Source of the DNA: a virus
Taxonomy: Duplodnaviria > Caudoviricetes
DNA: 57,698 nucleotides
Direction: 5' to 3' (one strand)
IMG/VR virus record: IMGVR_UViG_3300018063_000014
Span: 1-57,698 of that record
Shown here: in pieces, positions 1 through 57,698 of the stretch
Position numbering within the stretch: the first letter of the stretch is position 1
How the letters are laid out: each line of letters begins with the position of its first letter
Notes under the pieces: generated by a model
What the model was told of the DNA's origin: nothing
What the model saw: only the letters and a program-made list of their open reading frames with translations
The model's database searches: none
Translations under genes and position numbers: made by a program

Positions 1-570
1 AATTTCGCCGTTAGGCTCACCGCTGTTATAAAAAACATAAGCCCCTTGATGCCCTGCTCCTTTAAACGGCCCGGTCCACCATCCTGTACCGATTGCTACT
101 TGCTGGAAACCGCCGCTACCGTTCTGGAAACAAGTTGACCAAGTTCCGCCAATAGGCAAACAGGAAATAAGCCATGTACCACCGAGGGCGTATCGGCGAA
201 CGTATAGAGTCCCGGTGACTGGATTGACCGTATTATGATCATCGCCATGACTCGGGGTAGTGAACCCGCTTTGAAGCTCTGTCCAAGTATTAGTCGATTC
301 GGTATAGGTGACGTGTGTTGGCCCGGCTGGAACCTGATTATGGTCTTGCCCTGTAAAGTGAAAAATGCCCCGGTTATAATCCCAAGCTCCAGACATAGAA
401 AATGGAAGACGGTTCCCGGTTGATGGTCCAACGGCGAGTACGGGGCCAATGTTGGTTGTCGTAAACGATGCCCATGTACCGACACTCATCACTGTTGCAG
501 TCGTCTCAAGAACAGAGGCTCCCAAAACTACTGAAGGACATAAAAGCAGCAAGATCAACCAAGCAATCAT
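1..570 (-). CDS. Partial secreted tail-region protein (3' end outside window), possibly beta-propeller-like
   Basis: Translated by hand: ATG at 570 overlaps the upstream stop (ATGA); open for 190 codons to the edge; starts MIAWLILLLLCPSVVLGAS (signal-peptide-like). Not in the ORF track. Confidence 0.75.
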   Translation of the reverse strand, partial: MIAWLILLLLCPSVVLGASVLETTATVMSVGTWASFTTTNIGPVLAVGPSTGNRLPFSMSGAWDYNRGIFHFTGQDHNQVPAGPTHVTYTESTNTWTELQSGFTTPSHGDDHNTVNPVTGTLYVRRYALGGTWLISCLPIGGTWSTCFQNGSGGFQQVAIGTGWWTGPFKGAGHQGAYVFYNSGEPNGEI

Positions 571-884
571 CGAAACTCATCCCCTACCGGAAGCCCTAGC
601 GCCCGCTGGCATATTGGGCTGGTGTAGCCCGAACATGTCCCGGAATTGCAAGCCCTGATACGATAACAATACTGCTGTCCGGCGGTAAGATTGGTGTCCG
701 TGTAACTCGTCACGTTCGCCGCAGTCTGGACTATTTCAGCAAAGCTACCACCAGGATCGGCTCCGCGCTCGATACGAAAATCGGTCTCATCGCTGGAATT
801 GTCAGCCCAAGTCAAATGCAAGACGGCGGCGGAGCAGATGCCGGGAATAAGAAGAAATCCAAGTATGAGAAAGAATCGTTTCAT
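567..884 (-). CDS. Signal-peptide fibronectin type III domain protein
   Basis: MKRFFLILGFLLIPGICSA then LTWADNSSDETDFRIER...YTDTNL...YCYRIRACN (FN3 W/Y pattern); start reassigned to 884 by ATGA overlap. Confidence 0.8.
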   Translation of the reverse strand: MKRFFLILGFLLIPGICSAAVLHLTWADNSSDETDFRIERGADPGGSFAEIVQTAANVTSYTDTNLTAGQQYCYRIRACNSGTCSGYTSPICQRALGLPVGDEFR

Positions 885-1063
885 TGCGCAGGCTCGCATG
901 AAACAAACTCGCCCCGCTCGAAAATCTCGTTGTGCCAGATTACTCCGCATTGAAGGATAGCCGACTCGCGCGATACCGCTGGCACTAGGTAGCGCGTTTC
1001 TTTGCCCTTCCACCTGATGGTTATGGTCCAGTTGGCCCTTGGGGGAGTTTCGATCTCGCTCAT
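881..1063 (-). CDS. Hypothetical protein
   Basis: 60 aa, ATGA-coupled to both neighbours. Confidence 0.6.
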   Translation of the reverse strand: MSEIETPPRANWTITIRWKGKETRYLVPAVSRESAILQCGVIWHNEIFERGEFVSCEPAQ

Positions 1064-1332
1064 CTCAACACCGTCCTGACCGCAGTATGAAACTGCATCG
1101 ATCGCTCGTACTCGTCCAGCTTTCTCTCAAACGGCTCGCAGACTCCCGCGTCTACGCAGCGCGCGCAGATATGCCTCATACACATGCGGCAAAAGCCGCC
1201 CAAATTCTCAGCATCGGCGCGCTTCTCGATGTGCATGATAAACTGACAATGCGCGCAGGTCAGCGTATCATATTCTTTCGTCGGCGCTTCGGGATCGACG
1301 ATGAAAGCGTAACCGTCAATGCGCATCGACAC
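1060..1332 (-). CDS. Small Cys-rich, probable Zn-binding protein
   Basis: CAHC, CRMC, CARC motifs; operon-coupled. Confidence 0.65.
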   Translation of the reverse strand: MSMRIDGYAFIVDPEAPTKEYDTLTCAHCQFIMHIEKRADAENLGGFCRMCMRHICARCVDAGVCEPFERKLDEYERSMQFHTAVRTVLR

Positions 1333-1335
1333 CCT

Positions 1336-1785
1336 CTACATCTCGTCAACGTGGACCGTTGAAGTAACAATAACCGCCGTTGATGTCGGGGTTCTGATCG
1401 CCACGCCGTTGCTCGCCGTCGCCGGAGTAACGATTTCCCCGCCTGGCGCCGCTACCCAGCGGTACGAGGCACGTTGATTTAGGGGGATCGTCGCCAGCAT
1501 TGCCGCTGCTGTCAGAGTAGGATCGACGGTATGATTTTCCGCCGCGTCCAATTCGGTCGCCGCATCGGCAGGATCAAGCGGTTGCGGAGTAACGCCGGTT
1601 GCCGTTCCCGCCGTGGTGCAGCGTTGAATTTGCCACAGAAAGACGTTATCGGCGGGCGTTGCCTCGGAGCCGAACAGCCAGTCATAGAGCTTGACCCGTC
1701 TCGGACGAGTCGCATCGGCACTAAAATTTCCCACAGACAATGTGGTTGATGCCGTCCGTTGCATCCTGATCGCGTTCTTAGCCAT
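1336..1785 (-). CDS. Probable virion/tail protein
   Basis: 149 aa, Ala/Thr-rich beta-type sequence, AAGGAG RBS, tail region. Confidence 0.65.
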   Translation of the reverse strand: MAKNAIRMQRTASTTLSVGNFSADATRPRRVKLYDWLFGSEATPADNVFLWQIQRCTTAGTATGVTPQPLDPADAATELDAAENHTVDPTLTAAAMLATIPLNQRASYRWVAAPGGEIVTPATASNGVAIRTPTSTAVIVTSTVHVDEM

Positions 1786-1786
1786 C

Positions 1787-2020
1787 TTAGTTCTCCTTTA
1801 TTGGATTGGGACGATTGAGCTTTTGTGCAACATGAGTAGCCGCCCCAAACTTAGGCCACTCACGACGCAACTTTGGTAAACATCGGGTATGATAAGGCGG
1901 GGTCAAAGATTCCTCTCCATACGCCTCGCCGCACCCATCACACGTTTTGCTCGGCACTTGGACCGCACCATAAAGGTACAGATCGCAACGCCGCTTGATT
2001 GCAAAAACAATTCGTCTCAT
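1787..2020 (-). CDS. Hypothetical protein
   Basis: 77 aa, GGGAGG RBS, CDGC motif. Confidence 0.55.
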   Translation of the reverse strand: MRRIVFAIKRRCDLYLYGAVQVPSKTCDGCGEAYGEESLTPPYHTRCLPKLRREWPKFGAATHVAQKLNRPNPIKEN

Positions 2021-2037
2021 AAATCCTCCCTTTTTAG

Positions 2038-4581
2038 TTATTTCCCCGCTCCGGTCAGCAACACGCTCGCACCGTCGGGACGAGTTACTACAGGCGGGGT
2101 TGTTCCAGCATTTAACTCAAACATTACGCCCTTGCCGGTGTCGTCGGTCCCGCCAACCACGTCGAAGGTTTTCGATGTAACGGTAACGGGACTCGCTCCA
2201 TTTATTGCATGATTCCAAACCAGGCCAACAGTGCCAGCGCCCGCATCGTGATCCGGCTCTCCAATTTCAATCCAGGTCAACGAGTCGCCTGTCAGCGTAG
2301 TAACTGAAGTCCAAGCACGGCGCTTCATCCCAACTACAAGGACAACGTTGTTCGCTGCAAGGGACAATCCGGTAATTGGTCCAATGTCGTTGCCAGTAAT
2401 ATTGAGGCTTGGCGTTGTAACCTCTGATATAGGCGTTGTCCCGCTTACACCGCGATAGGCTGCAAGCTGCGTGACGATCTCACCGTTGTTAGAGCCTATG
2501 GTCCAGGTCGGTGCTACGCTACATGACGGATAGAAGCAATACCATAACCCGAGCATCCGGCCAGTATCCTGAGTCGGGGTGAGTATCGCTGTCCAGCCCG
2601 CACTGATTGAAGCCGTGAAATTGGTATCACGACCCGCCAGCCCGGCAATAATAATGTCGTCCGTTGCGAGCCCTGCTGGCAATCCGGGCGCAGGGCTAGA
2701 ATTGTCTACAATGTTTCCCGCCGTTCCCGCCGCGACAAAAGTGATCGCGCCACCAGTGCCAACTTGAACAGAGCAAGTTTGGTCCGTGATGGACAACATT
2801 TTTTGTTTAAAACTGAATGCACTAGGCGCATTGTCCGTCAATGAGCCTGTTGCTGAATTGTAGGAGTCGAGACAAGCGTTTCCAGCGGCAAAAGCATTAG
2901 TCAGGTTGATTGTAAGAATGCCGCCGCCTTCTGTTACCGACGTTACAGGATTATCGACGCCAGCCTTTTTGACTGACCAACCCGTAGTAAAATTGCTAGC
3001 GAGTAGGCCAGGGTAGCGATTGTTCTCGGGAGTGCAAATCAGTTGAAGTGCGGAAACGATTCCGACGACGCAGTTATTTGCTGGAACTATCGACGCCTCG
3101 TAAGCCCCAATCGCACAAGCCGGAGCGTTGCAGCCTACACCGGAAACCGCTGTGCCGCTATTTTCAAACGTAGAAACCGTGTGAGTTAAGTCGCCCGTTG
3201 ATGGAGAAGTCAAAAGCGGATCGGTGTTTAGGGTGCTACCAAAAAGCCCCGAGACCGATTGGCAAGACGCAAGAGTCCGGTTAGTAGTATCACCCCAACG
3301 ACAAACATCAGTCGAACCCTGCTCTAAAAGATTGTTGTGGCTAATGACATGAGCGCCTTGAGTAATGAAAGTCGCGGTCCCCTCAAACGGGACAATGCCA
3401 CCGCTCTCAGTGTGACAAATATTGTTCTGAAAAACAGCGCGAGGTCCGCGAAAAGCATGAAAACATCGCTCTTTTACTCGAACAATGGTGTTGTTAAAAA
3501 ACTTTGGATCGTTGGGATCGCCGGTGCTTGGGGAGCCTAATCGAATGCCCTTTCGCCCAACGTCATAGACGAGATTATTTCTTACAGTCCAATTATGACA
3601 CTGACTCTCAATAAATATTCCGGCTGAATCTGAGTTGACTGTTGCAAAAGTTGGATAATCAATATTGTGAACACGGTTGTTCTCTATGATGCCGTTCTCG
3701 GCTCCGGTGTCACAATATAAACCAACAAATAGATCGTCATCTGTGCCAACAAGACTATCGTTGTCGCACGCTACGCCGTTGATACCGGAACCGTTTACTT
3801 CGTTATTGCGGATAATCGTTCCGCTGCTGTCCTGCGCATCTTTGATAACCTGTATGCCGCGTCTTCCGTCGCTGAAAAGCCCACACCGCATAGAGGAAAT
3901 GGTGTTATTTTCGATCAGTACGTTTAACCCTTCGGAAATCCGGATTATACTATGGGAATTGTTGGTAAAAGCGTTGCTAGAGATTGTCGTTGTAATCGTT
4001 TTGGTTGCCGTTCCGCCGCTTGTGACCCCATTAGTCCGAATTACATTGGTTCCACTAGTATTACTTCCGGTTCCCCCCCAATCGTCGAAACTGTTTCCGG
4101 TGATGGTAATGCCGATCATATTGGCCGTCACCGCCGAGAGTAGAATCGCGGCATCGCTCGTCTGTACTCCGGTTCCATCAAATAGAAGATTGCTTATCGT
4201 GACATGCGAGGCGTCGGTTATTTCAATCGAAGCCGTGCTGTTGGACGAAGCCCCGGAGTTGCGCAGTATTGGAGTCTCGCCGGTGAAGGGCCTAATGGTG
4301 ATGGGACTGCCAACCGATCCGCTTACCGTCAGATTTGAGACTGCGGTGTAAGTGCCGGCGCGGATGATGATTTCATCGTCGGCCCCAAGTGTGGCGTCGT
4401 CAAAAGCACCTTGGATGGTCTGATAAGCATCGCCATCGCTGCCGGTGCAGTTTCGGTTGGTGATAGAGTAATTCCCGGTTGTGCAGTTTGCTCCAAGGGT
4501 TCCGTCAACATGGATATCCTCGGCCCTAACTTGAAAGGCGAGCAAGAGAACAAAAAGAAGTGAGAGTAAGAGGCGGTTCAT
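2038..4581 (-). CDS. Signal-peptide parallel beta-helix (pectate-lyase-like) tailspike/depolymerase candidate
   Basis: MNRLLLSLLFVLLLAFQVRA; YQTIQGAFD...IIIRAGTY...GSVGSPITIRPF start motif; many I-x-N-N beta-helix rungs; C-terminal beta domains. Confidence 0.8.
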   Translation of the reverse strand: MNRLLLSLLFVLLLAFQVRAEDIHVDGTLGANCTTGNYSITNRNCTGSDGDAYQTIQGAFDDATLGADDEIIIRAGTYTAVSNLTVSGSVGSPITIRPFTGETPILRNSGASSNSTASIEITDASHVTISNLLFDGTGVQTSDAAILLSAVTANMIGITITGNSFDDWGGTGSNTSGTNVIRTNGVTSGGTATKTITTTISSNAFTNNSHSIIRISEGLNVLIENNTISSMRCGLFSDGRRGIQVIKDAQDSSGTIIRNNEVNGSGINGVACDNDSLVGTDDDLFVGLYCDTGAENGIIENNRVHNIDYPTFATVNSDSAGIFIESQCHNWTVRNNLVYDVGRKGIRLGSPSTGDPNDPKFFNNTIVRVKERCFHAFRGPRAVFQNNICHTESGGIVPFEGTATFITQGAHVISHNNLLEQGSTDVCRWGDTTNRTLASCQSVSGLFGSTLNTDPLLTSPSTGDLTHTVSTFENSGTAVSGVGCNAPACAIGAYEASIVPANNCVVGIVSALQLICTPENNRYPGLLASNFTTGWSVKKAGVDNPVTSVTEGGGILTINLTNAFAAGNACLDSYNSATGSLTDNAPSAFSFKQKMLSITDQTCSVQVGTGGAITFVAAGTAGNIVDNSSPAPGLPAGLATDDIIIAGLAGRDTNFTASISAGWTAILTPTQDTGRMLGLWYCFYPSCSVAPTWTIGSNNGEIVTQLAAYRGVSGTTPISEVTTPSLNITGNDIGPITGLSLAANNVVLVVGMKRRAWTSVTTLTGDSLTWIEIGEPDHDAGAGTVGLVWNHAINGASPVTVTSKTFDVVGGTDDTGKGVMFELNAGTTPPVVTRPDGASVLLTGAGK

Positions 4582-5129
4582 GGCTCTTGCCTATAAATAA
4601 ACTCACCCGTTACAGCTATGGCTTGAGCAAGATTCATGCAAAATGAATCGCCGAGCGAGGTTTTCATCCCGGCAGGAAGAATATGGCCGACTTGAGCAAT
4701 CAGCGGCACGGCCTCCGATATGTTGGCGTCGGTCCCCGCGCAGGTTGCGCCCGATGATTTGACAAACTTCACGCTTACCGTGCCCGCCGCGAGTATGTAG
4801 CCGCCGCAAGACGTGATCTTTTTACCGGCTACTCCGGCAACAATAAGCTGGTCCGCAGCCGTAGCGCCGGTGATGCCAACGCTTGTCGTATATTGCGGAT
4901 CGCAGAATGATTTGACGGCTAGAGCGCAAGCGCCGTTGGGGCAGTCGATCCAATTGGCGCCGTCGTAGACGTACCATTTCTTGTCGAACGTGGTGAAGCC
5001 GGTATCTTGGGTTGATGCAGTCTGGCCAGTTAGATCGCTGAAGAATGTAACCGTGAAGTGGCCCGTCATTGCATAGACCGGCTGGGCGAGCAAGAGAAGC
5101 GCAAGAACTAGAGATTTAATGATCCGCAT
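4578..5129 (-). CDS. Signal-peptide tail-region protein
   Basis: Start reassigned to MRIIKSLVLALLLLAQPVYA (GAGG RBS); Cys pairs; ATGA overlap with the downstream gene. Confidence 0.7.
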   Translation of the reverse strand: MRIIKSLVLALLLLAQPVYAMTGHFTVTFFSDLTGQTASTQDTGFTTFDKKWYVYDGANWIDCPNGACALAVKSFCDPQYTTSVGITGATAADQLIVAGVAGKKITSCGGYILAAGTVSVKFVKSSGATCAGTDANISEAVPLIAQVGHILPAGMKTSLGDSFCMNLAQAIAVTGEFIYRQEP

Positions 5130-5137
5130 TTTGTACC

Positions 5138-5497
5138 TCACAAACTCAATCTTTCGATAACAGGCTGAGATTGCCATTGAAACAGGCGATTCCCGCCGGC
5201 AAGGGCCACGGTCGCCTTTAACCTCACGTAGCGAGAACAAATGGGGTAGAGCGGCGTTGCCCTGGAAGCCACGGCTATATCGACGACCGTGCCGCCAGAG
5301 GTCAATAACCCCGTTTCCCCTGCGGTAAAAGCTACATTCGGCGAACATTCGATATTGATCGTCTCCGTTAGTGTTGCCGGGGTAATAATCGAAGCCATCA
5401 CGGCCCTCGGGTAGCCCAATTCGGACAGATCCAAGATTTCCGAAGTGGTTGCTCCGTTAAGTATCGTCAGAACGGACAGTTTAGGGTTGAGTGCCAT
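5138..5497 (-). CDS. Probable virion protein
   Basis: 119 aa beta-rich, RYVRLK motif common in phage tail-region proteins; AGGA RBS. Confidence 0.65.
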   Translation of the reverse strand: MALNPKLSVLTILNGATTSEILDLSELGYPRAVMASIITPATLTETINIECSPNVAFTAGETGLLTSGGTVVDIAVASRATPLYPICSRYVRLKATVALAGGNRLFQWQSQPVIERLSL

Positions 5498-5547
5498 AAT
5501 ATTCCTATCTCATTAAAACGTAAAGCGTAAAACCACTGGACAAAAAA

Positions 5548-8500
5548 TTACGGGCCTATGGCTTCGGTCGGTAACGGTTGCACTTCCACCGGACGCTGCT
5601 CCGTTGGTTGCCCCTCCGGGAGCCCGGTTTGTGGCTGCTCCGCGCCGAATATCACCCTTTCTATGCCCGGAATGATACCCGGATTAGGCTGTCCGCTCGC
5701 TTCCAGGGCATCGCGCTCGGCTTCTTTGCGTTGAATCTCTGGGTTGACTTTGCGCATCTCATCTTTGGCCGTCTCACGAAACTCGATATAGAGTTGATTT
5801 AGTTCTTTTTGTTTTTCCGGCCTCGGCAGCTTATTGAACTCCGGCTCTGCATCGAGTGCGGCGATAGCTTCGTTCCATGTTCGACTCGTTCCATACTGCC
5901 GTGCATGGTTCTTCGCCAGAAACTCCCAGTCGTAAGCCTCGTCGCCGTTTAGATTCACTCGGGGCTTGCCCTTCATGATTTCAACGGGACTATCCGGGTC
6001 GCTCGTGCCGCCGTAGTGCTTCCAATTATTATGAAGCGTCAATTCGTGCTTCGTCATGAACTCGGCTACCGGGTCTTCGCTTGGCTGATTCTGGCGCATC
6101 GGCGGAGTGAAAAAGCCAATGCCGCGCGCGAGCCAATCAGGAGCGCCAAGATTCTCTTTGACCCATTCGGTTCCAAGGATCGGCGGGATAAAGTGCGGCT
6201 TCCCTGAATAGTTGAGCCGTGGGCGACCGCCAGCGCCGAACGGTGTCCCTGCGAAGAAATATGTTTTCAAATCTTCTAGTTCGCCGTATGAGCGCGTGTC
6301 GGGTGCTTTCGGGTCCATCATTTCACCGACGCGGCGACCGATTGGCGAGCCTCCGATTGATAGATTCTTCAACGGCAGCATCGCGACCTTTGCGATCGCA
6401 TGGAGGTTGTCCTGAAAATCTCCGATGTTTTTGACATCGCTCACCGCGTTGGTCAGCCCTTCCATGAGGCGCAGCCAATAATTGTTTTCTACGAAGCGGT
6501 ACATACTGAACATCAGCGTTGATGTTGCGCCCTCCAATTTGTCCATGTCCATCTCGCCCGAGACATGCGCAAGGTCGGATATGAAACCAACAATGCTCCC
6601 GACCGGCTCAAACCATCGGATCGGCACGCCATGAATCGCGTAAGGCGTATTCCCCGCCTTTCTCCATGCGTCCTGTGCCTTCGGATCGGTGGGACCGCCG
6701 CCCGTGATGTAGCCCATCTTCGCTGCTTCATATATCTGGCTGGCCATCATCCACGAGAGGGTCATGCGCGAACGCGCCGCCGCTTCTTTTGCGCCGCCCT
6801 CGGCCAAGGCTTCAACGAATTCCTTGCTGATCATGTTAAAGCCCGGCGTCCAATCGCGCGCCATCTTCATAGCGTTGATCGGGAACTTGATGACGGGCAA
6901 ATAATAATCCAACGGACCTTGCCGTATTCCTCGGGCAATCAACTCACCGGCCCTTGATAGCGGGCTTCGAAAGAGAATCTTGTCTGATTCCTGTTCCACG
7001 TCGGCAACGAGCCGCTTATAGTTTTCAGGGTTGTTCATGGCCGAATCGACGTAATCGGCGGTCCATTTCCTTTTTTGCGTGCCTGCTGGCATCGTAAACG
7101 CGCCAGCCCTGACCGCATCCTGCATCTCATCCCACTTGGACAGCACCTCTACGGTCGCTCTGCCTTTGGCGAGCCCGTTATTGACGACGCCAGCCATGAA
7201 CTCGTCTTCGTAGCCAAGCCAGCCCAACGGACCATATTTGACCATCGAGCCGGTTGCCGTGCCCTCGATCCCTGCTTTCTCAAGCGACTTCCCGGCATTT
7301 TCGACTGCGTTTCGATGAATCTCAAAGAGCTTATGCCGCGCTTCGAACATGCCCGACCAATTCGCCGCAGCTTCGCGCATCGTCACACTAGAGCCTGGTA
7401 TCAGCGACGACGCGGTTTTATTGACTCCATTGAGCAGGATCGAGCTGGTATTTCCGACCATGTTGGCAACGTGCGTGCCCGGATTCGCAAAAAGCAAGGA
7501 TTTGTAAAAGAGCCTGAGCGTGCTCGCTTCAGCCGTGGACTTCCCGGCCTCTTCGAGAAGCCTGGCGCGGGAATTCTTGCTAAGATTCGCGACTTTCTGA
7601 ATCGTGTAGGCCATGGCCTCGTTCGAACCGTTCAGGAACTTCTCTGCGCCCAGCGCGCGCGTGATCGTGTCGAACGTCAGGGATTCGCGTACGAGGTCTT
7701 GCATGGTCGTCAGATATTCCAATCCACGTCCGGCTTGCCCGCGACCGCTTAGAAACGCCGGGTTGGTCAATTCCATCGCAGCCAAGTGGGCCTTATAGGA
7801 TTCCACCAAATCGGGACGCGCACCGGAGCGGATATCGCCTAAGTGCTGGGCGGCATCGTCAACGACTGAATTGAAAGCGTCGGCAATCTTTTCATGGACC
7901 CGCCCGATCGCCTCCAGTTCGGTCGCGGAGATCGGCGCATCGGGACCACGCGCGATTATCTCGTCAAACGAAAGAGGCTTGGCCGACGCAGCGGCTTTGG
8001 TCTCGGCATGGGAGACGCCCTTATATTTAAACGGCTCGGTGCTACTTCGAATCGTCTTCTCGGACCGTTCGGTGTAGTGCTTAATAAGCTGCGTCACTGT
8101 CATCGCTTCCAGGTCTTGCGGGGTTGCCATCTGTTCTATTGGCATCGCGGCTTGCGTTGGACCCGTGAGCGGCGCCGGTTCGGCGGTTTTGAAAGCCTGT
8201 TTCCCGCCAGTGACTCCGGGTGCTAAAACATCAGGATTGATGATTCTAATATCGTCTATATTGAGTGGAGCCGTTTTCTTCGCCACCTCTACGGCATCGA
8301 ACCCCTGCGCTCTCGCGTATTCGACAATCCGAAACTCCGGTAATTTCGCTATGTTTGGAGGGATTTGGTCATATTCGAGCATCTTGGTTGACGGCAACAG
8401 ATTAAAGTTCTCTGGCGTTCCGAAGGTTTCAGCATAATCCCGAGACGTAGTGACGGACACGCCCTTATCGGTAACTTTAGCCGGATCGAAGGGTTGACCG

Positions 8501-9273
8501 GCGCGGTCGCCACGGAATACCTGAGTGCCCTTAATGCCTTCCGCCTCTGCCGCTGCGCTCGCTACGCCTTGACCCTTGCGCGTCACATTCTCCGCACTGG
8601 CTTTCGCCAACTTCGTTGCCGTCGCGGCCTCTAGGGCCTGCGATTGCCTGATCGCGTGCCCCACCGGATCTTTGATAAATGCCAACTCGTCGGCGAGTTT
8701 AGCACCGGCCTTTATCCCGGCCTTGGCAGCAACCTCCGCTGCTTTGAATGGAGCCTTGAGAAGCGTGCTGATGCCGAAGAAATTCGTTGGTATCCACATC
8801 GCCCAATTCGCCAACCGCGCAAAACCGGGAGATTCGGGAAATATCTCCAACGCCCACCTTTCGACGACATCACCTGGGATATTAAGAGCATCGAGCGCCT
8901 TCAGTGAGCCCATAAGCCCGTGTAGAACCGCTTCGGATTTCTTAGCGCCACCTTCTGCGTTCGCGGCATCCCAAGACGCCTTGAATTCGTTCATGACGTT
9001 TTGCGCGTAAAATTTTGCCTCGCCAACGATCGGTCCCGTCAAGCCTCCGCCCGATTTTCCTACCTGCGAAGTCTTCGCTTGCGATTCCGCCTGCGCGCCC
9101 AACATCGCCGCTTCCCTCTCGGCGTCTCCGTAGAGAGACAGAACCTCGATTTTCGTAGCGAGCGTAATTTCGCCGGTGCGATATCGCCGGTCAATCTCAC
9201 TCACTGGAACCTGCTTCATCTTTTCCAGCACTCTCTGCAAATCTGCCGGTTTAAATCTGGGAACGTAGGGCAT
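5548..9273 (-). CDS. Large internal virion (DNA ejection) protein with embedded ART-like domain
   Basis: 1241 aa, largely helical, GYITGGGP motif, position equivalent to T7 gp16. Confidence 0.75.
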   Translation of the reverse strand: MPYVPRFKPADLQRVLEKMKQVPVSEIDRRYRTGEITLATKIEVLSLYGDAEREAAMLGAQAESQAKTSQVGKSGGGLTGPIVGEAKFYAQNVMNEFKASWDAANAEGGAKKSEAVLHGLMGSLKALDALNIPGDVVERWALEIFPESPGFARLANWAMWIPTNFFGISTLLKAPFKAAEVAAKAGIKAGAKLADELAFIKDPVGHAIRQSQALEAATATKLAKASAENVTRKGQGVASAAAEAEGIKGTQVFRGDRAGQPFDPAKVTDKGVSVTTSRDYAETFGTPENFNLLPSTKMLEYDQIPPNIAKLPEFRIVEYARAQGFDAVEVAKKTAPLNIDDIRIINPDVLAPGVTGGKQAFKTAEPAPLTGPTQAAMPIEQMATPQDLEAMTVTQLIKHYTERSEKTIRSSTEPFKYKGVSHAETKAAASAKPLSFDEIIARGPDAPISATELEAIGRVHEKIADAFNSVVDDAAQHLGDIRSGARPDLVESYKAHLAAMELTNPAFLSGRGQAGRGLEYLTTMQDLVRESLTFDTITRALGAEKFLNGSNEAMAYTIQKVANLSKNSRARLLEEAGKSTAEASTLRLFYKSLLFANPGTHVANMVGNTSSILLNGVNKTASSLIPGSSVTMREAAANWSGMFEARHKLFEIHRNAVENAGKSLEKAGIEGTATGSMVKYGPLGWLGYEDEFMAGVVNNGLAKGRATVEVLSKWDEMQDAVRAGAFTMPAGTQKRKWTADYVDSAMNNPENYKRLVADVEQESDKILFRSPLSRAGELIARGIRQGPLDYYLPVIKFPINAMKMARDWTPGFNMISKEFVEALAEGGAKEAAARSRMTLSWMMASQIYEAAKMGYITGGGPTDPKAQDAWRKAGNTPYAIHGVPIRWFEPVGSIVGFISDLAHVSGEMDMDKLEGATSTLMFSMYRFVENNYWLRLMEGLTNAVSDVKNIGDFQDNLHAIAKVAMLPLKNLSIGGSPIGRRVGEMMDPKAPDTRSYGELEDLKTYFFAGTPFGAGGRPRLNYSGKPHFIPPILGTEWVKENLGAPDWLARGIGFFTPPMRQNQPSEDPVAEFMTKHELTLHNNWKHYGGTSDPDSPVEIMKGKPRVNLNGDEAYDWEFLAKNHARQYGTSRTWNEAIAALDAEPEFNKLPRPEKQKELNQLYIEFRETAKDEMRKVNPEIQRKEAERDALEASGQPNPGIIPGIERVIFGAEQPQTGLPEGQPTEQRPVEVQPLPTEAIGP

Positions 9274-10628
9274 TAGCGTTTAATTCCGCGCAAATCTTCC
9301 ACCGGCACTTGACGTTGCTGATTTTCAACTCGTTGCTTTTCGAACTTGGTCCGCAACCCGGTCACAAACGCTCGTTGGCGCTCCGGCGACATATCGGACA
9401 CTTCGCGCAAACTCCTAGCTCTATCGGCCTCAAGCTGCTTACTACTCGCGCGCGGGAAAAACTCCCGATAGAGATCCTGGACTTCTTGGCGCGCGTCGAA
9501 CGTTGACTGCCGCTCTTTGATATCCGAGGTCGTAGTCAGCCGGTCCCGCAAGAATCGGAGTTCTCGAACCGCAGCTCGATAGTCTGGGGTCCGCACGTCT
9601 ACTTGTCCACCCTTCGACGCCGCAGTAAGTTTCCGCTCAGCCTCGGCAACATCGCTAAGCGTGTACCGTGCGCCCCTGTAAACGGGCGACATCGCATCTT
9701 CGACGACGGCCGTCTCGTAGGGATTCGCGGCCTTGAGCCCGATCTGCATTTTGATGAGACCGTTGACCTTCTCATCGTTCCAGCCGTAATACCGCGCGGT
9801 GTCTTTCAACTCGGCGATATCCAGCCGGCGCTCCGAAGCCTGAAGTTCGTAGCTGCGTTCCGCCGCCTCCGAAATGACTCTCATTTCTTGGGCGTCTTTC
9901 CGTGCGCGCGCATCGCCGACGCGGATCGAAATTTCTAGCGCCCGATTGACGGCGGTCGAATCACGCCCTTTGTACGCCCCTTCTTGCTGCTTACGGATGA
10001 ACTCAGCCGGTTGAGTCGCCGCTTCGAGATTCATGCTCTCCGCTTCGACCTTGCGGTTGAAATCCACTAACTCATCCGCCGCCTTTTCCCTCGTGAGATA
10101 ACGATTGCGCGCCATGCCTGCCACCAAATCGCCAAACATCCGGCCTGCGCCCCGCTGATTCTCATCGTCCGCTCCGATCGCGGATCGAAGTAATTGATCT
10201 TTGGCGACGGTGTAGTCTCCTGCGGCTTTGTCTTTAATTTTGAGATTGTATTGATGCCCGATATTGCCATTGATCTTGATCAAATCGTTGGAAAGCCCAG
10301 CCTCTACGAGTCGGCGCGCTCTCGGATTGCTCGCCGATTCTAAGCGCGTTTGGTACAGCTCGCGGGCTTTCGTAATTGTCGTTTCTTTGAACTCCGCCGG
10401 GTCGGAGATCGTGTCTACGGAGTTCTGCAAGTGCGCGTTTAACTCCGCCTGGCCATCGAGTACGGAGCGCGTAGCTTCGGCCTTGTCGGCTCCGTCCTGT
10501 AGGTGCTCAAACTTCTCGCCAAGATGCTCCAACCCCTTGCCGATATAGCTTGCGCCCGGCGTCGGCACGCGGAGCTGCCCGGAATCGAGTCTTGGGACTT
10601 GTGGCTGTATGCGAAGCAATTCGGGCAT
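9273..10628 (-). CDS. Internal virion protein (T7 gp15-like position)
   Basis: Helical, charged; start MPELLRIQPQVP just after the upstream stop. Confidence 0.65.
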   Translation of the reverse strand: MPELLRIQPQVPRLDSGQLRVPTPGASYIGKGLEHLGEKFEHLQDGADKAEATRSVLDGQAELNAHLQNSVDTISDPAEFKETTITKARELYQTRLESASNPRARRLVEAGLSNDLIKINGNIGHQYNLKIKDKAAGDYTVAKDQLLRSAIGADDENQRGAGRMFGDLVAGMARNRYLTREKAADELVDFNRKVEAESMNLEAATQPAEFIRKQQEGAYKGRDSTAVNRALEISIRVGDARARKDAQEMRVISEAAERSYELQASERRLDIAELKDTARYYGWNDEKVNGLIKMQIGLKAANPYETAVVEDAMSPVYRGARYTLSDVAEAERKLTAASKGGQVDVRTPDYRAAVRELRFLRDRLTTTSDIKERQSTFDARQEVQDLYREFFPRASSKQLEADRARSLREVSDMSPERQRAFVTGLRTKFEKQRVENQQRQVPVEDLRGIKR

Positions 10629-10630
10629 TA

Positions 10631-11065
10631 CTAAGGCCCTTTCATAATCCAAGCCGATTTATAGAACGCCGGTTCATGATTTGCAGAATTATGCGCACCA
10701 TGAGAATCAACCGTAATGACGCCGTGAGTGTGCCCTGTCACGGCATTGACTAGACCGATAAGTAGATTAAAAACACCAGTTGTATGATCCCCTGGACCTA
10801 CAACGACATGATCCGGGTGAGTCGTATGTGTATGAGTCACCCCGCCTCCCGTTGCGCCGGGATTTTCAGCGGCCCCTACGTTTTTGATAAATTTATCTCT
10901 CAAGTCTGGCGTTCCGTTCGTGCCGTCGCATAAAAACCAACGACTCGGAATCTGATTAAGGGGTTTTCCCCAAGCTACTATTGTTCCTTCGGGTACAGCC
11001 GACATCGATAATAAATCTAACTTTCGGGACAGTTGCTGCGCATTATAAAATCTGGGTCTACTCAC
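10631..11065 (-). CDS. Tail collar domain protein
   Basis: VPEGTIVAW...IPSRWFLCDGTNGTPDLRDKFI and His-x-His repeats. Confidence 0.85.
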   Translation of the reverse strand: MSRPRFYNAQQLSRKLDLLSMSAVPEGTIVAWGKPLNQIPSRWFLCDGTNGTPDLRDKFIKNVGAAENPGATGGGVTHTHTTHPDHVVVGPGDHTTGVFNLLIGLVNAVTGHTHGVITVDSHGAHNSANHEPAFYKSAWIMKGP

Positions 11066-11316
11066 TTATGGTGCCCGTCTTTCTTTTCGGTCTTCACTTT
11101 CTCTTGTTCGGCTTCTACCTTTGCCTGCAAAACATCCCGCTCTTTTTTCATTTCGATGTATTCGATTTCCACAAGCCGCATTTTAAGATTCAGATTTTCA
11201 AGGCGGAGCTTGTCCACTTCGCTTTGAGCGAAAGCGGGACTCATCAAAAAGCCAATCAAGGCCAAGAGCGACAAAGTGACTATAGTAAAGCAAATATTTT
11301 CAACTACAGATTTCAT
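11062..11316 (-). CDS. Small signal/TM plus coiled-coil protein
   Basis: MKSVVENICFTIVTLSLLALIGFLMSPAFA then charged heptads; TGATG overlap with the tail-fibre stop. Confidence 0.6.
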   Translation of the reverse strand: MKSVVENICFTIVTLSLLALIGFLMSPAFAQSEVDKLRLENLNLKMRLVEIEYIEMKKERDVLQAKVEAEQEKVKTEKKDGHHK

Positions 11317-12896
11317 CAGCAACTCCCGCCCGTCAAAAGCCCATGAGAAAAAATGAGCGTGCAATCGGAGGCCCCGCCTGCGGCTCGCACGGTTTTAGTC
11401 GCATTGATCGTCGCTGCCGCGTTAATGCTTAACGTGCCCCTGAATTGAAGCACGCTCCCTGTGTTCCCGATGTTCACCTGGTCGCTCCCTGTGTCCGCGA
11501 TGACTATATCCGCGCTGTCACCGCTATTACGGCTCTTGATCGTTACCCCGGTTGCCAATCTGATATCACCCGTCGCCGCTGGGATGACTCCGATAGAAAG
11601 CCCAGAACCTGGCGTTGTTAGGGCAAGGCGGAGCGCATTGCTTTCAATTTGCCCGCTGGTGGCCCCGACGCGAATATAGGAACTATTGGCATCGTTCCAC
11701 CGGATTTTACCTGTCGTTGCCCCAGCTTTAAGAATCAGTGCCGCATCGCTGATCGTCGTCGGAAAAGTAGCGAAATCCAAGCCCGCTGCCCAATCGCCGC
11801 CGCCTAAGCTGTACCCCACGGCAAGCCCCGCTGTTCCTGTCTGAGTTGCTGAAAAGGAGTACGCCTGAAGGGCTGGCGTTGTGGCGATAGTGGTTACTTG
11901 CCCCAAGATCGCGTTGATATTGGCATCGGAAGTCCCTACCGCCGCCGCGTGAGCATGGATACCGCGTAGGATGTGGCTGAACGTTCCCGCCGTTGCCGTG
12001 GTATCGACGTTGACCAGGATGCCCCGTACCCGATGATCACCATCGCCGTTATCGCTGTCCGTGAGACGAACATAGATTCCAGTCAGATTGCGCTGCGCCG
12101 CGCCTGAGGTTGTCGTTGCTAGCGTACCTTCGATCAGCATCCCATCGACGGCCTTGGTATCGGTAATCGACGTGACGGCACCTAAGTTGATGTATTGGCT
12201 CGCGCTGTGAGCGTTGGAGAGTAAATCATAGCTCGGCGTCGGCGTGGTGATCGTCAGTCTATTATTCGCGAACTTGAAAGCCTCGGAGCCCACAAGCGGA
12301 GTAGTTGTGCCAGCGCCAAAAGCCACTTGCCCGCTCGACAATCCCGTGCCGACAATGTTTACTAGAGTGACATTTTCCAACCCTGTGAGGTCGGACTTCC
12401 AGCGAACAAAGTTACCCGATACCGGATCGGGGATCGTCAAAGCCGAATAGGTAGATTTCTCTCCAAGCAAAAGAGTCCGCTGAGCGCGCTCGGCGAGCAT
12501 TTGCCCGACCATCGTCTGCTTGTCGAAATCGCGCATGACGGTGAGCGCGTTATAGGCAGAATTGGCCGTGTAGTTGGTAAGCTGAGAGACCGGCTGATTG
12601 CGCATTAGCGTCACAGGCAAACCGTTCGCGGGTGCGGTGACAAAAGTAACGGTTCCGCCGTTGGATGCGCCTACCCCTGACACCGAGTAATGAGTCGATA
12701 GAGTTTGAACAACGCCGTTGACAAGAACCTTGATGTCGGCTGACGAGAGAATTTTGAAATTGTAGGTGTAGGCCGTCGCGCTGCCATTGCCGACGTAGCG
12801 ATCTTCGCTGCCATCGAAAACCACCGTGGCGGGTGCCAAAGTAGGAAAAAGCGGGATGCAAAAACTTAGGAACAACGCCAAGAATAGATTTCTCAT
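11316..12896 (-). CDS. Tail fibre with T7 gp17-like N-terminal adaptor domain, preceded by a signal-peptide-like segment
   Basis: YVGNGSATAYTYNFKIL...HYSVSGVG...GGTVTFVTAPA...LMRNQP...DFDKQTM is the podovirus fibre adaptor; G/T/A-rich distal part. Confidence 0.85.
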   Translation of the reverse strand: MRNLFLALFLSFCIPLFPTLAPATVVFDGSEDRYVGNGSATAYTYNFKILSSADIKVLVNGVVQTLSTHYSVSGVGASNGGTVTFVTAPANGLPVTLMRNQPVSQLTNYTANSAYNALTVMRDFDKQTMVGQMLAERAQRTLLLGEKSTYSALTIPDPVSGNFVRWKSDLTGLENVTLVNIVGTGLSSGQVAFGAGTTTPLVGSEAFKFANNRLTITTPTPSYDLLSNAHSASQYINLGAVTSITDTKAVDGMLIEGTLATTTSGAAQRNLTGIYVRLTDSDNGDGDHRVRGILVNVDTTATAGTFSHILRGIHAHAAAVGTSDANINAILGQVTTIATTPALQAYSFSATQTGTAGLAVGYSLGGGDWAAGLDFATFPTTISDAALILKAGATTGKIRWNDANSSYIRVGATSGQIESNALRLALTTPGSGLSIGVIPAATGDIRLATGVTIKSRNSGDSADIVIADTGSDQVNIGNTGSVLQFRGTLSINAAATINATKTVRAAGGASDCTLIFSHGLLTGGSC

Positions 12897-12898
12897 GG

Positions 12899-13423
12899 TT
12901 ACGTCCAACTCGATTCGAGATCCTTCATGCTGGGGAATTTATATGTCCCGGTGCCCCTTGTTTTCTTGTACCAGTCGCCCATCACCGACGAGCCGATTTG
13001 CGCCGCGCCACCAATCGCCATACCCGGAATCGCTCGCCGCTGAAAATGCGCGCCTAATCTCGCTTGGTACGCACGCGATTTTCCAGAATACGTCTCTAGT
13101 TCTTCGTTCATGCCCTGCTCAAACGCATTCGCTAGTTCGATTTCCAGGGGACTCCCGGAAAACGGATCGACACCGGCCCCAGCGGCTACGGCTCTGTTGC
13201 GCCCGATAACTTGTCGATATCGCCTTTGGCTCGCTTCGCGCGTCAGCCGAGTCTCTTCATTGATAAGAGCGGCTTGCTCTTCGCCCAGTTTCGCCTGCGC
13301 GTCGGCTTGCTGGATCGCACTACCAACCTGCGCGGCTGTACCAACAGCCTGTAGCGTTGTGGCGCCATACTCACTGGCCCATTCCCCCAAGCTGGTAAGA
13401 AACGACGCGCCGTAGTCACCCAT
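12899..13423 (-). CDS. Internal virion protein (T7 gp14-like)
   Basis: A/Q/G-rich, RAVAAGAGVD..SGSPLEI motif, position after the gp13-like gene. Confidence 0.75.
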   Translation of the reverse strand: MGDYGASFLTSLGEWASEYGATTLQAVGTAAQVGSAIQQADAQAKLGEEQAALINEETRLTREASQRRYRQVIGRNRAVAAGAGVDPFSGSPLEIELANAFEQGMNEELETYSGKSRAYQARLGAHFQRRAIPGMAIGGAAQIGSSVMGDWYKKTRGTGTYKFPSMKDLESSWT

Positions 13424-13802
13424 TCTTTGCCCACCCGTAACGAGCTATCGGTAGTCGTTCAAATCCCAACATTTCCAGCCACCGGCAGAACTTGGGATCG
13501 TCGCTCGTCTCGGCTTGTACTATTTCAGCCTTGATCAAATCCCTGATTATCGGGTATCGCCATTTGATTTCGCGTGTCAGTTTGCGCATCAAAAGCTTGC
13601 TTTGCCTAACCTCGGGCATCATCACAACCCATGCAAAGAACTCACGCCCCGTTACGCGGCCTAAGCCAGCGGCGGCAACGGGTTCGTCATTTAGCAAGTA
13701 GACGTAGCCCGGACCCGACAGCCGCCGTGAGTTCAACAGGCTGTCCATCTGCCCCATGCGCTCAAGTTGGTAAACGCTCAGCGGCGCGACCACGGTGTTC
13801 AA
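13416..13802 (-). CDS. GNAT-fold gp13-like virion assembly protein
   Basis: PVAAAG...AW...RWLEMLGF motif directly after the nozzle gene. Confidence 0.7.
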   Translation of the reverse strand: MNTVVAPLSVYQLERMGQMDSLLNSRRLSGPGYVYLLNDEPVAAAGLGRVTGREFFAWVVMMPEVRQSKLLMRKLTREIKWRYPIIRDLIKAEIVQAETSDDPKFCRWLEMLGFERLPIARYGWAKNG

Positions 13803-16324
13803 CTTGCCGCGTCTCCAAACGCTACTTGACCGGAAATCCCCAAAATGGTCATAGGGTAGGGTCGATCCTGTAGAATCGTGAATGCGCCGTCATATGGGTC
13901 ATCTGTTTCAAGGTTCTCCATCTTGAGAAGGCCCGTATACATTCGTGAGCCACCTTCCCGCTTCTTTAGAGGTTTGCCGTCAATTTTGCCGCCGATGGTA
14001 TTTTTTACCCTGACATGAACATACGGCCATGAGCGTTTGAGCCCTTCCGTTACTTCGCCAGCGACAACGGGCCGGAGTGGTGTAAGGGTCGAATCGTAGT
14101 GCAAGCCGACCTCATAGATCGTATCGGCGTCGGGTACTTCCCCGGCGTCGGCATCGAGCGTTATGACGCCACCGGCTGACACAGTTTTTTGTGCTATCGC
14201 GGTATCACCGATAATGACATCAACGACCGTGTTGGGTAGATGCGTGATGCCGGTAATCGTGGTCGCGCCCGCAAGAAGCGTTCCCACCTTGGCGCAATCG
14301 GTTTGCAGACCGGCCCATTTCACATCGGAGAGTACGCCACTGGCGTTTTTGCTCTGTGTTACTCTAGTCTGTAAAGCGGGAGAATCGTCTTCGAAGTATT
14401 CCCAAAACCGTTTTACAACCGCGTTGATCGTCCGCTTCACCACGACATAAACCGTAAGGCGTTTCCCGTCCTCGTGCGGCACAACAGCCACGCTTTCAAT
14501 CTCATCGCCTGCTCTAGTTTTCGTTCGTGACCACGATTTTACTTCTTCGCGCGGCTTGAAGGTCAAGTTGGCGAGTTGCCCATTCTCCAGGGGAGTAAAG
14601 ACGAGCGAGAAGGGCTTTTTCGCATAGGCGGGTCGATGCACCGCGAATCCCATGTCTCCGATATGCCGGGAGAACAAAGTTAAGTCGGTTGAGACGAACG
14701 CGCTTGCGTCTGGTGAGTCGTTCAGCGAATAGGCCATCTGCACAACGTCTTGACCGAATCTCTGAAGCAGCAAAATCGCGTTGTCCACGACAAGCGGTTG
14801 AACGTGCGCGGACCCTACTTGATCAATGGGAGCGACGAACGGGGTCTCGCTGCCACCGATAGGCTTATCGACTCCCTGCCCGCGCGCGGCATGCTCTTTT
14901 TTCGCATCGCCGATATAAAGAGAAATGAGTGAGACTAGCCATTGAATCGGGTTCTGCTGCCCGCCTTGAATCGTGTACTCGTAGGCGTTGTCCGCGATAG
15001 AGCCAACAGCAAAATTGTATATGTTGTCGATATCTGATCCGTTGAAAGTGGTGGGCTGACTCGGGGGGCCGCCAAACACAAGTCTACCGCCATGAATCGT
15101 CAATGTACGAGGTCTTCCCCTCGTTGCGCTCCAAGACGATTCCTCCAATCGCCACGATCCCTCGGGCGCGGCAGCCGGATTAGCGTCGGGCGATTCATCG
15201 AGCACGCTCAAAATGGTTCCCGTCATGCTGGTTGCACTGTTCCAGGCGGTAATTTTTATTAGGCCGCCATAGACTTTGATAAATTTGCTTACATAGGCAG
15301 CTCTGAACGCATTCACCCCGGCCACTATGGCAACCTGGGTTCCTACGGGCTCTTTTCTGTCCACGTCTAGGGTGGTCCGAGGCGACAAATGCAGCAGCCA
15401 TGCCCCGGCGGCGAATCCGGCGGTCCAATCATACGCAACCGGCGCGGCCTGATCGACGCTGAAAGCGGCATCGATGGTGAAAGTATCGGCTCCGCCTACT
15501 GCGGTTATCTGGCGAATTTCTGTCGCCTGAGCCCCGGCTGTGAGAATCACGAATTGATTGACGCTGCGCCCGTGGCCGGTGCTCGTGACCGCCGTGCCTA
15601 CGCTCGTCAAGGTCTTGCCGCTCGCCGTAATGGTCGCCGCGAAGGCGTCTAAAACATTGACCGTAACTTGTCGCGCCGAATCTAGCGCCGTAATTATTCC
15701 CCGGCCAGTTCCCGCGATGAGCTGCCGACCCACATCGCCGGCAAGAAATTGATCCGTACCGACTCTGAATTTAATAGCTGCCCCAGTGTTCGCGTTCGGT
15801 GCCCCTATCACCCCAAGGCTTTCATCCGCCTCGAAAGACGGCGGAGGATCTGCGTTGAAATTGCCGATTGTCCAATTATTGTCCGCTACGCGCGCGAGTT
15901 TTTGAATATCTAGCGCCGAGTTTAGACTTGTCATGAAAAGAAAATCCGATGCCTGTTCGTAGTGGATATCCCGCAAGTCTGCGGTGGCGTAGGGCTGGAC
16001 GAGTTCATAAGGAACGCCCGGCGAACTTTCGATATAGGCCCGATTCTTGATAAATCGAATCTTCCCGTCGCCGAACAAAAGCACGAAGGCGTCATCGACT
16101 GAACGTTCAAACGGGATCATCATCGTAAATTCGTTCGAGTCTTGAACCTCACCGCCAAACATCAATCCTGGTCTCCTGGTGCCACCGCCTTCGGGCAGAC
16201 CCCACCAGTTTTCAAATACGAGAATTCCGTTGGCCCTTTTTGCAACGTCGGGTCGAGCCTCGACATAATCGCTCACCTCGCCTTGCGAAAAGTTGGTCTG
16301 ATAGTTAGGAGCCTTTTTCGACAC
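13799..16324 (-). CDS. Tail tubular protein B (nozzle)
   Basis: QTNFSQGEVS...EGGGTRRPG N-terminus; QDRPYPMTILGI C-terminus; 841 aa. Confidence 0.9.
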   Translation of the reverse strand: MSKKAPNYQTNFSQGEVSDYVEARPDVAKRANGILVFENWWGLPEGGGTRRPGLMFGGEVQDSNEFTMMIPFERSVDDAFVLLFGDGKIRFIKNRAYIESSPGVPYELVQPYATADLRDIHYEQASDFLFMTSLNSALDIQKLARVADNNWTIGNFNADPPPSFEADESLGVIGAPNANTGAAIKFRVGTDQFLAGDVGRQLIAGTGRGIITALDSARQVTVNVLDAFAATITASGKTLTSVGTAVTSTGHGRSVNQFVILTAGAQATEIRQITAVGGADTFTIDAAFSVDQAAPVAYDWTAGFAAGAWLLHLSPRTTLDVDRKEPVGTQVAIVAGVNAFRAAYVSKFIKVYGGLIKITAWNSATSMTGTILSVLDESPDANPAAAPEGSWRLEESSWSATRGRPRTLTIHGGRLVFGGPPSQPTTFNGSDIDNIYNFAVGSIADNAYEYTIQGGQQNPIQWLVSLISLYIGDAKKEHAARGQGVDKPIGGSETPFVAPIDQVGSAHVQPLVVDNAILLLQRFGQDVVQMAYSLNDSPDASAFVSTDLTLFSRHIGDMGFAVHRPAYAKKPFSLVFTPLENGQLANLTFKPREEVKSWSRTKTRAGDEIESVAVVPHEDGKRLTVYVVVKRTINAVVKRFWEYFEDDSPALQTRVTQSKNASGVLSDVKWAGLQTDCAKVGTLLAGATTITGITHLPNTVVDVIIGDTAIAQKTVSAGGVITLDADAGEVPDADTIYEVGLHYDSTLTPLRPVVAGEVTEGLKRSWPYVHVRVKNTIGGKIDGKPLKKREGGSRMYTGLLKMENLETDDPYDGAFTILQDRPYPMTILGISGQVAFGDAAS

Positions 16325-16909
16325 TTATTCTTCCCGTATATCGTCGGTCAATTCAGTGGCGGTCATCTGCTCCTGCGAGCCCTCTTGCCCATCGACCGCC
16401 TTCGCGTCCAATAATTGCATCTGATAGAGCTTGTAGAGATCGCTGGACTTCGCCACGTCGGTATGGAATGCGGGCGCGAAACGGACAGCAAGATAAGTCA
16501 CGAAGGCTTGGTAGAATGCCCCATCCCAGATGTTCGGATCGATCTCCCATTTGATGCCCTGAATGATGACCGATGACTCGTCGCTCATGAGATTCCGGCC
16601 CTCAAGTTCCCAGATTGACCTGTCGCTGTTGTTCACTCGCACGACCCGGAAACAGTCAGCCGGTAAGGGGTACTGATAGGTCCAATCTGAGATTGGCGCG
16701 GCAGCACTCGCCACAAGCTCGACGCGAAACTTGGCGAAGTTCCAGATATGATCGCGGAGCATGGTTCGAAGAAGCGAGCCGAAATATTGTTTCGCCTTAA
16801 CAGCTACAGGGTCGGCGGTGTCGTCCAGGTCGGTTAAAAAATCCTTGCCAAGCTGGCCCAACGCTTCATTGGCCACATCGACCGGCGAAACATTGAAAGT
16901 AATTGCCAA
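16325..16909 (-). CDS. Tail tubular protein A (adaptor)
   Basis: VANEALGQLG...HIWNFAKFRVEL...WTYQYPLPADCFRV...AKAVDGQEG. Confidence 0.9.
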   Translation of the reverse strand: MAITFNVSPVDVANEALGQLGKDFLTDLDDTADPVAVKAKQYFGSLLRTMLRDHIWNFAKFRVELVASAAAPISDWTYQYPLPADCFRVVRVNNSDRSIWELEGRNLMSDESSVIIQGIKWEIDPNIWDGAFYQAFVTYLAVRFAPAFHTDVAKSSDLYKLYQMQLLDAKAVDGQEGSQEQMTATELTDDIREE

Positions 16910-16969
16910 CGGATTAACCCCCGGATAAAGAGACGGGGCCGATTGTCACGACCCCTTCCCGGTCAAGCC

Positions 16970-17728
16970 TTAATCGAAGGTGATGCCATCAAATACGGTA
17001 GCGAATGCCTTCGCATACCAAAGCGTCCCGTCACAGACTATCTCTACGCGGTCACCAATCACTGCCTTGGTCGCGACAAACGTGATCACGTCAACAGCCG
17101 TGCCGTTGGTCAAGTCGGGGTCGGTCGCGCTGTTCACGTCGCCGGTATAAACCTGCCCATGAATAATATTCTGAGTGGTTCCATTGGTCGTGATCGTGTA
17201 CGCCGTAGTAGGCGCCACCTTGACGACGATAGTGAAGAATAGGCCGGCGGCGGGCACTGGCAACTTGGTATCGAAGCCGCCAGCAGTCCCAAGGGTCAGG
17301 AGCTTGCCGGAGTCGGTAGCTACCAGTACCTTTGTTGCCGTAAGAGCCTCGACGGGGTAATTCAATACCGGCGCAGCCGGGAAATTGGCGAACCCAAGTT
17401 CCGGGATGTACGACAGCGTATCTCCAGCATTGAGCGTTGTCTTGTAGACCTCGTAGACCACGCCGCCGATAGACATTTGAACTGTTATCAGATTCGAGCT
17501 GGAGGCGTGTTTGTTGCGGATCGTTATGGAATGGACGAAGCGCTGCGCGGAGCCGCCCGGCATGGTCAGAATATCGTAGGTCGCCGCTGCAATGATCGCC
17601 GTTGCGACTCGGCCGGGCACTTCGAAACCATTAAAGGAATTATAATCTCTATAAGAGACAACAGCGTCGAGGGTAACGGCGGATGCACTGATGACTTGGA
17701 TTTTGTCATCTTGAGCCGATAGAATCAT
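16970..17728 (-). CDS. Probable head decoration/fibre protein
   Basis: 252 aa beta-rich, GDRVEIVCDGTLWY C-terminal motif; between capsid and tail genes. Confidence 0.65.
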   Translation of the reverse strand: MILSAQDDKIQVISASAVTLDAVVSYRDYNSFNGFEVPGRVATAIIAAATYDILTMPGGSAQRFVHSITIRNKHASSSNLITVQMSIGGVVYEVYKTTLNAGDTLSYIPELGFANFPAAPVLNYPVEALTATKVLVATDSGKLLTLGTAGGFDTKLPVPAAGLFFTIVVKVAPTTAYTITTNGTTQNIIHGQVYTGDVNSATDPDLTNGTAVDVITFVATKAVIGDRVEIVCDGTLWYAKAFATVFDGITFD

Positions 17729-17798
17729 AATAATTCTCCAGCGGAGTCTCTTGGGCGGGCCGCCTCCGACCCGCCCGGAGAGGTTTAAAAATCAGTTA

Positions 17799-18455
17799 CT
17801 ATGTAGCCAAGAGATTCACTACGCCCATGACTGTCCCAGCGGTCGCGAACGCCTCTGTGGTGTTCGTGACGCACAGGAATTGATCCGCCGTGGATACCAA
17901 GCCGAAGCTCAGGGCCACGGTCGCTCCAAGAGCAGAACCGGCAGCCGCCTCCCAGTCGGCTGCGGCGAGATACTCATCCACATCGATGATCGCGCCTAGC
18001 GTGATCCCATCGGTTGCCACGGCGTAAGTCCCGACCGCGCCGGTGGCTGTACCACCACCGCTGGTCAAGGCGCTGTGACGTTCAAGCCCGCCAACGAAGC
18101 GCTCGCCCTTGAACATCTTGCCGCACACCAAAACATCACCAATGTTACCGACAGGAAGAGAAAGGAATTCCCAGTAGAGAGCGCGCTGACGCCCACCGGC
18201 GATGTTGGGATTGTGGCGGCGGCCTGCGCGGGCCAGTGTCCAGGCATCGCTGTAGACCGTCGCGCCGCCCGCGACCAATAGAGAGCTTTGCGCCCTGATA
18301 GCCAACGCCACATCTTCCCAACTGGGATTCTTGGCACGCGGAGCGAATACCCCTGCCTGATACAGACCGCGCGCCCCGTTAGCCGCTTCCTTTGCGAACC
18401 AACCCCCACCGAGTTTGAAAGCCTTCTTTTGAGAAGGCATTAGAATCTTTTTCAT
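17799..18455 (-). CDS. Probable capsid cement/decoration protein with N-terminal extension
   Basis: Second gene after the capsid gene; jelly-roll-like G/A/T-rich C-terminal part. Confidence 0.6.
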   Translation of the reverse strand: MKKILMPSQKKAFKLGGGWFAKEAANGARGLYQAGVFAPRAKNPSWEDVALAIRAQSSLLVAGGATVYSDAWTLARAGRRHNPNIAGGRQRALYWEFLSLPVGNIGDVLVCGKMFKGERFVGGLERHSALTSGGGTATGAVGTYAVATDGITLGAIIDVDEYLAAADWEAAAGSALGATVALSFGLVSTADQFLCVTNTTEAFATAGTVMGVVNLLAT

Positions 18456-18523
18456 GTTAATTGCCTCTTTCCGGTCCCCGCTTTCGCGAGCATTGACCCT
18501 GGTAAATTGAGAACGTTAATTTG

Positions 18524-18769
18524 TTAGCTCACGCGCTCGATCGTTATCAAATATTCTTGATCGTCGGCCAATCCGAGACTGGCCGCTATCGTTCCGTACA
18601 AATTCTCCGGTGTCGCCGCATAGGTGATAACGGCCTGCGTTGCCTTAAGATGCGTCGGCCTCGCCTCGCTTTCATGGGCCGTGCTGGGAACGAGCGTGAT
18701 CGTGGTCGCATCTATGGCACTCTTCTTAAAGCGCTGAACTACTTTGCCTTCGGTTGCCGTTACTGCCAT
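18524..18769 (-). CDS. Small probable virion protein
   Basis: 81 aa, GGGAGG RBS, directly after the capsid gene. Confidence 0.7.
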   Translation of the reverse strand: MAVTATEGKVVQRFKKSAIDATTITLVPSTAHESEARPTHLKATQAVITYAATPENLYGTIAASLGLADDQEYLITIERVS

Positions 18770-18784
18770 TAGTGGATACCTCCC

Positions 18785-19687
18785 TTACACGGACTCGTCG
18801 ATGTCTACCTGGATTACGCAAGTATCGTCGATCCGCACCGATCCGCCGCTCAACTTGACCATCGCGAAGGTGTTGTTCCAGTGGCTCGGGTCTTTCCCGA
18901 GTTCCACCTGCTTGACCAAGCCCAACGCCATACCCACTCCCATTTTCTGAATGCGCAGACAGGAGCGGATGTTGCCGGTCTTGAAAAGCTTCACAGACTC
19001 GCGCCATTTCGCGCCGTACCAAGTGGCGTCCTGCGGGAAGCCGCCCGATTGAAGCGCGTTAATGCTCGAATAGTCCGAGCTGGTCGCCGTGGGATCGCTC
19101 AGTAGTTGCTCCATCCCCTTCGGGCTGTGGAAAAAATACTGGTCTTCGATGAGCACCGAGTTGTCGCCCATGATCCGCTTGCTCTGGCGAATCTTCGCCA
19201 TCGTGAGCCCAGACCCACCGTTAGCGACCTGAGAGCCGGCATCGATGGTCGTCTGACTGGACGTATTCGCACCCTCGTCAACGGTCTCAGCAGTTCCGAG
19301 CGCCCCGCCGATATTGGTCGTGCCTTGCGCCAATACGAGGTCGTCTTTCTTTCGCTCCAAGCCGTAGCCGAGAATTTGCGAAAGCTCTGAGGTGGGATCG
19401 GTTAGGGTTTTCAGTTCGTCGAATTCGTCGATAAGAACGGCGAGACCGAAGTCGTAGAGCTGCGCCCGCCTTTTGCTCTGCGGAGGATTCGCATAGACCG
19501 TGACGGCATCGGAGGTCGTGATAGCCATCATGTCCTGCGAGCCGATACGGTTGAAGGGTTCCGTTTTCCCCTTGCAGTTAGTTTTTAGACGGACGGCTCC
19601 GTCTACCATCGCCCTGCGCTGTTGCGAGAGCTGATGGACTGTTTCACTGACCCCATGAATAAACCAAGATTCTGTTTCTAGTGCCAT
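18785..19687 (-). CDS. Major capsid protein (BPP-1-like podovirus type)
   Basis: QLSQQRRAMV...FNRIG...SKRR...LIDEFDELKTLTDPTS...GSVRIDDTCVIQVDIDE. Confidence 0.9.
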   Translation of the reverse strand: MALETESWFIHGVSETVHQLSQQRRAMVDGAVRLKTNCKGKTEPFNRIGSQDMMAITTSDAVTVYANPPQSKRRAQLYDFGLAVLIDEFDELKTLTDPTSELSQILGYGLERKKDDLVLAQGTTNIGGALGTAETVDEGANTSSQTTIDAGSQVANGGSGLTMAKIRQSKRIMGDNSVLIEDQYFFHSPKGMEQLLSDPTATSSDYSSINALQSGGFPQDATWYGAKWRESVKLFKTGNIRSCLRIQKMGVGMALGLVKQVELGKDPSHWNNTFAMVKLSGGSVRIDDTCVIQVDIDESV

Positions 19688-19704
19688 AACTTACACCTTA
19701 TATC

Positions 19705-20229
19705 TCATGTTTTACTTGGAAGGTGAAGCTGAAGCTGGCAATGCCTTTTTAGGTAGTTTAGTAATTCCAAAACGATTCCCGGACTCTCGTCCAATAACCC
19801 AATTGCCGTGTTGCATTTCGTACAAAGCAATCCGCGAACTTTCTTCGTACCGTGGCGATGATCCACTGACAGCCGGGTTTCCTTCCGCGCCGTCTCGCCG
19901 CGTTTACAAATCGCGCAAACATAATTTTGGGCAACGAGGAGCTTCTCGTACTGCGCGACGGTGATGCCGTATTTGCGCTTCAGCATCGAATTGCGATTGC
20001 ATTCTTTGTATTTTTCCGGGTTCGCTTCGCGCCAGCGTTTGCTTTTTTCCGCTTCGCTTCCCGAGTGCAACTTCTGCCATTCCTTTTCTCTTCTCTTGAT
20101 GCAGACACCACAGCCCTTCGGACGGCCCTGTTTATAGAGCCGCGTTTGAGCTAGGTCGTGCCCACTCTTGCAGAGTGCTAGAAGTTGCCCGATTTTTAGA
20201 ATTGTCCCTTCGGTCTTTTTTCCCCTCAT
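19705..20229 (-). mobile_element. Endonuclease VII-family homing endonuclease
   Basis: KYGITVAQYEKLLVAQNYVCAIC...LSVDHRHGTKKVRGLLCTKCNTAIGLL. Confidence 0.9.
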
Positions 20230-20230
20230 T

Positions 20231-20440
20231 AGCAGGAAGGGGATCTGTCTCGGTAAGTGCCCCGCTTGCGCGGACTCACCTGACCTTACGAGGTCAGCGG
20301 TAAGCCATTTGGCTTACACGTCACCGGACAACCGAAAGGTTGTGGCCCGGAATGGAGCAGAACGCTCCGGTGATTAGATGATCGGCGCCGGATCGCCGGC
20401 GAGCCCGCCACTTGACCCGTGAGCACCGATCATCTAATCA
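20231..20440 (-). ncRNA. Structured multi-hairpin leader upstream of the endonuclease/capsid genes
   Basis: Six adjacent stems, including a perfect 15-bp inverted repeat (20371-20385/20426-20440) and a GCAA-capped bulged stem. Confidence 0.55.
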
Positions 20441-20450
20441 ACGCAGTGTT

Positions 20451-20633
20451 CTAATACTGCGGCTTCTTTGGTTTTGATTTCTTCTTCTTGGCCATAGTAA
20501 GCAACTTCTTCTCCTCGACGCGCAAAAATGGCAGATACGGAAACGGAATGCTCTCCGACTCCATAATCGCCGCAGCGCGCCGTATCTTTTCAAGCGTCAA
20601 CCCTTCGCTTATGGCTGATCCTTTCTTCGCCAT
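20451..20633 (-). CDS. Small basic protein
   Basis: 60 aa with Lys-rich C-terminus; a shorter MAKKKKSKPKKPQY reading is also possible. Confidence 0.45.
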   Translation of the reverse strand: MAKKGSAISEGLTLEKIRRAAAIMESESIPFPYLPFLRVEEKKLLTMAKKKKSKPKKPQY

Positions 20634-20663
20634 ATTACACTTTTCTTTTTACGTTTACCATAC

Positions 20664-20870
20664 CTATCCAGTTTTGCGCGCCCGAAGCTGCGCGTTGTCC
20701 TGTTCGAGCTTGGCAATCTGCTCCTGGGTTTGGTCCGGTGCTTCGTAGAGCATAATGACAAACATCGGATTCCAGTCGAAGAACTCGACATCCTTCAACT
20801 TGATTCCCAGCTCGTTAAGTCGCCGCGATATCCCCTGGCCATCTTTGGTGATTTTTTCCTCTTTGATCAT
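20664..20870 (-). CDS. Hypothetical protein
   Basis: 68 aa, ATGA-type coupling to the scaffold gene, GGAGG RBS. Confidence 0.6.
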   Translation of the reverse strand: MIKEEKITKDGQGISRRLNELGIKLKDVEFFDWNPMFVIMLYEAPDQTQEQIAKLEQDNAQLRARKTG

Positions 20871-21796
20871 TTAGCCTCCCCGGTTCCATACTTTGCTTTT
20901 AGAAGCGTCTCGCGCTTTGCCATCAACGCGACACGCTTCGGGTCTTGTGGGTCACCCTTCATATACAGCGCATTGTCGGGGTGTTTCGGATCGCTGAGAT
21001 TCTTCATAAAGTCGTTAAACTCAGTGTCAACCGCTGACCCCATTCCACTGATCACGCTGATATCCTCCCCCGTGTCCAGTCCGGCGCGCGCAGCGTACTT
21101 GAGCGCCACCGGGCTATTGGCAAACCCCGATGCTTCCATGGCTTGGACTTCTTCTTCGGTAAAATTCTTTGTCAGCCAGGCGGCGCCATAGGCTTCTACT
21201 TCTTTAGGTTCCTTGCCTATAGACGCGGCAAAATCCGCCACAGCCTTTAGCCCCTGCTCAGCGGTGTACTTCAGCGCTGGCTCAACGACCTCGGTATAAC
21301 GCTGCGCCTCAAGGGCGATCAATTCATTGACTGCCTCATTGGTGATTCCGTTCTTGTGCGCCCATTCCTTGAGAGCCTTAACCGTGGGCTCCGATCGCAT
21401 CGGCTCGGGTATGGCATCAAGCTTGACTTCGTATTGATCCGCCGACCCTGGAAGCACCGGCGGCTTCGCGATGATACCGGCATCGATCATCTTCTGCTTG
21501 AACGCCGCAACCTCTTCCGGCTTATCCTTGTTGGGTAGGGTGAGGGCAGTGCCTAATTTCTTTTCTAGGCCAACCATGTGGCTGAGCACCGTAGGCAGGT
21601 CTTTATGATTGCCCGCCTTGACCCCCTTCTCAAACGATTCCCAGGTCGCCGGGTCGCTCGTCTTCAGCGTTTCGGCAGGCGCGTACCATGCCGGGGTAAT
21701 AACGGCCGGCTGGGTTTCGACCGTGCCGCCACCGACCGCCGCTGGGGCGACTTCCGTACCCGCTTCCGCTGTGAGCAAAAGTCTTTTAGGTATCAT
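20867..21796 (-). CDS. Capsid scaffolding/assembly protein
   Basis: Low-complexity N-terminus, LEKKLG..LTLP, PGSADQYEVK, KEWAHKNGIT; between portal and capsid. Confidence 0.8.
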   Translation of the reverse strand: MIPKRLLLTAEAGTEVAPAAVGGGTVETQPAVITPAWYAPAETLKTSDPATWESFEKGVKAGNHKDLPTVLSHMVGLEKKLGTALTLPNKDKPEEVAAFKQKMIDAGIIAKPPVLPGSADQYEVKLDAIPEPMRSEPTVKALKEWAHKNGITNEAVNELIALEAQRYTEVVEPALKYTAEQGLKAVADFAASIGKEPKEVEAYGAAWLTKNFTEEEVQAMEASGFANSPVALKYAARAGLDTGEDISVISGMGSAVDTEFNDFMKNLSDPKHPDNALYMKGDPQDPKRVALMAKRETLLKAKYGTGEAK

Positions 21797-22059
21797 CCAT
21801 CAAACTCCTTATGATCAAACTCCGGCTTCCAATGCACGTTGACAAGTAGATGCCGCTTATGAATTTCTTCGACGCTCAAATACTCACTACCAAGAAGAAT
21901 CTGTTCGATCTCACTGATCCAACGATAATCTTTTTCCAGCGCATCGCCGAGAACCAAGCCATGTTGCATCCCTCGCAGATAGCGATCATGAACGCGGGCA
22001 AGGCCAGCCATGGTGATACGAAGATCAATGGTGCGCTTCGCTCGGTTCGGGTTAGGCAT
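21793..22059 (-). CDS. Hypothetical protein
   Basis: 88 aa, AAGGA RBS, ATGA overlap with the scaffold gene. Confidence 0.6.
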   Translation of the reverse strand: MPNPNRAKRTIDLRITMAGLARVHDRYLRGMQHGLVLGDALEKDYRWISEIEQILLGSEYLSVEEIHKRHLLVNVHWKPEFDHKEFDG

Positions 22060-22221
22060 AGAATCCTTTCCGCTTTATCACTTCTGCCTGGACAGCACTG
22101 TACTGAGCAGAAGTCAACTCCCCGCTCCGCATCCAGCGAACCAACGTTCTAGTCCATACGTCTTTGACGTGGAACTCGCTGTCGCAAAATTCGAGAAAAC
22201 TAAATGATTGGTCATCTATGC

Positions 22222-22407
22222 TCATTGTGTCATCCCCATCTGTGGCAAGGAAATAATATTTGTGGTCTGTTTTGCTTTGTACTCACGAATCGCGTCTTGG
22301 GCGCAGCCGAGAAGCCCGTAGCACAACAGCTTGTTGTCGATTGGGCCGCTAACTTGGACCGTGCCGTCAACCATGAGCGTGATGAGTAGTTGGGCTTGGG
22401 GTTCCAT
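22222..22407 (-). CDS. Hypothetical protein
   Basis: 61 aa, same-strand operon position. Confidence 0.6.
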   Translation of the reverse strand: MEPQAQLLITLMVDGTVQVSGPIDNKLLCYGLLGCAQDAIREYKAKQTTNIISLPQMGMTQ

Positions 22408-22561
22408 GCTGGAGCCTAAAATCCTTTGTGCTTAAAAAATCTCAACGTCAGCACGTCATGGATAGGCATCGGGATCTTCGGGTCTCGCAATAGTTCGAGG
22501 ATTTCATCACGGGACAGATCGTCAATCTTGCGTGAACCCTCAAGAAATTCGTTCCAAGTCA

Positions 22562-22777
22562 TTATTGCCTCACGTCTACCGACTCGAACTGTTGTCTTTT
22601 GATTTCCGTCAATACGCGCGCGTTGTTTGGGTAGTATACTGCTCCACCATCGACATAATCGCATCTGTCGCCGCAGCCTGCACATTTAAAATGCGTGCCG
22701 TCACGCGAAATCATAAGAGATTCGCAACTACAGACATACCACGCCACGGCATCGTCGGGGATTAACACAAGAATCAT
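22562..22777 (-). CDS. Small Cys-containing protein
   Basis: CSCE and CAGC motifs; ATGA coupling. Confidence 0.55.
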   Translation of the reverse strand: MILVLIPDDAVAWYVCSCESLMISRDGTHFKCAGCGDRCDYVDGGAVYYPNNARVLTEIKRQQFESVDVRQ

Positions 22778-23142
22778 TGCCTCACATCCATCGGCTTCTC
22801 TTCTTCTCTCAACTCTGCCGGTATGAACGCCATCGGATGCATGCCCATATCGAAGCGCACGAGAATATCAACGACTACGAGTTGCTTGCCGTTGTTCTCA
22901 GCAAGGTCTGTAGTGGTCAACGGCGTCGAACCCGACTGCAACGGCTTGTAGTACGTCTCAATTAAGTAGTCGAGAAACGCCTTCCCCGCCTGGTCGTTAA
23001 ACGTCTCGGCGCAGTAGCGGTTGATAAGCTGATCGTGGTCCTCGTCTTCCGGCAGCGGGCGCCAGCGAAGACGCCATGCCTTGAGTTGGTTGAGAAGGCC
23101 GTCATACGACTTCACGAACCGATCGGAAACGATATTCTTCAT
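22774..23142 (-). CDS. Bbp19-like small protein normally next to the portal
   Basis: YCAETFNDQAGKAFLDYL...AENNGKQLVVVDI; start set by ATGA overlap. Confidence 0.65.
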   Translation of the reverse strand: MKNIVSDRFVKSYDGLLNQLKAWRLRWRPLPEDEDHDQLINRYCAETFNDQAGKAFLDYLIETYYKPLQSGSTPLTTTDLAENNGKQLVVVDILVRFDMGMHPMAFIPAELREEEKPMDVRQ

Positions 23143-23459
23143 GGCGTCAAATTCACGCTTCGGTCTTCGTCGAACGTGCGCTTTTTCGAAATCAACTGCT
23201 CCGCTAGATTGTCCCATTCTTTCGATTGTGGGTCGGTGAGCCTTTTTAACTCATCGACATCATCGACGTGCCAAGCGGCGTTGTAGAGTAACCCGCAGTC
23301 GTCTATGCCCGTGATCAAAACATTGTAGCCGAAGTCTATGAGGCTTCGGTTTATCTGGAGTTTGAAATCTCCGAGATAACCTTGGCATCGATGCCGCGCA
23401 TTCTCCATGACGGTAGCGATAAACCACCGCTCGTCAAACTGAGTAAATGTAGACTTCAA
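23139..23459 (-). CDS. Hypothetical protein
   Basis: 106 aa, GGGAG RBS, operon-coupled. Confidence 0.5.
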   Translation of the reverse strand: MKSTFTQFDERWFIATVMENARHRCQGYLGDFKLQINRSLIDFGYNVLITGIDDCGLLYNAAWHVDDVDELKRLTDPQSKEWDNLAEQLISKKRTFDEDRSVNLTP

Positions 23460-23465
23460 TCGCGT

Positions 23466-23675
23466 CTACTCCCTGTAGATCCGACAACCCGATTTATAGA
23501 GATGCTCGTAAACGGCCTGCCTGAAGTCAGCAGTGTGATTATCGAGAATTTTGATCACGTCGCCTACTTCGACGCTGCTCTGATATTCCGTTCCGCACTC
23601 AACCCTTACCACGCGGCCATCGAAGCTGAACCGCCGACCCGGAATACGCTCGACGCTACTCCAAGACTCTGCCAC
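23466..23675 (-). CDS. Hypothetical protein
   Basis: 69 aa directly after the portal gene. Confidence 0.5.
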   Translation of the reverse strand: MAESWSSVERIPGRRFSFDGRVVRVECGTEYQSSVEVGDVIKILDNHTADFRQAVYEHLYKSGCRIYRE

Positions 23676-23676
23676 G

Positions 23677-25404
23677 CTACGCCGCCTTCTTACTTTCCGT
23701 CAACAATTTCAATGCGGGAGCCGCCTTCCCGGCGCTTTCAGCCGCCTGCACCAACTCCTGAGTCTGCCCCTGCTGCTGCTCCGCCTCAGCGTAAGAGCCG
23801 CGTAGCGCCTTCAGTTCCCGCTCGCCGAGGGTCACGGCAGCGGGGACGCCATAATTCCGGTTCACCCGCGATGCGTATTTATCATAGTCGTAGTGATCGA
23901 GAACAAACTGCCGCGGGCGCTTTCCGGTCTTCTCCCATTCCTGTAGTTGCAACTGAACGATCGGTGTCAAGGCCGACATAGCCTGATTCATCGAGTCGAT
24001 TTCTTCCATGCGTTGCGCGCGGGCAAGCGGACTATCGAATCTCGCTTGTGGCTGGCCGCCGTATTGGAGGATAATATCGGGCGGTGGGGAGAACTGCTTC
24101 TTCCGATACATCATGTTAAACAGCCGGGCCACGTAAGGAATACCGAAGTCGGACTGCCACCGCCCATAAGTCGGCCCAAGCATTTTCTGGACTATGTTCT
24201 GCTTTTGCTGGAAGACGTAAACGCGCATTTCCTGCTGGCCTTCGAGAGCCATTAACTGCTCAAGGGCATCAGCGTAGAAAATGCGGCGGACCATTTTTCT
24301 GAGTTCCTCTTCCTTGATCTGCCCAAATTTATAATCGCCTAACGTATTGATCGGTGCGATGGCGTTTTGAACTGATTCGCCATGCGCCACGCGGACCACC
24401 GTGACACCCCACGGAGAAAACCGCTTGGCGCCAATCACGGCATCGTGCCGTTGCGCCAACGCGGGCTTCGAAGAAAGTGCGGCGGATTCAAGATCGAGTT
24501 TATAAGAAGCGTTTATAGTAATGAGCGCGTTCAGCGCGATTTCACCCAGGCCGCGCCCGTAGGGTTCCCCGTGGCATCTGGTCCACCGATCACAGACCGC
24601 TGGAAATTCTTCGTAGCCGCTCTCGAAGACGACCTTCTTTTTATCGTAGTGGACGTAGCACGAAGCCCACGGCATCGCCTTGTTGCCATACGTTTGCTCT
24701 TTGGATTGCCGGGGGTAGATGCCATGAATGAATCGAAACTCATCGACCTTGCCGTTATTATAAGCTTGTTGAACATCCTCCGGCAGATTTTCAATTCCCC
24801 ATAACTCCTTTGCGGCTTTGGCGGTTTTTTTCAGCTCAACGTAGCTTTCGTCTACTTGACCAATGCCGTTTTCAAAGACGACGAACCGGCCAGCTTTGTG
24901 ATGCGTGAATCGTGACCCTCTGAAACCAAACGGGCTCTGTCCGTGAGTGACCGGGCGCTCCTCGATCATCATAAAGCCGGTGCCAAACCCCATCCAATCC
25001 ATGTCCGCTTCGTAGGACTCAGGATAGAACGCCCCATGCTCGGCTTGCTTCAACATCTTGCCGTTGCATTCCTCGTACCATTCCCGTGCGTCATCATCTA
25101 GGTTTACGAAATCATTTGCATCTTCGAGCCCGTGCCAGTGAGTATTGGGACCATGGAGATAGCTGCTGATCTGCCGCACGGCCAAGTCGGCTGCGCTGAT
25201 ACCTTCAGAATCGTACATGCGGGAAAGCAACGCTTGCCCGGGCGCCTGCGATGATTGCACGTTGGACCGCGTGGGCTCGATATACGGCGCGAGCAAATCG
25301 ATGCGCTGGCGAAAGTTGGCCGCGTAGCGCAAGCCTTCATCGTATCGGAGACAGACCTTCTTGCCGATTTCGTCGAGCTGTTCGGTTGGACGTAGGCGAG
25401 GCAT
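23677..25404 (-). CDS. Portal (head-tail connector) protein
   Basis: MYDSEG, GFGTG, ESGYEEFP...RW...GEPYGRGLG, MLGPTYGR, SPLARAQ motifs; 575 aa. Confidence 0.95.
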   Translation of the reverse strand: MPRLRPTEQLDEIGKKVCLRYDEGLRYAANFRQRIDLLAPYIEPTRSNVQSSQAPGQALLSRMYDSEGISAADLAVRQISSYLHGPNTHWHGLEDANDFVNLDDDAREWYEECNGKMLKQAEHGAFYPESYEADMDWMGFGTGFMMIEERPVTHGQSPFGFRGSRFTHHKAGRFVVFENGIGQVDESYVELKKTAKAAKELWGIENLPEDVQQAYNNGKVDEFRFIHGIYPRQSKEQTYGNKAMPWASCYVHYDKKKVVFESGYEEFPAVCDRWTRCHGEPYGRGLGEIALNALITINASYKLDLESAALSSKPALAQRHDAVIGAKRFSPWGVTVVRVAHGESVQNAIAPINTLGDYKFGQIKEEELRKMVRRIFYADALEQLMALEGQQEMRVYVFQQKQNIVQKMLGPTYGRWQSDFGIPYVARLFNMMYRKKQFSPPPDIILQYGGQPQARFDSPLARAQRMEEIDSMNQAMSALTPIVQLQLQEWEKTGKRPRQFVLDHYDYDKYASRVNRNYGVPAAVTLGERELKALRGSYAEAEQQQGQTQELVQAAESAGKAAPALKLLTESKKAA

Positions 25405-25611
25405 CTATTTCTCTAATTCCGTATTCAAGAAGTCGCGAATAGCTTTCACGTCAGCGTTCGATATTGCCACGACGCGCCCCTCTCCGTTCTTGTGAAACAG
25501 GCCGAACGAAACATAAGGGTGCTCGACTATCGGTTGACGTTTGATAAGAATTTCCAGCCCCGCGCCTTCGTGAGTAATCCAAAGCCGTTTACACTCAGAT
25601 AGTTCGTTCAT
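25405..25611 (-). CDS. Hypothetical protein
   Basis: 68 aa abutting the portal start. Confidence 0.55.
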   Translation of the reverse strand: MNELSECKRLWITHEGAGLEILIKRQPIVEHPYVSFGLFHKNGEGRVVAISNADVKAIRDFLNTELEK

Positions 25612-25805
25612 CCCGCGCCCAAAGTGCTCTTGCCGCCGTTATACGCACCCATCTGTCGCATGCCAGAAAGATCCGTCGAGGCCAAGCCGCGCCCCTGTCG
25701 GGACTTCTGAGTCTCTGCTTGCTTCTCTGCGCCCGCCGCAGGAGCCAGTTTCGGCTTCTTTGGTTCCTTCGACGGCACAAAGAGACTTTTCATCAAACCA
25801 GCCAT
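25608..25805 (-). CDS. Small basic protein typical upstream of podovirus portals
   Basis: MAGLMKSLF...RGLASTDL...KSTLG; AAGGAGG RBS. Confidence 0.7.
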   Translation of the reverse strand: MAGLMKSLFVPSKEPKKPKLAPAAGAEKQAETQKSRQGRGLASTDLSGMRQMGAYNGGKSTLGAG

Positions 25806-25818
25806 AACTGCCTCCTTC

Positions 25819-28353
25819 TCATAGTCGTGGGTCAAACTGTTCTTGCCCGCCACTGACTCTTGGATCATCGAGAAATCTGGCGTCGAAACGGGAGAACTGT
25901 TGATCTTGATCTTTCGGCTTCTCACGATTCGAGCCGGCGAGCATTGCGACGAAAAGATAACAAGCCGAATCTCCGAGATCGCACCACGGCATGTTGGGCT
26001 TCTTCGGCCTGTCGCTCGTGACATTCCCGTTTCTATCGGTGGCGATGTACCACCGCCCGCCTAGCGCTTCGATTAGCGGCTGTCCTTCGACCGGATCGAT
26101 TTGGAGCGCAGCTTCGAAGCCTGACCCCGGCGCGGTTTTAGTTAGCGCGTTAAACAGCGCCTCTTTTCTTTGGAACCAATCGACCGGCCCAGGCTCCCAG
26201 TATCCGCCAATCTTTTGCTGACAAACATCAAGGGGGTTCTTGTCGCTGTCGCTCTCGTCGTCCGGGAGCGCGGGATCGTAGATACCGACAACGAGATCGT
26301 TCTGTTTTAGCGCCCATGGCGCATGCTCCTGGAACCACGGTACAACGTTGTATTCGTATTGCTGCTTCATCCCGGCGTGCTCCGGTGGAGTGAGGGATGC
26401 AAGCACGTTGAGCCTCCCGCGTATAGGCTGGCCGATAGTAGTGGCGGGGCAATTACCAGTCCAAGATGGTCTACCCCTGCGTCTGGTATATATAATTCCA
26501 TTCGGAACGGTGACACAAAATACTTCGCCGCAATAATCGATCTTGTTTAGGTTTTTCCTTAGCAAGTGGATGTTGTGCTCGCCCTTTTTAAATCTCACTC
26601 TGTATCCGCCGGAGCCGTGTACAATTCGATCTTCTGCCGCATAATACCTGTCGTCGGGCGGTTCCCAGTTAATAGAACTCCACCAGCCGACTTTAAGGGC
26701 AAGCTCTTGAAGATCGTCGGCCATCTTTTTTGATTTGGTAAAAACAATATGCTCTTCTCCGTGATCCTCGCGGTTGCGGATATACCCGTCGCCGAGTGAA
26801 TAGGCATCGATGAATTCGAGGATGTTTTCACGAGATGCAGATTTGATTTCTTGTGGAACAAATTTACCATCCGACAAACCGAACTGTTCTAAATATCCCG
26901 CCAGTTCCTGGTTGGAAGCGCGGAGTCTATCCTTCCCCGGATGCCATTCGAGCCCGGTCGCGATCATATCGGACCACAATTGGTTCATGTACTTTTCGTT
27001 GCGTTGAGCAATTTGAATTCTGCCGCGACCTTCCGTTGACCCCTCACTGAGATACCATCCCATAAATCGGCAAAAGGTTTTCGTGCTCCACTGGAGAGGG
27101 CCGCCACACTCATCATCGCCATTCCACCTTCCATCAACAAAGACGCACTGGTGATCTGTCGGGGCGCACGCAACCTCTTCGGCTGTCGCCCACCGAAGCC
27201 TCCGCGCCCTATCGTGATCGTCGAACCAGGGAACGCGATGATCGGGAGTCACGCACATATTCACGCCCTGTCGCCCGGACCACTCGTAGAGTGGCCCATC
27301 GTAATCAAAGCGGACATAACGACTCGCCCCTTGGTATTTGATCTCTTTCGTTTCAGGATTCAGTGTGGCAAATTTGATGCTTCCTATGGGTGGAAGGTCT
27401 TTAAAAAGAAACCACCCCTTGTCGGTTAATACGTCGGTCTGATCATCGCAACAGTGCCCACCATCTTGTCCGACGTAGATCGGAACACCCTTCACCACCT
27501 TCAGCCTTTGCGGTGCGGTGTGCTTCTCTTCGTTAAAGCCCATCGGCACCCCCTCGTGGTAGACAACCGCGACGGCCCTACCTAGCGCAACGGCACCGGG
27601 CCTGCCGTCAACGAGCCGAGCCAGAAGGTCGGGCCGGTCTCTAAGGGCGTGGCGCGTTTCGTCCCGTTGGGCTTGGCTGACATATGGGTTATCGCCAATG
27701 GGAACGCGGAACCACATTCTGGTCGCATCATCGGGATTGACTCCGAATGGTTTTGTCAAGCCCGGATTCATCCGTTTCCATGTCCAGTGAGACTTGTCGG
27801 GATAGTTAGTAGTAAATACAGCCACGCGGGCATGTGTCGGGATGCGCTGAGAGCCAAGGGAAATATTCCATGTGGTTTCATCGACACCGGGGCCTTCAGT
27901 GGCAGGCGCCGGTTCTTCGCACCAAACGCCTACGCATTCAGTTCTGACTTTATCATGGGCGCCCTTGTCTTCGATTCCGAATAATTCGAGCCGGACGCGG
28001 GCAATGCCGTCAATCGTTAGAACGGCGAGATGGGAATCATCAAAGGTTTGCCAAGCTCCCTGCCAATGGTCCGCTTCTAAACTCTTTACGGTCTTGTTTT
28101 TATGGGATGTGTGAAAATCCGTAAACCCGATCCATGGCACCGGAAGCTTGTGCTTTACCTTCTGCCCGTGATCCGTCATGGAATACCCGGCCTTCTCGTG
28201 CTGAACACTGTGCGCCCACATTCCGGCCAATGCTCCCGTGGTTTTTGCCTCTCCACGGGCGCTGAAGGCACCAAGCTCTCGGGCGCCCCCGACGCTAATT
28301 TGGTAGACGAATTCCGAAATGATGCGACCGAGTTCGAAGCGGTGTTCAGGCAT
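25819..28353 (-). CDS. terL: Terminase large subunit, intein-containing
   Basis: Walker A-like SARGEAKTT, Walker B VWCEEP, TTN motif, DNPY, nuclease YVGQD...CDLGDSACY; upstream of portal. Confidence 0.9.
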   Translation of the reverse strand: MPEHRFELGRIISEFVYQISVGGARELGAFSARGEAKTTGALAGMWAHSVQHEKAGYSMTDHGQKVKHKLPVPWIGFTDFHTSHKNKTVKSLEADHWQGAWQTFDDSHLAVLTIDGIARVRLELFGIEDKGAHDKVRTECVGVWCEEPAPATEGPGVDETTWNISLGSQRIPTHARVAVFTTNYPDKSHWTWKRMNPGLTKPFGVNPDDATRMWFRVPIGDNPYVSQAQRDETRHALRDRPDLLARLVDGRPGAVALGRAVAVVYHEGVPMGFNEEKHTAPQRLKVVKGVPIYVGQDGGHCCDDQTDVLTDKGWFLFKDLPPIGSIKFATLNPETKEIKYQGASRYVRFDYDGPLYEWSGRQGVNMCVTPDHRVPWFDDHDRARRLRWATAEEVACAPTDHQCVFVDGRWNGDDECGGPLQWSTKTFCRFMGWYLSEGSTEGRGRIQIAQRNEKYMNQLWSDMIATGLEWHPGKDRLRASNQELAGYLEQFGLSDGKFVPQEIKSASRENILEFIDAYSLGDGYIRNREDHGEEHIVFTKSKKMADDLQELALKVGWWSSINWEPPDDRYYAAEDRIVHGSGGYRVRFKKGEHNIHLLRKNLNKIDYCGEVFCVTVPNGIIYTRRRGRPSWTGNCPATTIGQPIRGRLNVLASLTPPEHAGMKQQYEYNVVPWFQEHAPWALKQNDLVVGIYDPALPDDESDSDKNPLDVCQQKIGGYWEPGPVDWFQRKEALFNALTKTAPGSGFEAALQIDPVEGQPLIEALGGRWYIATDRNGNVTSDRPKKPNMPWCDLGDSACYLFVAMLAGSNREKPKDQDQQFSRFDARFLDDPRVSGGQEQFDPRL
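26452..27453 (-). mobile_element. Intein (334 aa) with LAGLIDADG homing endonuclease in TerL
   Basis: N-terminus CCDDQTDVLTDKGW, block B VTPDHR, FMGWYLSEG and FIDAYSLGDG motifs, C-terminus VFCVTVPNGIIYTRRRGRPSWTGN followed by Cys+1. Confidence 0.93.
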
Positions 28354-28401
28354 TTTGTTCGTTAATATAACACAGATGAACGTAAAACATGAAACGTAAA
28401 A

Positions 28402-28608
28402 TCAATGGCCAAACATTTCGCCGGCCTTTCTGGTTAAAATTCGAACCAGAAGGTCGGGCCTAGCCAATAAGACCCAGCGCAATCGGTCAGGAATCTCGGT
28501 TAGCCACTTCAATCCGCACTTATTACACAACCATCCATCCGCAACCTTCTGCATATCGATATAACACTTTCGGCATTTAACGGGTCGGGAGTCGGGTTTC
28601 ATTCCCAT
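28402..28608 (-). CDS. Small Zn-ribbon protein
   Basis: CRKC...CNKC. Confidence 0.5.
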   Translation of the reverse strand: MGMKPDSRPVKCRKCYIDMQKVADGWLCNKCGLKWLTEIPDRLRWVLLARPDLLVRILTRKAGEMFGH

Positions 28609-28788
28609 CCCAACTCTGACACTTCAGATACTAATTCCCAAACACCCGGCATGGGCGAGCCATCAAGATAATTCGGTGAACAGGTACACCGAGGCGGAAG
28701 ACCGAAGTTGCTGAAAACCCAATGGTAGAATTCGCCCGATATCCTCTTCCCGCATAGGGTGCATTCGTATTGCTTACCGTCATTCATC
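28599..28788 (-). CDS. Small Cys-containing hypothetical protein (start approximate)
   Basis: CTLC, CTC; in the ORF track with a longer 5' extension. Confidence 0.4.
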
Positions 28789-28844
28789 ATTGAGCCGCCA
28801 TCTCGCTTTCTTCCTGCCAGCACCACCGGCGGTGATGATTGGCA

Positions 28845-29066
28845 TTACGACTGCTCATTCCATTCGACCGCATCGGCAAGCCGAATATCGAACTCGATAC
28901 TCAACTCCCGCAGGGTTCTGTAAAAAAGCATAAGGGAGTGACCGATCACCTCGATTTGCCCGTGAGTCAAAGGTTCACCGTCTTTCACTTGACCCGTGGC
29001 CGTATTGATCGCCGTGTAAATCTGCCACAATGCCATAATCTTTCCTTGAACCCGGTCATCGGTCAT
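28845..29066 (-). CDS. Hypothetical protein
   Basis: 73 aa, plausible helical composition. Confidence 0.55.
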   Translation of the reverse strand: MTDDRVQGKIMALWQIYTAINTATGQVKDGEPLTHGQIEVIGHSLMLFYRTLRELSIEFDIRLADAVEWNEQS

Positions 29067-29740
29067 GTTCTACGCTTTCCGTTTTACGATTCTCTCAAAA
29101 TCGGCAAATTTCGCAATCCTGGGGCCGTGGCTGAACGATCGGGGCTGAATTGAAGGTAATCTACCAGTGGTTGCAAAACGGCCATGCTATCGGTTAAGTT
29201 CATAGGTTTGGGCTTTCCCCACTTCTCGGCACGCCTCATCAGGTCTTCATGGCTCCAGTGATTGTAACGACGTGGACGGGGGCGGTAGCTCATAAATCCC
29301 GAATCGGCTTGCTCTCGCGAACACCGGGCGGAGGTCGGCCAGCACCAAATCGCGGTTGCTTCTTCGCCTTCCACCATGCGTACTGCGGATGAGTCTTTGG
29401 TTTCGGACGGCGTTTAGGCTTCATATCTGGAGCCTCATTTGAAAAATTTAAACCTACTCGCCCTTGAGATTCGAAATAGTGTTTTGATAGGTAGAAAGGG
29501 CAAACTTGAATTTTCAATTTGGTTTATACGAACGCATACGGTCAAAAAATCGCGGGCGCAAACACCCCCCCCGGTAGGTCGGTTTTTCAAAAATGGTCTT
29601 AGATAATTCCATGATGGTTGTTTAGGCCGGATGACGGCGGGACGTGGGCTCGGCGGATGGCATTGGGTCTTGTATCCCCAGAGGTTGGCTAGTGTAAGCT
29701 GAATATATTCGCATACTTAGGCGCGCCGAGCGGCGCAGGG

Positions 29741-30160
29741 TCACGGTGACTCGGGTGTTTCGTCGGCTTTGGGCGCCTCGATTTGCGCCGGAATCGTGAA
29801 TATCTCGACCATGCGGTCCTTGGTGGCGTCCGTGCCGATCGGGCGATTGATCACGAGAACCATACTGCTGCCCGTGCCGCCAGGGTTGGTTAGCTCAATT
29901 TCCTGCTTTGCCTTCCCGACCGTACGATCCAATATCTCACAGCACGCATCGACCACCACTCGAACTGACGGTACAACCTCGACTTCTTCCCATTCGCCCT
30001 GACTATTCTTCACAAATTTCTGTTCATATACTCTATTATCCCTAACCTTGCACAAAGTATCAAACGACTTGATAGCTTCTTGTTGTCTTCGCTTAAGAGC
30101 CATCCAATATTTTCGAGGTCTTCGGAGGATCGGCTTATTAGGATCATGTAGGGCTGGCAT
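29741..30160 (-). CDS. terS: Terminase small subunit (probable)
   Basis: RVVVDACCEILDRTVGKAKQEIELT motif; upstream of terL. Confidence 0.65.
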   Translation of the reverse strand: MPALHDPNKPILRRPRKYWMALKRRQQEAIKSFDTLCKVRDNRVYEQKFVKNSQGEWEEVEVVPSVRVVVDACCEILDRTVGKAKQEIELTNPGGTGSSMVLVINRPIGTDATKDRMVEIFTIPAQIEAPKADETPESP

Positions 30161-30216
30161 TTAAAGGCTCGAATCGTGGGTTAATTGCAATTTGCAATGG
30201 TATGGCGTCGTTTTAC

Positions 30217-30245
30217 GTTTTACGACAGTTTGCGCAGTTTGTCAA
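30217..30245 (-). promoter_or_regulatory. Sigma70-type promoter for terS
   Basis: TTGACA-17 nt-TAAAAC; the -10 lies inside a CGTAAAA repeat. Confidence 0.5.
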
Positions 30246-30359
30246 ACTATCTACCTCGGTCGATGAAAGCGCAGATAGCGCGGTTCAACCTGAACGGTCG
30301 CCAGTTCAACCGATATGCGCTTAAGCGTATAAGACGGCGATATACGCTGATGAGTATAT

Positions 30360-30977
30360 TCACGGTTCTTCGTCGTCGTCTTCCGGTTCTTCCGGCATCG
30401 GTTGATTAGGGTCAAACCCGATGGCGTCGAAGTGACGCTGGTTGGCGTCTTCCATCTGTTTCAATAACTCGTCAAGGTCGAATTTTTCGCCTCTTATTTC
30501 TTTTGTATTGTCTTTACTGTCTTTGGAGTGCGTCTCCACTGACGCAGGTTTTGGTACTGGATTGACGCAGGTTGATGCACCGATTGACGCAGGTTGGTCT
30601 GTGGGGATATCCAACGACCTGCGTCTCTGCTGACGCAGGCTATCGTGCGTCTTGGGAGACGCAGGTTGATTAAGCCAACGTGAGTAATCCTTCTGGATTC
30701 CGTAAGCGACAGACTGAGCGCTCAATCGCTGCACGATTATCAAATTGCGACGCCACAAGCGCTTGACGGTTCGCTGCACATTGCGCCGATCAAGCTCGGT
30801 CCGTGTCACGAACTGAGAGCCGGCGATGGTATCATCCCTCTTGTTGTATCCGTAGGTCATACGGGCGACAGTCCAGAAGACTCGCGACTCATAGGGCGAT
30901 AGATCAATCTTGCACAGCGCCTCAAGAAGCTCATTGGCTACGCGCGTGTATCCTTCCTCAATTTGCGGTCGTGACAT
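30360..30977 (-). CDS. Lambda O-like replication initiator
   Basis: PQIEEGYTRVANELLEAL...RVFWTVARMTYGYNKRDDTIAGSQF. Confidence 0.85.
   Translation of the reverse strand: MSRPQIEEGYTRVANELLEALCKIDLSPYESRVFWTVARMTYGYNKRDDTIAGSQFVTRTELDRRNVQRTVKRLWRRNLIIVQRLSAQSVAYGIQKDYSRWLNQPASPKTHDSLRQQRRRSLDIPTDQPASIGASTCVNPVPKPASVETHSKDSKDNTKEIRGEKFDLDELLKQMEDANQRHFDAIGFDPNQPMPEEPEDDDEEP
30529..30667. repeat. Iteron-like repeats inside the O-like gene
   Basis: GACGCAGG at 30541, 30564, 30586, 30632, 30658; three are part of TGCGTC-N6-GACGCA palindromes. Confidence 0.75.
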
Positions 30978-31346
30978 TCATTTTGCCCCCAGTCAAGGCT
31001 AAGGGGTGGCGCTATGTGACTGGCATAGCGCCGTGGTTCCCCAAGTTCTTTAGATTGTGAACGACGGCCAATCGCCACGCTTCACCTATCGCACAATTCC
31101 CCTCTGTCGTCAACCGTAATCCGTAAAACGTGCAAATTGCACGATATTTGATGTATGGAATAATGCCATGTTGAAATCTCTACGACTTTGTGAGTAATTT
31201 TAGCGTGACGCTAACTTTCTTTTGGGCTCAACTGCCCGTATTCGCTCACTATGTAAACTTGGTTTACGATTGCTTGGCACGATTCTTTCGCCTTAATAGG
31301 GTAGAAGGTCAAGAAAATTATGAACGCAGGCCTGGAGGAAAAGAAA

Positions 31347-31562
31347 ATGAAAAACAAAAAAGCCGTAGTCGAAAAGGCATTTGAATTAGGCGCAGTCTAT
31401 ACAAAGGTTCGAACCAAAACCGTTTCATTCGCGGACCTAGCACGCGATAGCGCCGTTTTTATCCAGTTCAACGGTCTGTCTTGGGCGAACGGATATAATC
31501 GGTGGGATGACCTTAAGGCGTGCGCAAGGGAAAACGGGTTTATTCTTAGCTCGTCAATCTAA
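31347..31562 (+). CDS. Hypothetical protein (plus-strand island)
   Basis: GGAGG RBS before MKNKKAVV. Confidence 0.7.
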   Translation: MKNKKAVVEKAFELGAVYTKVRTKTVSFADLARDSAVFIQFNGLSWANGYNRWDDLKACARENGFILSSSI

Positions 31563-31572
31563 AGGCATGACC

Positions 31573-31749
31573 ATGAACGCCACCGAACTAAAACAGCGAC
31601 GCGAGCAAGCAGGGCTGACGCAAGCGCAGCTCGGGAAGCTCATCGGCCTGCACCCAGTGACGCTATCCGATTACGAACGAGAAGACAGAGCGATTCCGCC
31701 AGTTGTGCAGATTGCTATCGACAGGGTTTTGACCGAACGTGGAGTATAG
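31573..31749 (+). CDS. XRE-family HTH protein
   Basis: LKQRREQAGLTQAQLGKLIGLHPVTLSDYER. Confidence 0.85.
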   Translation: MNATELKQRREQAGLTQAQLGKLIGLHPVTLSDYEREDRAIPPVVQIAIDRVLTERGV

Positions 31750-31795
31750 CCCTTTTTTTAAAATTGTGTTTAGCGAATGACTAATGGAGAAGAAA

Positions 31796-31954
31796 ATGGA
31801 TTACGACGAAGCAATAGAAGCAATGGTTAGCCGCGAACAGGCACGCCGCGAAATAGCAAAGCATGACTGCGAGGGGTTCTATCAATTCCTTCAAGACGTA
31901 GGCGACAAGCTGGAATATGCAGGGTGGGAAGTCCTGGATTGGCTTGGATATTAA
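31796..31954 (+). CDS. 52-aa hypothetical protein
   Basis: Translated by hand: MDYDEAIEAMVS...EVLDWLGY, GGAG RBS; below the ORF-track cutoff. Confidence 0.65.
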   Translation: MDYDEAIEAMVSREQARREIAKHDCEGFYQFLQDVGDKLEYAGWEVLDWLGY

Positions 31955-31975
31955 CTCAGCAAAGGAGGAACGAAA

Positions 31976-32179
31976 ATGAAATTCTGTGAAAACTGTTCAG
32001 CAGAAATCGGAACGCGCGATGGCGATAATCTTTGCGATGCCTGCGACCACGCCGAAGGCGACAAGAAGGCACTCGCCAATCAGCGCCGCAAACTTAACCG
32101 CAAGGCTAGGGAATCTGCCTTGCGTAGCTGTGGACTCGTCAAGGTACGCGGAGCATTGGGCGGAACGTACTGGGAATAA
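31976..32179 (+). CDS. Small Zn-finger protein
   Basis: CENC...CDAC, AAGGAGG RBS. Confidence 0.7.
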   Translation: MKFCENCSAEIGTRDGDNLCDACDHAEGDKKALANQRRKLNRKARESALRSCGLVKVRGALGGTYWE

Positions 32180-32202
32180 TCCCCTCAACCCCCAAAAGGA
32201 GA

Positions 32203-32493
32203 ATGACCATGAAATCGTTTAGACGCGACAAACTCCGCAGGCTTGTAGAGCAAGGCAAAGTTGAAACCGTATCAACCTATCACTTTGATGACATGTATGG
32301 TGAGAGCTGCGGACACAAAACCATGCCGTGTGCGATCATACCTCGGGATTGGCATGACCGGAAAGAAGGAATCTGCTACATGTTCGCTCACGATTTCACT
32401 AGCAAGAGCGGCGCCTGTTGGTTGAATGATAACGGAACAGTGACGCTCATTGTCCACTCGAACAGCAATTACGATCTAAAAATTAACCCCTAA
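32203..32493 (+). CDS. Hypothetical protein
   Basis: AAGGAG RBS, 96 aa. Confidence 0.7.
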   Translation: MTMKSFRRDKLRRLVEQGKVETVSTYHFDDMYGESCGHKTMPCAIIPRDWHDRKEGICYMFAHDFTSKSGACWLNDNGTVTLIVHSNSNYDLKINP

Positions 32494-32520
32494 CTCCGAA
32501 CTCCGAACCCTGGAGGACAC

Positions 32521-32892
32521 ATGGAAACGAAACACACGCCAACGCTAGATCTCCACCTGGTTCATAACACCGACAGCCGCGATATAGACGCAAAGGCCAT
32601 AGGTATTCATGGCGCCGGTTTGATGAGCAACGGCGAAGCCCGCCGCATCCGGATTCAACATGATGGGACACGCCAGGACGTTCTTGCTGCAAGCAAACTA
32701 GGCGATGAACTAATTACCGCCGTCAACCAGCACGCCAAGCTCACCCGCGATAATGAGGCGATGCTGGCAACACTTCACTTTGTTCGCGACAACCTCGATC
32801 AACTCAAGCCGGACTTCTTGAAAGAATGGGACCTAGAAAAAATGGATCAAGAAGTCCGCGCCACAATCGCTCAGGCCAAAAAAGGAGACTGA
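32521..32892 (+). CDS. Hypothetical phage early-type protein
   Basis: KHTP N-terminus and LITAVN...AIAQAK pattern common in phage early genes; GGAGG RBS. Confidence 0.7.
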   Translation: METKHTPTLDLHLVHNTDSRDIDAKAIGIHGAGLMSNGEARRIRIQHDGTRQDVLAASKLGDELITAVNQHAKLTRDNEAMLATLHFVRDNLDQLKPDFLKEWDLEKMDQEVRATIAQAKKGD

Positions 32893-32893
32893 A

Positions 32894-33088
32894 ATGGAAA
32901 ACGAACACAGAATAACAGCAACGCGCCGACTCCACTACGAAATAATGACCCAGCTCAAAAAGCAAGGGTTCGGTCACATTGATGCCGGCCGTGAAGCATT
33001 ACGCCGAATGGAAGCGAGCCCCCAGCTAACAGAATGGCGGGATTTCTTTACGGCCGTCGAAGTCGAGGGCTACAGCCTGCCACATTGA
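32894..33088 (+). CDS. Hypothetical protein
   Basis: AAGGAG RBS, last gene of the island. Confidence 0.6.
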   Translation: MENEHRITATRRLHYEIMTQLKKQGFGHIDAGREALRRMEASPQLTEWRDFFTAVEVEGYSLPH

Positions 33089-33752
33089 TGCGCTTAATGG
33101 CGGCGGTAAGTTCATCGCATAGCTGCAATACACACGGTATATTCTGTATCGATCCGTCGTGGTTACAATGCACTACCGCCATTGCTTTGGCCCGCTCTAA
33201 CCCCTCCACATACCGCGCCTCGGCCCGCTTCTCGGCGGCGGCGAGCTTGTCACTAAAATAATCTCTATCCTTGAGTGCGGCGGTTAAAGCGTCGTTCAGA
33301 AAGGCGTTGTCTTTCCTGAGCCCATCAATAGTTTCTCGCGCCTTATCGATTGTAGGGATGAGGGCATCGGAGCGTTGATGTATTCCCGCCAGTTCCTTCT
33401 CCGCCGCTTCCAACTTGGCGCGCAGGTCGGCTACCATCTCCGGTATCTTCAACCTTAAAGGCGAATCTTGGATCGAACCGTCATCCGACACATAAACATT
33501 CGGTCCAAGATGCACGGCGATTTGATCGAGTAATCCGCGATAGAAAAACTCGTTCCTACAATGTTGAGCAGCCGTTTCTTCCCAGGCTTTAGCCAGCCCA
33601 TCCCTCTCTGCGAGCCGGGCGGCGACGGCGGGAATAAAGGCTTGAATATGATGCTCTGCCAGCTTGCGTTCATTGCCCGCTATTACGCTGCTTTGATACC
33701 TCAGTGAACGTAGCAATTCCTCGGCCTCTTTTTGCGCGCCGGTTGTGGTCAT
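33048..33752 (-). CDS. Coiled-coil hypothetical protein (Ead/Ea22-like accessory type)
   Basis: WEETAAQHCRNEFFYRGLL; start MTTTG by ATGA overlap. Confidence 0.6.
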   Translation of the reverse strand: MTTTGAQKEAEELLRSLRYQSSVIAGNERKLAEHHIQAFIPAVAARLAERDGLAKAWEETAAQHCRNEFFYRGLLDQIAVHLGPNVYVSDDGSIQDSPLRLKIPEMVADLRAKLEAAEKELAGIHQRSDALIPTIDKARETIDGLRKDNAFLNDALTAALKDRDYFSDKLAAAEKRAEARYVEGLERAKAMAVVHCNHDGSIQNIPCVLQLCDELTAAIKRINVAGCSPRLRRP

Positions 33753-34081
33753 GACTTCCCCTCCAATTCCTTGTTCGCCTCCGCTTGCCACTTGGCCCAT
33801 TGCCAGGAGTGGCGGGGGTCAACCTGACGGTATGCAATCGCGTCATCGATAAAGCCGCATTTTTTACAGTGATCGCCTAATTTGGGAGCAGAATCTTTTA
33901 TCCGCATTAAAATCACGACATGATCTTTCTCAAACTCCGCCCTCAGCTTCGCGGCCAGGCAGTCGCGGAAGGCACCAATAAGCGTTATCATCGCCGGACA
34001 TCCCCACTTTGGATCGGTAAACGTCAATATAAATTGCCACGCCTCCCGCACCTCGTCCGTAATTTCAAAGTCGGTGCTCAT
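33749..34081 (-). CDS. Hypothetical protein
   Basis: 110 aa, ATGA-coupled. Confidence 0.6.
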   Translation of the reverse strand: MSTDFEITDEVREAWQFILTFTDPKWGCPAMITLIGAFRDCLAAKLRAEFEKDHVVILMRIKDSAPKLGDHCKKCGFIDDAIAYRQVDPRHSWQWAKWQAEANKELEGKS

Positions 34082-34275
34082 GATTCAAGCCTCTTTCGGG
34101 CGGCTTGGAGACGCGCAAACTGTTCTTCGGTTACTTCTTCCCAATCATCCACATCGGTTACGGCGTCCCAAAATTCCACCAGCGCCGAAAACCATTCGAC
34201 CGGAATCTCTATATAGTCAGTTCTATTTCTCTGTGCTGTTGCCAGCGCCTTTTTGATGGCGTCGATTGTGCTCAT
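34078..34275 (-). CDS. Hypothetical protein
   Basis: Start MSTIDAIK; ATGA-coupled downstream. Confidence 0.55.
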   Translation of the reverse strand: MSTIDAIKKALATAQRNRTDYIEIPVEWFSALVEFWDAVTDVDDWEEVTEEQFARLQAARKRLES

Positions 34276-34489
34276 GGCGTTCCGTCCCTTCCGCACCAAG
34301 ACCCCTTCATGTGCCCCATGAGCGGATACACTGAGTCGGCATTTTCACATCGTGGCGTTTTATCCTCACAGTGCGTCCAGGTACGATTAGGGCCATCTTG
34401 ATGCACTTCCCTCAAACACTCGCTGCAAATAACCATTCCAGTACTCATCTAATCCTCCAAATTAATCCCGTCATTCTTGAGCCCGGCAA

Positions 34490-35022
34490 CCGTGACTATG
34501 GCCGTGACCCGATATGTTTTATGATATAAATCAGCATAACGTGGTGTCTGGTAATGATATTTTTCAATGATTTAGCGGTATCCGCGTGTTCCCGTAAACC
34601 CAGAGACTACCGTGTGATTCTCGATACTTACAACGGTGGGCACGCCTGGGTCACGGGATTCTTCAGCAAGAATGCGACCAATCGTGCCCCGCAAGTGTTT
34701 TGCGTTTTTGTTCTTCCTTGAACCTTTCCAGGTCATTCCGATTACGATTAAGGTTGCACTGGTGGCACGCCGCAACTCGGGGATTATAATTCTTTCGCAG
34801 AGGATGGAGCTTCGAATAAATATGATCTATCGTGCAAGCAGACGGAGGATTTTTCCCGTTGCCATGAAAGATTAGCAACATCTTCCTACCGCACCAGTGG
34901 CAGAGTCCGTTTTGCCTCTCATAAAGTTCCCGGCGAAGAGATTTTTTAATGTACGACATTGAAATCCATGTACTACTAAGGAATTCTAGGTAGTTACAGA
35001 GTCGGGCACGGGAAGGTCACGG
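34490..35022. other. attP-like region with arm-type repeats and IHF-like sites
   Basis: CCGTGAC pair at 34490/34502; inverted GGGCACG-N4-GGTCACGG pairs at 34638-34656 and 35004-35022; AT-rich IHF-like tracts; just downstream of the integrase. Confidence 0.5.
34663..34959 (-). CDS. HNH endonuclease
   Basis: CHWCG...TIDHI...AACHQCN. Confidence 0.85.
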   Translation of the reverse strand: MSYIKKSLRRELYERQNGLCHWCGRKMLLIFHGNGKNPPSACTIDHIYSKLHPLRKNYNPRVAACHQCNLNRNRNDLERFKEEQKRKTLAGHDWSHSC

Positions 35023-35238
35023 TTATCGGAACCTTAAATTGACAGCGCCACAATCGATGCAACGCCTGACACTCGACGCTGCCCACCAGTAATCGTAATA
35101 GACCCTGTTTGTCCGTTGGCACTTCGGACAGATCGGAAACAGCCAGTTGTATATACCGTGGACCAATGTTTTCATGTATCTCTTCTCGCCCTGCAATCCG
35201 CGCTCATCGCGGGGTGAATATCAGCAAGAATCCAACGG

Positions 35239-36447
35239 TTAGCCATGAGAAGCCTCCTTCTTTGTCACCACTGCATTCAGCGCCGCTTCCCCGAACTTGG
35301 AAGTATCGCCGAGCCAGCGCGCGTAGTTTTCGTAAATCACCGCAGGCGAATTGCCCGCATAGTCTGCGATGGCCTTGGGGTGCTCGCCGTGGAGCAGCAT
35401 GACCGATATCCATGTGTGCCGCGTGTTGTAGAATGGCCGATGCCGGATCTTCAGCGCGGTGAGTGCCGGCCAGAAATAGCTCTGTGCAAAGACCGCTTGC
35501 CCGATCGGCTCCCCTTTTTTGGTGGTAAAGATGTAATCGTCGGGGCCAGCCCTCAAGGGTCGTATCTCTTCAAACCGTTCCATGACAGGCGGGAAAAGCT
35601 TGATCGTTCTATTGCTTTTCGACGTTTTGGTTTCGCCGTCTTCGCCCTCCGTGCGCGAACTGGAAATTGTGAGACTTCCTGAACGTTGGTCGTAATCCGA
35701 AAATCGCCGCGCGGTAAGTTCAGAAGGTCTCGCACCTGTCCAGAACAAACTGAACATAAACGCACTACCCCGTGCCCATGTTTGCCGGTATTTTTTGTCA
35801 AAGTACGCGAGGATTTCATCTCGTTCCTCTTCTGTAAATGGGTCTGGCTGCTCACGCGGGCCTGGTGGCCACCACTTTGGCGGTAGTGATAGAAAGGGAT
35901 TCTTCTCGACCAATCCCTCAGCCTGCGCGTCTCTAAACATGGCGCGAAGGCTGGAATTGATGACATTCCGTGCCGTCCGCATTTGCACCGGCTCCCGACC
36001 TTCCCTGCCCTCGATCAAGGCGGCTCGAAGCTCCCGGATATCCGCTACGGTGTAGGTATTCAGTAAACGGTCTCCGTGCATCGATAAAATGTGATAGGTG
36101 AAGTGCGATTGCCACTTCAGCCAATAACTTCGGCGCACGAACGGCGGCATTTTGTCCTTTTTCGTTGCATCGTATCGCTGGCGGATGGTTTGTGGAACCA
36201 TCTTCGAGTTTTGCTGTGCAAACAGTTTGGCGCGGTTGCCGGCCGGAAAGTGGCGCAAATAGTCGAACGTGCCGGCTTTCATCTCCGCCGTGATCTTCTC
36301 GGCGAAGGCTTCCGCTTCCTTGCGGTTTGCCAGGGTGTCCTTCCATTTCGTGCCTTCCCACGATTCACCGTTGGGGAACGAGGGATGGTAAAGGCGAATC
36401 ACGAGGGCTTTATGCCTTGATACGGATATGCGTGCACTCATGCCCAC
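35239..36447 (-). CDS. int: Tyrosine integrase with N-terminal arm-binding domain
   Basis: TFDYLRHFP arm domain; TGARPSEL, KTSKS, YNTRHT, AGNS..VIYENY catalytic motifs. Confidence 0.93.
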   Translation of the reverse strand: MGMSARISVSRHKALVIRLYHPSFPNGESWEGTKWKDTLANRKEAEAFAEKITAEMKAGTFDYLRHFPAGNRAKLFAQQNSKMVPQTIRQRYDATKKDKMPPFVRRSYWLKWQSHFTYHILSMHGDRLLNTYTVADIRELRAALIEGREGREPVQMRTARNVINSSLRAMFRDAQAEGLVEKNPFLSLPPKWWPPGPREQPDPFTEEERDEILAYFDKKYRQTWARGSAFMFSLFWTGARPSELTARRFSDYDQRSGSLTISSSRTEGEDGETKTSKSNRTIKLFPPVMERFEEIRPLRAGPDDYIFTTKKGEPIGQAVFAQSYFWPALTALKIRHRPFYNTRHTWISVMLLHGEHPKAIADYAGNSPAVIYENYARWLGDTSKFGEAALNAVVTKKEASHG

Positions 36448-36452
36448 GGGTT

Positions 36453-36953
36453 TTATTCCTTTGGGTTGGCGAGGTCAAGTGCGGCTTTTAGCTTATTTGC
36501 GTGCGTGACCTTCAGGGCGTCGATCACGCCTTGATAATCTTCCGGGTCGATACGTCCGTAGCGAAGGAGAAGTCTTATCTCGTGGGCGTCAAGTTGCTTT
36601 TTGAGCGTGCCCAACTCGTCATTCAATTGCTTGAACCGCGCCAAACAAAGCTTCACCCACGGCACATTGGGGTAAACGTCCTGTGTGCGCTCTCCGAATA
36701 ACTCACGAATCTTTGAGATTCCGAGGAAACTCCGCTTATTCATGTGAACGCCGGTGATGTGCTCAACGGTGCCGGATTCGGTTAAGACTTCGAGACTGAG
36801 TTTTTCCTTGGCCTTCGATTGTTTGACCTTGGCGATCTTGTCGATGAATTCCGTTGCCTCAAGATAGCTCGCGAAGTTTCGATCCTCGCCAACCACGTCG
36901 AAGCGCATCTCTTTGGTAACTTGAATTTCGTGACCATTGTACGTTTGGTTCAT
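36453..36953 (-). CDS. Hypothetical protein
   Basis: 166 aa, GGAGG RBS. Confidence 0.65.
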   Translation of the reverse strand: MNQTYNGHEIQVTKEMRFDVVGEDRNFASYLEATEFIDKIAKVKQSKAKEKLSLEVLTESGTVEHITGVHMNKRSFLGISKIRELFGERTQDVYPNVPWVKLCLARFKQLNDELGTLKKQLDAHEIRLLLRYGRIDPEDYQGVIDALKVTHANKLKAALDLANPKE

Positions 36954-37243
36954 TTTACCTCCGCCTCGGCGCGCTCGTAGGCGATCATGGCGTCGGCCAT
37001 TTGATGAGCATGAAGGGCAAACATTTTCATGCGGTCATCGGTCGTTAAAGATTGAAACTTTACATTGTCATCTTGTATCCAAGATGCCAGCAACCCCTGC
37101 ATCGCCAGTCCCGCCAACTTCTGGCGCCGGGTCTCGCTAGGCCAACTATCAAACTCAAATGTGTCGCCGGTATCAACATTGCGCAGTCGATGGGGTACTG
37201 GATTTGCAAATCCGCCCTGGTCAATCTTTTTCTGCTCACTCAT
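36950..37243 (-). CDS. Conserved phage accessory protein
   Basis: GGFANP...AGLAMQGLLA...MADAMI pattern. Confidence 0.7.
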   Translation of the reverse strand: MSEQKKIDQGGFANPVPHRLRNVDTGDTFEFDSWPSETRRQKLAGLAMQGLLASWIQDDNVKFQSLTTDDRMKMFALHAHQMADAMIAYERAEAEVK

Positions 37244-37494
37244 AATTCCTCCAAGTAATCACTTTTGACCCATTCTGCCATCAGGCAGAGCAGGAGGACG
37301 CGGAGGTTCCTCCGTGTTTCGGCGGTGTGATCGGCTTCGTATGGGATACAATTCCCTATGCCCATCACCTCTTTATAAAGCCCCATTGCGGGCCGGCTTG
37401 TGCGTTCAACGGCACAGCATGAAAACATCTCGCGCCTGGTGGCGATTTTCTCCGCAGCCCGCAGGTAAATGTCAACAAGTTCGGTTTTTCTCAT
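37240..37494 (-). CDS. Hypothetical protein
   Basis: Start MRKTELV by ATGA overlap with xis. Confidence 0.55.
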   Translation of the reverse strand: MRKTELVDIYLRAAEKIATRREMFSCCAVERTSRPAMGLYKEVMGIGNCIPYEADHTAETRRNLRVLLLCLMAEWVKSDYLEEL

Positions 37495-37721
37495 GTTCCC
37501 GCCGTGTATCCTTTCGCCATCGGAATTCCCTTCGGCTCCCCGGAGCCCTCTTTTACCCACTTCACAAGCTCATCTTGATCGAACAAGGCGTGGATCTCCC
37601 CTTCCCGTCGAAACCACACCTTGCCGCGCGGGATCACGCCAGAGCGCATCTTGTTCGAGAGCGTGCCGGGCTCGATTCGGAGAAGGGCGGCAGCTTCGGT
37701 GAGAGTTAGGAATTCGGTCAT
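37491..37721 (-). CDS. xis: Excisionase-like HTH protein
   Basis: MTEFLTLTEAAALLRI...GVIP...FDQDELVKWV; upstream of int. Confidence 0.75.
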   Translation of the reverse strand: MTEFLTLTEAAALLRIEPGTLSNKMRSGVIPRGKVWFRREGEIHALFDQDELVKWVKEGSGEPKGIPMAKGYTAGT

Positions 37722-37971
37722 CAGAACGGCACCCACCTGTCGGCACATTCCAATGAACAGAAGTGCTCCGGTTCGCCCTTCCATTTCAGTCGCTTGTTGC
37801 ATTCCCAACATCGCCACACGTAAAACGTCCTGAGAAGCCAGTAACGAAAGTATCGCCAACGCCACACAATAAAGCACGGCCCTTGAATAAAGTCGGCATC
37901 GTAAAGATCGGTCCCGCACCGCATGCAACTGTGGTATTCGTCCTCGCAACCGTAGAACCGACAGAGGATTC

Positions 37972-38295
37972 TCATAACCCCGCCCTTTCTATCTGTTTTC
38001 GAAGCTCGGTTCGGGTCTTGTGATCTTCTGGGCACACCGTTTCAAGGCGCGCGTGGTCCACTAAGAGATGCCGGCGAACAACATCTACGAGCAAATCCCA
38101 CGGGATGTTTTTATCAAGATGATCGACAGTAACCTTGAACTCCTTGCCCTTCGCGGTCGATTGTTTCTTGTGGCAGTCACAGCACGTATAAAAATCCCTC
38201 TTGAGCGCAGCTCTCCGCTCCCTGGAATGTAGCCAGAGCATCCGCAGCGCGTTGACGATGATGCCCTTCGGGGTGACGTTGGGGTTGCCGGTCAT
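37972..38295 (-). CDS. HNH-like nuclease
   Basis: CCDC...VTVDH...LETVCPEDHKTRT. Confidence 0.65.
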   Translation of the reverse strand: MTGNPNVTPKGIIVNALRMLWLHSRERRAALKRDFYTCCDCHKKQSTAKGKEFKVTVDHLDKNIPWDLLVDVVRRHLLVDHARLETVCPEDHKTRTELRKQIERAGL

Positions 38296-38672
38296 GTGTC
38301 CGCCTCGTAAGAAAACTCAATCCTTGTGATTTCCGTTTCTGGCGTGCAGCCCCTATGAGTCGCGCAGAAAAAACTCACGAATTCAGAGGGGAATCTATAG
38401 GCCGGATGATTTCCGAAGCCTTCCTTAGCGCACTCTTCAAAGCCATAATCCAAGTCGGCTTGCATCCGGTTTAACGGCTCCCGACGAACGCTCACGATGC
38501 GGATAGGATCGCGGAGCACGCTCTGTTTTTCGCCTTTCTTGATGCCCATGCACTTCTTGACCGGCAGCAATAGTTCGCCGGGTTGGAGACTCATCCAGCC
38601 GAGACGACGGGTTACGGTCTTTGTGCCGGCCATAACCTGATCAGTGGTCAAGGCAAAACTGATTCTACGCAT
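38292..38672 (-). CDS. ASCH-domain protein
   Basis: ISF...VMAGTKTVTRR...EGF...RIEF. Confidence 0.8.
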   Translation of the reverse strand: MRRISFALTTDQVMAGTKTVTRRLGWMSLQPGELLLPVKKCMGIKKGEKQSVLRDPIRIVSVRREPLNRMQADLDYGFEECAKEGFGNHPAYRFPSEFVSFFCATHRGCTPETEITRIEFSYEADT

Positions 38673-39988
38673 TAGCTAATCCTTTCGGAGAACCGCACAC
38701 AGTCGGCCTTGAAATGGAGATCCACGACGCCCACGGCGCCTTCCCTGTTCTTGCTTATAGCGACCTCAGCGACCGTGTTATCGATGACCCCGTGCCGGTT
38801 CTTCTCGCCGTAGTAAGCCGGGCGATAAAGCATCAAAACCACGTCGGCGTTCTGTTCGAGGGCGCCCGATTCTCGCAGGTCCGATAGCATAGGCCGGTGG
38901 TCTTTCCGCTTCTCAACATCTCGGTTTAGTTGGTTCAGGAAAACCATGCCGATGTTCAAAGACACGGCAAGGCGCTTCGCGTCGGCGCTCATGTAGGCCA
39001 CCTCGGATTGCCTTTCGCCTATTGATCGTGAGGGTTTGTCGTATGCGTCTACCAGGCCAAGGTAATCGACGAACGCCGCGCCAAGGTTCGGTTCCCGGAT
39101 CTTTAATTGCTGAATATTCGCCTTGATCTTCGGCCATCGGCTTTCCTTATCGGCGATGCGAAACATTTCAAGATCGGAGATAACATTCGCAGCATGCGCC
39201 ACCTGATTGACTTCTGGACCTTCAAGCGCGCCGGTTCTGATCAAACGAAGCGGAACCCCTGAATACATAGAGAGCATCCGGCACATGAGCGAATGGTTCG
39301 TACCCTCGACAGAGATATACGCTACGGATACGTTCGCGCGCGCCATGTTCAGACAGCAATTAGCGGCGAATGCAGACTTGCCCATGCTGCTCCTGCCGGC
39401 CACGATCCACAGTTCCCCCTTGCACATTCCCCCAATTATCCGGTCGATAGACGGGAAACCGATCTTCATAAAATCCGCCTCGTTGTGCGACTCAATTTTC
39501 TTGAGCGTTTGAATAATCTGCTCCCGCACAGTGATCAGCGTCTTTTCTTCTTGAAGTAGCTGAGTAAAGGTTTGCGAAAGATTGGCGTACTGCTCACCCA
39601 GGTCGGTGAGCGGGTTGGCTCCCATCTGCTCGATGGATTCCATGAGGGCCTTTTGAGCGGTACGGCGCTTCGAATAATCTTTGATTTTTCTAACGCTATA
39701 TTCCACCGAGCCCGGCATCGCCTTCTCGGCCAAGTCGGCGAAGAAATCAAACGGCATTTCTTTGTCTTCGCAATAGTCGTAAACTTGAACCACGCCAATC
39801 GGCATACTGAAGGCTTGCAACTCTAAAATCCTCTGGTAGACACGCCGATGTAGCGGACCGTACCAGTCCCCAAGCTCCAGGCCCGCGCTCACTATCGGGA
39901 TTATCGAGGGGTCAACTAGCATGGCACCAAGTAAGACCTTCTCAATTTCTATCGCCTGCGCGATGCGGATGTCGGGAGAGTCGGGCAA
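38672..39988 (-). CDS. dnaB: Replicative DNA helicase DnaB-like
   Basis: AGRSSMGKS, VDYLGLV, QLNRDVEKRKDHRPMLSDLRESGALEQNADVV, KNREG. Confidence 0.95.
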   Translation of the reverse strand: MPDSPDIRIAQAIEIEKVLLGAMLVDPSIIPIVSAGLELGDWYGPLHRRVYQRILELQAFSMPIGVVQVYDYCEDKEMPFDFFADLAEKAMPGSVEYSVRKIKDYSKRRTAQKALMESIEQMGANPLTDLGEQYANLSQTFTQLLQEEKTLITVREQIIQTLKKIESHNEADFMKIGFPSIDRIIGGMCKGELWIVAGRSSMGKSAFAANCCLNMARANVSVAYISVEGTNHSLMCRMLSMYSGVPLRLIRTGALEGPEVNQVAHAANVISDLEMFRIADKESRWPKIKANIQQLKIREPNLGAAFVDYLGLVDAYDKPSRSIGERQSEVAYMSADAKRLAVSLNIGMVFLNQLNRDVEKRKDHRPMLSDLRESGALEQNADVVLMLYRPAYYGEKNRHGVIDNTVAEVAISKNREGAVGVVDLHFKADCVRFSERIS

Positions 39989-39991
39989 GGC

Positions 39992-40741
39992 TCAATCTTC
40001 CCCCAACCGTCGCGCCCAAACTCCGGTTCGCTCCGGCGCCTTGACCGTGCCATCCGGGTTGAATTCGTCGCCGTTGCCGTTCTGCGGCTTGTGAACCCAC
40101 TCGACCTTGATCGTGGTCCAGTTGCGGTCGATGGCATCCTCTATGACCTTCTTCGGGTCGTAGCCGATACCCCTTAGTATTCGAAGGCGCTCGAAAAGGC
40201 GCTCTGCCACTTCCTTAGTCGTCGGCGCTCTCTTGCGCTTTCTATGTGCTAGAAACTCTTCCCAAGAGTCTTTAGGGATGAAATCAGGAAGCGTTAGCGT
40301 CTCTTCTTCCTTTGATTCTCTTCTACTGATTCTCTTAAGAGGAGTCCGCATATCCGCTGACTCCTGACTCTGCGTATGTGGCGACTCATGAGTCTGCATA
40401 TATGCGGAGTCCTGAATCGTCATCACCTCGGAAATCCACTGGTGCATCAAGAATCGGTAGCGGTTGGCCTTGCCGAACCCTAGTTGCTCGACTTCGACGA
40501 GAGCGTGCTTCGACTCCAATTCCTTGATGTACCTATCAAATTGGCTTTCAGAGATTCCCAACTCGGCGGCTATAGTCTCACGCTTTGGCCATGCTACGCC
40601 GTGGTCGCCCGCGTACTGCGCGAGCCGCGCGTAGGCCAGCTTGGCCCCCTGGGAGACCTCGGTCCTACTTAACAGCCAGTTCGGAACGAACGAACCGACC
40701 CATGCCTTATAGGGATTGATAAAACGACCCTCCAGTTTCAT
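39992..40741 (-). CDS. Replication initiator (N-terminal winged HTH)
   Basis: VSQGAKLAYARL...AWPKRETIAAELGISE...NRY; C-terminal WEEFLAHRKRK...NWT; adjacent to dnaB. Confidence 0.85.
   Translation of the reverse strand: MKLEGRFINPYKAWVGSFVPNWLLSRTEVSQGAKLAYARLAQYAGDHGVAWPKRETIAAELGISESQFDRYIKELESKHALVEVEQLGFGKANRYRFLMHQWISEVMTIQDSAYMQTHESPHTQSQESADMRTPLKRISRRESKEEETLTLPDFIPKDSWEEFLAHRKRKRAPTTKEVAERLFERLRILRGIGYDPKKVIEDAIDRNWTTIKVEWVHKPQNGNGDEFNPDGTVKAPERTGVWARRLGED
40342..40418. repeat. Iteron-like 24-bp-period repeats in the initiator gene
   Basis: GA(G/C)TC-N12-GA(C/G)TC units starting 40342, 40366, 40390. Confidence 0.65.
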
Positions 40742-40882
40742 GCGACCCTTCCCGAACCCACAGCAAGGCCGGCACGCGGGATAGGCGCGCATCGCCGCTC
40801 GGGGGGAACGGTTGCCGACCTTGCTCTAAATTCGAAAAAACGGAGGATTTCAATGGACACTATCCTTGCCCACGATGCAGGC

Positions 40883-40911
40883 ACTATAACCCGAATCGCG
40901 GGCTGTGTAAA
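40883..40911 (-). promoter_or_regulatory. Sigma70-type promoter for the initiator-dnaB operon
   Basis: TTTACA-17 nt-TATAGT; the -35 overlaps a heptamer array. Confidence 0.55.
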
Positions 40912-40928
40912 GCGGCAAACGTAAAACG

Positions 40929-41177
40929 TTAAACAGACTCGTAGGTAGCGTTGAAAACGTCTGGTTTACACGGGTAAAACTCGCCCATGACGCCTCTGAT
41001 AATCCAGTCTCCTTTGGAGGCTGTCATGGTGCCTTCGAGTGTTTTGATTGAGATGCTATCGCCGGTGAAGTCTTCTTCAAATTCCGTGGCACCCTTGGCG
41101 AATCTCATAATCTCGCTCATGTTGTGGCCGGTATATTGAACAGCCTCAACCACCACTGGTTTTTTCCTAAATTTCAT
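40929..41177 (-). CDS. PGDYG-like conserved phage protein
   Basis: [12 protein letters not shown]...TLEG...[23 protein letters not shown]. Confidence 0.85.
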
Positions 41178-41388
41178 ATCGGCTTCTCCTTTCCAATTCC
41201 GCTTCTAGCATCTGAATCACCTTGTCCCGCGCCTCGACGACACGCTGAAGTCGCCGGATGCCCTTGTTGGCGTTGGCGATCTCGATACGGGCGCGGAGGT
41301 AAAGGGATTCGAAAAGAAGGGCGCGGTGAGCTGCGTCGAAACTCAACGCGGGTATCTTATCTTCGTTAAGCTTTTTCGCTGGTTCCAT
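41167..41388 (-). CDS. Coiled-coil hypothetical protein
   Basis: 73 aa, GGGAG RBS. Confidence 0.5.
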
Positions 41389-41569
41389 CGGCGTCTCCCT
41401 TCAACCGTCGTTCCTCCGCCATCTGTTCGACTAGGATCTTCAACTCTTCCCTCAGCACCGCCTCGACCTTCTCCGGCTTCTGGCCGTACCACAGCGCGCA
41501 CTCCGAAATGGTGGCACCAACAATGAAGCGGTCAACGATGAGGGCGCGGATCGATTTGGTTAGGTTCAT
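41366..41569 (-). CDS. Small HTH-like protein
   Basis: RFIVGATISECALWYG...VEAVLR; AGAGG RBS. Confidence 0.55.
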   Translation of the reverse strand: MNLTKSIRALIVDRFIVGATISECALWYGQKPEKVEAVLREELKILVEQMAEERRLKGDADGTSEKA

Positions 41570-42914
41570 TTAATCCTCTTTCAATTTCCGCGATGCCTTT
41601 GACAATCTCATAGGCGACTTGCGGGACAATCGCGTTGCCGAGTCCTTTTAACCTACTGACTCGATCCGGTACTCCTGTCGCAACTCTAGGCAAGCCATCT
41701 TCCCAGCCGTAGGAAGGCCAAGCCGCTTCGCCGTCGAATGCAGGAAGTTGTGGCACCATTTGCATAGCGTCTGAATATTCATCGAGTCGTTGTTTGCCTT
41801 GTTTTGATCGACGTGATGAGCGTTGAGCTGTCGCCGTTCGCCGCAAGCCTCGCAGGAAGTCTTCAGATACTTCCTTGCCCGCCACGAGTAGCCGTGCTTC
41901 GTCAGAACCGTTCGAGTATTCGCGCACGAAAGAGAACAAAATCTCCGCTTGTTGAATGCGGTCAAATCCTCTAGCTGCCTGCCATAACGCTTGCGAAACA
42001 TTGGCGTTCCACAATTCTCGCAGGGTTTTGATGCTTCTAATATTTTCCTCATAGCTCATTCCTTTTCCGTAATGTCGGTCCAACCAACTGGGTAGCCCAT
42101 CAGAGCTTCGACCCACGTCGGGTTCAGGGAGCCACCATGACCCTGATTGATTAGAACTTGCTCGTGCAAGTCGATTTGCTTCCCTTTCGTTTTCCTGTTC
42201 ACCGCTGCTTGATAGCCTGTCCCGCCGTGATGGCCTACGTGAGTCGATGGCGTCGGCCACATCTTCACCGCTTGCGGTAAATCTATCGCTTGTTCCGCAT
42301 AAGCCCTGCCTTGCGGGCCTTTCCAATCGCGGCTTTGTATTGTTGGCCACAATCCAAACTCTGTCTCGTCGGTGTTTGGCATCGACGGCGCAAGCTGGAA
42401 TAATAATCGATTGGACGGCGTACCCTTCACCTTCCAGGTCAGAAAGCACTCGGTCGAGTTCCATCGTGACGATTCCAGCAACGTTCTCACCAAGCACCCA
42501 AGCGGGCCGGGCTTCCGATATAACCCTGAGCATTTCCGGCCAGAGATAACGGTCATCTTCCTTGCCTCTACGCTTCCCGGCTTGGGAAAATGGCTGGCAA
42601 GGAAACCCTCCGGTAAGTAGGGTTGCGCCTCGGTAGGGGGTTCCGTCGAAGGTGAAGATGTCGGAATAGAATCGAGAGCAACAAAGTCTTCTAGCCTGCT
42701 CTTGTGCCCGTTCTTTATATTCTCTGGATTGCGTAGCACGCCCGTCGCACCGTGACTCTTTGTCATTGTCGGATATAGCCCCGAAGTTCTGTTTGATGAC
42801 TTCCTGCGCATAAGGCTCAATCTCTACAAATGCCACTGTCTTGAATCCCGCCCACTGTGCGGCTAAAGCGAAGCCGCCGATGCCGCTGAATAGGTCGATG
42901 TGGGTTAGCATCAA
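41532..42914 (-). CDS. C5 DNA cytosine methyltransferase, alpha-type subunit (motifs I-VIII and X)
   Basis: DLFSGIGG, GGFPCQPFS, ENV, HRRDRVWIV, RLKGLGNAIVPQVA; motif IX absent from this frame. Confidence 0.92.
   Translation of the reverse strand: MMLTHIDLFSGIGGFALAAQWAGFKTVAFVEIEPYAQEVIKQNFGAISDNDKESRCDGRATQSREYKERAQEQARRLCCSRFYSDIFTFDGTPYRGATLLTGGFPCQPFSQAGKRRGKEDDRYLWPEMLRVISEARPAWVLGENVAGIVTMELDRVLSDLEGEGYAVQSIIIPACAVDAKHRRDRVWIVANNTKPRLERPARQGLCGTSDRFTASGEDVADAIDSRRPSRRDRLSSSGEQENEREANRLARASSNQSGSWWLPEPDVGRSSDGLPSWLDRHYGKGMSYEENIRSIKTLRELWNANVSQALWQAARGFDRIQQAEILFSFVREYSNGSDEARLLVAGKEVSEDFLRGLRRTATAQRSSRRSKQGKQRLDEYSDAMQMVPQLPAFDGEAAWPSYGWEDGLPRVATGVPDRVSRLKGLGNAIVPQVAYEIVKGIAEIERGLNEPNQIDPRPHR
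41648..42052 (-). CDS. HNH endonuclease nested in the methyltransferase gene (alternative frame)
   Basis: CENC..FCSLSC, CEACG...LNAHHVDQNKANNDSMNIQTLCKWCH; AAGGA RBS. Confidence 0.85.
   Translation of the reverse strand: MRKILEASKPCENCGTPMFRKRYGRQLEDLTAFNKRRFCSLSCANTRTVLTKHGYSWRARKYLKTSCEACGERRQLNAHHVDQNKANNDSMNIQTLCKWCHNFLHSTAKRLGLPTAGKMACLELRQEYRIESVG
42056..42820 (-). CDS. Methyltransferase beta subunit overprinted in the alternative frame (start uncertain)
   Basis: WPT..SRDWK and WPTP repeats; C-terminal LNPTWVEALMGYPVGWT (motif IX). Confidence 0.85.
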   Translation of the reverse strand: MSLMRRKSSNRTSGLYPTMTKSHGATGVLRNPENIKNGHKSRLEDFVALDSIPTSSPSTEPPTEAQPYLPEGFLASHFPKPGSVEARKMTVISGRKCSGLYRKPGPLGCLVRTLLESSRWNSTECFLTWKVKGTPSNRLLFQLAPSMPNTDETEFGLWPTIQSRDWKGPQGRAYAEQAIDLPQAVKMWPTPSTHVGHHGGTGYQAAVNRKTKGKQIDLHEQVLINQGHGGSLNPTWVEALMGYPVGWTDITEKE

Positions 42915-43300
42915 TCCTCGTCTTCCCCGTCGTCGTCATCCTTCATGGTGACCTTGCACTTCTCTTTGCCCTTCACGATCTTGCCGGTAAGTGGAGGGTC
43001 GAAGCTGTCGTCCTTGTACGACTCGATTCCATGCGCGTGCATAAGCTGGAGCGCCAAGTCCTGCGCGGCGGTTTCCTGCTTCGTGAAGTCCATCCGCATC
43101 TTGCGAATCTCCTTCAACTTTTCCAGGGCATCGCTGACCTCAGGGATACGGACGAATTGATCCTCCATCCCCGGCAGTGTCGGTGTCTTGCCGGGTTGTT
43201 TAGCATTCGGTTCGTCCGGTTCCACCGTTCCTACTGCCTCAATCCCTTCCCCCTCATGCACCGCCTCTATGAACTGCTTCATCGTCGTGACTGTTTCCAT
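42911..43300 (-). CDS. Hypothetical acidic protein
   Basis: 129 aa, ATGA overlap with the methyltransferase. Confidence 0.65.
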   Translation of the reverse strand: METVTTMKQFIEAVHEGEGIEAVGTVEPDEPNAKQPGKTPTLPGMEDQFVRIPEVSDALEKLKEIRKMRMDFTKQETAAQDLALQLMHAHGIESYKDDSFDPPLTGKIVKGKEKCKVTMKDDDDGEDED

Positions 43301-43889
43301 TTTGCTTTTCCCTTCTTTTGCTCCATCTCTTTTCGTTTGCGCGCTTCAGTTGTAGCTGGGTTAGATTCCGTTTCTCGGTAAAGTACCAGGCGTCGTACCG
43401 CGACTTGCACTCGTTGCAATCTCTCACCGTCATCCATTCGCGGCACTCCGCATACTTGTGGCTGTAGGTCTGACCTGGAATGTCGGGGATGTCGGTTCTC
43501 AATGGCTTACGGTGCGTATACCGAAGCTGTCTGGTCTTATGCGACCGAACCCTCTTTGCCTTTGCCGGACGGCTCTCTATGCCCTTGCGAACATAGTCAG
43601 GGTCAAAGCCAAGGCTCTCGCAAATGTTCACGAAACAGAAAGGCCATAGGCTGTCGCCTTCTTCGAGCCATGCCCTTGCCGCTTCGTGCCGGCCGATATC
43701 GTCAGAGGCGAAACTATCGACAGCCTCTTCGAGCACGGCGACCATGAGTTTCTTTTCGGGGTCTAGCTCGCGGGTCGCCTTGTTCATCTTGTCGATGTTG
43801 AGAAAGCCGTCTGCCGAAGTGGGCATGCAGATTCGCGGCGGCTCGATGATCTCACCGGATTCCCAAGCTGTTTTTTCGGGATGGCGCAT
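43254..43889 (-). CDS. Hypothetical protein
   Basis: LMVAVLEEAV...FCFVNICESLGFDPDYVR recurring phage motif. Confidence 0.65.
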   Translation of the reverse strand: MRHPEKTAWESGEIIEPPRICMPTSADGFLNIDKMNKATRELDPEKKLMVAVLEEAVDSFASDDIGRHEAARAWLEEGDSLWPFCFVNICESLGFDPDYVRKGIESRPAKAKRVRSHKTRQLRYTHRKPLRTDIPDIPGQTYSHKYAECREWMTVRDCNECKSRYDAWYFTEKRNLTQLQLKRANEKRWSKRREKQNGNSHDDEAVHRGGA

Positions 43890-44042
43890 GGGGTTAGCTG
43901 GCTAATAAATCTTTGAGCCGATCACCTATAACCCTAATAGCCTCAGTCACTAGGACCAACAGGCAATCCTCGCAAAAACGTTTCACACTCCTGCCCTTTC
44001 CCGACACCGCAAAGATCGCAGGTTCTTTGCAGTAGCTACACT

Positions 44043-44603
44043 TCATTGCCTGGCACCCTTCTCCCCCCACACCTCGACGCTTTTCTTCGCCAACCACTTA
44101 CGCAAATAGGCGTTGCAATGTCCACGGTTTTGCCGCTTCCAAGCCGCAATCCGACGCTTCTTACACTTGACGCACCTACGTTTCCCGTGCTCAATCAGAA
44201 GATTGTCTCCGGTTAACGGATGACCATGCACGCAGTTACGGCGTCTCGCGTTCTGCGCCGGGAGGCTTTCGCCCCTCAAGATATTCTGACGACAGGTAGC
44301 GGGTTCTAAGTGATCCGGCCTTACGCAACGGCGGTGTGGGCATTTGTCTCCGTGTAGGCATCCCGTTCCGTTGTGACAGGTATGATCAAGTTTCAAGCCG
44401 TTAGGAATCGGACCATTGTGGAGTTGATAAGAGAATCTATGAGCCGGAACGTTGTGACCGCGCCTTGGCCCATTTGGGGTTGTTTCCCAAAGCAGGCCAT
44501 AACCGTGATCAATAGCGCCGGTCCAAAGCCAACAGGTTTCGGTCTTCTGGACCCTTTGCCAGAAACGGGTTTCTATCGAAGGTTTATTCGTCCAACGCCC
44601 CAT
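44043..44603 (-). mobile_element. HNH homing endonuclease
   Basis: RFWQRV...CWLWTG...AHRFSY...LDHTC...CVRPDHLE; CVHGH C-terminal domain. Confidence 0.9.
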
Positions 44604-44605
44604 AA

Positions 44606-45265
44606 TTAAGTCCTCTGAACTGGAATCCTGACTGAATAGACCTCGATACCCGGTATATTCGCTAAGAGCTTCAATGCCCGCACGACCTTACCGATTTTCA
44701 CTTCGTCCGCCATCAGGTATGTTCGGGGGATCGCCTGTTCATCTTTGATGCGAAACTTGAAATCTTCACGAAACGAAACGCCCGTCTCTTTCGATGAAGG
44801 AGTTTCCTTGAGGATAACTTGCGGCGGTGGCGCTTCGATCGGTTCGGCCTTGATCTCCTTGGCGAGTTTCTTGTAGCCGAGTTCCGTGGCGAGCGCCACG
44901 AGGCGCTTCTTCTCGTCTTCGGCTTCTTGCCGCTGTCTGGCCTCTTCGATTTGCTGCTCTCGCTCGCGCTGCCGCTTAAGCCGCTCCTGCTCATTGTCGA
45001 AGTCCACTATCAGACCGCCGAGGCGTCGATACTCCGCTTCTATAGGGTCAACGTCTCTCGCCAGATCGGCCTGCGCGTCCTTGAGTGCTTTCTTCAGATT
45101 GTCCAAATTCGGCTTGGCGCGCTTCTCGAAGAATTGGACAGCCTTCTTGAATAGCCCGCGCAGATTGACGGCGGTGTGATATCCGTTCGCATCCGCGATC
45201 TTCTGAATCGCCTTCGCCTGCTCGATCAGCGCCGTGCTTTCGTCTTGCTCGATGGGTTGGTCCAT
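44606..45265 (-). CDS. Coiled-coil recombination-module protein
   Basis: Long coiled coil, C-terminal IPRTYLMADEVKI...IPGIEVY; start by TAATG overlap. Confidence 0.7.
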   Translation of the reverse strand: MDQPIEQDESTALIEQAKAIQKIADANGYHTAVNLRGLFKKAVQFFEKRAKPNLDNLKKALKDAQADLARDVDPIEAEYRRLGGLIVDFDNEQERLKRQREREQQIEEARQRQEAEDEKKRLVALATELGYKKLAKEIKAEPIEAPPPQVILKETPSSKETGVSFREDFKFRIKDEQAIPRTYLMADEVKIGKVVRALKLLANIPGIEVYSVRIPVQRT

Positions 45266-45444
45266 TATTTCACCTTGCCGCTTTCGGTTTTGTTGACCGT
45301 GACGATATAGCCGCACGGGGTCTGGTATTTGGGGAACGCAATAGAGATGATCGACAAATCTGTACCGCCAAGTACATGATCGCTGACCCATCCGCGCACG
45401 GCCTCAGTAACTTCCTCGGGAGTTAGTGTAATTTCCATTTCCAT
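45265..45444 (-). CDS. Hypothetical protein
   Basis: MEMEITLTPEEV after an AAGGAG RBS. Confidence 0.55.
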   Translation of the reverse strand: MEMEITLTPEEVTEAVRGWVSDHVLGGTDLSIISIAFPKYQTPCGYIVTVNKTESGKVK

Positions 45445-45572
45445 GTGCTCTCCTTTGCCCTTCATCTAGCGACCCGGTGGGCTAAAGCTGTAACGGCCTA
45501 TTGGGATGTCGCCCTATCCCGCTTCGCGCCTGAGCTTCGCGCATTCACGCAACGGATCGCTAGGTCAAGGGC

Positions 45573-45827
45573 CTACTTAATCTTTCTCTTGAGCGACCGA
45601 ATCTCCTTAGCAAGCATTTCAATGCGCTGATCAGATTCGGCGGCCATCCCATTGTAGACACGGCAAGCTGAGCGTATTTCGATGATGCAGGTATTGGGAA
45701 CCTGAGCGATCCAGTGACCGTCTTTCTTTGTGAGAAGATCGCTGTAGTCGGTGTGTCGCGATACATAGGTCGCATCGTTGTATTGCACCGCCTGGCCGTT
45801 GCTGAACCGAACTGTGATCATGTCCAT
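45573..45827 (-). CDS. Hypothetical protein
   Basis: 84 aa, AGGAG RBS. Confidence 0.6.
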   Translation of the reverse strand: MDMITVRFSNGQAVQYNDATYVSRHTDYSDLLTKKDGHWIAQVPNTCIIEIRSACRVYNGMAAESDQRIEMLAKEIRSLKRKIK

Positions 45828-45987
45828 CTCCTACTTCTTCGCTCTGCCGCCAGCTTGCTCCTGATGCGAATAACGACCCTGCGCTCGGCTACGTTCCTGA
45901 ACGGGAACGACTTGCCGAAGATTGGACTGCGCGGCCCCGGCATGGGTAGCGCGGCCCTGAGTCTTTTTTGAGTTGGGGTTTCCGTGG

Positions 45988-46395
45988 CTACCCCTGCTCC
46001 TTCACGAACTTCTCAATGATCGCAGCTTCTGTGAGGGCCGTGCGGCGATGGAGAGGGCCAAAGAGCCAATTCGTCTGATCGCCGTCTGTTCCAAAAAATA
46101 TTTCGCAGGCAGATAAGTGCCGCGTGGCAGTCGGGACATGGAGGAGACTGGCGTAACGGGCGTTCTTAGACCGTTCCAGCCTCAGATCCTTGAAAATTGC
46201 CGTTCCCCAGCCCGCCGCACAGGCCGCCGTGTGGCATTCATCATTCGGCTGAGCTTTATACCGCCCAGGAACCTCTTTCCCCCGAAGGTCTTGCCCGAAT
46301 TCTTTCATCTTGAATCGTCGTTTCGGAAGCTTCGAAACCGTCTCCCTCAAGAACTCGGCCAGCCTTAAGAGTCTGCGTTTGTGAACTGCTTTCAT
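45988..46395 (-). CDS. Hypothetical phage protein
   Basis: ECHTAACAAGW motif; AAGGAG RBS. Confidence 0.7.
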   Translation of the reverse strand: MKAVHKRRLLRLAEFLRETVSKLPKRRFKMKEFGQDLRGKEVPGRYKAQPNDECHTAACAAGWGTAIFKDLRLERSKNARYASLLHVPTATRHLSACEIFFGTDGDQTNWLFGPLHRRTALTEAAIIEKFVKEQG

Positions 46396-46543
46396 CGAAT
46401 TCTCCTTTCAATCTTCGTCTTCGTCTTTCCTACTCGTATCCTCATCGCACTGTTCGCAAATCACGTTTCGCGCTTGGTCTGCCGTGGCGAACGGCCCGAG
46501 ACCTACTCCGCACATGCGGCACTTTGACCACCACATCGGCGGG

Positions 46544-46810
46544 TCAGGGATTCGTTCGATCGTTCCGATCTCCAACGGCTACCTTCAGACAGCGATAGAG
46601 CAAGTCCCATGCGCCAAGTCGCTTGCGGGGAAAGCCAGACACCGCCGCGCGTCTCCATTCAGCCTTCGGTCTGCCAGCCTTCGAGAAAACAACACGATAG
46701 TTGCCGATCGTAGGCGTTCCCGTGGCGTCGTTGGCGATGACAGCGATCCCGAGATGCCTCTTGAGGCTCTCATCCCCTAACGGCCAAAGCTCGACGGTGA
46801 CAACGATCAT
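46544..46810 (-). CDS. Hypothetical phage protein
   Basis: MIVVTVELWP...IANDATG...GNY...FPRKRLGAWDLL. Confidence 0.65.
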   Translation of the reverse strand: MIVVTVELWPLGDESLKRHLGIAVIANDATGTPTIGNYRVVFSKAGRPKAEWRRAAVSGFPRKRLGAWDLLYRCLKVAVGDRNDRTNP

Positions 46811-47677
46811 GGCAACCCCGACCACCACCTGAGCGCGTCGATCACGAGTGAGCCGCAAAAGCCGGAGACCAGCGTGATGGTAATGACGAACGCGAAGGAT
46901 TCGAATAGGTTCATGGGCTACTCATTTTCTTTCTTGCCCATTTCGTATTCTGCTTCTAGGCATTCACGACATGGCGCAACGCTGATTTGCCAGACGCCTC
47001 GGCGCTGTTGCGGCGAGCCCTCAAGGCTTGAGTGGCATTTGTCGCACTCAAGCGAAACTTCACCTGAAAATTCTAATTCCACGCTACTCCCTCTCCCTCT
47101 TGCCCTCAGCGACTTCCCTCTGCCGACGCTGAAACCAAGTGTCGGACGGGAATTTGATAAACACCGGCTCCGGCTCCCTGTACTCCGCGCCGTTCACCAC
47201 GCTCAGGTGAAATAGGTTGATGACTTCGGCAGGGGTGAGGGAGATTGGTTTACGATTCATCTTCATAGCATCGCTCTCCATATTTGAGCGTTATCGTCGG
47301 GCCACTCGCCCGGTTCTTTCACGTCGTGCATGCCTATTTCATGGTAGATCATGTCTACCGCAATCTTGAAACACGCCCATGCCTTTCTGGATATCAGCGG
47401 CTTGATGTGGGTGCCTACCACCCCAAGCCACATGTAGTGTTGTCGAAGTTCCGCAAGTTTCCTGTCGGCTTTGTTGTCCATCATCTCCCCTCCTACTGCC
47501 AAACATTCTGCAACCCTTCGCGCATCGCGTAGTGCAAATCGGGGTCGTAGTAGTAGGCATCGGTTAGGTATACAAGCCACTTCCCGTTTTCATCTTCCTC
47601 CGCATTGTGCATCCACCTGGCGAATACGCTGCCGGGGATGTAGCGGAAGTCGGGGAGACCGGCGACTTCTTGTTCCA

Positions 47678-47917
47678 TCACAGCCCCACGCTTTCAAGAA
47701 CCGCGATGACTTCATCGGCGGTGCGGCCCCTCCGATCATTCCAAATGATAGGATTGCTCCCTACGGCTTCGCGTAATTGAGCTAATATTTTGTCAGCCGT
47801 TGGGATGTCGCGCTGAGTCGCTTCTTGTACTGCCCCCCACAGGCAATGACGCCCGTGTATATCGGTTGAAACGCCCTGGCACCATCCCCGCTCCCTGATA
47901 ATCTCCGACGGTTTCAT
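47678..47917 (-). CDS. Hypothetical phage protein
   Basis: GWCQG...CLWGA...WND..GRTADEVIA motif. Confidence 0.65.
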   Translation of the reverse strand: MKPSEIIRERGWCQGVSTDIHGRHCLWGAVQEATQRDIPTADKILAQLREAVGSNPIIWNDRRGRTADEVIAVLESVGL

Positions 47918-48057
47918 TAAAGCACCCCGCATGCCTTGAGTACGATTCCCGCCACAATGATAGGGAGCCCGGCGATTAAGGAACCAATCAGCAACGCCCC
48001 GAATAAGCCGCCCATCACGATAACCGAGGCCGCCGCGTAGGCAAGAAATGTCCTCAT

Positions 48058-48687
48058 TTACGCCTCCATCCAACGTCTGATATTTTCCCTGTACGGCGCG
48101 CACACCTGCTGGAACTTCTCCTCCTCTTGGCATAGCCGAAGCGCACAGAGACCGATCTTTAGGTCGTTCGCATCTTTGTACTCGCGTAACTTTGCGATAG
48201 AGCCGTCTGGCTGTAGGTACAAACCAGCGCGATGTTGAATTCTGATGTGGTTGGCCAGTGCGCCCTCTTGGTACATAGCTGTTTGAACACCATCGGTTTT
48301 TTGGGGACCACCGGATTTCAGATCAACTAAAACGTCTTGAATCGTCTGGCAATCGAAATCCTGATCCCACGTACCGGCGAAGAGTAAACGCGGGTGCCAG
48401 AACATAAACTCAGTGCGGCGGGGCTTTAGTTTAGTCGCTTCCTTGAACAGCCCGTAGCTTTCGACGTAGGGCTTGATCTCGTCATCAACCGAGGTCCAAT
48501 CGAGGTTGTCCCAGGCTAATAACGCGCAAGCCATGTGAACCGCCGCCCCTCGCTCTCGCCCGCGCTTAGTAAAGAATCCCTCGCCCTTCATTAAGCCCTG
48601 CTGCTTGATGATTTGAGTGACAGAGGGGATCTCCATGTCACCAACCCAATATCGATGCGTCGCTTCGTCAAATCGTAGCACGCTCAC
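48058..48687 (-). CDS. PD-(D/E)XK exonuclease
   Basis: IPSVTQII, GAAVH, FAGTWD, VDLKSG, QTAMY. Confidence 0.85.
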   Translation of the reverse strand: MSVLRFDEATHRYWVGDMEIPSVTQIIKQQGLMKGEGFFTKRGRERGAAVHMACALLAWDNLDWTSVDDEIKPYVESYGLFKEATKLKPRRTEFMFWHPRLLFAGTWDQDFDCQTIQDVLVDLKSGGPQKTDGVQTAMYQEGALANHIRIQHRAGLYLQPDGSIAKLREYKDANDLKIGLCALRLCQEEEKFQQVCAPYRENIRRWMEA

Positions 48688-49117
48688 GGACTCTCCTTGT
48701 TCGCTTTTCTTCGCGCCTACACTCCCGGCAATGCCGGTGTACCACTCCAGTGTACCCTACCCACTCGTAGGTATTGGTTTCATCGTATGCGTGACCACGT
48801 TTACAGTGAGTCTTGGTAAAATTCTCAGCGGTCAACCCAAATCCGCGAATAACCACATTTACGTGCATAGTGACCGGCTCTAGGTGGTCTGGATTAACGC
48901 AGCGCCTATTCCGACACTTGTGGTCGATTACTAGCCCATCGGGGATGTCGCCTCTATGGAGCATGTAGGAGAGTCTGTGGGCTAAGAAAAATTTATACCC
49001 TATATGGAACTGGCCGTAGCCATTGGGCATGAGCGGCGGCAGCCAGTTCCAACAACCGCTCGCAAGATCGCGGGCGTGCTTGTTCTTAAACCTCGTGATG
49101 TCTTTCGCGTCGAACAT
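48668..49117 (-). mobile_element. HNH homing endonuclease
   Basis: CWNW...AHRLSY...IDHKCRNRRCVNPDHLEPVT; KTHCKRGH. Confidence 0.9.
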
Positions 49118-49126
49118 ATATTGGCG

Positions 49127-50263
49127 CTACTTCTTCTCCAGCAACTTCCGCCGCGCGTGGAACGCCTTGACGACACTAGGCCCCCTGCCCTCTTCTATCG
49201 AGCGGAAGTTTTTGTAGACTTCGTTGTCTTTCGAGTCGAGCTGTTCAAGCGTAGCCGTTTCGATCCAGGCGATGAGCTTGTCGGCGATGGGGGTTTCGGA
49301 GGTTTCGTCGCCAGCATCTTCAGCGCCTTCAGTTTTCCCCTGTTGAGAAACCTCAGATCCTTCAGGATTTGCTGACGGTCCATCGGTCGCCACGGCTTTC
49401 GTCCCATCCGCCTTCTCCTTCTTCGGCCTACCTACCTTCGGTTTTTCCGCCTGCTTTCCTTCTGCATTTGACGGCGGGTTTTCGCTCGGGCCTTTTCCCT
49501 CGGCGTTCGCCTTCTCGGCGGGTTCTGTGGTTCCCCTAGTAGCTGGTGAAACCACTGTGTCGGGAACTTTGGGATCATCGGGCTTCTCCTTCAGGGGCTT
49601 CGGTAGGGAGATGGGCTTCTCGGCAACCGGAGTAATGTCGCGCGGCTCTAACTCTTCGGCGAGTTCGGTTATCTCCAAACCGATCACGGCTTCGGGGATC
49701 GCATCGTTGCCGGCCAAGTTGCGGGCCATCCATTGAAGCATTCGACCGGGCCGCTTGAACCACGGACTCTGTTCGCGCTTCTCCTGAGTCGCACCCTTGC
49801 CGCCCCACACGCCGGACTTCTCGGCCATCTCCTTAGTGAATCGCGCCGTCACGGGTTTCTTGGAACCCCTACGCTTAATCGTGCATTCGCCATAACCCTT
49901 CTCTAGGGCTTCATGTTCGGCTAATTCTTCGGTGTCCTCGCACAGCGGATGGCTCTTAATGAGGGACCAATAGCCGTTTCCCCAAATGCGCGGTCGCCCG
50001 TTGATCACGGCGATGTAACGGAGCGAAGCCATCGGCGGCAGTCCGACTTCATGCCCGGTCTGCCACGCGGCGAGCACCGCTCCGGGCTTGTCGCGAAAGG
50101 CGTCTGGTACGAATTCGGTCGCACAGATGAGCTTGGCGAAGTCGGCCATCTCCTGCCATGTGCGCGGCTTGAATGCCATCGCGTCGTCTTTAACCGCGAT
50201 GGTCCATTGTCTCTTATCGGTTGTCGTGGGAACCTGCGCTGATTGCGTCTGTTCTTCTGCCAT
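49127..50263 (-). CDS. RecT-like single-strand annealing protein
   Basis: FVPDAFRDKPG...GHEVGLPPM...IAVINGRP...PWFKRPGRML; acidic disordered tail. Confidence 0.8.
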   Translation of the reverse strand: MAEEQTQSAQVPTTTDKRQWTIAVKDDAMAFKPRTWQEMADFAKLICATEFVPDAFRDKPGAVLAAWQTGHEVGLPPMASLRYIAVINGRPRIWGNGYWSLIKSHPLCEDTEELAEHEALEKGYGECTIKRRGSKKPVTARFTKEMAEKSGVWGGKGATQEKREQSPWFKRPGRMLQWMARNLAGNDAIPEAVIGLEITELAEELEPRDITPVAEKPISLPKPLKEKPDDPKVPDTVVSPATRGTTEPAEKANAEGKGPSENPPSNAEGKQAEKPKVGRPKKEKADGTKAVATDGPSANPEGSEVSQQGKTEGAEDAGDETSETPIADKLIAWIETATLEQLDSKDNEVYKNFRSIEEGRGPSVVKAFHARRKLLEKK

Positions 50264-50618
50264 TCGTTTCTCCTTTAAAAAGCTCTCAATTCATCGGTCT
50301 GGCCGGGATAGATTCCGGCTCGCTCTTTCGCAGCTGCATTGTTTTTACCCGTGGGCTGCTATCACACAGGTCGGCGTCTGGTATATGCAGTCAACCTTGC
50401 GTGTCCTTCCACGCCGCAGACCGATGAATTCAAAGCTCAATAGTTTCGCTACCCCCCTTCGAACATCCGCCAGAATAATCCCGACCTCGGTTTGCGCCAC
50501 TTGATTGCTCCGTGATAACCGCACCGAGGGCACGTCTCTAAGCAGGCGAACGACTCACCGCACCAATCGCGGATGATCTTGTGGCCGTAGCGATCACAGA
50601 GGTAGCGGCGAAACCGCT

Positions 50619-50825
50619 TCATAGCTTCACCCCGCACGGAAACGTGTCAGTAGGTAAACAAAGCTCGCGCTCCGGCGACCCGTTCCACTCTCCCCTGAGT
50701 TCTTCCCGTAGCTTCGCCTGCTGGCGATTGTAGGCTATGAGGTCCGCAGGGGCCTTGAACCAATCACGCCCGTTGACGGAGCGGAGAAGGATTTCTTGGC
50801 CGGCTACGGTCACGTTTTTAAGCAT
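50619..50825 (-). CDS. Hypothetical protein
   Basis: 68 aa, AAGGAG RBS. Confidence 0.55.
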   Translation of the reverse strand: MLKNVTVAGQEILLRSVNGRDWFKAPADLIAYNRQQAKLREELRGEWNGSPERELCLPTDTFPCGVKL

Positions 50826-50828
50826 CGC

Positions 50829-51635
50829 TCACTCCTTGACCAGCCCGAGTTCTTTCAAGTTCTTCTCCCCAACTCGGCGGCATGTTTTTACTCTAAATTT
50901 CCCGTCTGTACAGGTTGGAATGACCAAATTACCCGGAGGCACCGATACGAAAAACTCCATGATTAAAATGCGGTATCCCGGTTTCCACTCCCGCATGACC
51001 CAATCCAAGGTAGCCAGATTGATCCCGGCGCCGCACTGTTCGTTTTCGCCGGCAGTGAAATTCTTGACGGAGAATTCTTCTACTTCCGGCTTGAGATAGT
51101 TGATACCGCCATTGAACGGCCCTTCGCCCGTAGCGTTTACGAGCTTGTACGCCCGAACGGGTCCAGGTTGTTCGAGAAGAATGCGGAGCGGCGTAGAGCG
51201 ATTCTTATCTATGCCCACGGCGGAACACAGATCGGCGAAACACAGATTGGCGGAACGCAGATCGGCGGAACTCAGATTGGCGGAACGCAGATCGGCGGAA
51301 CTCAGATCGGCGGAACACAGATCGGCGGAACTCAGATTGGCGGAACGCAGATTGGCGGAACGCAGATTGGCGGAACGCAGATCGGCGGAACACAGATTGG
51401 CGGAACTCAGATTGGCGGAACGCAGATTGGCGGAACGCAGATTGGCGGAACGCAGATCGGCGGAACACAGATTGGCGGAACGCAGATCGGCGGAACTCAG
51501 ATTGGCGGAACGCAGATCGGCGGAACTCAGATCGGCGGAACTTTTAACCGCCGCTTCAACCGCAAGTTTCCAGCTTTCGGTTTCAATGCTGAAAATTACC
51601 GAACCCGAAAACCGATTTTTGATTTCAAACTTCAT
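50829..51635 (-). CDS. Pentapeptide-repeat protein
   Basis: MKFEIKNRF start with GGGAG RBS; about 21 A(D/N)L(R/S/C)S repeats; CGAGIN C-terminal domain. Confidence 0.9.
   Translation of the reverse strand: MKFEIKNRFSGSVIFSIETESWKLAVEAAVKSSADLSSADLRSANLSSADLRSANLCSADLRSANLRSANLRSANLSSANLCSADLRSANLRSANLRSANLSSADLCSADLSSADLRSANLSSADLRSANLCFADLCSAVGIDKNRSTPLRILLEQPGPVRAYKLVNATGEGPFNGGINYLKPEVEEFSVKNFTAGENEQCGAGINLATLDWVMREWKPGYRILIMEFFVSVPPGNLVIPTCTDGKFRVKTCRRVGEKNLKELGLVKE
51219..51541. repeat. 15-bp tandem repeat, about 21 copies
   Basis: GGCGGAAC(A/G/T)CAGAT(C/T) units. Confidence 0.95.
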
Positions 51636-51699
51636 TGGGATCTCCCTGAGTATTCTTTTGTGGACGCCCATTGTCCACGCCGTTGACGTAAAACGTAAA

Positions 51700-51933
51700 C
51701 TACCTAAGCCGACGACCAATGGCGACGCCGATATGCAAGTGCAGTTGCGCTTCAATCGATTCAACAATGGGGCTACCTCCCATGAGCAGCTTTTCATAGT
51801 CGGGGTTTATCATTGTGCAGATTGCCTCTAGGGCGTCGCCATGTTCGGCGTCGATGGAGGCAAAGATCACCTCTGGCTGTAGCGCCGCGTCCACAAGCTC
51901 CTGGCACTTTTCATCGATTGATTGTTTGGTCAT
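51700..51933 (-). CDS. Hypothetical protein
   Basis: 77 aa, GGAGG RBS, ATGA coupling. Confidence 0.6.
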   Translation of the reverse strand: MTKQSIDEKCQELVDAALQPEVIFASIDAEHGDALEAICTMINPDYEKLLMGGSPIVESIEAQLHLHIGVAIGRRLR

Positions 51934-52121
51934 GATTGGCCTCCCGCTTGCGCGCCGCCGACAATCGCCCGAAGATCCTCGATGATCGTCCTCTGCCGTT
52001 CCCGGTAGGCACCCTGCTTGCAGGCGTTCCTATCGTACTCGCGCTTCGATTTGGGATTCTTGACTGGGAAGCGGGTCTTGCACACTGGACACTTGCGGTA
52101 TGTTTTACGTTTGACGGGCAT
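51930..52121 (-). CDS. Small Zn-finger DNA-binding protein (CGNR-like)
   Basis: CPVCKTRF...REYDRNACKQGAYRERQ. Confidence 0.65.
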   Translation of the reverse strand: MPVKRKTYRKCPVCKTRFPVKNPKSKREYDRNACKQGAYRERQRTIIEDLRAIVGGAQAGGQS

Positions 52122-52170
52122 TGAATTTGCGTATAACGGTAACGTGACGGTAACGGTTTCTATGAGCTAC

Positions 52171-52199
52171 GTTCTAATCGATATTGCATAGGAAGTCAA
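52171..52199 (-). promoter_or_regulatory. Leftward early promoter candidate
   Basis: TTGACT-17 nt-TAGAAC in the divergent intergenic region. Confidence 0.45.
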
Positions 52200-52210
52200 G
52201 GAATATCTTT

Positions 52211-52555
52211 GTGGATTTCGTTACACCGGCGGAAATCACTGAAATCGTGAGGGAACTTTTAACAGCCGAGCCTAATCAAGCGGCGCTCGGCGAGAAACTT
52301 GCACTGTCGCAATCAAGTATATCCCACTTAAAAATGGGCCATGCTCACGAATTCGTTCAACATATCAACACTTTTCTCACGCTTCTAAAGTTGCGGTTCG
52401 AATTAAGCCACGGAGAGTTGAAGGGCAGCCCCTTGGTCAAGCTTTTACAACTCATCGCCGCTAGTGATCTCGCTACTTGCGAGAGGCTAACCGCTTCACT
52501 GCAAAAGCAGATTAAGATGACAAAACACGGAAAGGGCGGTGACGCAAAATGCTAA
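52211..52555 (+). CDS. HTH regulator (XRE-like)
   Basis: NQAALGEKLALSQSSISHL; GTG start after AAGGA. Confidence 0.6.
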   Translation: MDFVTPAEITEIVRELLTAEPNQAALGEKLALSQSSISHLKMGHAHEFVQHINTFLTLLKLRFELSHGELKGSPLVKLLQLIAASDLATCERLTASLQKQIKMTKHGKGGDAKC

Positions 52556-52821
52556 CCCAAGAAGAAGTGGACCAGCTACGCCAAGATTTTGCCGATCGTA
52601 TGTACGGGCTCATTGGGGATTTGGAGAAGACACAGAACTTGATAAACTTTTCGAAGAAAACAGGCATCTCACTCCGCCAATTGTCCCAATGGAAAAACCA
52701 GCGGCATCTTAATTGGCCGCATGTGAAGAACCTGATGAGGATTGCGCTAGGCGCGGAAGTGTCGGTCGATTGGTTGCTGTTTGGAGATGACAGCAAGGGT
52801 AAGAAGAAGGGAAGGAAGTAG
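52549..52821 (+). CDS. XRE-family repressor-like protein
   Basis: FSKKTGISLRQLSQWK...P..NLMRIA...VSVDWLLFG. Confidence 0.85.
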   Translation: MLTQEEVDQLRQDFADRMYGLIGDLEKTQNLINFSKKTGISLRQLSQWKNQRHLNWPHVKNLMRIALGAEVSVDWLLFGDDSKGKKKGRK

Positions 52822-53000
52822 TTGACACGCCACGACCAACCGCATAGAGATTGAACCCCGGAGGCCACATGGAACACGTAATTATCGACGGTATAATCCT
52901 AGTTGCGACGTTTGTGCTAGCGGTCCTGTGTGTGGTGATTTTAATGGCCCTGGTGCGCGTATTCGGCTTGCGGAAGCGGTGAAGCGTGTTTTTAACCGAT

Positions 53001-53075
53001 TGGTGGAGTAGCCGAGATTCCAACTCGGAACGCTCGGGTGCAGACCGAGCATGATAGCAGTTTCACCACTACCCC
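53001..53075 (-). tRNA. tRNA-Ala(UGC), atypical
   Basis: Full cloverleaf, G3:U70, A73, encoded CCA; C33, C19/G56. Confidence 0.85.
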
Positions 53076-53076
53076 A

Positions 53077-53152
53077 TGGTCTGAGTGGCAGGTCTCGAAC
53101 CTGCATGATCGTGATCCCAAGTCACGAGGACAGCCAATTATCCCACACTCAG
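53077..53152 (-). tRNA. tRNA-Pro(UGG)
   Basis: CTGAGTG/CACTCAG acceptor, CTTGGGA loop, TTCGA, CCA. Confidence 0.92.
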
Positions 53153-53154
53153 AA

Positions 53155-53231
53155 TGGTGCCGCCGGTAGGCATCGAACCCACAACCTTCGCATTACAGGT
53201 GCGTTGCTCTGCCAAATTGAGCTACAGCGGC
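53155..53231 (-). tRNA. tRNA-Thr(UGU)
   Basis: GCC/GGC acceptor end, loop CCTGTAA, TTCGA, CCA. Confidence 0.9.
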
Positions 53232-53232
53232 A

Positions 53233-53307
53233 TGGGGTGCGCGATGGGATTCGAACCCATTCTTAGTGAGCCACAATCACTCGTGCTGCCAGTTACACTA
53301 CGCTCAC
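53233..53307 (-). tRNA. tRNA-His(GUG)
   Basis: Loop TTGTGGC, C73, TTCGAAT, CCA; one A-G mismatch in the acceptor stem. Confidence 0.9.
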
Positions 53308-53344
53308 AAAAGCAAAGGCCGGAGCGTTGCCACCCCGGCCTTTG
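53308..53344 (-). terminator. Intrinsic terminator immediately upstream of the tRNA array
   Basis: CAAAGGCCGGGGTG-GCAA-CGCTCCGGCCTTTG then CTTTT. Confidence 0.8.
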
Positions 53345-53368
53345 GGAATTAACAATCGGGTGCGGCAC

Positions 53369-53419
53369 TTAGCGAATCACCATTGGCGCGGCCTCCGTTC
53401 TTTTCGGGTTTGTCTTCAT
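53369..53419 (-). CDS. Putative 16-aa leader peptide MKTNPKRTEAAPMVIR
   Basis: Purine-rich RBS AAGGGAAG; stop 24 nt before the terminator stem. Confidence 0.5.
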   Translation of the reverse strand: MKTNPKRTEAAPMVIR

Positions 53420-53453
53420 AGCTCTTCCCTTATCTCACCTTTTCTCTTTGGCG

Positions 53454-53873
53454 TCAAGGCGCAACCGCTAAATTTCCCGGCGCTGCCGGTACAACCACGG
53501 GCGGGACGGGGCGGGGAATACGCAAACAAGCCTGATTCGAGTTTCCCGATTCTTGAAGCGCGCCGCTAACCGCAAAGTTATAAGCCGAAACGAGATAGCA
53601 ATACTCGTTATCAAAGTTGATATCGGCAACCGCCATGTTATCGACGTAGGTAGCCTGATCGACTTGGGAGAGTTGAATCAACTGCGCGAATGCCCCAGAG
53701 TTAACCACGATTGTCGTTCCCGGCTGGAATTGAGTTAATTTCCGACGAACGATAAAGCCCACCTCGTTGTTACTGTTGTCCTGCCACGTCAGGGTTGCGG
53801 CATCCGCCTCCGAGACTGACAACAAGAACGCGAGGACGGCGCCCCATAGCGCAAGTTTCGTGTTTTTCTTCAT
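53454..53873 (-). CDS. Signal-peptide fibronectin type III domain protein
   Basis: MKKNTKLALWGAVLAFLLSVSEADA, LTWQDNSNNEVGF, YCYLVSAYN; AAGGAG RBS. Confidence 0.85.
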   Translation of the reverse strand: MKKNTKLALWGAVLAFLLSVSEADAATLTWQDNSNNEVGFIVRRKLTQFQPGTTIVVNSGAFAQLIQLSQVDQATYVDNMAVADINFDNEYCYLVSAYNFAVSGALQESGNSNQACLRIPRPVPPVVVPAAPGNLAVAP

Positions 53874-54063
53874 TCGATTCTCCTTTATAGCCGTACATTT
53901 GAGCGCAGAGCTTTATCAATCTGACCTGCTTCCAATTCTGCGGATAATGCCCTTCTGTTTTCCAGTACCATATTGAAAATATACTACACCCGACAAAGCG
54001 GGCAATGTAGGAATCGGTTACGCCACATTTGCGGAGATAGGCCAGTGCGCCAATCACTTCCAT
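53770..54063 (-). CDS. Small HTH-like protein (3' end overlaps next gene)
   Basis: GVTDSYIARFVGCSIFSIWYWK. Confidence 0.45.
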   Translation of the reverse strand: MEVIGALAYLRKCGVTDSYIARFVGCSIFSIWYWKTEGHYPQNWKQVRLIKLCAQMYGYKGESNEEKHETCAMGRRPRVLVVSLGGGCRNPDVAGQQ

Positions 54064-54506
54064 TGCCCAGTCAAGAGCTGATCGGCCAATCGTTTAGCCC
54101 GTTCACCTACCTGCTCCGCATACTTCGAGTCGAGCAGCTCCCTCGCCGCTTCTTCCCAACGCTCGCCATGAGCCGCCGCCAGCATCTTCTTGAACCCGAG
54201 CAGGCGACCGATGCCCATGTTGAAAACGAGGTTCACGAACACAGCGTAGCGGGGCTCGTCGAGGATATCGGTCCATGCGAGGTGCGTGCTCAGTTCGTTC
54301 TTGGCAACGGCCACGTCGTTTTGAAACATCGCGAAGCCCTCAGCGGCGGAGAGTCCGTTGTCTTCGAGATTCCTTCCGACCCCCACGCTTAATTTACCCT
54401 TGAATTTCGGCGTACACGTACAATCCCGCCAAAACTCGCCACAGCAATCCATGTAAGGTAGGCGCCGATTGCCTTCATCGCGCATTATTTGCGAATAGAT
54501 ATCCAT
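54054..54506 (-). CDS. Endolysin, T4-lysozyme-like (GH24)
   Basis: RDEG..PYMD...GKLSVGVGRNL...FNMG...DSKYAEQVGERA. Confidence 0.92.
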   Translation of the reverse strand: MDIYSQIMRDEGNRRLPYMDCCGEFWRDCTCTPKFKGKLSVGVGRNLEDNGLSAAEGFAMFQNDVAVAKNELSTHLAWTDILDEPRYAVFVNLVFNMGIGRLLGFKKMLAAAHGERWEEAARELLDSKYAEQVGERAKRLADQLLTGQWK

Positions 54507-54515
54507 CGCTTATTC

Positions 54516-54992
54516 CTAGAAAAGTCTTCCCATCGCCGACTCTGGTTTCGGCATATCAGCCGGTAAAAGCTGCAAGGCCAGCAAGCCGCCCTTAGTTTCC
54601 CCAGCTTGCCTAAAACCGGCCCGCAAATAACAACGGCCAGGGTCGCGCTTCCGCCGAACCTTCCCGGCGTCAACAAAAGTGATCATCCCTAAATTGGGGA
54701 CCTCTGGCCATTCCGCCAAAGTTGCAGCCACCGCCTGCCGAATCAGCTCCGATGACAAGCCGGCTCCTTCGTTTCGGAAAATGCTGTTCACCCAAGCACC
54801 GGCCCATGCGTGCTTAACGTACTGCGCGAATGGCCAGGATGTCGTCCACACGGCTTTCCCGCACTGCGATACAAACACAAGGCAGCGACCCGGTGGAACA
54901 AATTGCGGCGAGCCCACCTTTTGTCGGTTGTAATGTCGATCAGCCAAGGATACCGCTGATGGGTCAAATCTATGTGAGTGCCACCAAATCAA
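54516..54992 (-). CDS. Mom-like GNAT-fold protein (candidate DNA modification)
   Basis: LADRHY...SELIRQAV...ITFVD...PGRCYLRAGF...G.T; TTG start overlapping the upstream stop. Confidence 0.55.
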   Translation of the reverse strand: MIWWHSHRFDPSAVSLADRHYNRQKVGSPQFVPPGRCLVFVSQCGKAVWTTSWPFAQYVKHAWAGAWVNSIFRNEGAGLSSELIRQAVAATLAEWPEVPNLGMITFVDAGKVRRKRDPGRCYLRAGFRQAGETKGGLLALQLLPADMPKPESAMGRLF

Positions 54993-55225
54993 AACTCTAC
55001 CGGCCTGTCGGGATCGACACTCCGCCACCGAAGCACACAGCCGTTAAAACCGGGCGCTGGCAAGCAATGTACGACGCCATCCGAGGCCACGCCCCGGTGA
55101 GTCGTTGTTCCGATATAAACCGAGACGGGGTTATCGATCCGGTACACGCGACCCCCAAATTCGTACTCACGCCAATATTCTATGCCCTTCAGATTTTTGG
55201 GTTCCATGCTGAACTCCTTTTCCAT
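54989..55225 (-). CDS. Hypothetical protein
   Basis: WREYEFGGRVYRIDNP...TTHR motif. Confidence 0.65.
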   Translation of the reverse strand: MEKEFSMEPKNLKGIEYWREYEFGGRVYRIDNPVSVYIGTTTHRGVASDGVVHCLPAPGFNGCVLRWRSVDPDRPVEF

Positions 55226-55244
55226 CGTTTATTCCTCGGTTTCC

Positions 55245-55601
55245 TCAACGACTTGATCGAATCGCCGCGCCTCTTTTTGCGTCGGGCTTCTTTGCAGGCG
55301 AGCGCGTACCGGACGACGCAGTTGATACAACCCCAGGAACAAATTTTGACTTTGCGATTAGCCATCTCATTCGGGCCTCCGCGTTGCTGTCCGGTCTAGC
55401 ACCGTACATTTCGTACATCTTGCCTCTGTATCTCGCTTGGACGGATTTCCAATTTGGGTTCTTGCGATTGCGAATTACGCCGTCCCTGATCCTTTGAATC
55501 CTCTCATCCGGCTTTCTGTGGGAAGCCCGCCAAGCCGGTAAGCCCAACGCACGGAGCTTCGCATAGTGTCTCCGGTTATAAGCGTTGCGATCATAGGGCA
55601 T
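55245..55601 (-). CDS. Basic hypothetical protein
   Basis: AGGAG RBS, Arg/Lys-rich. Confidence 0.5.
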   Translation of the reverse strand: MPYDRNAYNRRHYAKLRALGLPAWRASHRKPDERIQRIRDGVIRNRKNPNWKSVQARYRGKMYEMYGARPDSNAEARMRWLIAKSKFVPGVVSTASSGTRSPAKKPDAKRGAAIRSSR

Positions 55602-55610
55602 GACGTTCTC

Positions 55611-56456
55611 CTAGGTCGATACATGATAGTCGAGTCGCTTACGCCCGTGTTTTTCCGCAACGCTAATTCTGCCGACCACAACGCCAATCACCGCTGGCGA
55701 ATAAAGCGCCCGCTCCGCATAGCCGCCATGAGGTTCGCCTATCGTATAGGCGCGCTGAAAACACCCAACGCCGCTAAAATACTGCTTGAGATAGGTAACG
55801 TCGACTCCGGTTTCATCCCTGATCATCGGCTCCTTGACCAAGACCATCTTTTCATTATCGTGACCGGACACGTACCAATTCGCCATCAAGTATGTCTCCC
55901 GCATCCTGAGACGGCGGTTGACCTTCCCGCCAGTCAAGTAACCACCACCGAATCCGTGGTTGGCAAAAATCTCAAAGGGTAGGCCGTTAATGAGCAACCT
56001 ATAATTAAGTACATCGCCGAAGTATTGGCACCCGAGCTTTTCGGTCATGTACTGATCCGTGCTAATCGCGAACTTCGCGCCCTTCGGAACGAATGGGTCT
56101 TTGTAGTGATGCCCACGGAGAAGCCCGGCGATGTTCTTTCTGATCGGCCAGACCATCTCGCAAAATTGATCACACTGTGCCTGTACGTCAGCGTCCATTT
56201 TCTTCACGGTGGTCTCGTGCATCCCGTAGCCGCCCTCCGCAGCAACGAGAGCGGCCCTCTCCGATGGAGAAAACGTTTCGAAATAATCGCCCGTGCCAAA
56301 CACCCGGACCATGTCCCCCTGCTTCTGAAGATCCACGCACCACTGAATAAATTCCTTAAACCTGTCCAACTCTTCGTCACCCTGAATGTCGCCTATCGGA
56401 ACCACATACAAATTTTGCTTCGGCTTCAGCTTGATCGATTCGTTGTAAATGATCAT
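55611..56456 (-). CDS. Calcineurin-like metallophosphoesterase
   Basis: IGDIQ, GDYFE, GHH, NHG, SGHDN motif order. Confidence 0.75.
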   Translation of the reverse strand: MIIYNESIKLKPKQNLYVVPIGDIQGDEELDRFKEFIQWCVDLQKQGDMVRVFGTGDYFETFSPSERAALVAAEGGYGMHETTVKKMDADVQAQCDQFCEMVWPIRKNIAGLLRGHHYKDPFVPKGAKFAISTDQYMTEKLGCQYFGDVLNYRLLINGLPFEIFANHGFGGGYLTGGKVNRRLRMRETYLMANWYVSGHDNEKMVLVKEPMIRDETGVDVTYLKQYFSGVGCFQRAYTIGEPHGGYAERALYSPAVIGVVVGRISVAEKHGRKRLDYHVST

Positions 56457-56571
56457 ATAGCGTCAAACTGAAACCGTAAAACAGCCGGACAAAAAAAGAC
56501 ACTCCGTCGGGCTATCGCTTACGGCTGTGCGCACATCCTCCATTCGTTTGTGAGCCGATTTGAGAACGCGG

Positions 56572-56961
56572 TTAAAAGGACGACTCTTTGGTCTGCCCCT
56601 CGACGGTCTTGCGTAGCACCGCCATAATCCGGTCAAGCTCGCTATTCGCTTCCTTGATGTACCGATCGTAGGCTTCGAAGTCGCCCACTAGAAGCGCGGG
56701 GCCGAGGGCGGCTTGATATGAGTAGAGCAGGTCGTCGGAATCGCGGAGTTCCGCCATATTGGCGGGATTAATGGCGACTTCGGCATCGGCAAGCCACCCG
56801 AACACCTTCTTGAATTTTTGATCACGGTCCCAAAGCTCGCGCCATGGCTCAAGTCGGGAAACCATGTCGGCACGGGTCGGAGTCTTGACAGCCGTCGTGG
56901 CACAACCTAGAGAGGAAAGAAACAACGCGAGAATGGTAGCTCTAAGTATGTCTGTCATCAT
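56572..56961 (-). CDS. Lipoprotein
   Basis: Hydrophobic stretch ending SLGC lipobox. Confidence 0.65.
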   Translation of the reverse strand: MMTDILRATILALFLSSLGCATTAVKTPTRADMVSRLEPWRELWDRDQKFKKVFGWLADAEVAINPANMAELRDSDDLLYSYQAALGPALLVGDFEAYDRYIKEANSELDRIMAVLRKTVEGQTKESSF

Positions 56962-57290
56962 CGCCTTGCTCGCTTCGCCAACTCAATCATCACGTCCATA
57001 ATGACCTCACCGCAGGCCGCTACGATTTCCTTGCGTCTCTCTGGTCCATAGAGCCTGATGATCCGAGCCACTTCAACAATCGACGCCACGCCCTTTACGT
57101 CCTCGTCGAGAATACCGGCCGCGTTTATCTCAGCTTCGATGTATATCCAGCACCGCTCTCCCGCTGGGTCTTTGTACTTCCGCGCGATGGCTTCCGCTTG
57201 ACGCAAATCAAGCAGGGCTTTTTCTTGAAAAAGGGCGCAGCCGCCGACGAGCAGGCACAGCGCGAGAACGATTAAATTTCTCATTGGCAT
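56958..57290 (-). CDS. Lipoprotein
   Basis: MRNLIVLALCLLVGGC lipobox; AAGGA RBS. Confidence 0.7.
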   Translation of the reverse strand: MPMRNLIVLALCLLVGGCALFQEKALLDLRQAEAIARKYKDPAGERCWIYIEAEINAAGILDEDVKGVASIVEVARIIRLYGPERRKEIVAACGEVIMDVMIELAKRARR

Positions 57291-57495
57291 TCCTTCAATT
57301 CACCCAATTTCGGCAATTAACCTAATTCCCCCAACACGCCGCACGCGACCACAGAGTAAAGTTCTGCACACAGTATGCGACGGCGGAGAGGTAAATCACC
57401 GCGACTAGGGTCACACCGATACTGAGCCATGTAAAGAACCGCGTCATCGACTTCCCCTTTTTGGCCCTCAGTGTAAGGCGTCAAGTTTATTGACG

Positions 57496-57698
57496 CTAGG
57501 GGGCGGTGCCTAGCGACGGTTTCGGTTCGACCACATTGGGCACCGCCACGATGACCATGCAGGTAATCACGATGGCCAGTATGCCCTGGATTGCGGTCTG
57601 CACATCAGCGGGTAAGGTAAGCCCGATAAGACCGGCGTTGTAGACGATCAGAATCTTGAAGTAGCCTGCAAGTTCCGTGGCGAAGGGAACGCTGCCTG
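57496..57698 (-). CDS. Partial holin-like membrane protein (5' end outside window)
   Basis: Translated by hand: ...YFKILIVYNAGLIGLTLPADVQTAIQGILAIVITCMVIVAVPN...; two hydrophobic segments near lysis genes. Confidence 0.55.
   Translation of the reverse strand, partial: GSVPFATELAGYFKILIVYNAGLIGLTLPADVQTAIQGILAIVITCMVIVAVPNVVEPKPSLGTAP

What the first reader, a model, noticed from the sequence alone, without database searches (positions are those of the whole stretch)
12700..12896. T7-type tail-fibre adaptor domain directly preceded by a signal-peptide-like leader
Seen: MRNLFLALFLSFCIPLFPTLAPA is followed immediately by TVVFDGSEDRYVGNGS, the point where this adaptor family normally begins at Met1. 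Cleavage after A-P-A would give the canonical N-terminus. The C-terminus ends in a Cys pair (DCTLIF...GGSC). This is the strongest single sign that a true virion-docking protein is exported.
Basis: partly seen in the sequence, partly recalled or inferred. Interest (0 to 1): 0.72.

Follow-up and report, generated by a model that had tools for sequence, protein, structure and literature searches.

The report
Phage tail fibre with export signal
A phage's only tail fibre, the part that normally snaps onto the tail inside the cell, is made with a classical secretion leader, which suggests that this group of phages matures its fibres outside the cytoplasm.

Summary
On the minus strand, ATG 12896 opens a 526-aa gene. 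Residues 1-23 have the parts of a Sec signal peptide, and residue 24 starts a T7-type tail-fibre adaptor domain (PHROG E 2.4e-28; AF2 pLDDT 91.7; Foldseek top hits are virion-docked fibre N-domains, including T7 gp17).

The leader is not chance or a mis-called start:
- 64 of 177 relatives examined carry leaders of 18-35 aa, and 61 of the 64 have a signal-peptidase-type site within one residue of the domain boundary.
- Three relatives with DNA have AGGAGG or AAGGAG before the leader ATG and no start codon at the boundary.
- Leader forms have twice the cysteine of canonical forms, in even numbers (48 even, 9 odd against 34 even, 41 odd; Fisher p 4.6e-6). This is the pattern expected of disulfide-bonded exported proteins.

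The adaptor domain is as conserved as in leaderless relatives and is the only one in this 97%-complete temperate podovirus.

Best reading: the fibre is exported, cleaved to the canonical "TV..." N-terminus, oxidised in the periplasm, and docked on the tail at lysis. Export is well supported by sequence. Docking after export is inferred. My seven literature searches found no description of this.

The parts
12828..12896 (-). Leader, residues 1-23. It has the three parts of a Sec (signal peptidase I) signal peptide: n-region M-R-N, h-region L4-L20, c-region A21-P22-A23.
   Evidence: Equivalent leaders occur in 64 relatives. AF2 models residues 2-12 as a helix outside the domain.
12897..12901 (-). 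Junction with the upstream gene: its TAA stop (12901-12899), then 2 nt (CC), then the fibre ATG. There is no Shine-Dalgarno, so translational coupling is likely.
12447..12827 (-). T7-type tail-fibre adaptor (tail-docking) domain, residues 24-150.
   Evidence: phrog_1640 E 2.4e-28. PF03906 E 2.8e-4, below the Pfam cut-off. AF2 pLDDT 91.7. Foldseek: 8ck1_B TM 0.86 with rmsd 1.9 A, and T7 gp17 entries 7ey9, 7boz, 7ey7.
11319..12446 (-). Shaft and distal (receptor-binding) part, residues 151-526. No family was found for it.
   Evidence: Searches give no hit beyond about residue 190. The full-length AF2 model is unusable (pLDDT 34.8). The middle part is not homologous among close relatives, while both ends are.
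11319..11363 (-). C-terminal C512-x13-C526 pair, a candidate disulfide loop. These are the only two cysteines of the mature protein.
   Evidence: Conserved in P0003 and P0004.
11062..11316 (-). Coupled downstream gene. Its ATG overlaps the fibre stop (TGATG). It encodes an 83-aa protein with a signal-peptide or TM-like N-terminus (a possible A-F-A site) and a coiled coil.
   Evidence: No PHROG or Pfam hit.
10631..11065 (-). Next coupled gene (GTGA overlap): a 144-aa tail-collar-like protein without a leader.
   Evidence: (phrog_5795, 8469, 1800).
12899..13423 (-). Upstream gene: internal virion protein (T7 gp14-like class).
   Evidence: phrog_418 E 2.9e-11.
13799..16324 (-). Tail tubular protein B (nozzle), with no leader.
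   Evidence: phrog_376 E 5.4e-111. Annotated tail tubular B in the nearest phages.
16325..16909 (-). Tail tubular protein A (the adaptor on which T7-type fibres dock), with no leader.
   Evidence: phrog_394 E 4.8e-39.

Best explanation
The gene encodes the phage's single T7-type tail fibre as a precursor with a cleavable Sec signal peptide.

Shown by sequence and comparison: the leader is translated, it is conserved as a signal peptide, and it ends at an A-x-A site exactly at the start of the adaptor domain.

Inferred step 1: the host Sec system exports the unfolded chain. Signal peptidase I cuts after Ala23. The new N-terminus, 'TV...', is the same as that of ordinary fibres ('MTV...') after methionine removal.

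Inferred step 2: the fibre trimerises in the oxidising periplasm and forms its C512-C526 disulfide.

Inferred step 3, the weakest: capsids with tails are built in the cytoplasm and meet the fibres only when the inner membrane is breached at lysis, or in the lysate. The unchanged adaptor domain then docks on the tail tubular proteins.

Likely benefit: disulfide-stabilised receptor-binding domains, and fibres kept away from cytoplasmic particles until release.
For: 1. Leader anatomy and position.

2. Recurrence. 64 of 177 relatives held have leaders of 18-35 aa. The n-region net charge is +1 to +3 in 64 of 64. Position -1 is A, G or S in 55 of 64, and +1 is T in 43 of 64. The (-3,-1) rule is met within one residue of the domain boundary in 61 of 64. 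The leader sequences themselves have diverged while the pattern is kept.

3. Start site. L024, L189 and L217 have AGGAGG or AAGGAG upstream of the leader ATG, and ACG-GTA, ACG-GTC or ACC-GTC (not start codons) at +1/+2.

4. Cysteines. In the mature parts of leader forms, 7 have zero, 48 an even number and 9 an odd number, at 1.02% Cys. Canonical forms give 34, 34 and 41 at 0.52%. Fisher p 4.6e-6; binomial p 1.5e-7 against 0.49. The 32 canonical forms inside the same clade give 12, 9 and 11 (counted). All 5 Sec-leader proteins of the window that contain cysteine have even mature counts: 2, 18, 6, 4 and 2.

5. The adaptor is still under the ancestral constraint. Mean pairwise identity is 0.489 in leader forms against 0.449 and 0.435 in canonical forms. 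Per-column entropies correlate at Spearman 0.84. The fold matches fibre N-domains solved in place on virions.

6. It is the only adaptor-domain gene in a 97%-complete genome. In L217 the leader fibre sits directly after the gp16-like protein, as gp17 does in T7 (gene order recalled).
Against: - There is no experiment and no SignalP run. My rule also passes 10 of 91 capsid homologues.
- In the window itself the ATG has no Shine-Dalgarno, and a GTG does sit at Val25.
- Proline at -2 (A-P-A) is unusual. P0034 and P0037 share it.
- The tail tubular proteins have no leader, so fibre and tail would be made in different compartments. I know of no described route by which a tailed phage joins them.
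- 9 of 57 cysteine-bearing leader forms have odd counts.
- The same phage carries an 847-aa secreted beta-helix protein whose 18 homologues all have leaders. The phage therefore also exports proteins that may never be virion parts.
- The host is unknown. Leader forms were absent from 36 of 36 species-genome loci and from the 40 listed rows of 112 deposited-phage records.
Confidence: 0.5

Rival explanations
1. The protein is exported but is not a virion part. It acts in the envelope of the infected cell as a soluble or surface-bound receptor binder or depolymerase. It would mask or destroy receptors, excluding superinfection and keeping progeny off cell debris, much as phage T5's Llp lipoprotein does by other means.
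For: The leader and the even-cysteine signature fit this reading equally well. 11 of 64 leader forms carry pectate-lyase, beta-helix, NosD or depolymerase domains. The phage exports other proteins. This reading also removes the compartment problem.
Against: The adaptor domain shows no relaxation of constraint. It is the sole adaptor-domain gene in the genome, so the phage would lack a T7-type fibre. The gene sits inside the tail and internal-protein operon and is translationally coupled on both sides. Leader and leaderless forms are interspersed on the domain tree.
Confidence: 0.2
2. The gene gives two products. The long form is exported. A short form, started at or next to the domain boundary, stays in the cytoplasm and builds virions.
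For: The window has GTG at Val25. 4 of 64 leader forms have Met at +1, 1 has Met at +2, and L217 has an in-frame ATG at -2.
Against: No start codon lies at +1/+2 in 3 of the 4 genes with DNA, and no Shine-Dalgarno precedes the boundary in any of the four. +1 is Thr in 43 of 64. A cytoplasmic form would not explain the even, doubled cysteine content.
Confidence: 0.12
3. The leader is not cleaved. It acts as a membrane anchor that holds the fibres at the inner membrane until assembly or lysis.
For: The h-region is fairly long (17 residues) and the c-region has Pro at -2. The downstream coupled protein also has a TM-like N-terminus.
Against: The (-3,-1) small-residue rule is conserved exactly at the domain boundary in 61 of 64. 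An anchor would not need it. A 23-aa hydrophobic extension would sit at the N-terminus of the domain that docks on the tail in solved virions.
Confidence: 0.1
4. The start is mis-called. Translation begins at GTG (Val25), and the leader is an untranslated accident of the reading frame.
For: There is no Shine-Dalgarno before the ATG in the window, and a GTG is present at residue 25.
Against: 64 diverged relatives keep a signal-peptide pattern in this stretch. Three have a strong Shine-Dalgarno at the leader ATG and no alternative start. There is no Shine-Dalgarno before the GTG either, and the ATG lies 2 nt after the upstream stop.
Confidence: 0.03

Closest known systems
T7 gp17-type tail fibres and tailspikes (T7 gp17; Cobetia phage Carin-1 Dpo31/Dpo36, PDB 8ck1, 28lx)
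   Same: Same N-terminal adaptor fold: Foldseek TM 0.86 to 8ck1_B, with hits to T7 entries 7ey9, 7boz and 7ey7, and a profile hit to Dpo31 at E 5e-34. Same modular plan of a conserved adaptor plus a variable distal part. Same place in the tail gene module.
   Different: Known members start at Met1 directly before 'TV/TI...' and are taken to assemble in the cytoplasm. This one has a 23-aa Sec-type leader and a cysteine pattern typical of exported proteins.
Filamentous-phage pIII/pVIII (recalled, not examined here)
   Same: Virion proteins, including the receptor binder, are made with Sec signal peptides. pIII is disulfide-bonded in the periplasm.
   Different: Inoviruses assemble by extrusion through the envelope. 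No tailed phage is known to me to route a virion protein this way. There is no homology.
Bdellovibrio bacteriovorus MAT fibres (PMC10769870, passages read)
   Same: Signal peptide, then a conserved beta-rich N-terminal domain of about 130 aa, then a variable phage-like trimeric fibre with swappable tips.
   Different: These are chromosomal genes of a predatory bacterium, displayed on its own surface. The paper states that their N-domain has no PDB homologue. Homology to the T7-type adaptor was not tested here.
Exported phage proteins of the lysis and exclusion kind: signal-peptide or SAR endolysins, T5 Llp, Cor (recalled)
   Same: Phage late or moron proteins that use the host Sec or Lol pathways to act in the envelope.
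   Different: They are not structural and carry no tail-docking domain.
Bacterial exported tailspike-like enzymes such as Pantoea WceF (PMC7949094, search listing and abstract start only)
   Same: A tailspike-like fold working outside the cytoplasm.
   Different: A host gene outside a phage structural module. I did not check whether it has an adaptor domain.

Membership tests
T7-type tail-fibre N-terminal adaptor domain (Pfam PF03906; PHROG tail-fibre families) | Sequence match to the family profiles | tested here: met
   phrog_1640 E 2.4e-28 and 11 further PHROG tail or tail-fibre families. PF03906 scores only E 2.8e-4, 21 bits against a 25.2-bit cut-off. 31 of 64 leader relatives match PF03906 at E <= 1e-3.
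T7-type tail-fibre N-terminal adaptor domain | Fold of fibre N-domains solved in place on virions | tested here: met
   AF2 model with pLDDT 91.7. Foldseek: 8ck1_B E 7e-9, TM 0.86, rmsd 1.9 A. Also LME-1, P-SCSP1u, T7 (7ey9, 7boz, 7ey7, 9jz0), PhiM1 and Kp7.
T7-type tail-fibre N-terminal adaptor domain | Domain begins at the protein's first residues (Met1) | tested here: not met
   The domain begins at residue 24. 109 of 177 relatives begin at Met1, as do 79 of 80 IMG/VR loci and 36 of 36 genome loci.
T7-type tail-fibre N-terminal adaptor domain | Gene lies in the tail module beside the tail tubular and internal virion protein genes | tested here: met
   for the window. for L217.
T7-type tail-fibre N-terminal adaptor domain | Physically docks on tail tubular proteins A and B | not testable with these tools
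   Only indirect evidence: the constraint on the domain is unchanged.
Sec-type signal peptide (signal peptidase I) | Positive n-region, uncharged hydrophobic h-region of about 10-17 residues, and small residues at -3 and -1 with no Pro at +1 | tested here: met
   R2; L4-L20; A21-P22-A23 followed by T24. My own rule, not SignalP. Control rates: 0 of 109 canonical forms and 10 of 91 capsid homologues.
Sec-type signal peptide | Pattern kept while the sequence drifts among homologues | tested here: met
   64 of 64 leader forms pass. Position -1 is A in 49 and G or S in 6. Leader lengths are 18-35 aa.
Sec-type signal peptide | The mature protein behaves as a resident of an oxidising compartment (even cysteine counts) | tested here: met
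   48 even against 9 odd in leader forms, and 34 against 41 in canonical forms; Fisher p 4.6e-6. P0001 itself has 2 mature cysteines.
Sec-type signal peptide | Export and cleavage demonstrated | not testable with these tools
   Needs reporter fusions and N-terminal mapping.
Lipoprotein signal peptide (signal peptidase II) | Lipobox L-[AS]-[GA]-C (consensus recalled) at the end of the h-region | tested here: not met
   The only Cys in the leader is in L-S-F-C (Phe at -1). 41 of 64 leaders have no Cys at all.
Tat signal peptide | Twin-arginine motif in the n-region | tested here: not met
   M-R-N-L has a single Arg.
Bdellovibrio MAT fibre family | Homology of the post-leader N-domain of about 130 aa | not tested
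   No MAT sequence was at hand. Only the architecture was compared, from passages of PMC10769870.

The most novel reading that the evidence does not exclude
A widespread but uncultured group of temperate podoviruses assembles its virions in two compartments. Heads and tails are built in the cytoplasm. The receptor-binding fibres are Sec-exported, cut by the host signal peptidase to the exact canonical N-terminus, and disulfide-bonded by the host periplasmic machinery. They snap onto the tail only when lysis breaches the inner membrane. Gain and loss of the leader would then be a recurrent evolutionary switch that opens cysteine-rich folds to receptor-binding domains. It could also be the route by which phage fibres become cell-surface adhesins.
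Probability: 0.45. Interest if true: 0.9.

Novelty: new variant of a known kind. Interest (0 to 1): 0.8.

Why it matters
Morphogenesis of tailed phages is taught as a wholly cytoplasmic process. A tail-docking fibre that is routinely exported would be an exception with a clear mechanism, and it can be tested.

It also has practical consequences:
- Such receptor-binding proteins would need periplasmic, oxidising expression to fold.
- Annotation pipelines that trim or distrust the leader would mis-call them.
- Host-range engineering could use disulfide-rich binding domains.

It gives a plausible evolutionary bridge to secreted fibre adhesins such as the Bdellovibrio MAT proteins.

Tried and rejected
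- **Full-length AF2 model of P0001** with a 6-row alignment: pLDDT 34.8, unusable. I therefore have no fold for the distal part and no geometry for the Cys pair.
- **Complex prediction**, tail tubular A with three copies of the mature adaptor: verdict 'no answer'. I draw no conclusion from it.
- **Host identification.** Cluster look-up gave no names. The capsid search gave one named MAG homologue at 54% identity. The Atlas gave only 'Viruses'.
- **More genomic contexts.** The single-protein scan of IMG/VR found nothing. The back-translated motif scan of IMG/VR gave 1 true locus among 99 stretches. The scan of JGI metagenomes gave 1 locus. The species-genome scan gave 36 loci, none with a leader.
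- **Alignment A2** was too diverse for a locus scan.
- **Lipoprotein and Tat readings** of the leader: rejected on motif.
- **Literature.** Seven answered full-text searches returned no paper describing signal peptides on tail fibres of tailed phages; one more failed on a short term. Supplements were not consulted.

Full report
**What is there.** The window is a virus record of 57,698 bases, estimated 97% complete. Nearly all genes are on the minus strand. It has an integrase, a RecT-like protein and an O-like replication protein, so it is a temperate phage. Its portal, major capsid and T7-style tail tubular A and B genes mark it as a podovirus. The nearest deposited phages are only about 24-34% identical in tail tubular B.

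The finding lies on the minus strand. ATG 12896-12894 opens a 526-aa frame ending at stop 11318-11316. The ATG lies 2 nt after the TAA of the upstream internal-virion-protein gene and has no Shine-Dalgarno. The stop overlaps the ATG of an 83-aa protein with a leader or TM segment and a coiled coil. That gene's stop in turn overlaps the GTG of a 144-aa tail-collar-like protein.

Residues 1-23 (MRNLFLALFLSFCIPLFPTLAPA) have a basic n-region, a 17-residue uncharged hydrophobic core, and A-P-A before Thr24.

From residue 24 the protein is a tail-fibre adaptor domain:
- Twelve PHROG tail or tail-fibre families match, the best at E 2.4e-28. Their first profile positions fall on residues 24-28.
- Pfam PF03906 matches weakly, below its cut-off.
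- A profile of relatives hits the solved Dpo31 tailspike of Cobetia phage Carin-1 at E 5e-34, aligning 'TV' to chain residue 2.
- An AF2 model of residues 1-170 (pLDDT 91.7) matches fibre N-domains solved on virions: Carin-1 8ck1_B (TM 0.86, rmsd 1.9 A), LME-1, P-SCSP1u, and T7 gp17 in 7ey9, 7boz and 7ey7.

C512 and C526 are the only mature cysteines. They are conserved in P0003 and P0004, although the middle of those proteins is unrelated.

**The leader is a conserved, translated feature.**
- A full HMMER scan with residues 1-150 found 18,259 proteins at E <= 1e-3.
- I held 177 proteins: the best 150 from that scan plus the set. Of these, 64 have an 18-35 aa leader with a hydrophobic core, 109 start at Met1, and 4 are other. 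Because the query included the leader, this share is biased upward.
- In the 64, n-region charge is +1 to +3 in all. Position -1 is A in 49 and G or S in 6. +1 is T in 43, and +2 is V in 47.
- A (-3,-1) site lies within one residue of the domain boundary in 61.
- My rule passes 64 of 64 leader forms, 0 of 109 canonical forms and 10 of 91 capsid homologues. It is sensitive but not very specific.
- DNA is available for four leader genes. L024, L189 and L217 have AGGAGG or AAGGAG before the leader ATG and no start codon at +1/+2. Only the window has GTG at +2.

**Leader forms are rare in the curated collections.** They appear in 1 of 80 IMG/VR loci (L024) and 0 of 36 species-genome loci. None appears among the 40 listed rows of 112 deposited-phage records. 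Several sit on contigs of 42-62 kb, which is phage-sized.

**Independent sign of export.** Proteins that fold in an oxidising compartment tend to have even numbers of cysteines. This principle is recalled from the literature on disulfide formation and was not read here.

| Set | Zero Cys | Even | Odd | Cys content |
|---|---|---|---|---|
| Leader forms, mature part (n=64) | 7 | 48 | 9 | 1.02% |
| Canonical forms (n=109) | 34 | 34 | 41 | 0.52% |
| Canonical forms inside the leader clade (n=32) | 12 | 9 | 11 | not computed |

- Fisher p is 4.6e-6. Binomial p is 1.5e-7 for leader forms and 0.49 for canonical forms. The third row was counted.
- In the window, all five Sec-leader proteins that contain cysteine have even mature counts: 2, 18, 6, 4 and 2.
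- Caveats: the rows are related, and some may be fragments.

**It is still a tail-docking fibre.**
- On a tree of the adaptor domain, 63 of 64 leader forms fall in one clade of 95 rows, interspersed with 32 canonical forms. The tree needs 19 changes of state against 51 for shuffled labels. It is poorly resolved, so a single origin is not excluded.
- The domain is no less conserved in leader forms: mean identity 0.489 against 0.449 and 0.435.
- The same columns are conserved in both sets (Spearman 0.84).
- It is the only adaptor-domain gene in the genome.
- In L217 the leader fibre directly follows the gp16-like protein, as gp17 does in T7 (gene order recalled).
- Distal parts vary from 160 to 1,723 aa. 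11 of 64 have pectate-lyase, beta-helix, NosD or depolymerase domains. This is the usual pattern of virion receptor-binding proteins.

**Mechanism.** The most likely sequence is:
1. Sec export of the unfolded chain.
2. Cleavage after Ala23.
3. Trimerisation and disulfide formation in the periplasm.
4. Docking on tails once the inner membrane is breached at lysis.

Cleavage would yield 'TV...'. Canonical 'MTV...' fibres have the same N-terminus after methionine removal (established rule for a small second residue), and the solved Dpo31 chain aligns from residue 2. That fibres attach last, and that fibreless particles can be completed in vitro, is recalled for T4 and T7 and was not checked here.

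Rival readings, scored separately, are:
- an exported but non-virion receptor blocker or enzyme;
- two products from two starts;
- an uncleaved membrane anchor;
- a mis-called start.

**Context that points the same way.**
- The phage encodes other leader proteins: an 847-aa beta-helix protein (all 18 homologues also have leaders), a 183-aa protein, two small fn3-like proteins, and two lipobox proteins.
- In the unrelated, AT-rich L024, the leader fibre is followed by two more leader proteins.

**Prior knowledge.** Seven answered full-text searches found no report of signal peptides on tail fibres of tailed phages. The nearest architecture in print is the Bdellovibrio MAT fibre family: a signal peptide, a conserved N-domain of about 130 aa, and a variable trimeric fibre (PMC10769870, passages read). 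Supplementary files were not seen.

**Verdict.** Export is well supported by three independent computational lines. Docking after export is inferred. The host is unknown.

Noticed in passing
window 2038-4581 (-): An 847-aa protein with a Sec-type leader, a right-handed beta-helix (PF13229) and 18 mature cysteines, at the end of the structural module. All 18 homologues found also begin with signal peptides, and many share a 'GNYSI.NR.CTG' motif. It may be a secreted polysaccharide enzyme or a second receptor-binding protein.
   Followed up: partly
window 11062-11316 (-) and 10631-11065 (-): Two genes are translationally coupled to the fibre gene (TGATG and GTGA overlaps). The first encodes an 83-aa leader/TM plus coiled-coil protein with no family hit. 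The second encodes a 144-aa tail-collar-like protein without a leader. They may be a periplasmic fibre helper and a fibre tip partner.
   Followed up: partly
window 56572-57284 (-): Two adjacent, overlapping genes encode lipobox proteins (LVGG|C and LSSLG|C) at the early end of the genome. Their function is unknown. They do not form a classical spanin pair.
   Followed up: no
window 567-884 (-) and 53454-53873 (-): Two small leader proteins share an fn3-like 'LTW.DNS..E' motif. The first matches Pfam fn3 at 24.9 bits, just under the 25-bit cut-off. Their mature cysteine counts are 4 and 2.
   Followed up: no
window 53001-53307 (-): A cluster of four tRNA genes: Ala-TGC, Pro-TGG, Thr-TGT and His-GTG.
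   Followed up: no
window 35239-36447 (-), 49127-50263 (-), 30360-30977 (-): Integrase, RecT-like annealing protein and O-like replication initiator. The phage is temperate, so prophage copies should exist in the unknown host.
   Followed up: no
L024:10001-15697 (+): In an unrelated, AT-rich IMG/VR contig, three consecutive genes after the large internal virion protein all start with signal peptides: a 911-aa adaptor fibre, a 148-aa protein, and a protein of at least 585 aa.
   Followed up: partly
capsid gene, window 18785-19687 (-): Among 91 capsid homologues only one carries an organism label: a MAG labelled Calidithermus sp., at 54% identity. This is a weak lead to the host lineage. The 79%-identical capsid P0186 was seen on a 62,500-base contig, the same length as the contig on which the 1,365-aa leader fibre P0037 was seen.
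   Followed up: no

What the first reader, a model, noticed from the sequence alone, without database searches (positions are those of the whole stretch)
41648..42052. Complete HNH endonuclease gene overprinted inside an intact methyltransferase ORF
Seen: the 460-aa alpha frame stays open across the whole HNH gene, gaining about 130 extra residues between EPDVGR and the motif-X block RVATGVPDRVSRLKGLGN. The HNH ORF is in the same alternative frame as the beta subunit, separated only by TGA-GCT-ATG, with its own AAGGA RBS. No intein or intron signatures are evident. About 1.2 kb thus encodes three proteins in two frames. Inference: a homing nuclease that inserts without splicing by exploiting the dispensable alpha linker, or a compact nested restriction-modification-like unit. 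TGA readthrough would give a beta-HNH fusion.
Basis: partly seen in the sequence, partly recalled or inferred. Interest (0 to 1): 0.85.

Follow-up and report, generated by a model that had tools for sequence, protein, structure and literature searches.

The report
HNH gene hidden inside two-frame methylase
A phage cytosine-methyltransferase gene that already encodes its two subunits in two overlapping reading frames also carries a selfish HNH nuclease gene, and the main subunit appears to be translated straight through that gene in another frame; each trick is already published, but this combination is not.

Summary
The alpha ORF (41532-42914, 460 aa) stays open across a complete HNH gene (41648-42052). 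That gene starts one codon after the stop of the nested beta ORF (42056-42820).

This is not chance. In 32 of 32 distinct homologous HNH genes the methyltransferase frame has no stop. Synonymous shuffles predict 2.7-8.3 stops for the 31 intact genes, and 0 of 1000 shuffles of the window's gene stayed open. The HNH frame is under purifying selection (dN/dS about 0.15). The read-through frame is only kept open (naive dN/dS about 1).

The HNH always lies between motif IX and motif X. It is flanked by a roughly 45-nt diverged duplication of its target. It is absent from most close relatives of the methyltransferase.

The best reading is a splice-free homing-endonuclease cassette, tolerated because the host reads it as a floppy linker. 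In relatives that linker is attached to alpha (as here) or to beta.

The alpha/beta overprinting is the M.EcoHK31I arrangement. Hidden out-of-frame HNH genes in phage methylases were published in 2025 (PMC11855218). This scan has already noted the same combination on other genomes. Verdict: a new variant of a known kind. No expression or cleavage data exist.

The parts
41532..42914 (-). The alpha subunit gene of a C5 cytosine methyltransferase. It is 460 aa from TTG 42914; the likelier start is ATG 42911. It carries motifs I-VIII at the N-terminus and motif X at the C-terminus, with about 220 low-confidence residues in between.
   Evidence: ORF list. PF00145 at E=7.3e-40 over residues 65-198. 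TIGR00675 dcm at E=1.4e-28, 100.5 bits, just under its 100.65 cut-off. Invariant columns in the 40-sequence alignment A2. AlphaFold2: residues 1-200 and 417-448 are confident; 202-268 and 361-414 have pLDDT below 50.
42056..42820 (-). The beta subunit gene, nested in alpha in the +1 frame. It holds the target-recognition region and the motif IX-like end (...LMGYPVGWTD). The conserved part starts near 42616. The true start is unresolved: candidates are 42820, 42811, 42766 and 42739, and none has a strong Shine-Dalgarno sequence.
   Evidence: ORF list. tblastn matched residues 68-252 in 79 phage records. phrog_1008 at E=1.6e-31. The same nested ORF occurs in phages C72C1, Leyra and R23.9. The complex model with alpha scored 0.87 against a best control of 0.00.
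42066..42125 (-). The upstream copy of the duplicated target (the motif IX / pre-motif X overlap). It keeps the beta reading; the alpha reading has decayed to SSDGLPSWLDR.
   Evidence: A 60-nt local alignment to the single copy in the HNH-less alleles L042 and L043.
42060..42064 (-). AAGGA ribosome-binding site of the HNH gene, 7 nt before its ATG.
   Evidence: Sequence read directly.
41648..42052 (-). The HNH endonuclease gene (134 aa). It has an N-terminal zinc ribbon and a CxxC...HH...N...N...CxxCH...H core. It is in beta's frame and starts one codon after beta's TGA.
   Evidence: phrog_1271 at E=7e-12. Invariant Cys, His and Asn columns in 31 sequences. dN/dS median 0.145. AlphaFold2 mean pLDDT 85.6. 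At least 169 protein clusters at E<=1e-5.
41688..42107 (-). The read-through linker of alpha (residues 270-409, 140 aa). It is the alpha-frame translation of beta's end and of the HNH gene. It is kept stop-free but not conserved as protein.
   Evidence: extent. (stop avoidance). (naive dN/dS 1.05). (its first codon position is the least conserved). (pLDDT 40-69).
41630..41688 (-). The downstream copy of the duplicated target. It keeps the alpha reading (RVATGVPDRVSR, then LKGLGN). The beta reading has decayed and forms the HNH C-terminal tail and stop.
   Evidence: A 59-nt alignment to L042. In L004, L019 and L030 the HNH tail still reads as the old beta tail.
41616..41651 (-). Motif X core of alpha (LKGLGNAIVPQV).
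   Evidence: G425, N426, V429 and P430 are invariant in A2. The helix 417-448 has block-mean pLDDT 73-94.

Best explanation
The locus is a two-polypeptide C5 cytosine methyltransferase of the M.EcoHK31I type. Alpha carries motifs I-VIII and X. Beta, nested in another frame, carries the target-recognition part and motif IX.

This gene has been invaded by a free-standing-type HNH homing-endonuclease cassette. The cassette sits exactly at the motif IX / motif X junction. That junction is a short, nucleotide-conserved island because both frames code there.

The insertion duplicated about 45 nt of the target. The upstream copy now serves only beta and the downstream copy serves only alpha.

Nothing is spliced out. 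Ribosomes translating alpha read the HNH gene in the +2 frame as a 140-residue, largely unstructured tether that ends in the motif X helix. That helix still docks onto the catalytic domain. The HNH protein itself is made from its own AAGGA ribosome-binding site and ATG, one codon after beta's stop, and is probably coupled to beta translation.

Selection on the host gene has purged from the HNH gene every codon pair that would create a stop in the host frame.

Shown here: the anatomy, the stop avoidance, purifying selection on the HNH, the constant insertion site, and the patchy distribution.

Inferred, not shown: that the HNH cleaves HNH-less alleles and spreads by homing, that all three proteins are made, and that the enzyme is active.
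For: Anatomy.

The nested alpha/beta arrangement without an HNH:
- It occurs in phages C72C1, Leyra (both ORFs annotated as methyltransferase) and R23.9.
- It occurs in 66 of the 80 closest viral-contig relatives of the window's alpha N-domain.
- It occurs in 74 of the 80 closest relatives of L011.

Constant site: all 38 viral contigs found with the HNH protein carry it between motif IX and the motif X piece, and motif X is always in frame HNH+2. The same holds in three MAG contigs (L125-L127) and in the cultured Komagataeibacter phage phiKX1.

Stop avoidance:
- There are 0 stops in the +2 frame in 32 of 32 distinct HNH genes.
- The +1 frame has 2-10 stops.
- For the 31 intact genes, synonymous shuffles give a mean of 2.7-8.3 stops and P(open) of 0-0.041.

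Continuity: in 37 of 37 complete HNH-bearing loci the +2 ORF is continuous with alpha (16) or beta (21), and never stands alone.

Selection:
- HNH-frame dN/dS has a median of 0.145, while the naive value for the +2 frame is 1.05 (119 pairs).
- HNH codon position 3, which is position 1 of the host frame, is the least conserved.

Mobility:
- HNH presence needs at least 8 changes on the alpha-N tree.
- The window's starred clade (SH-aLRT 97) holds two HNH-bearing alleles (window, L004) and two HNH-less ones (L042, L043).
- Only 5 of 80 and 2 of 80 closest relatives carry the HNH.
- The HNH tree needs at least 4 switches between the two deep methyltransferase clades.
- The window and L004 are unrelated phages (flanks about 40% identical) that share the cassette at 82-93% nucleotide identity, while the recognition region is 43-58% identical.
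- The L007 copy has a premature stop at codon 20, yet the host frame is intact.

Target: the insertion site lies in a conserved 3' island (0.77-0.81 majority-base fraction) next to a variable region (0.25-0.41) in 57 HNH-less alleles.

Duplication.

Structure:
- The alpha linker has low pLDDT and the motif X helix is confident.
- The alpha N-domain plus the motif X piece, modelled against beta, scored 0.87 against a best control of 0.00. That mark was reached by 58 of 80 solved complexes and 2 of 110 mismatched pairs. The runs agree in at least 96% of contacts, and the partner's pLDDT is at least 66.
- This pass probably reflects likeness to solved single-chain C5 methyltransferases.

Precedents: PMC2836561 (passages read) for M.EcoHK31I. 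PMC11855218 (abstract and sections 3, 18 and 19 read) for hidden out-of-frame HNH genes in stop-free methylase insertions.
Against: There is no direct evidence that alpha, beta or the HNH is translated, that the enzyme methylates, or that the HNH cuts anything.

The disagreement between the HNH and methyltransferase trees rests on branches with moderate support (85-94), none of them starred.

Sampling is biased. HNH-bearing loci were fetched with the HNH as query, and HNH-less loci with alpha as query. Only the best 80 of 171 relatives and of at least 589 relatives were examined.

The HNH is under strong purifying selection across deep divergence. That would also fit a domesticated, useful nuclease.

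The Foldseek PDB search gave only weak HNH matches (E>=0.1), and Pfam HNH is below its cut-off.

The naive dN/dS of an overlapped frame is confounded by the other frame, so some weak constraint on the linker cannot be excluded.

Beta has no convincing ribosome-binding site.

The L007 stop could be a sequencing error.
Confidence: 0.75

Rival explanations
1. The HNH is not selfish but a working partner of the methyltransferase. It could be a compact nested restriction-modification-like or exclusion unit, in which the phage methylates its own DNA and the HNH attacks unmethylated competitor or host DNA. It could also be a domesticated DNA-binding or nicking module.
For: The HNH is under strong purifying selection (dN/dS 0.145). 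It is tightly linked with a methyltransferase in every locus (38 of 38). Translation is probably coupled to beta, because the ATG lies one codon after beta's stop. PMC11855218 section 4.2 raises the idea in general terms (read).
Against: Most close relatives of the methyltransferase work without it. The HNH-less count is 73 of the 78 uncut loci (80 examined), and 77 of the 79 loci where motif X was found (80 examined).

HNH presence is scattered on the methyltransferase tree (at least 8 changes).

The HNH is always at one site inside the gene, not beside it. One copy carries a premature stop while its host gene stays intact.

The frame relation to beta is not conserved (16 against 21 loci).
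Confidence: 0.1
2. The HNH-containing segment is removed before or during expression, so the open host frame is not actually translated. Removal could be by an unrecognised self-splicing intron, by translational bypassing, or by DNA-level excision between the flanking repeats.
For: The cassette is flanked by diverged direct repeats. HNH genes are common in group I introns (general knowledge). No RNA data are available.
Against: An excised segment would have no reason to keep the host frame stop-free. Yet 32 of 32 distinct copies do so against an expectation of 2.7-8.3 stops. In 37 of 37 complete loci the frame is continuous with an upstream subunit.

No Rfam intron family matched at E<=10.

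The repeats are too diverged for simple recombination; the two copies in the window share only a 25-column local match.

Contigs from two runs (X1, X3) carry both junctions, and no joined form was seen. These are contigs only, so this is weak evidence.
Confidence: 0.04
3. Alpha is in effect truncated, and motif X is supplied by a separate product started inside or after the HNH gene. One possible start is the Met codons of ...DAMQMVPQ..., about 41775. On this view the long fusion ORF is only apparent.
For: In-frame Met codons exist in the read-through segment. A few HNH-less relatives have motif X on a separate ORF: 3 of 80 and 3 of 80. Split C5 methyltransferase fragments can reassemble (listing and abstract of PMC3404938 seen).
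Against: Stop avoidance extends over the whole HNH gene, not only its 3' end. Continuity with alpha or beta holds in 37 of 37 loci. A free frame relation would put some copies in the third frame.
Confidence: 0.05
4. One polypeptide is made by programmed ribosomal frameshifting: alpha N-domain, then the beta frame, then back to the alpha frame for motif X. This would reconstitute a normal single-chain methyltransferase, with the HNH region bypassed or read through.
For: The order of motifs along the DNA (I-VIII, recognition region, IX, X) is that of a single-chain enzyme.
Against: It needs two frameshifts in opposite directions, and no conserved slippery site was looked for or seen. For M.EcoHK31I two separate polypeptides are reported to be required and sufficient (PMC2836561, passages read). 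The overlap of the two conserved coding regions is about 300 nt (42616-42321), which a frameshift model does not need.
Confidence: 0.04

Closest known systems
M.EcoHK31I, the heterodimeric C5 methyltransferase of E. coli (as described in PMC2836561, which cites Lee, Kam & Shaw; passages read)
   Same: Beta is encoded entirely within alpha in another reading frame. [quoted passage not shown] Both chains are needed in the published enzyme.
   Different: There is no HNH in the description read for M.EcoHK31I. Here beta also appears to hold the recognition region, which that paper places in alpha. Sequence relatedness to M.EcoHK31I itself was not tested because its sequence was not in hand. The present family is phage-borne and large: the nested arrangement occurred in 66 of 80 and 74 of 80 sampled relatives.
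ShiLan domain and the Pacc40 gp60 insertion: hidden out-of-frame HNH endonucleases in stop-free insertions of actinobacteriophage DNA methylases (Arsenault, Gosselin & Gogarten 2025, PMC11855218; earlier PMC9957025)
   Same: An HNH gene lies in another frame inside a phage methylase gene. The host frame has no stop. No intron or intein signature is found. Distribution is disjunct, suggesting homing. The host-frame product is predicted to be a poorly ordered loop.
   Different: - The HNH family differs. It is 123-153 aa against 195 aa, and tblastn of the window's HNH against 50,697 phage records found no Mycobacterium phage at E<=1e-3. I did not verify that phage ShiLan is in that collection.
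- The frame relation differs. [quoted passage not shown]
- Here there is a clear ribosome-binding site, whereas the paper reports none.
- The host gene here is itself dual-coding.
- The insertion duplicated its target.
- The read-through can be attached to either subunit.
- A term search of that paper found no 'EcoHK31I', 'cytosine', 'motif IX' or 'duplication'.
Free-standing homing endonucleases that split or sit between phage genes (recalled from general knowledge; no paper read here)
   Same: The HNH has its own translation signals, needs no splicing, and targets a conserved stretch of a phage DNA-metabolism gene.
   Different: Here the host ORF is neither split nor bypassed. It is read through the endonuclease gene in another frame.
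M.AquI-type split C5 methyltransferase, with alpha carrying motifs I-VIII and beta carrying IX-X (recalled; not checked in a paper here)
   Same: The 21 relatives where beta reads through the HNH into motif X have this division of motifs.
   Different: The window itself has motif X on alpha. In those relatives the two genes overlap, and an HNH gene lies between motifs IX and X.

Membership tests
Two-polypeptide (M.EcoHK31I-type) C5 methyltransferase | Alpha carries C5 methyltransferase motifs I-VIII and motif X | tested here: met
   PF00145 at E=7.3e-40. The columns F8/G10/G12/G13, G101-C105, E142/N143/V144, R182/R184 and G425/N426/V429/P430 are invariant in 40 sequences. The motif numbering is recalled, not taken from a tool.
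Two-polypeptide (M.EcoHK31I-type) C5 methyltransferase | Beta is encoded inside alpha in another reading frame | tested here: met
   The arrangement is conserved in relatives.
Two-polypeptide (M.EcoHK31I-type) C5 methyltransferase | Beta supplies motif IX and binds alpha | tested here: inconclusive
   A motif IX-like ...LNPxWVExLMGYPxGWT is conserved in 42 betas. The complex model scored 0.87 against a best control of 0.00. That pass may reflect likeness to solved single-chain enzymes, and no binding assay exists.
Two-polypeptide (M.EcoHK31I-type) C5 methyltransferase | Both polypeptides are required for methylation | not testable with these tools
   This needs expression and a methylation assay.
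Two-polypeptide (M.EcoHK31I-type) C5 methyltransferase | Sequence homology to M.EcoHK31I itself | not tested
Hidden out-of-frame HNH insertion element (ShiLan-type, PMC11855218) | The insertion is absent from close relatives of the host gene and always at the same site | tested here: met
Hidden out-of-frame HNH insertion element (ShiLan-type, PMC11855218) | The host frame has no stop across the insertion | tested here: met
   32 of 32 distinct copies are stop-free. For the 31 intact genes P(open) is 0-0.041 per copy under synonymous shuffles.
Hidden out-of-frame HNH insertion element (ShiLan-type, PMC11855218) | Another frame encodes an HNH endonuclease | tested here: met
   phrog_1271 at E=7e-12. 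The metal-binding and catalytic residues are invariant.
Hidden out-of-frame HNH insertion element (ShiLan-type, PMC11855218) | No intron or intein signature | tested here: met
   There was no Rfam intron hit. The alpha-frame product matches only methyltransferase families in Pfam.
Hidden out-of-frame HNH insertion element (ShiLan-type, PMC11855218) | Homology of the HNH to the ShiLan or Pacc40 HNH | tested here: not met
   No Mycobacterium phage was among the 19 records matched at E<=1e-3. Whether ShiLan is in the collection was not verified. So this element works like the published ones but is not shown to be the same family.
HNH (beta-beta-alpha-metal) nuclease | A profile match and conserved His, Asn and Cys residues | tested here: met
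   Eleven PHROG HNH families matched, the best at 7e-12. Pfam PF01844 scored 18.0 bits, below its 21.4 cut-off. C67, C70, H79, H80, N92, C97, C100, H101 and H105 are invariant.
HNH (beta-beta-alpha-metal) nuclease | The fold matches solved HNH nucleases | tested here: inconclusive
   The model has pLDDT 85.6. Foldseek PDB hits to HNH proteins (T5 SciA, Cas5-HNH, Cap5, McrA) have only E=0.18-0.5 and TM-scores below 0.4.
HNH (beta-beta-alpha-metal) nuclease | Nuclease activity and site specificity | not testable with these tools
   This needs a cleavage assay.
Group I intron-encoded homing endonuclease | A catalytic intron RNA surrounds the ORF | tested here: not met
   No Rfam intron match at E<=10 in 40800-43400. 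The host frame is kept open.
Intein | The endonuclease is in frame with the host and flanked by splicing (Hint) blocks | tested here: not met
   The HNH is in a different frame from alpha. There is no Hint or intein Pfam match in alpha.

The most novel reading that the evidence does not exclude
This is a distinct, widespread family of splice-free nested homing endonucleases that specialises on dual-coding DNA, namely the motif IX/X overlap of two-frame methyltransferases.

Its insertion does more than ride along. It duplicates the overlap so that each copy is freed to serve one frame.

It can also rewire the enzyme's subunit composition. In the L011 subfamily the HNH-less alleles carry motif X on alpha (74 of 80). 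The HNH-bearing alleles carry it on beta: 2 of the 2 HNH-bearing loci in that sample, and 21 loci overall. That converts an M.EcoHK31I-type split into an M.AquI-type split.

The host, in turn, dictates the synonymous codon choice of its parasite.
Probability: 0.55. Interest if true: 0.65.

Novelty: new variant of a known kind. Interest (0 to 1): 0.5.

Why it matters
Three proteins are packed into 1.38 kb in two frames, and in relatives in three frames.

**Annotation.** Standard gene callers report only the long ORF. The methyltransferase is therefore annotated with about 220 residues of non-domain sequence, and both beta and the HNH are missed. In the cultured phage phiKX1 the pieces are annotated as hypothetical proteins.

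**Mobile-element biology.** The locus shows a third way, besides introns and inteins, for a homing endonuclease to live inside an essential-looking ORF without breaking it. It also shows measurable host selection on the parasite's synonymous sites.

**Enzyme design.** The motif X helix tolerates a 140-residue unconstrained tether. It can be delivered by either subunit. This is relevant to split-methyltransferase tools such as those built from M.EcoHK31I (PMC2836561).

The principle was published in 2025 and the same combination has already been noted in this scan. The value here lies in the quantified evidence and in the new details (target duplication, the alpha-or-beta switch), not in a new kind of system.

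Tried and rejected
- **Rfam search for an intron**: nothing relevant.
- **Foldseek PDB search with the HNH model**: only weak matches (E>=0.1). It is not used as support.
- **Pfam on beta** and **NCBIfam on beta**: no family.
- **RNA evidence:** The look-up of sequencing runs listed no RNA holder.
- **Read laying on runs X1, X3, X4 and X5**:
  - Only contigs identical to the window, plus short pieces of relatives, were laid.
  - There were no joints and no HNH-less form.
  - X1 may be the source sample.
  - Parts without cover are not interpreted.
- **Genome-contig scan with the HNH alignment**: only 5 MAG contigs, which is too few to name hosts.
- **A formal overlapping-gene dN/dS** (OLGenie-type) was considered but not implemented. 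I used naive Nei-Gojobori values per frame and say so.
- **Search for the read-through peptide** in the 5.8-billion-protein collection was considered and dropped as not decisive.
- **Beta-HNH fusion by TGA readthrough** was rejected as a general mechanism because the frame relation is not conserved.
- **Chance** was rejected.
I had listed L032 with the alpha-read-through type. One search shows that it is the beta-read-through type.
- **Supplementary files** of PMC11855218, PMC9957025 and PMC2836561 were not opened. They and the GitHub material of PMC11855218 may list further hidden-HNH loci, possibly including this family.
- **Rows dropped before counts:**
  - L060-L062 and L074 are the same contigs as L038-L040 and L037.
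  - L010 has its alpha N-domain split over two frames.
  - L008 and L028 are cut upstream.
  - L007 was left out of the HNH alignment, the HNH tree and the dN/dS analysis because of its premature stop.
Full report
**What is there.** The window is a whole IMG/VR virus record of 57,698 bases, estimated 97% complete. The finding lies in its replication module. That module holds a DnaB-like helicase at 38672-39988 and an O-like initiator at 39992-40792.

On the minus strand there are three ORFs:
- Alpha is 42914..41532 (460 aa).
- Beta is 42820..42056 (254 aa from TTG), one base out of frame with alpha.
- An HNH ORF is 42052..41648 (134 aa), in beta's frame.

The junction reads TGA-GCT-ATG, with AAGGA 7 nt before the ATG. 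Alpha has no stop across the HNH gene. The third frame has 29 stops over the same 1,383 nt. The extra segment is 140 residues rather than about 130.

**What the parts are.**
- Alpha matches the C5 methyltransferase family PF00145 (E=7.3e-40) over residues 65-198. It ends in a conserved motif X.
- Beta has no Pfam family, but it matches phrog_1008 'DNA methyltransferase' (E=1.6e-31). It ends in a motif IX-like sequence that is conserved in 42 relatives.
- The HNH ORF matches eleven PHROG HNH families, the best at 7e-12.
  - It has invariant zinc-binding cysteines and catalytic His and Asn residues in 31 sequences.
  - It gives a confident AlphaFold2 model (pLDDT 85.6).
  - Its Pfam score is below the cut-off.
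  - Foldseek against the PDB found only weak HNH matches.

**The two-frame methyltransferase is a family trait.** Three cultured phages have the same alpha with a nested beta and no HNH: C72C1, Paenibacillus phage Leyra and Lacticaseibacillus phage R23.9. In Leyra both ORFs are annotated as cytosine methyltransferases.

Among the 80 closest viral-contig relatives of the window's alpha N-domain:
- 66 have that arrangement without an HNH.
- 4 have motif X on beta.
- 3 have motif X on a separate ORF.
- 5 carry the HNH.
- 2 are cut.

None is a single-frame enzyme. [quoted passage not shown]

A structure-prediction test of the alpha N-domain plus the motif X piece against beta scored 0.87, against a best control of 0.00. 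That mark was reached by 58 of 80 solved complexes and 2 of 110 mismatched pairs. The runs agreed in at least 96% of contacts, and the partner's pLDDT was at least 66. Because single-chain C5 methyltransferases are solved, this pass shows likeness, not binding.

**The HNH is an insertion at one fixed site.** A search of viral contigs with the HNH protein gave 38 loci at 56-92% identity. In all 38 the HNH lies between the motif IX end of beta and the motif X piece, and motif X is always in frame HNH+2. The same holds in three MAG contigs (L125-L127) and in the cultured Komagataeibacter phage phiKX1, where the pieces are annotated as hypothetical proteins.

Comparison with the HNH-less alleles L042 and L043 shows what happened. 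These are the closest relatives of the window's alpha N-domain; one search gives 83% identity over 156 columns for L042. In them, beta's end (...LNPTWVEWLMGYPTGWTALKD...) and alpha's pre-motif X stretch (EPDVGRVAHGIPNRVDRLKGLGN) are encoded by the same nucleotides.

In the window about 45 nt of that overlap occur twice, once on each side of the HNH. The upstream copy keeps the beta reading, and its alpha reading has decayed. The downstream copy keeps the alpha reading. In L004, L019 and L030 the HNH's C-terminal tail still reads as the old beta tail.

So the cassette went into beta's frame with a target duplication, and the duplication uncoupled the two readings.

**The open host frame is selected.** In 32 of 32 distinct HNH genes the +2 frame has no stop, while the +1 frame has 2-10 stops. 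Shuffling synonymous codons within each of the 31 intact genes gives on average 2.7-8.3 stops in the +2 frame. The frame stays open in 0 to 4.1% of shuffles per gene, and in 0 of 1000 shuffles for the window.

The HNH frame has a median dN/dS of 0.145. The read-through frame has a naive value of 1.05 over 119 pairs. The host frame's first codon position is the least conserved. The HNH is therefore a real, constrained protein. The host reading of it is kept only stop-free.

AlphaFold2 on alpha, with a 40-sequence alignment, gives these confidences:
- High confidence for residues 1-200.
- pLDDT below 50 for residues 202-268 and 361-414.
- Weak helices in residues 287-361.
- A confident motif X helix (residues 417-448, block-mean pLDDT 73-94).

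That fits a tether that lets motif X return to the catalytic domain.

**Two ways of wiring.** In 16 complete HNH-bearing loci, the window among them, the read-through frame is continuous with alpha. In 21 loci alpha stops just after the EPDVGR-like stretch, and it is beta that reads through the HNH gene into motif X. In those 21 loci all three frames are used. In none of the 37 does the motif X ORF stand alone.

In the methyltransferase subfamily of those 21 loci, 74 of the 80 closest relatives of L011 lack the HNH and carry motif X on alpha. The 2 that carry the HNH have motif X on beta. Insertion thus goes with a transfer of motif X from one subunit to the other.

It is broken in some, but the other subunit then takes over the read-through.

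**Is the HNH mobile?** Evidence for mobility:
- HNH presence needs at least 8 changes on the alpha-N tree.
- The window's own well-supported clade (SH-aLRT 97) holds two HNH-bearing and two HNH-less alleles.
- L038-L040 (HNH-bearing) are sister to the HNH-less L067 at support 98.
- The HNH tree needs at least 4 switches between the two deep methyltransferase clades, though on branches of only moderate support.
- The window and L004 are otherwise unrelated phages, with flanks about 40% identical. They share the cassette at 82-93% nucleotide identity, while the recognition region between them is 43-58% identical.
- The insertion site lies in a conserved nucleotide island (0.77-0.81) next to a variable region (0.25-0.41) in 57 HNH-less alleles. 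That is the kind of target homing endonucleases favour.
- One copy (L007) has a premature stop at codon 20 while its host frame is intact.

Evidence against, or limits on, mobility:
- Sampling is biased by the way the loci were fetched.
- Strong purifying selection on the HNH would also fit a useful nuclease.
- No cleavage, expression or RNA data exist. No RNA run holds the stretch.
- Contigs from other samples showed only the HNH-bearing form.

**Comparison with what is known.** The alpha/beta overprinting is the M.EcoHK31I arrangement. The idea of an out-of-frame HNH hidden in a stop-free insertion of a phage methylase was published in 2025 for mycobacteriophages: the ShiLan domain and Pacc40 gp60 (PMC11855218; abstract and sections 3, 18 and 19 read). 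I was led to that paper by earlier notes of this scan and then read it myself.

The present element differs in these ways:
- The HNH is smaller and not detectably related. There was no Mycobacterium phage among 19 tblastn matches in 50,697 phage records.
- The frame relation is different.
- It has a clear ribosome-binding site.
- Its host is itself dual-coding.
- There is a target duplication.
- The read-through goes through either subunit.

That paper contains none of the terms EcoHK31I, cytosine, motif IX or duplication. A full-text search for papers holding at least 3 of the 4 terms 'HNH endonuclease', 'cytosine methyltransferase', 'overlapping' and 'alternative reading frame' listed 7 papers, none on this subject by title. 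The supplements and GitHub data of these papers were not seen.

The scan has noted the same three-gene combination on at least six other genomes. A Staphylococcus phage, CUB-EPI_14, has a 34%-identical hidden HNH at a different site in a single-chain C5 methyltransferase. The strategy is therefore widespread.

**Verdict.** The locus is a new variant of two known things combined. Its mechanism rests on strong comparative evidence but on no experiment. Confidence in the splice-free homing-cassette reading is about 0.75.

Noticed in passing
window 44043-44603 (-): A second, free-standing HNH endonuclease gene (186 aa) of a different family (phrog_826, E=5.6e-39) lies about 1.1 kb upstream of the methyltransferase on the same strand.
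   Followed up: partly
window 42616-42321 (-): About 300 nt code in two frames at once: alpha motifs IV-VIII and the conserved N-part of beta. This is the only part of the locus that blastn finds in distant phages, at 70-73% nucleotide identity in Paenibacillus and Lacticaseibacillus phages. It is the most conserved stretch among HNH-less alleles (0.75-0.92).
   Followed up: partly
L050 and L082 (alpha ORF ends at 3133, motif X ORF starts 3137, same frame); L115, L132, L153, L204: A few HNH-less relatives have motif X on a separate ORF. In L050 and L082 a single in-frame stop interrupts alpha. It was not resolved whether these are decayed genes, sequencing errors or three-piece enzymes.
   Followed up: no
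L058, L072, L117, L121: Four HNH-less relatives carry motif X on beta instead of alpha. They are scattered on the tree (4 changes). The switch of motif X between subunits therefore also happens without an HNH.
   Followed up: no
L124 (Staphylococcus phage CUB-EPI_14) 1759-2250 inside CDS 612-2417: A single-chain 601-aa C5 methyltransferase holds a hidden HNH ORF (34.5% identical to the window's) in another frame, upstream of motif IX. The host frame is open again. The record annotates only the methyltransferase.
   Followed up: partly
L123 (Komagataeibacter phage phiKX1) 633-2289: A cultured phage has the same three-gene architecture: alpha in frame 3 at 633-2279, beta in frame 1 at 640-1767, and the HNH in frame 1 from 1771. 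The record annotates the pieces as separate hypothetical proteins. It is a possible laboratory model.
   Followed up: partly
L010 2115-2626: The alpha N-domain of this HNH-bearing locus is split over two frames (tblastn pieces in frames 3 and 2). This could be a frameshift or an assembly error. The locus was left out of the tree.
   Followed up: no
window 42722-42620 (-), alpha residues about 45-95: Compared with relatives, alpha has an extra charged segment between the motif I region and motif IV. AlphaFold2 pLDDT is 58-75 there.
   Followed up: no
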